From Actinomycetota bacterium (GTDB lineage Bacteria > Actinomycetota > Actinomycetes > S36-B12 > UBA5976): a DNA stretch of 26,739 bases. The DNA lies in NCBI GenBank assembly GCA_039800985.1, contig JBDLPR010000106.1:1-26739 (forward strand), given 5' to 3'. The position numbers and the translations under genes are program-made. The notes below the pieces were generated by a model that had not been told where the DNA came from, did no database searches, and was given only the letters and a program-made list of their open reading frames with translations. Shown in pieces: positions 1 to 26,739 of this stretch; the stretch's first letter is position 1, and each line of letters starts with the position of its first letter.

Positions 1-787
1 TATGCAAAGTATTAAAGGTGTGGAAGAACTCTTCCTGGGTCTGGACTTTGCCTGATAGGAATTGGATGTCATCGACCAAAAGGACGTCAATATCCCTGTA
101 ACGGCGCTGAAATTCCTTGGCTTTATCGTCACGGATTGAGTTAATAAATTCGTTGGTGAATTCTTCAGAACTAACGTAGCGAATCTTGGAACCGGCATAA
201 AGAGTTCTGGTGTAGTGGCCGATGGCGTGAAGTAAGTGTGTTTTACCAAGACCAGATTCGCCATATACGAAAAGTGGGTTGTAAGCCTTGGCTGGTTGTT
301 CGGCAACTGCTCTTGCTGCTGCGTGCGCAAATCTATTTGATGCGCCAGGCACGAAAGTGTCGAAAGTATATTTTGGATTTAGTCGGCTACCTTCTTCAGC
401 TGACTTCGGGGCTGGAGCCGGTCCACGACTTTCTTCAGGTGGAAGTGCTGGATGTGGATCAGATAAAACTGGTTCGGCATATGTCGCATCAGCAAGTTCG
501 TCGGTTGCATCATCATCAAGATCTGGCGCGACAGTTTCATCAACTGTTACTGCTAAGCGAATGTCACGACCAAGAATTTCAGAAAGTGCATCGCACACAA
601 GTGGACTAAGTCTTGACTCAAGAACGTCTTTAGTGAATTCGTTTGGTGCAGCGATTAGAGCTGTGTCACCAACTAAACCAAGTGGTCGAGTTAGGGCAAC
701 AAATGCTCGCTGTTGGGCTGTCAGAGTTCCTGAGGAAAGTGAGTTAAGAGCAGTTTCCCAAACTTGGGCTAAATCGATATTTTCCAT
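1..787 (-). CDS. dnaA: Chromosomal replication initiator DnaA, 5' part (runs off the left edge)
   Basis: Not in the ORF track; translated by hand. ATG at 787-785 gives [17 protein letters not shown]...[27 protein letters not shown] (domain I), then Walker [11 protein letters not shown] and Walker [12 protein letters not shown]...[12 protein letters not shown] at the window edge. Confidence 0.98.
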
Positions 788-813
788 AACCGGCTCTTGT
801 CACCCCTTAAAAG

Positions 814-877
814 ATATCCACAGGCAGGAGTAGCAATCTATTGCCTGTGGATAGGTGCTGACAAGTCGTTATCCACA
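814..877. promoter_or_regulatory. DnaA boxes upstream of dnaA (probable autoregulatory sites)
   Basis: TTATCCACA at 869-877 (perfect); TGTGGATAG at 846-854 and ATATCCACA at 814-822 (one mismatch each). A weaker ATATTCACA lies at 1018-1026. Confidence 0.85.
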
Positions 878-956
878 CTTGATCTAGACCACTAGTTCTA
901 GGGCTAAATTTGTTCCAATCCCCTTGCGCCAGTTAATAAATCGGAGTTTTTAGGGT

Positions 957-986
957 TTGACCAATACCTTGATATTCGCGTATCTT
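957..986 (+). promoter_or_regulatory. Putative housekeeping-sigma promoter of the rpmH operon
   Basis: TTGACC (957-962), 18 nt, TATCTT (981-986), upstream of rpmH. Confidence 0.55.
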
Positions 987-1105
987 TGTGAGGCACGTAT
1001 CGATAGGTACTTGTCGAATATTCACAAAATTTGAGGCACTAAAACCTAAAAGTTGTGAATGTCCGATGACGAATCGGTAAGCCCTTCCTTAAAAAGAGAG
1101 ATTTC

Positions 1106-1243
1106 ATGTCAAAGCGTACATTTCAGCCAAATAACCGTCGACGTGCCAAAACCCATGGTTTCCGTAGTCGTATGGCAACCCGTGCTGGCCGAGCCATCCT
1201 TTCAGCTCGCCGTGGCAAGGGCCGAGCCAAGCTGTCTGCTTAA
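1106..1243 (+). CDS. rpmH: 50S ribosomal protein L34
   Basis: Hand translation [45 protein letters not shown]; too short for the ORF track; canonical position divergent from dnaA. Confidence 0.99.
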
Positions 1244-1252
1244 GAATTAGTT

Positions 1253-1585
1253 GTGCTGCCGACCAATGTGCGGCTGCGGAAATCCCGAGAAATTTCCCAA
1301 ACTCTTAAGTCTGGCAAACGCTACCCAGCCAAATTTCTGGTATTTCACATAGCCCAAGGCGCGACCGCCGAATCAAGATTTGCATTTGCAGTTGGGAAAA
1401 ACGTGGGTAATTCAGTAATCCGACATCGGGTGGTTCGCCGCTTGCGCCACCTGGTTATGGCCAACCTGACTAACTTCCCAGCCGGAAGCGATGTGGTGGT
1501 TCGCGCATTACCTGGAATCGACAAACTTGATCACCTTGAGCTTCAAAATAATTTCGATGTGGCTTTGTCGAAGGTAGCTAGCTAA
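1253..1585 (+). CDS. rnpA: Ribonuclease P protein component
   Basis: [25 protein letters not shown] (RNR-type motif) and DVVVRALP; follows rpmH. Confidence 0.96.
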
Positions 1586-1923
1586 TGAATTTGCTTGACG
1601 CTATTTCTAAAATCTGGAACCAGACCATCGGCAAAGTTTTGGTCTTGGCCCTTGTTGGTCTAATTCGGATTTATCAAATGACGATCAGCAAATTGATCGG
1701 ACCAGTTTGTCGCTACTACCCATCTTGTTCGCACTACGGACTTGAGGCGATCAAAGTTCACGGAGCAGGCAAAGGATCACTTCTTGCCAGTTGGCGAATT
1801 TTGCGTTGTCACCCATGGGCAGCTGGTGGCATTGATGAAGTTCCAGCGCGTGGATCTTGGCCAGTGCGCGAATCTAAAGTAATTGAAGTTTCAACTAAAT
1901 CGAATAGGCAGGTAACTCTGTGA
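1585..1923 (+). CDS. yidD: Membrane protein insertion efficiency factor YidD
   Basis: IRIYQ...[23 protein letters not shown]...[17 protein letters not shown]. Confidence 0.96.
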
Positions 1924-2813
1924 ATCCGTTGGTACTACTGGAAAAAGGCGTTAGTTGGTTACTCGTAACCTTCCATTCATTTGCCAGCATCTTCTTCAAT
2001 AAAGACAGTGGCTGGGCATGGGGTCTTGCGATCGTTGCTCTAGTGGTTTTGATTCGTGTACTACTCATTCCACTTTTCGTAAAACAAATCAAGAGCCAAC
2101 GTAACCTGCAGATCATCCAGCCCCAGGTTAAAGAAATTCAAAAGAAGTATGCCGGTGATCGAGAGCGTCAGTCACAAGAGTTGATGAAGCTCTATAAAGA
2201 AACTGGCACCAATCCCCTAGCTAGCTGTTTGCCAATCTTGGCCCAAGCACCAATCTTCTTTGCGCTCTTCACGGTGCTTAATGGGATAGCACAAAATAAA
2301 AACAAGGGTGTGCTTACACCTGACTTGATGGAGTCAGCTCGCAACGCAAAAGTCTTAGGCGCTCCGATCTACGGCACCTTCACTCACCGCGCTGAGACAA
2401 TCGATCCAAGTGCAACTCTGTGGGTGACCGTTGTCCTAATCATCTTGATGACTGCAACCACATTCTTAACCCAGCGTCAGTTGATCGTAAAGAACACTGC
2501 CCCTGGCAATCCGATGGTCCAGCAGCAAAAAGTTTTGCTTTATGTGTTCCCAGTAATTTTTGCGATCTCAGGTATTAACTTCCCGGTCGGTGTTCTGCTC
2601 TATTGGTTCACCACCAACGTCTGGACTATGGGCCAGCAGTTCTATGTAATCCGAAATAGCCCCCAACCTGACACCCCCGCCTTTGAAGCCCTTCAGGCTC
2701 GAAAAGCCAAAAAAGCTGCTCGTAAGGGTGGGGTGGCAATCGAAGATTCAAAACCTGCTGAACCACAAAAGCAGGTTCGAAACCAACCTAAGAAAAACAA
2801 GAAGCGTAAATAA
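1920..2813 (+). CDS. yidC: Membrane protein insertase YidC
   Basis: [67 protein letters not shown]; basic C-terminal tail. Confidence 0.97.
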
Positions 2814-2815
2814 CC

Positions 2816-2829
2816 GTTTCACGTGAAAC
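2816..2829. promoter_or_regulatory. parS site 1
   Basis: Perfect palindrome GTTTCACGTGAAAC between yidC and jag; actinobacterial parS consensus. Confidence 0.95.
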
Positions 2830-2851
2830 CAAACTTTAGAAAGGCAAAACT

Positions 2852-3325
2852 ATGAGTGACCGAGTTAATCAATTAGAAAAAGAAGGCGACATCGCCGCTG
2901 ACTATCTAGAAGGCTTGCTAGACATCGCCGACCTAGATGGCGACATCGACATGGACGTGGAAAATGACCGCGCCATGGTCAGCATCGTTGGGGCAGACCT
3001 TAACGAACTTGTTGGCGATAAGGGCAAGGTTTTGGATGCGATCCAGGAACTAACCCGTTTAGCTGTGACCCGCGAAACAGGGGAACGCTCTCGCCTAATG
3101 CTCGATATTTCTGGCTACCGCGTAGCCGCCCGTGAACGCCTAATCAAGATTGGCCAAGATGCAGCCAAAAAAGCCCTGGAATCTGGGGAAGCTGTTGAAC
3201 TTAAACCAATGTCTGCTTTTGAACGCAAGATTGTCCATGATGCAGTAAACGAAGCCGGCGCAGTCAGTGCTTCTGAAGGCGAAGAGCCAAAGCGTCGAAT
3301 CGTCGTTCATCCAGCCAAGCCATAG
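2852..3325 (+). CDS. jag: Jag/EloR (KhpB)-like RNA-binding protein, KH + R3H domains
   Basis: LVGDKGKVLDAIQELTR (KH), LDISGYR, MSAFERKIVHDAV (R3H), SEGEEPKRRIVV; lies between yidC and rsmG. Confidence 0.93.
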   Translation: MSDRVNQLEKEGDIAADYLEGLLDIADLDGDIDMDVENDRAMVSIVGADLNELVGDKGKVLDAIQELTRLAVTRETGERSRLMLDISGYRVAARERLIKIGQDAAKKALESGEAVELKPMSAFERKIVHDAVNEAGAVSASEGEEPKRRIVVHPAKP

Positions 3326-3338
3326 TTTCACGTGAAAC
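3325..3338. promoter_or_regulatory. parS site 2 (overlaps the jag stop and the rsmG start)
   Basis: Perfect GTTTCACGTGAAAC. Confidence 0.95.
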
Positions 3339-3931
3339 CACTGCTTTCGACTTACCCGGCAGCCGCCGCCAAGCTTGAAAAGTTTGAGCGGTGGTTAGCC
3401 ACGGCTGGGATCGAACGCGGAATCATGGGTCCGCGCGAAGTGGACCGAATCTGGGATCGCCATATTGCCAACTGTGCTGTGGTCGAAGAATTGATCCCAG
3501 AAAATTCAACCGTGCTGGATGTGGGCAGCGGGGCAGGATTACCTGGTCTAGTTTTGGCAATTGTCCGCCCAGATCTAAAAGTTGGCCTAATCGAACCCCT
3601 TCAGCGAAGGTGCGAATTTCTATCTGAAGTAATTGCCGATTTGGGTCTAGAGGATCAAGTTACGGTTTATCGGGGTCGAGCCCAAGAACAACCTGGCTTA
3701 ACCGCAGATGTGGTTACTGGCCGAGCTGTTGCCCCACTTCATAAATTCCTGACCTGGACTAGCAAGTTAGTTAAGCCAAGCGGCCAGATTTTGGCAATGA
3801 AAGGCAGCTCGGCTGCCACAGAAATCGAAGAAGCCCAAATCCAGTTAAAAGGCAAAACCGCTGAGATTGTGCAGGTGGGCCTTGGGGTTGTGGACCCGTT
3901 AACCACAGTCGTACGTATTAAATCTGCCTAA
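3332..3931 (+). CDS. rsmG: 16S rRNA m7G527 methyltransferase RsmG (GidB)
   Basis: RGIMGPREVDRIWDRHIANC, VLDVGSGAGLPG (SAM binding), LIEPLQRRCEFL, VTGRAVAPL, LAMKG. The GTG start lies inside parS 2 and is uncertain. Confidence 0.95.
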   Translation: MKPLLSTYPAAAAKLEKFERWLATAGIERGIMGPREVDRIWDRHIANCAVVEELIPENSTVLDVGSGAGLPGLVLAIVRPDLKVGLIEPLQRRCEFLSEVIADLGLEDQVTVYRGRAQEQPGLTADVVTGRAVAPLHKFLTWTSKLVKPSGQILAMKGSSAATEIEEAQIQLKGKTAEIVQVGLGVVDPLTTVVRIKSA

Positions 3932-3957
3932 TTTCTGGCTTTTTCTTTAATTTCAAT

Positions 3958-3971
3958 GTTTCACGTGAAAC
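3958..3971. promoter_or_regulatory. parS site 3
   Basis: Perfect GTTTCACGTGAAAC between rsmG and parA. Confidence 0.95.
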
Positions 3972-4044
3972 GGTCACAACTACCCTGCTTATTTTGCTGT
4001 CAGCAGGGTCACTTACGCTAAATACTTATAAACAAGGAAAAGAT

Positions 4045-4926
4045 ATGAACTTTCACGACGAAGACACCCCGTTAGCCGCGGCAGCTGCAGCCGCGGTCTA
4101 TGTCCGCCGTGGCCTAAAAGGTACTTTTCCTAAACCAAAGCACACCAGGGTTATTGCCGTTGCCAACCAAAAAGGTGGGGTAGGAAAGACCACATCTGCT
4201 GTGAACTTGGCAGCTTCCATGGCCCTGGCGGGCCTAAACGTTTTGGTGATCGATCTTGATCCGCAAGGTAATGCCTCAACCGCATTTGGGGTGGACCATC
4301 ACGAAGGTGCCCATGGCACATATGACGTCCTAGTTGATCGGGCTGACATCGCCGACATGATGACCGCGGCCCCAAAGTATGAATCTCTGTGGGTTCTGCC
4401 AGCATCTCTAGATTTGGCTGGGGTAGATATCCAGCTAATAAATGATGTATCTGAAAAGAACCGACCATTCCTATTAAAAGAGTCTTTGGATGAATTCCTG
4501 GCTGAACACGAGATCGACTACATTTTCGTGGACTGCCCGCCAAGCCTTGGCCTTTTGACCATTAATGCCCTAGCCGCCGTTAGCGAAGTTTTGATCCCAA
4601 TCCAGTGTGAGTTCTATGCCCTAGAAGGTGTTCAGCAGTTACTTCGGACCATTGATTTTGCAAAGGAGCGCCTAAATCCAGAGCTAAAAGTCAGCACTAT
4701 TTTGCTGACTATGTATGCCCAGACCACCAACCTTTCAGTGCAGGTGGCTGAAGAAGTTAGGGCCTATTTCAAGGACAAGGTTCTGGAGACCATAATTCCG
4801 CGCTCGGTTTATGTGGCCGAAGCTCCTTCTTTTGGTGAATCAGTTATGACTTATGACCCTGGCTCAACTGGGGCAGTGGCGTATTTAGAAGCGGCTAAAG
4901 AAATAGCCCATAGAAAGGTGAAGTAA
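4045..4926 (+). CDS. parA: Chromosome partitioning ATPase ParA
   Basis: Deviant Walker A NQKGGVGKTT, DLDPQGNAS, DCPPSLGLLTINA, PIQCEFYALEG. Start set at ATG 4045 (AAGGAAA SD-like upstream) rather than the track's TTG at 3994. Confidence 0.97.
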   Translation: MNFHDEDTPLAAAAAAAVYVRRGLKGTFPKPKHTRVIAVANQKGGVGKTTSAVNLAASMALAGLNVLVIDLDPQGNASTAFGVDHHEGAHGTYDVLVDRADIADMMTAAPKYESLWVLPASLDLAGVDIQLINDVSEKNRPFLLKESLDEFLAEHEIDYIFVDCPPSLGLLTINALAAVSEVLIPIQCEFYALEGVQQLLRTIDFAKERLNPELKVSTILLTMYAQTTNLSVQVAEEVRAYFKDKVLETIIPRSVYVAEAPSFGESVMTYDPGSTGAVAYLEAAKEIAHRKVK

Positions 4927-4928
4927 CT

Positions 4929-5969
4929 ATGGCACAGCGTAAGAGTCTTGGTCGCGGTCTTGGAGCACTTATTCCAGATGTTTCACGTGAAACAAGAGGA
5001 GCCAAGCCAACGGCCAAGAAGGCCGCGCCTGCTAAAAAAGCTCCGGTGAAGGCCCCTGCAAAGGCTGCCGCTAAGCCACCAGTAAAGACTTCATCCCCAG
5101 CTCCTGCCAAAGCAGTAGCCTCGGCACCAGTTGAAATCGCTGGCCTAACTTTTGCCGAACTAAACATTCGCTCAATCGAGCCAAACCCACAGCAGCCCCG
5201 CACAATTTTTGACGAAGAGGCCCTGGCCGAACTGGTCCACTCGATCAAAGAAATCGGCTTACTTCAGCCAGTCGTGGTTCGTCCGAAGAAGTCGGGTGGT
5301 TATGAACTGATCGCCGGTGAGCGTCGTCTTCGCGCATCTAAGAAAGCCGGTCTTAAGAGCATCCCTGCCTTAATCAGACAGACCGCTGATGATGCGATGC
5401 TGCGTGATGCCCTTCTTGAAAACCTGCATCGCTCGAACTTAACTCCACTTGAAGAAGCCTCTGCCTATCAACAGTTACTAAATGACTTCGGGGGAACTCA
5501 AGATGAGCTAGCTGCAAAGCTGGGTCGTTCTCGTCCGCAAATCTCAAACACACTTCGCTTACTTAACTTGCCGCCAACAGTTCAGCGTCGCGTTGCAGCC
5601 GGTGTACTTTCAGCAGGTCATGCTCGCGCATTACTTGCACTTAAAGATGCAACCGCGATGGAAAAACTTGCAGCACGAATTGTTGCTGAAGGTTTATCAG
5701 TACGCAGTGTTGAAGAGATTGTTTCGCTTGACGAAGGTGCTCTTGAAAGTAAGGGCGCGACAAAGAAAGCCCTGCCAAAGATCAGTGCACCTGGGCTTAA
5801 GGATCTTGGCGATCGCATGTCTGAAAAATTAGACACTCGAGTGACTGTTCAACTTGGTCGACACAAAGGCAAAGTGGTAATTGAGTTCGCAACACTTGAA
5901 GACCTTCGTCGCATAGTTGAGATTGTTGATCCACCATCACGTGGCATGTTTGGCGAACCACTCAAATAA
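4929..5969 (+). CDS. parB: Chromosome partitioning CTPase ParB
   Basis: LGRGLGALIP, PNPQQPR, IGLLQPVVVR, IAGERRLRA (CTP motif), ALLENLHR, HTH QDELAAKLGRSRPQISNTLRLL, GHARALL. Confidence 0.98.
   Translation: MAQRKSLGRGLGALIPDVSRETRGAKPTAKKAAPAKKAPVKAPAKAAAKPPVKTSSPAPAKAVASAPVEIAGLTFAELNIRSIEPNPQQPRTIFDEEALAELVHSIKEIGLLQPVVVRPKKSGGYELIAGERRLRASKKAGLKSIPALIRQTADDAMLRDALLENLHRSNLTPLEEASAYQQLLNDFGGTQDELAAKLGRSRPQISNTLRLLNLPPTVQRRVAAGVLSAGHARALLALKDATAMEKLAARIVAEGLSVRSVEEIVSLDEGALESKGATKKALPKISAPGLKDLGDRMSEKLDTRVTVQLGRHKGKVVIEFATLEDLRRIVEIVDPPSRGMFGEPLK
4979..4994. promoter_or_regulatory. parS site 4 (inside parB)
   Basis: 16-bp perfect palindrome TGTTTCACGTGAAACA, translated as D-V-S-R-E-T in ParB. 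Confidence 0.95.
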
Positions 5970-5980
5970 GCAAAAAAAAG

Positions 5981-6002
5981 AAATGTGACCTGCGTCACAA
6001 TT
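5981..6002. promoter_or_regulatory. CRP/GlxR-type palindrome and/or terminator of the minus-strand trxB-trxA-cwlM unit
   Basis: AAATGTGA-CCTGCG-TCACAATT has the TGTGA-N6-TCACA core. On the minus strand it is a 6-bp hairpin (TGTGAC/GTCACA) followed by TTTCTTTTTTTT. Confidence 0.6.
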
Positions 6003-6017
6003 TGAGTTTTTAGATAT

Positions 6018-7103
6018 TTAGCCGATTCGTGGCGTGAATAAACGGCTTATCGCCGATGCTAAGTGTCCAGCAATCTGATCGCGCACGTTGTTATCAGCAA
6101 GTAGCGCAGCGTCATTTGGATTAGTTGCAAACCCAATTTCAGTTCGCACACTTGGCATGCGAGTTAAGCGAAGTAGATCCCATGTTTTTGCATGAGCTTG
6201 GTTATCAGCAAGGGGCAAGTGATTTGTTAGTTCTTCTTGAATGAGCTCAGCTAACTGAAGCCCAGTTGCCGATCTAGAAAATTGGTGACCAAAGTAGTAA
6301 CTTGCAACACCACTGCCCAATTCATTTTTGTATTTATCCATTGCAATGGAAACAACTAAGTCGGCATTCTGTTCATTGGCAAAAGCCGCGCTAGCTCGCT
6401 CACCTTGGGACTGACCGTTCTTGGCTCTAGTTAAAAGAACCAAAGTGCCATGAGCACTCAAGCGGCCCTCAAGGCGACTTGCGATATCAAAACAAACTTC
6501 AGCGACGGTCAGATCTTGGTTAATAAGTTGATCGGCTCTGGCAATTGGCTCGATCACAATCGTTGCTGTTTCTAATGTTCGGGTTTTGCCAAAGCTATCC
6601 CAGGCACCTAGTTCCCTTAAGTGTTCTTGGTTGCCACCAGTGACCATTCGGCCAAGTCGGCCAAGGGCTCTAAAGGCTTCTGGTCCACAAATCCCATCGG
6701 CCCTAAGGCCAACACCAGTCTGAAATTCTCTAACGCAGCGATCAGTGATTTTGCCAAAAATCCCATCAACTCGGTCAATTGGATAGCCAAGTTCGGCCAA
6801 GCGCTGTTGTAATTGGGCAACATCTTCACCATGGATTAAATGACCTGGAGTGAAAGAAAGAACGCGATCACCAAGGGTCCATCTGGCTTCATCTAGGCGT
6901 CGAAGGGTTCTTGGCCCAACAATGCCATCGACGTTTAGGCCTCGACTTTGTTGGAATACTCGAACAGCCGCCAAGAGCTCATCATCGAAAATATCGTCAG
7001 CAGCACCCGGTTGCGTGGATAGCAAACCCAGGTGCATTAGACGATCACGAACCTCTTTAACCGCAGGTCCGCTGTCGCCGCGCTTTAGGATCACGGCTGA
7101 CAT
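6018..7103 (-). CDS. cwlM: CwlM-like protein: two peptidoglycan-binding domains plus a degenerate N-acetylmuramoyl-L-alanine amidase (Amidase_3) domain
   Basis: LKRGDSGPAV...FQQSRGLNVDGIVGPRT and GEDVAQLQQRLAELGY...DGIFG...FQ...DGICGP; amidase fold LTR...ERA..AN...ADLVVSI...GVASYYFG...WDLLRLTRMPSVRTEIGF; downstream of trxBA as for mycobacterial cwlM. Confidence 0.88.
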   Translation of the reverse strand: MSAVILKRGDSGPAVKEVRDRLMHLGLLSTQPGAADDIFDDELLAAVRVFQQSRGLNVDGIVGPRTLRRLDEARWTLGDRVLSFTPGHLIHGEDVAQLQQRLAELGYPIDRVDGIFGKITDRCVREFQTGVGLRADGICGPEAFRALGRLGRMVTGGNQEHLRELGAWDSFGKTRTLETATIVIEPIARADQLINQDLTVAEVCFDIASRLEGRLSAHGTLVLLTRAKNGQSQGERASAAFANEQNADLVVSIAMDKYKNELGSGVASYYFGHQFSRSATGLQLAELIQEELTNHLPLADNQAHAKTWDLLRLTRMPSVRTEIGFATNPNDAALLADNNVRDQIAGHLASAISRLFTPRIG

Positions 7104-7109
7104 TATTTA

Positions 7110-7430
7110 TTAAATAAATTCAGCTAGTTCAGCTAGCAGAGCAGCCTTTGGCTTAGCCCCGATGATCTGCTTAACAACCTGACCATTTTGGTAAACGTTC
7201 AAAGTTGGAATAGAAGTCACGCCATAGTTAGCAGCTAGTGATGGATTCTCATCAACGTTGAGTTTGGCAATAACAAGCTTGTTGCCATGTTCAACAGCGA
7301 TTTCATCAAGGATTGGGGCAACCATTTTGCATGGACCACACCATTCAGCCCAGAAATCAACCAGTACTGCTTTGCTGTTTGCCAGAACTTCAGTGCCAAA
7401 GTTTGCTTCATTAACAACTACTGCGGCCAT
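7110..7430 (-). CDS. trxA: Thioredoxin
   Basis: VDFWAEWCGPCKM active site; SIPTL. Confidence 0.99.
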   Translation of the reverse strand: MAAVVVNEANFGTEVLANSKAVLVDFWAEWCGPCKMVAPILDEIAVEHGNKLVIAKLNVDENPSLAANYGVTSIPTLNVYQNGQVVKQIIGAKPKAALLAELAEFI

Positions 7431-7467
7431 CGCCTTCTCCTCTTTTGTTGTGGTCTAAGCATAAATC

Positions 7468-7495
7468 GTCAACTGCCAGATACCTGACAGCCAAC
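7468..7495 (-). other. RNA stem-loop between trxB and trxA
   Basis: Minus strand GUUGGCUGUCAG-GUAU-CUGGCAGUUGAC: 12 contiguous pairs, four of them G.U; begins 4 nt after the trxB stop. Confidence 0.6.
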
Positions 7496-7499
7496 TTAT

Positions 7500-8438
7500 C
7501 TATCCGTGTAAGTGGGCTAAAAATCTTTCAGCATCTAGGGCAGCAGCGCAGCCTGAGCCAGCAGCTGTGATTGCCTGACGGTAAGTGTGATCAACCAGGT
7601 CGCCAGCTGCAAAAACACCTGAAAGGTTGGTGGCAGTGCTACCAGGTTTAGTGATTACATAACCTTCTTTATCAAGTTCAACCTGACCCTTAAGAAGTTC
7701 AGAGCGTGGGTCATGGCCAATCGCCACAAATAAACCAGTAATTGCAATTTGGCGTGTTTCACCAGTAACGGTGTCTTTCAGGGTTGCCCCACTTAGCTTC
7801 GGTTCGCCTTGAAGTTCAACAACTTCACTATTCCAAGCAAATTTAATTTTTGGATCGTTGTGTGCACGATCAGACATGATCTTTGATGCGCGAAGCTCAC
7901 CGCGACGGTGAATCAACGTAACAGACTTGGCAAAGCGAGTTAGGAAAGTGGCTTCTTCAACTGCTGAATCGCCACCGCCAACAACTGCAATGTCTTGATC
8001 GCGGAAGAAGAAACCATCGCAAGTCGCACACCAAGAAACACCATGGCCAGACAATTCTTTTTCGCGGGCAATGCCAAGCTCGCGGTAACCAGATCCAGTT
8101 GCCAAAATAACTGCGTGGCTGCGGTATTCCTTACCTGAGCCATCCCAAACAACTTTTACATCGCCAGTTAAATCAACTTTGGTCACATCGTCAGTGATTA
8201 GATTCGCACCAAATTTTTTCGCTTGGGCTTTCATGTTTTCCATCAAATTTGGACCCATGATGCCATCTGGGAAACCAGGGAAATTTTCGACTTCAGTTGT
8301 GTTCATTAGCGCGCCACCAGCAGTGACTGCACCCTCAAACACAATCGGGTTAAGTTGAGCGCGAGCTGCATAAATTGCTGAGGTGTATCCAGATGGACCA
8401 GAACCAATGATGATTAAATCTGCAATTTCAGCTGACAC
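7500..8438 (-). CDS. trxB: Thioredoxin-disulfide reductase
   Basis: [10 protein letters not shown] (FAD), [11 protein letters not shown] (CxxC), [11 protein letters not shown] (NADPH), GVFAAGD...[11 protein letters not shown]. Confidence 0.99.
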
Positions 8439-8494
8439 GTTATTTCCTAAGATTCTTAAGTTAGCCCCTTAAGTTTACTTAGGGCCTTATTTAT

Positions 8495-8521
8495 AACCGC
8501 GACTGGCGGTCCACTATTCCC
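8495..8521 (-). promoter_or_regulatory. SigR/SigH-type (thiol-oxidative stress ECF sigma) promoter of trxBA
   Basis: Minus strand reads GGGAAT-AGTGGACCGCCAGTCGCG(18 nt)-GTT, an exact GGAAT-N18-GTT match. trxBA is a known SigR/SigH target in actinobacteria. A second -10-like TAAACT lies at 8477-8472. Confidence 0.88.
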
Positions 8522-8542
8522 TTGAAAACTTTGATGATTTAA

Positions 8543-10159
8543 CTAGCGCTGAATTGTTTTCAGGAAATTGCTCACTTCAACAATCTGCATCTGCTTTGCG
8601 CAGAAGTAATAAACACCAGAAAAAGTTAGTGCCAAAGTGCTTAATTGGATTAATCCACCAAGTGCATTTTCTGGTGTGACAGTTGTGACAAATTGAGTTG
8701 TGATCCAACTCAACCCAAGGGCAATTAACGCAGCCACACTTACTCGAACTAGCAATCTAATTTGAGAAGCAGTATTTAAATTAACTTTTTGTCTAGAAAC
8801 TAAGCGCCAAGTGAAAATCCAAACTGCGATATAGGAAATCGAATATGCCAATGCAAGCGCAGCAACCTTGTTTTCAGTTTCAACTCGAATAAATAAGTAT
8901 GTGCCCAGGGTTAAATGCAATACGTTGAACCCAGCATTAATCAGAAATGGGGTCTTCGTATTTTCCCGAGCGTAGTAACTGCGCAACAAGACATAGAACA
9001 TAGAAAATGCTGGTAGCCCAACTGCAAACATGGATGCAACTTTGCCCACAGCTTGACCCTGAGCACCAGATGACGCCCCGTAGCCATATAAGAACTGTCC
9101 AATTCGGTTTCCAGCCAAATACAACATCACAGCAAGGGGAACAGTTAAAGCAATTACTGAGCGCATTGCATTAGCAAGATCTTGATTAAATTTTTGATCA
9201 GCATGATCGTGGGCATGGGCACTAAGCCTTGGCAGTAACGCAGTAACAATTGAAACGGTAATAATCGAATGCGGCAACATCATCATTAACTGTGCTTTTT
9301 GATATGACGTAAAACCATTAGCAACTAAATTTTCATTAACCGCCAAAACGTTCGCATAAGTCGTTAAGTTTGAAACAATCAAAAATGAAATTTGATTAAC
9401 AATTACAAAACCAATAGTCCAAATAGCAAGATCAGCGATTTTTCCTAAACCGCTACCTCGGAAGTTGAAAGTCGGATTAAATCCGTAACCAGCTTTCTTA
9501 AGAGCCGGTAACAAGATAACAGCCTGCAAAACAACACCTAATGTGGTGCCAAAGCCAAGTAGATAGATTTGCGAAGTCGTAACGGAATCAGTTGTTGGTA
9601 CTTGAGTTGAAATTGATAAAAATGCAATCGCCGTAACAATCACGACGACATTGTTAATAATCGGGGCAAACATTGGCAGGATAAAAATGTCACGCGCATT
9701 AAGAACCTGGCTAGCAATTGTGTAGATGCCATAGAAAAAAACCTGCGGAATAAACCACATAGTAAAAATTGTGGCAACTTTAAAATCTTGGGCTGACCAA
9801 GAATTTGTTGCATAGAGCTTCACCAGCGACCCGGAAAAAATTACACCGAGTGTGACAATCACTAAAAGCACTAGACCAATAAAAGTTAATAGTTGATCAG
9901 TGAAAAGCTGTCCTTGATCTTCGTCATCTTTCATGTGGCGAACTAGTGCAGGAATAAATACTGCATTGATCGCGCCGCCGGCAATCAAAATATAAATAAT
10001 GTTAGGAATACTGTTAGCAACTGAATAAGTGTCAGCAAAGATTGCAGTACCGATTGCTGCAACTAAAGCAATGTCGCGAAAAATACCTGTAATGCGACTG
10101 GTTAAAGTTCCAAGTGCCATCCCTGAGGTTTGGCCAACTGAACTAAATATATTTCGCAC
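8543..10159 (-). CDS. murJ: Lipid II flippase MurJ (MviN)
   Basis: GTLTSRITGIFRD, DTYSVANSIPNIIY, GGAINAVFIP, PQVFFYG, APIINN, MMLPHSIITVSIVTALLPRLS, SYYARENTKTP; many transmembrane segments; no C-terminal pseudokinase extension. Confidence 0.96.
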   Translation of the reverse strand: MRNIFSSVGQTSGMALGTLTSRITGIFRDIALVAAIGTAIFADTYSVANSIPNIIYILIAGGAINAVFIPALVRHMKDDEDQGQLFTDQLLTFIGLVLLVIVTLGVIFSGSLVKLYATNSWSAQDFKVATIFTMWFIPQVFFYGIYTIASQVLNARDIFILPMFAPIINNVVVIVTAIAFLSISTQVPTTDSVTTSQIYLLGFGTTLGVVLQAVILLPALKKAGYGFNPTFNFRGSGLGKIADLAIWTIGFVIVNQISFLIVSNLTTYANVLAVNENLVANGFTSYQKAQLMMMLPHSIITVSIVTALLPRLSAHAHDHADQKFNQDLANAMRSVIALTVPLAVMLYLAGNRIGQFLYGYGASSGAQGQAVGKVASMFAVGLPAFSMFYVLLRSYYARENTKTPFLINAGFNVLHLTLGTYLFIRVETENKVAALALAYSISYIAVWIFTWRLVSRQKVNLNTASQIRLLVRVSVAALIALGLSWITTQFVTTVTPENALGGLIQLSTLALTFSGVYYFCAKQMQIVEVSNFLKTIQR

Positions 10160-10174
10160 TTTTCCAGTTTCTAT

Positions 10175-12088
10175 CTAAATTTTGTTTCCACGAGAACGCT
10201 TTACTATGTTGCTGATCGAAAGTAGTAACAACAATCCAAAAGCAACTAATACCAATGTACGGGCCAGTCCTTGGTATTCCGCAGATGAAATCTGAATCAT
10301 GCGGGTATTTCCAAAAGGCTGACCATTTGGTGCATAAAGAGCTGCGGTTAAATTAAAAATACCCGTTCCAGTTAATTGAATATCCATCGGAACTGTTACA
10401 CGTTTTCCGCTAGGCACTTGAATTACCGGCGACGGGTCACTACTAAAGCGTGAAGTTTGGGGACTAATCAATTGAACTACTACAGAAATATCACGATCTG
10501 AGTTATTAGCCACCGTGATTGGAATCTGAGTAGAACTTCCTGGAATAGTGATATTTCGCGAAGCCTCAATAACGATTTTGTCTTGATATCCAATTAATAG
10601 ATCTTGGTTTGAACTTAAGAACTGGGTTGCCAAATCACCCGTTTGCCAAAGGGAACTAAAACCGCGCAGGCGAGCAAAAGTAAATGAATCCAAGTAGTTC
10701 CCATCAAGAAATACCGAGGCCATCTTTGACGAGCTAGTCGTTATGGAATCTCCAGCTTCAAGGAAATCTAGGTCAAAAGGCTCAACACCAAAGTCATTTA
10801 AATTTTCATAAGTTGTCGCAGGCGGCGTAATTAGAATTTGTGAAAGTAGAGAAGTTGTCAACCAGCTCTTGCCGGTTAAGTCGCTATAAAGATTTCGAAC
10901 TTGATCAGCTGATGGTGACCAATCAAGTGGTGTAAGCAAAACTAAATTCTTGATCTGATCGATTGAAGTCAAAGTTAAATTTGCTAAAACACAATTCCGA
11001 ATTTGAAATTCAACAATTCCATCCGAATTATTTTTAAAGCAATCTAAAACTGATTCATCTTGGGTTAGTGAATTAGTTTCACCAGCTACAACGGTTCCTT
11101 GAACACTGCTGTATTTATCACCTGTAATTGAAGTGTTAGTAATAATGGGCCTAACACCTTGCTCGCCCAGAGTCTTAATTGCATCACGTGAAAATTTTCC
11201 AGCAGGCGGCGCTAGAACAATATTGTTTGTCCCGGCCAAGTTTTGCGTCCTGATTATTAAATTAGTTAAATCGTCATCTCGATTAGAGGCCAACATACGG
11301 CTAACATCTGGTTGACCATAAATGCTTGCAACATACTTTCCAGATATTTCAGAAATCATAGAAGTAAGCGCAGCGGCTTGCTCTTTTAAATCAGAATTTG
11401 AAAGTTCAGCCAGCCATTGATTAATGCTTGGATCGATAACCCAAGTGATGTTCAAATCACGTGCGTTAATAATTAAGTTTGTTAACCTTTCAAGTTCTCT
11501 GGAATCTGAGTTGGTAGTAGCGCCATTAGCTAAGTGATAGTTAAGCGTTGAAAGTTGTACGGCCATCGAAACATTCATCACATTGGTCGGTGGCGCAGTG
11601 AAAAGTGGAATTGCAACTACGTCTGAATCAATTCGACTCTCTGTATAAGCAGTAACTCCAACCCCGTATAGACCATTTGAGAATGAGAGTGCGTCATCGG
11701 CAAAGAAAGTCATTTGCCAATCACTTTTTGAATTTGGCGCAACACGTTTTAACTTGGCTGAAATATTTGTTTGCGTTAAATTTGCTGAATCTCGATTTTC
11801 GAAAAATTTAGCAAGAGCGTACTTACTAACAATTTGGTTTTCAGTTCCCAGGACAATGTTTACATTGCTAAGTGCAGCAGTTCCTTTGTTTTCTACCTGT
11901 CCAGTTAGCCGGATAACATACCTTGAAGTCGACAAATCCTGCGTGACAAAAATATTTGAAATACGAATTTGAGCATCTAGCGTGGCAGCACTGGCTGAAA
12001 CAGGATTTGAAATTGCCGAAAAAATCCAGGCGCCAATTAGAGCAACCAGTAATTTTCTGGAATGCATTAAGCGCTTAGAAATTGCCAC
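10175..12088 (-). CDS. Large exported, membrane-anchored protein of unknown function (DUF6049-like; positional equivalent of mycobacterial Rv3909)
   Basis: N-terminal signal-like segment, C-terminal TM helix plus basic tail, WVIDPS, QIPITVANNSDRDISVVVQL, GQPFG; directly upstream of murJ. Family call rests on motif recall and synteny. Confidence 0.7.
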   Translation of the reverse strand: MAISKRLMHSRKLLVALIGAWIFSAISNPVSASAATLDAQIRISNIFVTQDLSTSRYVIRLTGQVENKGTAALSNVNIVLGTENQIVSKYALAKFFENRDSANLTQTNISAKLKRVAPNSKSDWQMTFFADDALSFSNGLYGVGVTAYTESRIDSDVVAIPLFTAPPTNVMNVSMAVQLSTLNYHLANGATTNSDSRELERLTNLIINARDLNITWVIDPSINQWLAELSNSDLKEQAAALTSMISEISGKYVASIYGQPDVSRMLASNRDDDLTNLIIRTQNLAGTNNIVLAPPAGKFSRDAIKTLGEQGVRPIITNTSITGDKYSSVQGTVVAGETNSLTQDESVLDCFKNNSDGIVEFQIRNCVLANLTLTSIDQIKNLVLLTPLDWSPSADQVRNLYSDLTGKSWLTTSLLSQILITPPATTYENLNDFGVEPFDLDFLEAGDSITTSSSKMASVFLDGNYLDSFTFARLRGFSSLWQTGDLATQFLSSNQDLLIGYQDKIVIEASRNITIPGSSTQIPITVANNSDRDISVVVQLISPQTSRFSSDPSPVIQVPSGKRVTVPMDIQLTGTGIFNLTAALYAPNGQPFGNTRMIQISSAEYQGLARTLVLVAFGLLLLLSISNIVKRSRGNKI

Positions 12089-12139
12089 GAACTCAAGAAT
12101 ACTTGGCTTTCAACTAAAGCAAATAGGCTAATAACCGTA

Positions 12140-13579
12140 ATGTCTGCACAAATGGCCCCATTGAACATCGCAACCAAATTGGTTAACGATGCACTTAGTT
12201 CATTGCCAGATGTGATCGAACTTGGAAATCTATTTGCTGCTGCAGGTTATGACATCGCACTTGTTGGTGGAAGCGTTCGCGATTTAATTTTGCAACGCGA
12301 CTCCGGAGATTTAGATTTCACAACTCCTGCAGTCCCAGAAGAAATAGTGAAAATTACTTCCAAATGGGCAGATCATATTTGGGATCTTGGCATGGAATTT
12401 GGCACAGTCGGTGTGCGAAAAAATAATCAAGTTTTTGAAATTACAACTTATCGTTCTGAAGTTTATGTTTCCGATAGTCGAAAGCCTTCAGTTAAATTTG
12501 GCACCGACATCAAAGAAGATTTGATACGACGCGATTTCACAATCAATGCCATGGCTGTCATGCTGCCAAGTTTGGAATTTATTGATCTGTTTAATGGGGT
12601 TGAAGATTTACTGAAGCGAGTAATTCGCACACCACGTGAAGCTCAGTTTTCATTTTCTGAGGACCCGCTTCGAATGATGCGCGCTGCCAGGTTCGCTAGC
12701 CAACTTGGGTTTATGCCAGTAGCTGATGTGATCATCGCGGCAACTGAAATGCGGGATCGAATTTCAATAGTTTCTGCTGAGCGAGTTCGCGACGAATTCA
12801 CCAAACTAATTATGGGAGCCAACCCGCTTCAAGGCCTAGAAATACTTGAAGGCACGAAACTTTCAGAATTAATAATTCCAGAACTTCCAGCACTGCAATT
12901 AGAAATTGATGAACACCACCGACACAAAGACGTGTACGAACATAGCTTGAAAGTTTTAAGTCAAGCAATTGATTTGGAACAGATGCATGAACCAACTTGT
13001 GAACCCGATTTAGTTTTGCGCCTTGCTGCACTCTTACATGACATTGGCAAACCAAAGACGAGAAAATTTGAAAGTGGCGGTGGCGTAAGTTTTCACCATC
13101 ACGAAGTTGTTGGCGCAAAAATTGCAAAGAAACGTTTGGCTGCCTTGCGATATTCAAATGAAATTATCGATAGCGTCACAAAATTAATTGAACTGCATTT
13201 GCGCTTCCATGGTTATGCAGATGGCCAATGGACCGATTCGGCTGTGCGCAGGTATGTACGCGATGCAGGTGATCAGTTAGTTCGATTACACAAATTGACT
13301 AGAGCTGATTGCACTACACGTAATCAACGTCGAGCGATGATGCTGGCAGCTACTTATGACGATCTAGAAGATCGGATTGCCAAATTATTAGAACAAGAAG
13401 AATTAAGTGCGATTCGCCCTGATCTTGATGGTCAAGAAATTATGGCTGAGCTGGGATTAAAACCTGGTCCACAAGTTGGTGCGGCTTATGACCACATGCT
13501 TAATGTGCGATTGGATAAAGGTCCGCTAACTAAAGATGAAGCGCTAGCCGAACTAAGAATTTGGTGGAAGTCTCAGTAA
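12140..13579 (+). CDS. cca: CCA-adding tRNA nucleotidyltransferase with HD domain
   Basis: LVGGSVRD, DLDF, EDLIRRDFTINAM, EDPLRMMRAARF, ERVRDE, HHRHKDVYEH, LLHDIGKP. Confidence 0.95.
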   Translation: MSAQMAPLNIATKLVNDALSSLPDVIELGNLFAAAGYDIALVGGSVRDLILQRDSGDLDFTTPAVPEEIVKITSKWADHIWDLGMEFGTVGVRKNNQVFEITTYRSEVYVSDSRKPSVKFGTDIKEDLIRRDFTINAMAVMLPSLEFIDLFNGVEDLLKRVIRTPREAQFSFSEDPLRMMRAARFASQLGFMPVADVIIAATEMRDRISIVSAERVRDEFTKLIMGANPLQGLEILEGTKLSELIIPELPALQLEIDEHHRHKDVYEHSLKVLSQAIDLEQMHEPTCEPDLVLRLAALLHDIGKPKTRKFESGGGVSFHHHEVVGAKIAKKRLAALRYSNEIIDSVTKLIELHLRFHGYADGQWTDSAVRRYVRDAGDQLVRLHKLTRADCTTRNQRRAMMLAATYDDLEDRIAKLLEQEELSAIRPDLDGQEIMAELGLKPGPQVGAAYDHMLNVRLDKGPLTKDEALAELRIWWKSQ

Positions 13580-14905
13580 GTTTCGCGATTTGTAATAGTG
13601 CTGCCCAGTAAGCATCAAGACAACCAATAACACCGTTGAGGCAATCGAGACTCGAACAACTATGTCTGTTCTAACTGCTTCGATCAAGGTAAAAGCACAA
13701 ATACCAGCAACGATTGAAACGTTAATTAACATGTCAAAAATTGAAAAGACTCGGCCACGATGTGCATCATCAATATCGCGTTGAATTGTTGTGTCTGAAT
13801 TAATTTTCAAAAACTGCCCAGCACAGCCCAGTAAAAATGCTGCAATTAAAATTCCACGCATTGTTTGGCTTAAGAAACCGCTTACGGTTGAAACTAAAGC
13901 AGCCGCAGTGACAAATGTTGCAATCAGAATAATTGTTGATTGCCGTTCATCCATACTTTTTGTGACTCGTTCAATGCGACCATTCATAAGAGATGCCGAA
14001 ATAATTGCCGCTACAAATGCCCCGCTACCTGCAGCAATAGCGCCGTAACCAAAATCAGTTACTGCATCTTCGGGGTTGCTTGAACTATTCCATACAGTTC
14101 TAGCCAGTAAGAGTGCCGTGACTGTTAATGTGCCAAAGGCTGCTCTCTGTAATGCAACAGCAGTCATGCTTCGAAGTGCATCAGGTGCGCCAATCAAGCG
14201 ATTAACACCAGCACTTAATCCGGTGATTGCATTTCGAAATTCTTTCTTAATTTCATTTGTCACACCGTGTGGTCCAAGCACATCATTAGGTGCAAACGTT
14301 GTTGCAAAATATGCAGCAATTCCCGCAAAGACAGCGCCAATTACGATTAGTCCCGCATTTAAGTTGTCGGTGTTCCCCATGAGTTTTTGCATCCAAAGCC
14401 CAAAACCAACGGAAATTGAAGCGGCAACTGTGCCAAGTGTTGGGAAAAGCGCATTAGCGCCAACCAAATTTGATTCATCAACAACGTGTGGAACCGAAGC
14501 GGCTAATGCAGCTTGAATAAATCGATTAATACCAAGGCTGATTAAAACCAAAACTGCCAAAGTTTTGTTTGCATCATGTCCAGTGAAGACAACTGCAATA
14601 GCCAGCATTGTTATGACGCGCAAGATGTTTGCGCGATAAAGAATCGATCTACGTGACCAACTGTCGATAAACAAACCAACAAATGGTCCAATGATCGAAT
14701 AGGGAATTAGCAAGATGGCAAATGAAAGTGCGATGCGCTCTGGGTTTGCCGCACGTTCTGGTGAAAATAAAACGAAAGTGGCTAAAGCTGTTTGAAGTAT
14801 TCCATCGCCAGCTTGACCAAATAAACGAACGTAAAGTAATCGACGGGCATTTGGCCCTTTGAAAATTGAAAGCGAACTAACGCGCTTTTGCCGAACTACT
14901 TTCAC
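13553..14905 (-). CDS. MFS transporter (conserved actinobacterial neighbour of cca)
   Basis: About 12 hydrophobic segments; GPFVGLFIDSWSRR (MFS motif A-like); IQRDIDDAHRGRVFS. Overlaps the cca 3' end by 27 bp. Confidence 0.85.
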   Translation of the reverse strand: MKVVRQKRVSSLSIFKGPNARRLLYVRLFGQAGDGILQTALATFVLFSPERAANPERIALSFAILLIPYSIIGPFVGLFIDSWSRRSILYRANILRVITMLAIAVVFTGHDANKTLAVLVLISLGINRFIQAALAASVPHVVDESNLVGANALFPTLGTVAASISVGFGLWMQKLMGNTDNLNAGLIVIGAVFAGIAAYFATTFAPNDVLGPHGVTNEIKKEFRNAITGLSAGVNRLIGAPDALRSMTAVALQRAAFGTLTVTALLLARTVWNSSSNPEDAVTDFGYGAIAAGSGAFVAAIISASLMNGRIERVTKSMDERQSTIILIATFVTAAALVSTVSGFLSQTMRGILIAAFLLGCAGQFLKINSDTTIQRDIDDAHRGRVFSIFDMLINVSIVAGICAFTLIEAVRTDIVVRVSIASTVLLVVLMLTGQHYYKSRNLLRLPPNS

Positions 14906-14957
14906 AGTGAAAACGTTACCCGCTTCTTTTATTAACCAATGCAGCGCCGCAAGTTAA

Positions 14958-14984
14958 GTGGGACCCACAAAATGTGGGTCCCAC
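14958..14984 (-). terminator. Hairpin downstream of ino1, probable terminator
   Basis: GTGGGACCCACA-AAA-TGTGGGTCCCAC, perfect 12-bp stem. Confidence 0.8.
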
Positions 14985-15029
14985 CAGGAGGCTATTTATA
15001 TTTAGTTTTCTTTTTGATTGTTGAATTAA

Positions 15030-16106
15030 TTACTGAGCTTTGCCAGCAATGAAATCTTCAACAAGGTTCTTACAAGTTGTGTCGTCATATTGAACCGGTG
15101 GGCTCTTCATGAAGTAACTTGAAGCCGAAAGAATTGGGCCACCAACACCACGATCTTTTGCAATCTTGCATGCGCGGATCGCGTCAATAATTACGCCAGC
15201 TGAGTTTGGTGAATCCCAAACTTCAAGCTTGTATTCAAGGTTTAGCGGAACGTCACCAAATGCACGACCTTCAAGACGAACGAATGCCCACTTGCGGTCA
15301 TCTAGCCATGCAACATAGTCAGATGGACCAATGTGAACGTTCTTGGCACCAAGGTCATGTTTTAGGTTTGAAGTAACAGCTTGAGTTTTTGAGATCTTCT
15401 TTGACTCAAGGCGATCGCGTTCAAGCATGTTCTTGAAGTCCATGTTTCCACCAACATTTAATTGGTAAGTACGATCTACGATCACACCGCGGTCTTCGAA
15501 TAGTTTTGCAAGTACGCGGTGGGTGATTGTCGCGCCAACTTGGCTTTTAATGTCATCACCAACAATAGGTACACCAGCTTTAGTGAACTTGTCTGCCCAT
15601 TCTTTTGTGCCAGCGATGAATACTGGAAGAGCGTTAACAAAGCCAACGCCAGCATCAATTGCACACTGTGCGTAGAACTTTGCTGCTTCTTCAGAGCCAA
15701 CTGGTAAGTAACAAACAAGAACGTCTACTTTTGCGTCCTTAAGTGCTTTGACCACATCAACTGGCTTATCGTCAGATTCGACAACCATTTCTTTGTAGTA
15801 CTTGCCAAGTCCATCAAGAGTGTGACCGCGTTGAACTGTCACACCTGTTGGTGGAACTTCTGAGAATTTAATTGTGTTGTTTTCGCTAGCAAAGATCGCA
15901 TGTGCTAGATCTTGGCCAACTTTCTTCCCGTCAACATCGAACGCGGCAACGAACTCAACGTCGCGCACGTGATATGGACCGAACTGTACGTGCATTAGGC
16001 CTGGTACTTGTGCATTTGGATCTGCATCTTTGTAGTACTCAACACCTTGTACAAGTGATGAAGCGCAGTTACCTACGCCAACTATTGCTACTCTTACTGA
16101 ACCCAC
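15030..16106 (-). CDS. ino1: myo-inositol-1-phosphate synthase
   Basis: [72 protein letters not shown]. Confidence 0.98.
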
Positions 16107-16134
16107 TTTTTAGCCTCCTTATTGCTTTAGTGAA

Positions 16135-16716
16135 TTACTTGCTTTTTGCAGAAGCTCCAGGTGACTTAGTTAAGCCACCAGATTCTTCATGCGAAATCAA
16201 TTCGTTTAACCAGCGCACTTCTCGTTCAAGTGCATCTAGTCCGTGCTTTTGTAGTTCCAATGTGTATGCATCAAGACGTTCACGTCCTTTTGCAACATTG
16301 GTGCGCATCTCAGCTAGCCGAGTTTCTAATCTGACTCTGCGACCTTGAAGAATGTGAATTCTGGTGTCAGCAGAAGTTTGCGCAAACAATGACATGCGAA
16401 CAGCGAAAGTATCGTCATCCCAAGCATCCGGACCACTATTTGTTAGTAGTGAAGATAAGTGGGCCTTGCCCGCATCGGTTAATACATAAACAATGCGATT
16501 GCGCTTTGGATATTTGTTGGTTGGATTTGAATCTTGTTCAGCCAAGAATCCACGTTCAACTAATGATCTAAGCGTTGGATAAAGCGCGCCGTATGAAATT
16601 GTCTTGAATAACCCAGTTACTGAAATAAGCCGCTTACGCAGTTCATAACCGTGCTGAGGGTTTTGCGAAAGAATGCCTAAGACTGAAAGCTCTAAAGCTT
16701 CAGAACGTTTAGCCAC
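16135..16716 (-). CDS. PadR-family transcriptional regulator, co-transcribed with ino1
   Basis: LELSVLGIL...HGYELRKRL...ISYGALYPTL...VYVLTDAG, F.VRMSLF. Start set at GTG 16716 (VAKRS); the track extends to 16743. Confidence 0.93.
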   Translation of the reverse strand: MAKRSEALELSVLGILSQNPQHGYELRKRLISVTGLFKTISYGALYPTLRSLVERGFLAEQDSNPTNKYPKRNRIVYVLTDAGKAHLSSLLTNSGPDAWDDDTFAVRMSLFAQTSADTRIHILQGRRVRLETRLAEMRTNVAKGRERLDAYTLELQKHGLDALEREVRWLNELISHEESGGLTKSPGASAKSK

Positions 16717-16733
16717 AGTTACTCTTTCATTTA

Positions 16734-16754
16734 GATGTATCAAAAAGATACATC
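16734..16754. promoter_or_regulatory. Candidate PadR operator
   Basis: Perfect inverted repeat GATGTATC-AAAAA-GATACATC overlapping a minus-strand -10-like TATCTT (16750-16745). Confidence 0.65.
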
Positions 16755-16843
16755 AAGACAATACATTAGGCATCTCCGGAAGTCATATTTGCCCAAAAAT
16801 AAGGCAATACCTGGGCCTTATTTATAGACATAGGCTTAATCCC

Positions 16844-17353
16844 ATGGCCACAGGAAACCAAGGGATCAAGGGATATCGCCTTGGTTTGGGTGGCATGGCC
16901 CAAGAACCACCAAGGCCAATCCCGCACCCATATGAAGATGTGGCCGATCCAACAAGGCCAAGACATGTCTTGGATTACGTTCTAGCTAGGCGGGCAACCT
17001 TAGAAACAATCAAAAATGATGCTCTAGCTAGGGAACAAGTTTGCGACGCCGATCCATATTTATTAAGAGCAGCCAAGCATCATGGTGAACAAACTGAACG
17101 AAAATGCCCGATTTGTGCCAAATCAGATTTACGGCATGTCACATATGTATATGGTGATGACCTTGGATATTTAGCAGGCCGAGTAAAAATGTCTGCTGAA
17201 TTACCGCAAATGGCCAGAGAGTATGGCCATTTTAGGGTTTATGTTGTTGAAGTCTGTGTTTTGTGTGGATGGAATCACCTTCAACTTTCTTATGTTTTAG
17301 GCGATGGCACACCACGCCGACCACCAAGTAAGCCAAGAGATGTGTTGGAATAG
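16844..17353 (+). CDS. DUF5318-like conserved actinobacterial protein (probable zinc binding)
   Basis: DYVLARRATL, VCDADPYLLRAAKHHG, CPIC, VTYVYGD, YVVEVCVLCGWNHL. Start set at ATG 16844 (TAGGCT -10 lies 7 nt upstream); ATG 16895 is the alternative. Confidence 0.8.
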   Translation: MATGNQGIKGYRLGLGGMAQEPPRPIPHPYEDVADPTRPRHVLDYVLARRATLETIKNDALAREQVCDADPYLLRAAKHHGEQTERKCPICAKSDLRHVTYVYGDDLGYLAGRVKMSAELPQMAREYGHFRVYVVEVCVLCGWNHLQLSYVLGDGTPRRPPSKPRDVLE

Positions 17354-17357
17354 ATAG

Positions 17358-19538
17358 ATGAGTAAAGCCAAGCTGCCGAAATTTAATTTCAATTTCAAAC
17401 TTCCAACACGTAGACAATTTGCCACTGGTTTTATTGTAACTTCAGTTCTTGGCATTGTCTTTTTGTTTGCAGCTGTTCGCGCAGTTGAAGTGCCTGCGCC
17501 AAATGACGTGTCGCAAGCTCAAGCAACAATTCTTTATTACGACGATGGCACCACTGAGCTTGGTCGCTTAGGTGAAGCAAACCGCGTTTCGCTAAATCTT
17601 GCAGAGATTCCGGTCACCGTTCAAGAAGCCGTATTAGCTGCTGAAGATCGTGATTTCTACGATCATGGTGGTTTTTCTATTCGTGGTATTTCTCGCGCAT
17701 TATTTAATAACATCGTTGCGCGCATTAATCCATGGAACTCTGAAACTGGTTACGCCGGTGGTGGTTCAACAATTACTCAGCAGTATGCAAAAAATGCGTA
17801 CTTAACTCAAGAACAAACAATTAAACGTAAAGTTCGCGAAATTATTCTTTCGATCAAACTCGAAACAATGATCACCAAAGAAAAGATTCTTGAAAACTAC
17901 TTGAACACCAGTTTCTTTGGTCGCGGTGCCTATGGTGTTGAAACTGGTGCAAATGCATATTTTGGTAAGAGCGCCAAAGACATAACTATTGCTGAAGCTG
18001 CAGTTCTTGCATCAATTATTCAAGCGCCAAATGGCCTTGCACCAGAAAAGAATTTAGCTGGTTTAACAGAACGTTGGAATTACACACTTGATGGCATGGT
18101 TGAAAAAGGTTGGATAACACCTGAAGTTAGAGCTGTTCAAGTTTTCCCAACAATCATCGAACACAAGAATATGAATTCGTTCGCCGGACCAACCGGTCAC
18201 TTAGTTGAACAAACTCGTCAAGAACTTTATGGTCTTGGAATTACTGAAGATCAACTAAACCGTGCCGGTCTTCGCGTCACAACAACCTTTAATAAACAAG
18301 CTCAAGATGCAGCTTTATCTGCAGTCATAGAAGAGGGTCCAACTGAAGGTATCGAAGGATTGCGAATTGGCATGGCTGCCGTTCGTCCCGGTACTGGTGA
18401 AGTTGTTGCCATTTATGGCGGTGCTGATTACCTGCAAGACCAGTTCAATAATGCAACACAAGCAATTGGCCAGGCTGGTTCGACATTTAAACCGTTCACA
18501 TTGGCAGCAGCACTTGAAAACAATTTCTCGCTAGGCAGTGTCTTTAGCGGCATGAATAAGACCAAAGTTGATGGCTTTGAAGTTGTTAACTATGGCGATA
18601 ATTCTTATGGCGAGTGGATCACATTGCTGCTGGCAACCGAAAACTCAGTTAACTCCGCTTATGTTTCGCTGGCTTATCAAGTAGGCCTGGACAAGGTTTA
18701 TCAATCTGCCATTCGTGCTGGCATTCCAGAAACTGAAGTTGGCATGATGCCAAACCTTGCCTTCACCCTTGGAACCGCAAGTCCAAACGTTGTTGATATT
18801 GCAAACGGTTATTCAACGTTTGCTGCTCGTGGTCTGCAAACAGATTTGACTTACATAAAAAAAATTCAAGACAAAGCCGGCAACGTGATGTTTGAATACA
18901 AACCACAATCAGTTCAGGCATTCAGCACTGATGTAGCAGACACAGTTAGTTATGCATTAAAGAAAGTTGTTGAAGTCGGTACCGGTAAAGCTGCCTTGAG
19001 AGTTGGCCGTCCAGTTGCTGGTAAAACCGGTACAACTAATGACAATAAGTCAGCTTTATTCGCTGGTTACACACCACAACTAGCTGCAGCAATTATGTTC
19101 ACTAAAGATGGTCCTGACGGTCAGCCAATGACATTAAGTGGAACTGGTGGCATGCGAACTGTTACCGGTGGTTCTTACCCTGCACGTATCTGGACTGCAT
19201 TTATGAAGGGTGCACTCGATGGAGTTAAAGCAACCGGCTTTGGCGCCTTACCTACAGGTCAACCTGATGGCGCGAATCCAACAGGCACGCCAATCTATAC
19301 CGGAATCGATCCAGCACTAGTTGGACAACAAGTTACTGTTCCAAACCTGATCATGTCACTTGCTGATGCAAGAGCAACTGCTTTTGCAAGTGGAATTGGT
19401 TTAGTTGAAAGTATTGGCGCAGACGTTGATCAAAATGCAACGCTTTATGTAATTAACCAATCGATTCCAGCCGGAACAGTTGTCACTGGTGGAACGGCAG
19501 TTGGTGTGACGATTACAAATTCGCCACCGACGCCTTAA
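17358..19538 (+). CDS. ponA: Class A penicillin-binding protein (transglycosylase + transpeptidase) with a C-terminal PASTA-like segment
   Basis: GT51 motifs EDRDFYDHGG, GGSTITQQYAKN, RKVRE, KEKILENYLN; transpeptidase motifs STFK, SVN, KTG; N-terminal TM helix. Confidence 0.96.
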   Translation: MSKAKLPKFNFNFKLPTRRQFATGFIVTSVLGIVFLFAAVRAVEVPAPNDVSQAQATILYYDDGTTELGRLGEANRVSLNLAEIPVTVQEAVLAAEDRDFYDHGGFSIRGISRALFNNIVARINPWNSETGYAGGGSTITQQYAKNAYLTQEQTIKRKVREIILSIKLETMITKEKILENYLNTSFFGRGAYGVETGANAYFGKSAKDITIAEAAVLASIIQAPNGLAPEKNLAGLTERWNYTLDGMVEKGWITPEVRAVQVFPTIIEHKNMNSFAGPTGHLVEQTRQELYGLGITEDQLNRAGLRVTTTFNKQAQDAALSAVIEEGPTEGIEGLRIGMAAVRPGTGEVVAIYGGADYLQDQFNNATQAIGQAGSTFKPFTLAAALENNFSLGSVFSGMNKTKVDGFEVVNYGDNSYGEWITLLLATENSVNSAYVSLAYQVGLDKVYQSAIRAGIPETEVGMMPNLAFTLGTASPNVVDIANGYSTFAARGLQTDLTYIKKIQDKAGNVMFEYKPQSVQAFSTDVADTVSYALKKVVEVGTGKAALRVGRPVAGKTGTTNDNKSALFAGYTPQLAAAIMFTKDGPDGQPMTLSGTGGMRTVTGGSYPARIWTAFMKGALDGVKATGFGALPTGQPDGANPTGTPIYTGIDPALVGQQVTVPNLIMSLADARATAFASGIGLVESIGADVDQNATLYVINQSIPAGTVVTGGTAVGVTITNSPPTP

Positions 19539-20683
19539 CGGAAATTAATTACGTCAAAAGTTGCAGTGGTATTTCGCACTGTGCATTCAAGTTGGTCGCC
19601 AACATTCACTTTGCGATCTTCACACCAAAGTAACGAAACATGCATGTGTGGCGGCTCAGCAAACGGCAAATTCTTTTTGCCTAATTTAAAAGGCGACCTT
19701 ACTTTGCCAAGTGATTCTGAAATACCTTCAGAAAGGGCAATAGCCTTTGATCGAAGTGTGGTTCTAGAGGCAGGGGCAGCAAGTGCAACACCATGAGCGG
19801 TTCCACCACTAACTACAAGCAATCTGGCATGGCCGTGGCCATCAACTTGGCGGTAGCCAACATGTTCATGATCACCAGTTAATTCATGAATTTCTAGAAC
19901 TGTCCCAGTGACTTGTAGACATTTTTGGCTTCCTAGCCAAAGTGAAGTTCCAAGGCGAACTGAAACTTCAATATTTAAATTATTTTCACTAGCAAAATCA
20001 AGAATTTGTGAAACATCTTTTGTTGAAACATGAGAAAGATTTAATTTCAGTGGCCAGCCCATCTGGTTTACCCGAGGAGCAATTGAATTAATCCAAGATA
20101 AAATTTCATTTAGTCGTGGCGAAATCTTTTTGTTGTTTATCCGAGCTGAGTTATCGAAATATTTTTTATTTAAGTTTTCTGGTTCAACAATCGGCAAGTG
20201 AAGATTTAATCCAACAATTTGAATGTTGTGTTGATCGCCATTTATTAACCCAAGAATTTCATTTGGATTTGCACCAAAGCGATGAGTTGATGTCTTACCT
20301 TCAACAAGTGCAAATTTAATGCCAGCGCTTGCAGCCTGGGCAAAATGTGAACCAGCAATCACTGCAATAATTCGGTGCGCATTATTTTTTGTCGCATGTT
20401 GCCAAGCTTTAACTGTTGCCTGATCATTTGGGTTAAATGGCTCAAGAACAATAATTTCATTTCCAAAGTCAGTTAGTGCTTGATCAAGTTCAAAAACAGT
20501 GCCAACAGCAATTCGATTCACACCAAGTTTTGTTGATTCATGACTAAGTGTTCGGCGTGTAAATCCGTAGCCATTACCTTTAATTACTGGAATGACTTGG
20601 GCATCTACTTTCTTAAATTCATCGATTACTGAATTTATGTTTTTTTCAAACAATGCGCGGTCAACAGTTAATGCAAAAGTCAT
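19535..20683 (-). CDS. Alanine-racemase-fold (type III PLP) enzyme, substrate unknown
   Basis: VIPVIKGNGYGF (PLP lysine motif, cf. AVVKANAYGHG), VEGKTSTHRFG, GLNLHLP, VRLGTSLW, HVGYRQ, PPHMHVSLL. Confidence 0.85.
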   Translation of the reverse strand: MTFALTVDRALFEKNINSVIDEFKKVDAQVIPVIKGNGYGFTRRTLSHESTKLGVNRIAVGTVFELDQALTDFGNEIIVLEPFNPNDQATVKAWQHATKNNAHRIIAVIAGSHFAQAASAGIKFALVEGKTSTHRFGANPNEILGLINGDQHNIQIVGLNLHLPIVEPENLNKKYFDNSARINNKKISPRLNEILSWINSIAPRVNQMGWPLKLNLSHVSTKDVSQILDFASENNLNIEVSVRLGTSLWLGSQKCLQVTGTVLEIHELTGDHEHVGYRQVDGHGHARLLVVSGGTAHGVALAAPASRTTLRSKAIALSEGISESLGKVRSPFKLGKKNLPFAEPPHMHVSLLWCEDRKVNVGDQLECTVRNTTATFDVINFR

Positions 20684-20689
20684 AACTAA

Positions 20690-21808
20690 TTACCGCCTTG
20701 CCATGTAAAGCTTGAACGCTGTCGCCCAAGGTTTTGAGATTACAAAATCCCATTCACCAACATATTCTTGAGCATAACCACCAGTTCCAAGTTTGAATTG
20801 AATCAAACCAAATAAATGGTCGTTTTGATCCAATGTGTCGGAAATTCCACGCATGTCATAAATAGAACTGCCAGCAGCCAAACTATCTTTGATCATGGAC
20901 CATTGAATTGCATTGCTTGGACGCAAATCACGAGCAGCTGTCATTGAAGCGCCATATGAATACCAAGAATGATTTCCAACCCTGGTTAATGTGGTCGCAG
21001 CGATCGCACCTTCATAATCTGGATGCTCTGCGATAAATAACTTCATTCGCTTTGGATTTTCTTCGCGAAGTTGTGTCCACATTGTTTGGAAATAAGAAAG
21101 TGGTCTTGGCGTGAATTTGTCGCGCTTTGCTGTTTCCACGTAACACTTATGGAAAATCTCTAAATCTGCTTTAGTACCAACACGTACGGTAACGCCGGAT
21201 TTTTCAGCTTTTTTAATGTTTCTACGCCAAAGCTGGTTAAAGCTATCTGAGACTTTTTCTTCAGTTTTATTCTTTAAATTAATTTGAAATACATAACGAG
21301 GTTGGTAGTCACCAAAGCCAGCCGCTTCAGCTTTTGGTTGATGCCAACCAAGCTTTTCTAGCTGAGTAGCCAGATTCAAACCAACTTTATTTGTTTCATC
21401 TGGAGTTAACTGACCAATTCGTTTTGCTGATTCATTTGCAATCGCATCTTTTAAAGTTTCAGCTTTCCAACGACGTATCCAAGTGTGTGGGCCAATTTTG
21501 ATTTGGAAAACACCAATCGGTTTTAAGTAATTAACTAATGCAGTAAGCGCATCTGGAACTTGATTCGAAGACCAATCAATATCTGGACCTTCAGGTAAGT
21601 AAGCAAGGTATTTATTTACTTTTGGAACTTTACGCAATAAAACTAATCCGGCACCGATCAGTTGATCGTCATCAAACCATCCAAGTGATTTTGATATCCA
21701 TCCTGATTTTGTTTTACCCCATGCTGGAGTTTGTAAAAAGGAAACTGAGTTTTGTGCATCAATATATTTAAGATGTTCATCAGAACTTATTTCTTTTACA
21801 AGTATCAC
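20690..21808 (-). CDS. femX: FemAB/FemX-family aminoacyl-tRNA-dependent peptidoglycan bridge transferase
   Basis: SFLQTPAWG, YLPEGP, QPRYVF, WRRNIKKAEKSGV, ETAKRDKF, WYSYGAS, RPSNAIQW, YDMRGI, QFKLGTGG, YVGEWD. Confidence 0.92.
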   Translation of the reverse strand: MILVKEISSDEHLKYIDAQNSVSFLQTPAWGKTKSGWISKSLGWFDDDQLIGAGLVLLRKVPKVNKYLAYLPEGPDIDWSSNQVPDALTALVNYLKPIGVFQIKIGPHTWIRRWKAETLKDAIANESAKRIGQLTPDETNKVGLNLATQLEKLGWHQPKAEAAGFGDYQPRYVFQINLKNKTEEKVSDSFNQLWRRNIKKAEKSGVTVRVGTKADLEIFHKCYVETAKRDKFTPRPLSYFQTMWTQLREENPKRMKLFIAEHPDYEGAIAATTLTRVGNHSWYSYGASMTAARDLRPSNAIQWSMIKDSLAAGSSIYDMRGISDTLDQNDHLFGLIQFKLGTGGYAQEYVGEWDFVISKPWATAFKLYMARR

Positions 21809-21820
21809 TAAATATCACAA

Positions 21821-22603
21821 CTACTTAAGCGCATCACGCAAAATTTTTAGATCAGTTTCTATGTCATCAAAAGGCGTTTCAAGCACTATTGGTGCATTGG
21901 CAACTTTGAGATTACGAATCAAAACATCTAAATCCATAGTTCCCGAATTGAGATTTGCATGGCGATCAGCACCAGAATCAAATGCATCTCGGCTGTTATT
22001 GCAATGAACTAAATCTATTCGACCTGTTGTATTTAAAATTGTTTCGGATAAGTTTTCTTGAGCGATGCCACCTGCGTGTGCATGACAAGTGTCTAAACAA
22101 AATCCAACCCCGGTAGTGCCAACTGCATCCCAAAGCCTGGCAATAGATTCAAGTTTGCGCGCCATTGAAAATTTTCCGCCAGCAGTATTTTCGATATAAA
22201 CCGGAACTTTCATATCTAATTGATCAATAGCTTTAACCCAATTTGCTACACCAACTTTTGGATCATCATCCGCGGTGACATGACCACCGTGCACAATCAC
22301 CGCTTTAGCACCGATCGAAGCAGCAGCATCGACGTCAGCTTGGAGTAACTTGCGACTTGGGATTCGCACTTTGTTATTTGTCGTCGCAACATTAATCACG
22401 TATCTGGCATGTACGTAAATATCGATTTTGGCAGCTTTGGCCGATTTCTTTAGACCCTCAGCGCCATCAGCATGTGGAATCTCGGTGCCTTTCCAGCCCT
22501 GGGGATCGGCGACGAAAATCTGAATCAGATCAAGGCCCAGCGATTTGGCTGTTTCAATGGGGTTTTCGCCACTTACATGGGAGCCAATAGCCAGTTTTGC
22601 CAT
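21821..22603 (-). CDS. nfo: Endonuclease IV (AP endonuclease 2 family)
   Basis: All nine metal ligands are recognisable: YVHA, VHGG, IENTAG, LDTCH (two), VHCN, DRH (two), LETP; also IGSHV and QIF. Confidence 0.92.
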   Translation of the reverse strand: MAKLAIGSHVSGENPIETAKSLGLDLIQIFVADPQGWKGTEIPHADGAEGLKKSAKAAKIDIYVHARYVINVATTNNKVRIPSRKLLQADVDAAASIGAKAVIVHGGHVTADDDPKVGVANWVKAIDQLDMKVPVYIENTAGGKFSMARKLESIARLWDAVGTTGVGFCLDTCHAHAGGIAQENLSETILNTTGRIDLVHCNNSRDAFDSGADRHANLNSGTMDLDVLIRNLKVANAPIVLETPFDDIETDLKILRDALK

Positions 22604-22692
22604 GTCCCAAGGCTACCCATAAAACTGCAGTTCCCTTGAAATGCTTGGTTTTTTCAATGAGTCAAAAACCCCATAGAATTGGGATTCTTAAT

Positions 22693-22740
22693 CCCTCCTG
22701 CCATGGAAAGACCATGGCCGATTAGTCCACAGGAGGTGGG
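22693..22740 (+). ncRNA. rpsF leader RNA (S6:S18 autoregulatory element)
   Basis: CCTCCTG (22694-22700) can pair with CAGGAGG (22730-22736, the SD). Inner hairpin GCCATGG-AAAGA-CCATGGC is followed by CCG, as in described S6:S18 leaders. TAGAAT -10 at 22674-22679. Confidence 0.8.
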
Positions 22741-22748
22741 TATTAAGT

Positions 22749-23039
22749 ATGCGTAACTACGAAGTAGTAGTAATCCTTGATCCCGAGCTCGAAGAGCGTA
22801 CGGTCGCACCATCACTAGACACATTCCTAAATGTTGTTAAAAAAGATGGCGGCGAAGTTCGCAAAGTCGATATCTGGGGTCGTCGCCGTTTGGCATATGA
22901 AATCGACAAAAAGGGTGAAGGTATCTACGCCCTGCTTGACGTCAATTGCTCACCAGCAGCAGTTGCAGAACTAGATCGTCAACTTAGCCTGAATGAATCG
23001 GTGCTTCGCACCAAGGTCATGCGGGTAGACAGCAAGTAA
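22749..23039 (+). CDS. rpsF: 30S ribosomal protein S6
   Basis: [12 protein letters not shown]...[10 protein letters not shown]...[17 protein letters not shown]. Confidence 0.99.
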
Positions 23040-23051
23040 GGGGCAACCGCA

Positions 23052-23513
23052 ATGGCACAAGGTGACGTAACTGTCACAGTTGTTGGAAACCTAACTGGTG
23101 ATCCAGAACTACGCTTCACTCCAAACGGACAAGCGGTAGCTTCTTTCACAGTTGCTTCAACAACCCGTGTTCTAGATCGTAATTCCAATGAATGGAAAGA
23201 CGGCGACACCCTTTTCTTACGTTGTAGCGTTTGGCGTCAGTACGCCGAGAACGTTGCTGAGTCTTTAACAAAAGGCACACGCGTTCTAGTTACTGGTCGA
23301 CTAAAGCAGCGTTCATACGAAACTAAAGAAGGCGAAAAGCGCACTGTAGTTGAAATGGATGTTGACGATGTCGGTCCAGCACTTCGCAATGCAACAGCGA
23401 AAGTAAGTCGGGTAACTCGCGGTAGCGACGGTGGATACAACGCAGGTGGATCAAGTGCACCAAGCGAAGATCCATGGGCAGCACCGATGACTAACGACGA
23501 ACCACCTTTCTAG
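23052..23513 (+). CDS. ssb: Single-stranded DNA-binding protein
   Basis: [25 protein letters not shown] fold, acidic tail DEPPF. Confidence 0.99.
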
Positions 23514-23573
23514 GTATCACTTTTTAAACCAAACCATTCCGGATAAAACCGGGCTCATAAGGAGAGCACCACA

Positions 23574-23810
23574 ATGGCAAAGCCACCAGTACGTAAGTTC
23601 AAGCCAAAGGCTTGTGCATTCTGTAAAGAAGACAGCGCAGCAATCGATTACAAAGACACTGCACTACTTCGCAAATTCATTTCTGATCGCGGCAAGATCC
23701 GCGCTCGTCGAGTAACTGGCAACTGCACCCAGCATCAGCGCGACATTTCTAATGCGGTAAAGAACGCACGCGAAATCGCACTTCTGCCTTACACCTCAAC
23801 TGCACGATAA
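23574..23810 (+). CDS. rpsR: 30S ribosomal protein S18 (zinc-binding C+ form)
   Basis: CAFC...IDYKD...[21 protein letters not shown]...AREIALLPY. Confidence 0.99.
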
Positions 23811-23824
23811 GGAGTATTTGAAAA

Positions 23825-24268
23825 ATGAAACTTATTTTGACTCAAGAAGTTAACGGCCTTGGTGCCGCAGGTGACGTTGTTGAAGTTAAAGACGGTTATG
23901 GCCGTAACTTCCTAATGCCAAAGGGCCTAGCAACAGCTTGGACTCGCGGCGGCGAAAAGCAGGTTACTCAAATCAAGCGTGCACGTAACAAGCGTGCCGT
24001 GCGCGACCGCGAACATGCACTTGAAATTAAAGCTGCATTGGAATCATCAGCAGTAGTGCTTAACGCACGCGCTGGTGAAGAAGGTCGTCTATTTGGTTCA
24101 GTAACTGTTGGCGACATCGCAGATGCAATCAAGAGCGTTGAAGTTGATAAGCGCAAGATCGTGCTTACTTCACCAATCAAACTTGCTGGCAAGCACAGCG
24201 TTGCAGTTCGTTTGCACCCAGATGTAGTTGCTCAAATTACTGTTGATGTTCGCGGTAAGAAGAAGTAA
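23825..24268 (+). CDS. rplI: 50S ribosomal protein L9
   Basis: [32 protein letters not shown]...GRLFGSVT...LHPDV. Confidence 0.99.
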
Positions 24269-24281
24269 CTAAACAAATTAG

Positions 24282-24317
24282 ATTCTGGGGTCATTCAGCA
24301 AAGAATGACCCCAGAAT
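24282..24317 (+). terminator. Terminator hairpin after rplI
   Basis: ATTCTGGGGTCATTC-AGCAAA-GAATGACCCCAGAAT, perfect 15-bp stem followed by TATTTT. Confidence 0.88.
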
Positions 24318-24357
24318 TATTTAACCAAGATTAAATATCAATTCCAGAAAGAAAATA

Positions 24358-24876
24358 ATGACAACTTTATTTACACTTCACACTAATCACGGCGACATTC
24401 GCATTAACATTTTCGATAACCATGCACCTAAAACTGTTAAGACCATCCTTGGTTTAGCAGAGGGAACGATGGAGTGGACAGATCCACGGACCAATGCTGC
24501 AACAACTAAGCCGCTATACGATGGCACCATTTTCCATCGCATCATTCCTGGTTTCATGATTCAAGGTGGCGATCCACTTGGTCAGGGTATTGGTGGTCCA
24601 GGTTTCAAGTTTGCAGATGAACCACATCCAGAATTAGTTTTCGACAAGCCATACTTACTTGCAATGGCAAATGCTGGACCAAATACAAACGGTTCACAGT
24701 TCTTCATCACTGTTGCGCCAACCACATGGCTTAACTTCAAACACACCATCTTCGGTGAAGTTGCTGATCAAGAAAGCCGCGACGTGGTTGATGCAATTGC
24801 AAATGTTGCAACCGGAGCCATGGATCGTCCAGTAGAAGATGTAGTTATTAACAAAACTTCAGTTACCCGTAGCTAA
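24358..24876 (+). CDS. ppiA: Cyclophilin-type peptidyl-prolyl cis-trans isomerase
   Basis: HTNHGDI, APKTV, YDGTIFHRIIPGFMIQGGDP, LAMANAGPNTNGSQFFIT, WLNFKHTIFG. Confidence 0.97.
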   Translation: MTTLFTLHTNHGDIRINIFDNHAPKTVKTILGLAEGTMEWTDPRTNAATTKPLYDGTIFHRIIPGFMIQGGDPLGQGIGGPGFKFADEPHPELVFDKPYLLAMANAGPNTNGSQFFITVAPTTWLNFKHTIFGEVADQESRDVVDAIANVATGAMDRPVEDVVINKTSVTRS

Positions 24877-24893
24877 TTAATTATTCTCTAGTT

Positions 24894-25700
24894 ATGAGTA
24901 CTTGCTACCGGCACACTGATCGCGAGACATATATAAACTGCTCGCGTTGTGGTCAATTTATTTGCCCAGAATGTATGGTCAGTGCGCCGGTAGGTTTTCA
25001 ATGCGTTGAATGTGTTGGACAAAACCAAGCACCAAAAGTTAATGCAAGTTTTGGCGCCAGCCGAAACCAAATTCCAGTGGTTTCAAAGTACTTAATTGGA
25101 ATTTGTGTTGGCGCTCTTTTCTACACACTTTTAAATGGCGGCGTCAGTTACATGGCGTTGCAATTTGGAATGGTGCCCGAAGCAATTGCAAATGGCCAGT
25201 GGTGGCGATTAGTAAGCGCCGCATTTTTACACGGTGGCATTTTGCATCTGGCATTTAATATGTATGCGCTTTACTGGCTTGGTCCTCAACTAGAGCAATT
25301 ACTTGGCCATGCTCGTTTTGCTTCTATTTATATGTTGTCGGCCATTGGTGGAAATGTAATCTCGTATTATTTTTCTGACATCGCAACAGTCTCGGTTGGT
25401 GCATCTGGCGCGATCTTCGGATTGATGACTGCAACAATTGTGATCGGTCGAGAACTTCGGGCTGATGTGTCGCAGCTAATGACTTTGTTAGTTTTAAACG
25501 TTGTGATTGGTTTTGCCAGCGCTGGAATTGATTGGCGTGCACATTTAGGCGGCGCAATTGTTGGCGCTGCCACAGGGTATTTACAGACCCATAGCGGAAA
25601 GAATTTACGATTTTCAGGAATGACTGCAATCGTTTTAATACTTCTGGCTTTGGTGTTTGTAAGGAATCAACAAGTGCTAACTGCACTGATCGGGCAATAG
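24894..25700 (+). CDS. Rhomboid intramembrane serine protease with N-terminal Cys/His zinc-finger domain
   Basis: CYRH...CSRCGQFICPEC...CVEC; WWRLVSAAFLHGGILHLAFNM; catalytic GASG and AHLGG. Confidence 0.95.
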   Translation: MSTCYRHTDRETYINCSRCGQFICPECMVSAPVGFQCVECVGQNQAPKVNASFGASRNQIPVVSKYLIGICVGALFYTLLNGGVSYMALQFGMVPEAIANGQWWRLVSAAFLHGGILHLAFNMYALYWLGPQLEQLLGHARFASIYMLSAIGGNVISYYFSDIATVSVGASGAIFGLMTATIVIGRELRADVSQLMTLLVLNVVIGFASAGIDWRAHLGGAIVGAATGYLQTHSGKNLRFSGMTAIVLILLALVFVRNQQVLTALIGQ

Positions 25701-25712
25701 TAAGGTTGAGTT

Positions 25713-25979
25713 ATGCCAATTTCTAAAAAACGTAAATCACTTAAACCGGCTTATGTGCCGCCAACAACTGGCCCAGTTAATCCAGTGAAGATCGGCAGTC
25801 CAGCCTGGCTTGTACCAACAATGGTGACGATGTTTGTTCTTGGGTTAATTTGGATCGTAATTTTTTATCTTGTTGGTAGCCAAGTTCCAGTTATGAAAGA
25901 CCTAAGTAATTTGGTCAATGTTTTAATTGGATTTGGCTTTATTGGAATTGGGTTCGCCCTTTCCACCCGCTGGCGTTAG
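25713..25979 (+). CDS. crgA: Cell division protein CrgA
   Basis: MPISKKRK, SPAWLVPTMVTMFVLGLIWIVIFYL, NVLIGFGFIGIGFALSTRWR; two TM helices and the hallmark terminal W-R. Confidence 0.93.
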   Translation: MPISKKRKSLKPAYVPPTTGPVNPVKIGSPAWLVPTMVTMFVLGLIWIVIFYLVGSQVPVMKDLSNLVNVLIGFGFIGIGFALSTRWR

Positions 25980-26026
25980 GGAACCGAATACACCCTTTAA
26001 TTACATGGGTGTAATTTCTCCCCAGC

Positions 26027-26047
26027 CGTGGATAAGGTTGTGGATAA
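26027..26047. promoter_or_regulatory. Tandem DnaA boxes upstream of the DUF881 gene
   Basis: CGTGGATAA (26027-26035, one mismatch) and TGTGGATAA (26039-26047, perfect), same orientation, 3-bp gap. Confidence 0.8.
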
Positions 26048-26054
26048 GTCCATT

Positions 26055-26739
26055 ATGAAAATAGATGAGCGTCGAGTTAGGCATGCAGTCACTGCATTAA
26101 TTGCAGCTGCAGCCGGATTGCTCTTTGTGTCTAGTCAGCAAACTGCAGCTGGCACCAACATTAGAACTGCAGGCCTTGAAGACTTGCGTGGGCTAATTAT
26201 CAACCGAGCTAAGGGAATGGTTGGTTTAGAGCGTGATGTTAACGAACTCCAAAAAGAAGTTACGCAGCTGACTTCAGCAAAAACCGATCAAGAACTCAAT
26301 AGCCAAATCTCTAATCTAGAAAAGCAAGCAGGGCTCACCGAAGTTACCGGCCCAGCACTTCAAGTTTTATTGGATGATGCTCCACGCATTCCAGGTTCTG
26401 GAATACCTGAAGGATTTGATGCCAATGACTTGGTTGTGCACCAACAAGATGTGCAGGCAGTCGTTAATGCATTTTGGCGCGGTGGCGCAACTGCAGTTAG
26501 CGTGATGGATCAAAGAATTATTTCAACTTCAGCCATTAGATGCGTTGGTAATACTTTGTTACTACAAGGGCGCGTTTATAGTCCTCCATTTAAGATCACC
26601 GCAATTGGTGATACCGTAGCATTGCAACTTGCTTTAGATTCTGAACCTGGAGTTCAGGCATACAGGCAGTATGTTGAAAAAGTTAATCTAGGTTGGAAGA
26701 CAAACGTTCTTAGTGAAACAACTTTGCCAGCCTGGCAAG
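26055..26739 (+). CDS. DUF881-family membrane-anchored protein (runs off the right edge)
   Basis: Hand translation from ATG 26055: MKIDERRVRHAVTALIAAAAGLLFVSS...AGLTEVTGPALQVLLDDAP...DLVVHQQDVQAVVNAFWRGGATAVSVMDQRIISTSAIRCVGNTLLLQGRVYSPPFKITAIGD. Confidence 0.92.
   Translation, partial: MKIDERRVRHAVTALIAAAAGLLFVSSQQTAAGTNIRTAGLEDLRGLIINRAKGMVGLERDVNELQKEVTQLTSAKTDQELNSQISNLEKQAGLTEVTGPALQVLLDDAPRIPGSGIPEGFDANDLVVHQQDVQAVVNAFWRGGATAVSVMDQRIISTSAIRCVGNTLLLQGRVYSPPFKITAIGDTVALQLALDSEPGVQAYRQYVEKVNLGWKTNVLSETTLPAWQ

Follow-up and report, generated by a model that had tools for sequence, protein, structure and literature searches.

A femX-linked, divergent alanine-racemase paralogue as a candidate epimerase of DAP in peptidoglycan precursors

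Results

The racemase-fold gene that follows femX in the window (i.e., the whole 26,739-nucleotide stretch of DNA analysed) belongs, on the evidence of alignments and a tree, to an ancient clade of alanine racemase (Alr) paralogues that was born by duplication, and has diverged very far within it. Its product is best explained as a cytoplasmic PLP-dependent racemase/epimerase, and the reading favoured here, with a probability of roughly 0.4, is that this enzyme would epimerise the free distal DAP centre of a cytoplasmic wall precursor before FemX acts.

Organization of the locus

The features of the locus are listed in Table 1. The ATG start codon of the racemase-fold gene comes 6 bases after the femX stop, with an AAGGCGG-type ribosome-binding stretch within the 3' end of femX, while femX itself starts with GTG, 12 bases after the nfo stop. 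On the plus strand, positions 19535-19538 read TTAA, of which 19536-19538 form the TAA stop of the PBP gene, and the racemase stop, the complement of 19535-19537, overlaps this convergent stop. The spacing and the shared TTAA reported in the first-pass annotation were thus read directly from the sequence. No terminator-like sites were found on the minus strand across the unit; femX and the racemase-fold gene are likely co-transcribed and, at the window locus, nfo is probably co-transcribed with femX.

Table 1. Features of the femX-racemase locus (positions in the window)
Feature	Positions	Strand	Basis or description
Class A PBP	17358-19538	+	ORF list; Transgly, Transpeptidase and PASTA domains (profile search)
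Racemase-fold gene (P0001), FemX-linked alanine-racemase paralogue, 382 aa	19535-20683	-	Fold-type III PLP enzyme
Spacer, femX stop to racemase start, 6 bp	20684-20689	-	Bases ttagtt
femX (P0002), 372 aa	20690-21808	-	Predicted FemAB-family aminoacyl-tRNA-dependent branch transferase; PF02388
nfo, deoxyribonuclease IV	21821-22603	-	NF002198, 360.6 bits

The first description of an nfo-femX-racemase unit converging on the PBP gene held at the window locus, but neither nfo nor the PBP convergence was conserved. Most related loci had no nfo upstream of femX and Firmicute loci lacked it, so that nfo does not count as a conserved part of the module. The PBP, which is of the PBP1A type with a PASTA domain, is a syntenic neighbour outside the femX-racemase module, and in pair-negative genomes the PBP-rpsF synteny was kept with both femX and the racemase gene absent (an empty site). 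Outside Actinomycetes, the genes flanking the pair were entirely different and differed between phyla.

Linkage of the racemase-fold gene to femX

The femX product matched the FemAB profile (186.6 bits), which places it in that family, and was 50-54% identical to its orthologues, the products of rpsF-adjacent femX in Streptacidiphilus and Kitasatospora loci (Streptomycetaceae). Among related actinomycete loci with room upstream, the racemase paralogue immediately followed a FemAB gene, in the same orientation, in 77 of 77. Less diverged paralogues, which share the three changes described below, followed femX in 76 of the 80 Firmicute femX loci (Desulfitobacteriia and Syntrophomonadaceae), in a second class of actinobacteria and in one MAG assigned to Armatimonadota; loci L125, L126, L136 and L171 likewise showed the linkage. 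All strong racemase holders in a phylum sample had FemAB (15/15), whereas G416 and G419 lacked both genes, and in the Terrabacter family the racemase occurred in 26 of 121 genomes, always adjoining FemAB. In relatives, therefore, the pair was present or missing as a unit. Exceptions were three Gracilibacteraceae MAG loci with no racemase downstream of femX, a FemX-bearing genome (G536) with no racemase after femX or elsewhere, and a short relative of the racemase without adjacent FemAB in Ilumatobacteraceae. Because the pairing recurs in 77/77 actinomycete loci and in other phyla, it is far beyond chance. The femX-linked clade of Alr paralogues spans at least three phyla, alongside a normal alr in every genome checked.

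Such tight coupling, together with the free amine at the N-terminus of the branch, is also what might be seen if the enzyme acted on the donor side or the product of FemX, for example by proofreading aminoacyl-tRNA or by inverting an L-residue added in error to the N-terminal end of the branch. Epimerisation of the Fem-added residue, raised in the first-pass annotation, is unlikely because the added glycine is achiral, and the retained Arg/Met site suits a free alpha-carboxylate, which neither an aminoacyl ester nor the residue at the N-terminus of the branch possesses. Since we also know of no precedent, action at either of these points is considered very improbable.

Fold, catalytic residues and remodelled entryway

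Profile searches with the racemase-fold protein gave a match to the N-domain PF01168 (34.8 bits) and none to the C-domain PF00842. The protein scored 19.3 bits on the TIGR00492 alr model, for which the cut-off is 168, and gave no match to PF01678 (DapF); it thus fell outside both Alr and DapF as so defined. An Alr-like two-domain fold with an N-terminal alpha/beta barrel carrying the PLP lysine, i.e., that of fold-type III enzymes, was evident from the PF01168 match, the AF2 model (pLDDT 93.9) and Foldseek, the top 50 matches of which were all alanine, serine, lysine or broad-spectrum racemases (E down to 4e-15).

The motifs IKGNGYG, VGYRQ and PPHMHVS, singled out earlier, were all present in the translation (residues 33-39, 275-279 and 344-350, respectively), and alignments and conservation among 59 family members agreed with the view that the protein retains the catalytic Lys and Tyr but departs from Alr in its substrate-side motifs. 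Thus, K35, the PLP lysine, and Y277, the second catalytic base, aligned with the Lys and Tyr columns of Alr; K35, Y39, R135, H162, S217, H218 and R243 were invariant, and Y277 and E128 were at least 90% conserved. Alr/DadX (EC 5.1.1.1; PF01168 plus PF00842; TIGR00492), likewise fold-type III PLP enzymes, provided the nearest solved folds and sequences. The equivalents of Arg136, His166, Arg219 and Met312 were kept in the paralogue, so that the carboxylate-binding Arg, the Met position and other cofactor ligands were retained, but E128 occupied the position of the carbamylated lysine. On these residues the protein looks catalytically competent, of the two-base (Lys/Tyr) Alr type. A non-catalytic partner or regulator of FemX, i.e., a pseudoenzyme, would suit the very long branch that leads to the actinomycete family in the tree (2.93 changes per site); it is most improbable, however, when the PLP lysine, the tyrosine base and the phosphate and pyridine-N ligands are invariant or nearly so in 59 diverse members and no FemX-racemase fusion proteins exist.

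Three derived traits set the femX-linked paralogues apart from Alr. All had an insertion of 24-28 residues straight after the GYADG-equivalent motif (approximately residues 299-326 of the window protein). The CMD motif of Alr was replaced by MQ or MH, with Gln or His at the equivalent of Asp313; the window protein has EPPHMH at 343-348, the motif thus reading HMH, as opposed to HMQ in most relatives. Finally, the C-terminal segment with the TINYE tyrosine (Tyr354 of G. stearothermophilus Alr) was deleted and the C-terminus shortened. In Alr structures, the three altered sites line the substrate entryway or side-chain pocket, and canonical Alr has its small alanine pocket closed off by the CMD motif together with the C-terminal tyrosine. 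Relative to Alr, the substrate entryway of the femX-linked paralogues therefore appears to have been remodelled.

Relation to housekeeping alr

A search for a separate canonical alr, as suggested in the first-pass annotation, located one on contig C76 of the same genome (338.8 bits on TIGR00492) in the standard context glmS-acpS-alr-tsaE-tsaB-rimI, and each pair-bearing genome checked had one full-length alr plus the paralogue. Judged by profile score and gene content, the racemase-fold gene is not the housekeeping alr and, since a separate alr exists, is probably not the source of D-Ala for the cell. In the tree, all femX-linked forms made up one clade (100/100 support) apart from canonical Alr. 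The earlier statement that the gene is not an Alr duplicate was thus correct as regards housekeeping function but not as regards descent, for which tree and alignments indicate duplication.

The less diverged forms from Firmicutes and the other actinobacterial class exceeded the TIGR00492 cut-off with 224-289 bits and might be ordinary alanine racemases. With all catalytic residues retained, the paralogue might then be a second Alr isozyme, co-expressed with a wall-building gene and raising the supply of D-Ala. Such a role is improbable: the window protein reaches only 19 bits on the alr model, the conserved insertion, the replacement of Asp by Gln/His and the missing Tyr354 segment would be unexpected if specificity were unchanged, and the gene is found only where LL-DAP-type femX occurs. 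Moreover, an S. coelicolor alr (SCO4745) null mutant requires D-Ala (10.1101/089938) although Streptomyces-type genomes carry the paralogue.

Association with wall chemotype

LL-DAP-Gly walls are found in Streptomyces, Nocardioides, Cutibacterium-type propionibacteria, Desulfitobacterium and Dehalobacter, among others. The named actinomycete hosts of the pair were LL-DAP-Gly taxa, their chemotypes being taken in part from PMC6113628. In agreement with the chemotype association first proposed, the gene was bound to femX and tracked LL-DAP-Gly taxa. The MurE DNPR motif was kept in pair-positive and pair-negative genomes alike, and LL-DAP and meso-DAP bacteria have identical MurE recognition residues, with the choice of isomer unexplained (PMC2993542). 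DapF was present in 13 of 13 near-complete relatives, which excluded the paralogue as a DapF replacement and indicates that an epimerase of free DAP would be redundant.

The presence of DapF thus weighs against a racemase of free DAP or of some other free non-alanine amino acid (e.g., Lys, Orn or Ser) or a broad range of these, supplying or removing a D-amino acid needed in the LL-DAP-Gly wall type, as does the strict femX adjacency across phyla, which would be left unexplained. To our knowledge, A3-gamma walls hold no D-amino acid besides D-Ala and D-Glu, and free meso-DAP as substrate would give DD-DAP too. This alternative is regarded as rather unlikely, even though lysine, serine and broad-spectrum racemases are among the nearest solved folds, the paralogue retains the Arg that binds the carboxylate and the backbone position of Met, and changes of the same kind as loss of the Tyr354 segment reportedly widen Alr specificity (VanT and Y354 mutants).

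Discussion

The preferred reading, that of an epimerase of precursor-borne DAP, draws on the chemistry of the stem peptide, in which the distal DAP centre alone has the free amine and free carboxylate that an Alr-type site binds, and action at this centre would be a clean interconversion of meso- and LL-DAP. The substrate and order of steps that we infer are as follows. The enzyme would bind the free distal DAP centre in UDP-MurNAc-tri- or pentapeptide, or in lipid II, and switch it in either direction between the D configuration (meso-DAP) and the L configuration (LL-DAP). FemX would then acylate the L-centre amine with glycine from Gly-tRNA, and removal of the free amine would pull the equilibrium. 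In this way, the gene pair would convert an A1-gamma-type precursor to the A3-gamma (LL-DAP-Gly) type with MurE unchanged.

Lysine synthesis normally passes through LL-DAP, and E. coli MurE accepts this isomer as a substrate (Mengin-Lecreulx 1988, cited in PMC2993542). For these two reasons an extra epimerase is not strictly required, which counts against the precursor reading, as do the G536, Gracilibacteraceae and Ilumatobacteraceae exceptions and the less diverged forms above the alr cut-off.

Known systems resemble the pair in part. The Aslfm-Racfm operon of Enterococcus faecium likewise joins an enzyme that adds a branch at stem position 3 to a racemase, the two being, reportedly in work by Bellais et al. 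from 2006, a D-aspartate ligase and an aspartate racemase for a D-Asp cross-bridge. That racemase is PLP-independent and makes a free D-amino acid added by an ATP-grasp ligase, whereas the transferase here is a Fem enzyme predicted to take glycine, an achiral residue, from tRNA, so that the femX-linked racemase cannot make the donor. On the DAP reading, if correct, DapF and the paralogue would share one stereochemical conversion (LL to meso), but DapF works on free DAP, needs no PLP and differs entirely in fold. Among Alr-fold enzymes, the broad-spectrum BsrV/Alr of Vibrio and Pseudomonas and lysine racemase (PDB 4beu, 4dza) accept long side chains through a widened entryway. These enzymes are periplasmic, act on free amino acids, have no femX link and lack the insertion and deletion of the paralogue, and profile E-values between the paralogue and broad-spectrum or lysine racemases were only 1e-8 to 1e-10. 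Muropeptides are bound by BsrV (PMC7890096).

A literature search found no paper describing the femX-linked racemase paralogue and, as the first-pass annotation had supposed, no biochemical assignment for this enzyme. How the LL isomer is selected in bacteria with LL-DAP-Gly walls is a long-standing question; the pair may explain its acquisition, and a conserved, FemX-bound PLP racemase is a concrete and directly testable candidate for this selection. We put forward, as a tentative possibility, that the LL-DAP of A3-gamma walls is set after incorporation rather than by MurE, an Alr-derived, PLP-dependent epimerase flipping meso-DAP at its free distal centre on a precursor bound to a nucleotide or lipid and FemX trapping the L form by adding glycine. 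If so, the two-gene cassette would be a portable switch of peptidoglycan chemotype, which would account for the scattered distribution of LL-DAP-Gly walls across Actinomycetota, Bacillota and Armatimonadota and possibly also for the meso/LL alternation of Kitasatospora. If the enzyme acts on the precursor, we know of no earlier PLP-dependent epimerase with a peptidoglycan intermediate as its substrate; the gene would also serve as a genomic marker for predicting chemotype from MAGs, and the enzyme might offer a new target in pathogens with LL-DAP walls and in industrial actinomycetes. Should a free amino acid turn out to be the substrate, hundreds of annotations as "alanine racemase" would still call for correction.

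Genetic organization of the locus

Open reading frames (ORFs) of the window, which comes from a metagenome-assembled genome (MAG) of 1.0 Mb (contig C106; 66% complete, G+C about 44%), bore out the layout described in the first-pass annotation for femX, a FemAB-family branch transferase gene, and the alanine-racemase-fold gene that follows it. The nfo and femX genes were separated by 12 bp and femX and the racemase gene by 6 bp, and the stop codons of the racemase gene and the convergent class A PBP gene shared TTAA at 19535-19538. All racemase motifs cited in that annotation were likewise found in the translation. A 358-aa ORF of the same window is conserved far above its neighbours: between actinomycetes that are only remotely related, Streptomyces-type genomes among them, its identity is 78-94%.

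Coordinates of features in the window
Feature	Position	Strand	Remarks
nfo	21821-22603	-	ORF
FemAB-family gene (femX)	20690-21808	-	ORF
Alanine-racemase-fold gene	19535-20683	-	ORF, 382 aa
Class A PBP gene	17358-19538		Convergent; stop overlaps racemase stop
358-aa ORF	15030-16106	-	Strongly conserved

Distinction from housekeeping alanine racemase

The proposal that the window protein is not the housekeeping alanine racemase (Alr) held when the protein was compared with family models. It matched Pfam PF01168 (N-terminal barrel) only, at 34.8 bits, with no match to PF00842; against TIGR00492, the equivalog model for alr with a cut-off of 168 bits, it reached 19.3 bits. A separate canonical alr, sought elsewhere in the genome, was located on contig C76 in the usual glmS-acpS-alr-tsaE-tsaB-rimI context and scored 338.8 bits on the same model. 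No significant BLASTP alignment was obtained between the window protein and this Alr, and the relationship of the two proteins is visible only by profiles and fold. An alr (SCO4745) null mutant of S. coelicolor was D-Ala dependent and the gene product was considered by the authors to be the only Alr (10.1101/089938). Since an orthologue of the window protein adjoins femX in Streptomyces-type genomes, this orthologue does not appear to be a source of D-Ala, at least at native expression. A plain second Alr is an improbable reading of the window protein.

Fold, catalytic residues and substrate side

The AlphaFold model of the window protein (pLDDT 93.9) found alanine, serine, lysine or broad-spectrum racemases as all of its 50 best PDB fold matches. 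The same racemase picture came from a profile search of PDB sequences (E ~3e-14), and a single-sequence search with the window protein gave E = 0.2. Among 59 diverse aligned relatives, K35, Y39, R135, H162, S217, H218 and R243 were invariant and Y277 and E128 were kept in at least 90%. From alignments with canonical Alr, and in the numbering of the G. stearothermophilus enzyme, we take K35, Y39, R135 and H162 to be the PLP lysine, Tyr43, Arg136 and His166, S217 to be the phosphate serine, R243 to be Arg219 and Y277 to be the second base, Tyr265; E128 occupies the position of carbamylated Lys129, so that in this family a carboxylate replaces the carbamate.

Three differences from Alr were evident in the alignments: an insertion of 24-28 residues, absent from Alr, immediately behind the equivalent of the GYADG motif (GGTAHG in the window), replacement of CMD by HMH or HMQ, and deletion of approximately 26 residues where Alr holds the TINYE tyrosine. 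We take these sites to be, respectively, the entryway loop that carries Arg290 and comes from the partner monomer in Alr structures, Asp313 beside Met312, and Tyr354, the residue by which the small side-chain pocket is closed. Changes at these positions would indicate a larger or different substrate. By its residues, the window protein resembles a catalytically active PLP racemase whose substrate side has been remodelled, and a pseudoenzyme is very improbable. A racemase of free amino acids with an altered range, a reading to which the fold matches and the altered pocket both lend themselves, is possible though doubtful. No signal or membrane segment was found at the N-terminus, which points to a cytoplasmic enzyme.

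Pairing with femX in Actinomycetes

The strongest signal is the pairing with femX. When one genome per species was scanned by pattern, 80 loci encoding relatives of the window protein came up; femX was upstream on the same strand in 77, the remaining three having no room upstream, and the distance between femX and racemase matches was less than 150 nt in 72 of the 77. The pair persisted in loci that lacked the rpsF and PBP neighbours, and in a phylum sample of 401 genomes all 15 with a strong racemase match contained FemAB. FemX-racemase fusions, considered because several high-GC genomes have open frames of 733-828 aa, were rejected; these frames contained Pfam racemase domains only, with femX in another frame. 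No third gene was conserved with the pair across phyla when actinomycete and Firmicute loci were compared. Several MAG records (L025, L043, L054 and L061) with close relatives of the locus bear the taxon label Bifidobacterium or Bifidobacteriaceae; in synteny and sequence they agree with the group of freshwater actinomycetes, and the labels are probably wrong.

Among close relatives, 23 of 26 carried the racemase; G416 and G419, both near-complete and from the same order, lacked it together with FemAB. G416, like the pair-negative G069 from a different family, retained rplI-ssb-rpsF ... PBP1A plus three more genes, and this synteny contained no counterpart of the femX-racemase pair. Across the loci of G416, G069 and G419 (L379, L380 and L381) the pair resembles an indel within an otherwise conserved region, and a weak (33%) femX-like stretch at the pair site of G419 is possibly a remnant. 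In the Terrabacter family, the racemase was present in 26 of 121 genomes, with FemAB beside each. Three more genomes of this family contained the same type of FemX: in one the racemase was cut by the contig end, in another the contig ended at femX, and G536 was without racemase. In G536 (L375:1508-3713), a zinc-metallopeptidase-like ORF (HEYGHH) takes the racemase position after the FemX orthologue, which scores 305 bits to window FemX, and no racemase-family member was found elsewhere in the genome; this genome may be a natural FemX-only case, the wall chemistry of which would be informative.

Wider distribution and origin

The femX-racemase module is older and wider than Actinomycetes. A different actinobacterial class includes MAG families in which an Alr paralogue lies behind FemAB; it is much nearer Alr, with 243-289 bits against the alr model and a match to positions 3-287 only, and a full-length alr occurs elsewhere in these genomes. 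A locus search with an alignment of this paralogue, in which general Alr motifs served as patterns, returned mostly canonical Alr from many phyla, and also loci L125, L126, L136 and L171. The same arrangement was noted in Paradesulfitobacterium, two Bacillota MAGs and one Armatimonadota MAG. Similarly, of 80 Firmicute femX loci, 76 had an Alr paralogue behind femX; the hosts were Desulfosporosinus, Desulfitobacterium, Dehalobacter, Gracilibacter, Syntrophomonadaceae and others, and all five Firmicute genomes checked also contained a normal alr. The Desulfitobacteriia pair (L225 from Desulfosporosinus, L268 from Dehalobacter) lies between pyrG (CTP synthase) upstream and a single-domain response regulator downstream, flanks unrelated to the window context.

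Phylogenetic analysis separated the femX-linked proteins, as one clade with 100/100 support, from the canonical Alr of actinobacteria; the branch to the actinomycete family was so long (2.93 changes per site) that family models barely see its members. The tree alone is open to long-branch attraction; three derived traits were common to all femX-linked paralogues in the alignment, and of these the insertion and the deletion provide independent support for a common origin. A short sister form without the entryway insertion was noted in Ilumatobacteraceae-type genomes (L023:5356-9409, L118:2193-6181 and L117). This form keeps the GNGYG, GTAHG, SPF and EPPHMH motifs and lies between a GT2 glycosyltransferase and a DUF418/Acyl_transf_3 membrane acyltransferase in a conserved trio that FemAB does not adjoin; FemAB was not found in four of five such genomes.

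Wall chemotype of the hosts

Named actinomycete hosts were Streptacidiphilus, Kitasatospora, Peterkaempfera, Nocardioides, Aeromicrobium, Mumia, Marmoricola, Tessaracoccus, Arachnia, Jiangellaceae, Sporichthyaceae, Terrabacter, Terracoccus, Humibacillus, Intrasporangium and Lapillicoccus. Those outside Streptomycetaceae, Nocardioidaceae, Sporichthya and Intrasporangium are likewise LL-DAP taxa. LL-A2pm is documented for Streptomycetaceae, Nocardioidaceae (with glycine), Sporichthya and Intrasporangium (A3-gamma) (PMC6113628). The expected association of the racemase with chemotype was seen among named hosts; as the racemase is never separated from femX, chemotype tracking alone cannot split the roles of the two genes. 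Janibacter, Knoellia, Tetrasphaera and Ornithinimicrobium, which are of the meso-DAP or ornithine type, were all missing from the 79 nearest relatives of the Terrabacter protein, a set that did reach out to the more distant Nocardioidaceae; this result is suggestive in that it fits a chemotype link, and is not proof of absence. Desulfitobacterium, Desulfosporosinus and Dehalobacter have A3-gamma walls. In agreement with this chemotype, the Fem gene vanK occurs in the van cluster, besides S. coelicolor, only in Desulfitobacterium and Desulfosporosinus (PMC4229326).

Proposed function

The window protein is very probably a FemX-coupled, non-housekeeping enzyme of racemase type that takes part in the making of the LL-DAP-Gly wall. 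The carbon inverted at an Alr-type site must carry its alpha-amine and alpha-carboxylate in free form, and the distal end of DAP is the only centre of the stem peptide where both are free. This centre is the sole difference between meso- and LL-DAP walls, and its amine is acylated by FemX. The DNPR motif of MurE was retained in pair-positive and pair-negative genomes alike, and according to the Kitasatospora genome paper MurE recognition residues are equal in LL- and meso-DAP bacteria and the choice of isomer has no explanation (PMC2993542). DapF was present in 13 of 13 near-complete relatives, which rules out the racemase as a DapF replacement and would make an epimerase of free DAP redundant. 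With free meso-DAP as substrate, a PLP enzyme would also yield DD-DAP.

Because of the needs of the Alr site, the amine targeted by FemX, the unchanged MurE residues and the redundancy with DapF, we favour, with a probability of roughly 0.35-0.4, a reading in which the paralogue would act in the cytoplasm on a precursor, epimerising DAP at its distal centre, and FemX would trap the L form. Against this stand the free availability of LL-DAP as an intermediate of the lysine pathway, the exceptions (G536 and a few Gracilibacteraceae loci), and the Firmicute and other-class forms, which are still Alr-like. Action of the enzyme on the Fem donor or product, another way in which a racemase might serve its partner, is very unlikely.

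Literature searches for femX with alanine racemase and for LL-DAP with a PLP epimerase returned no description of the enzyme or of the pairing. The locus encodes an Alr-family enzyme with a defined genomic partner and, probably, a new substrate; if epimerisation of the precursor is the true reading, the enzyme would add a new step to peptidoglycan synthesis.
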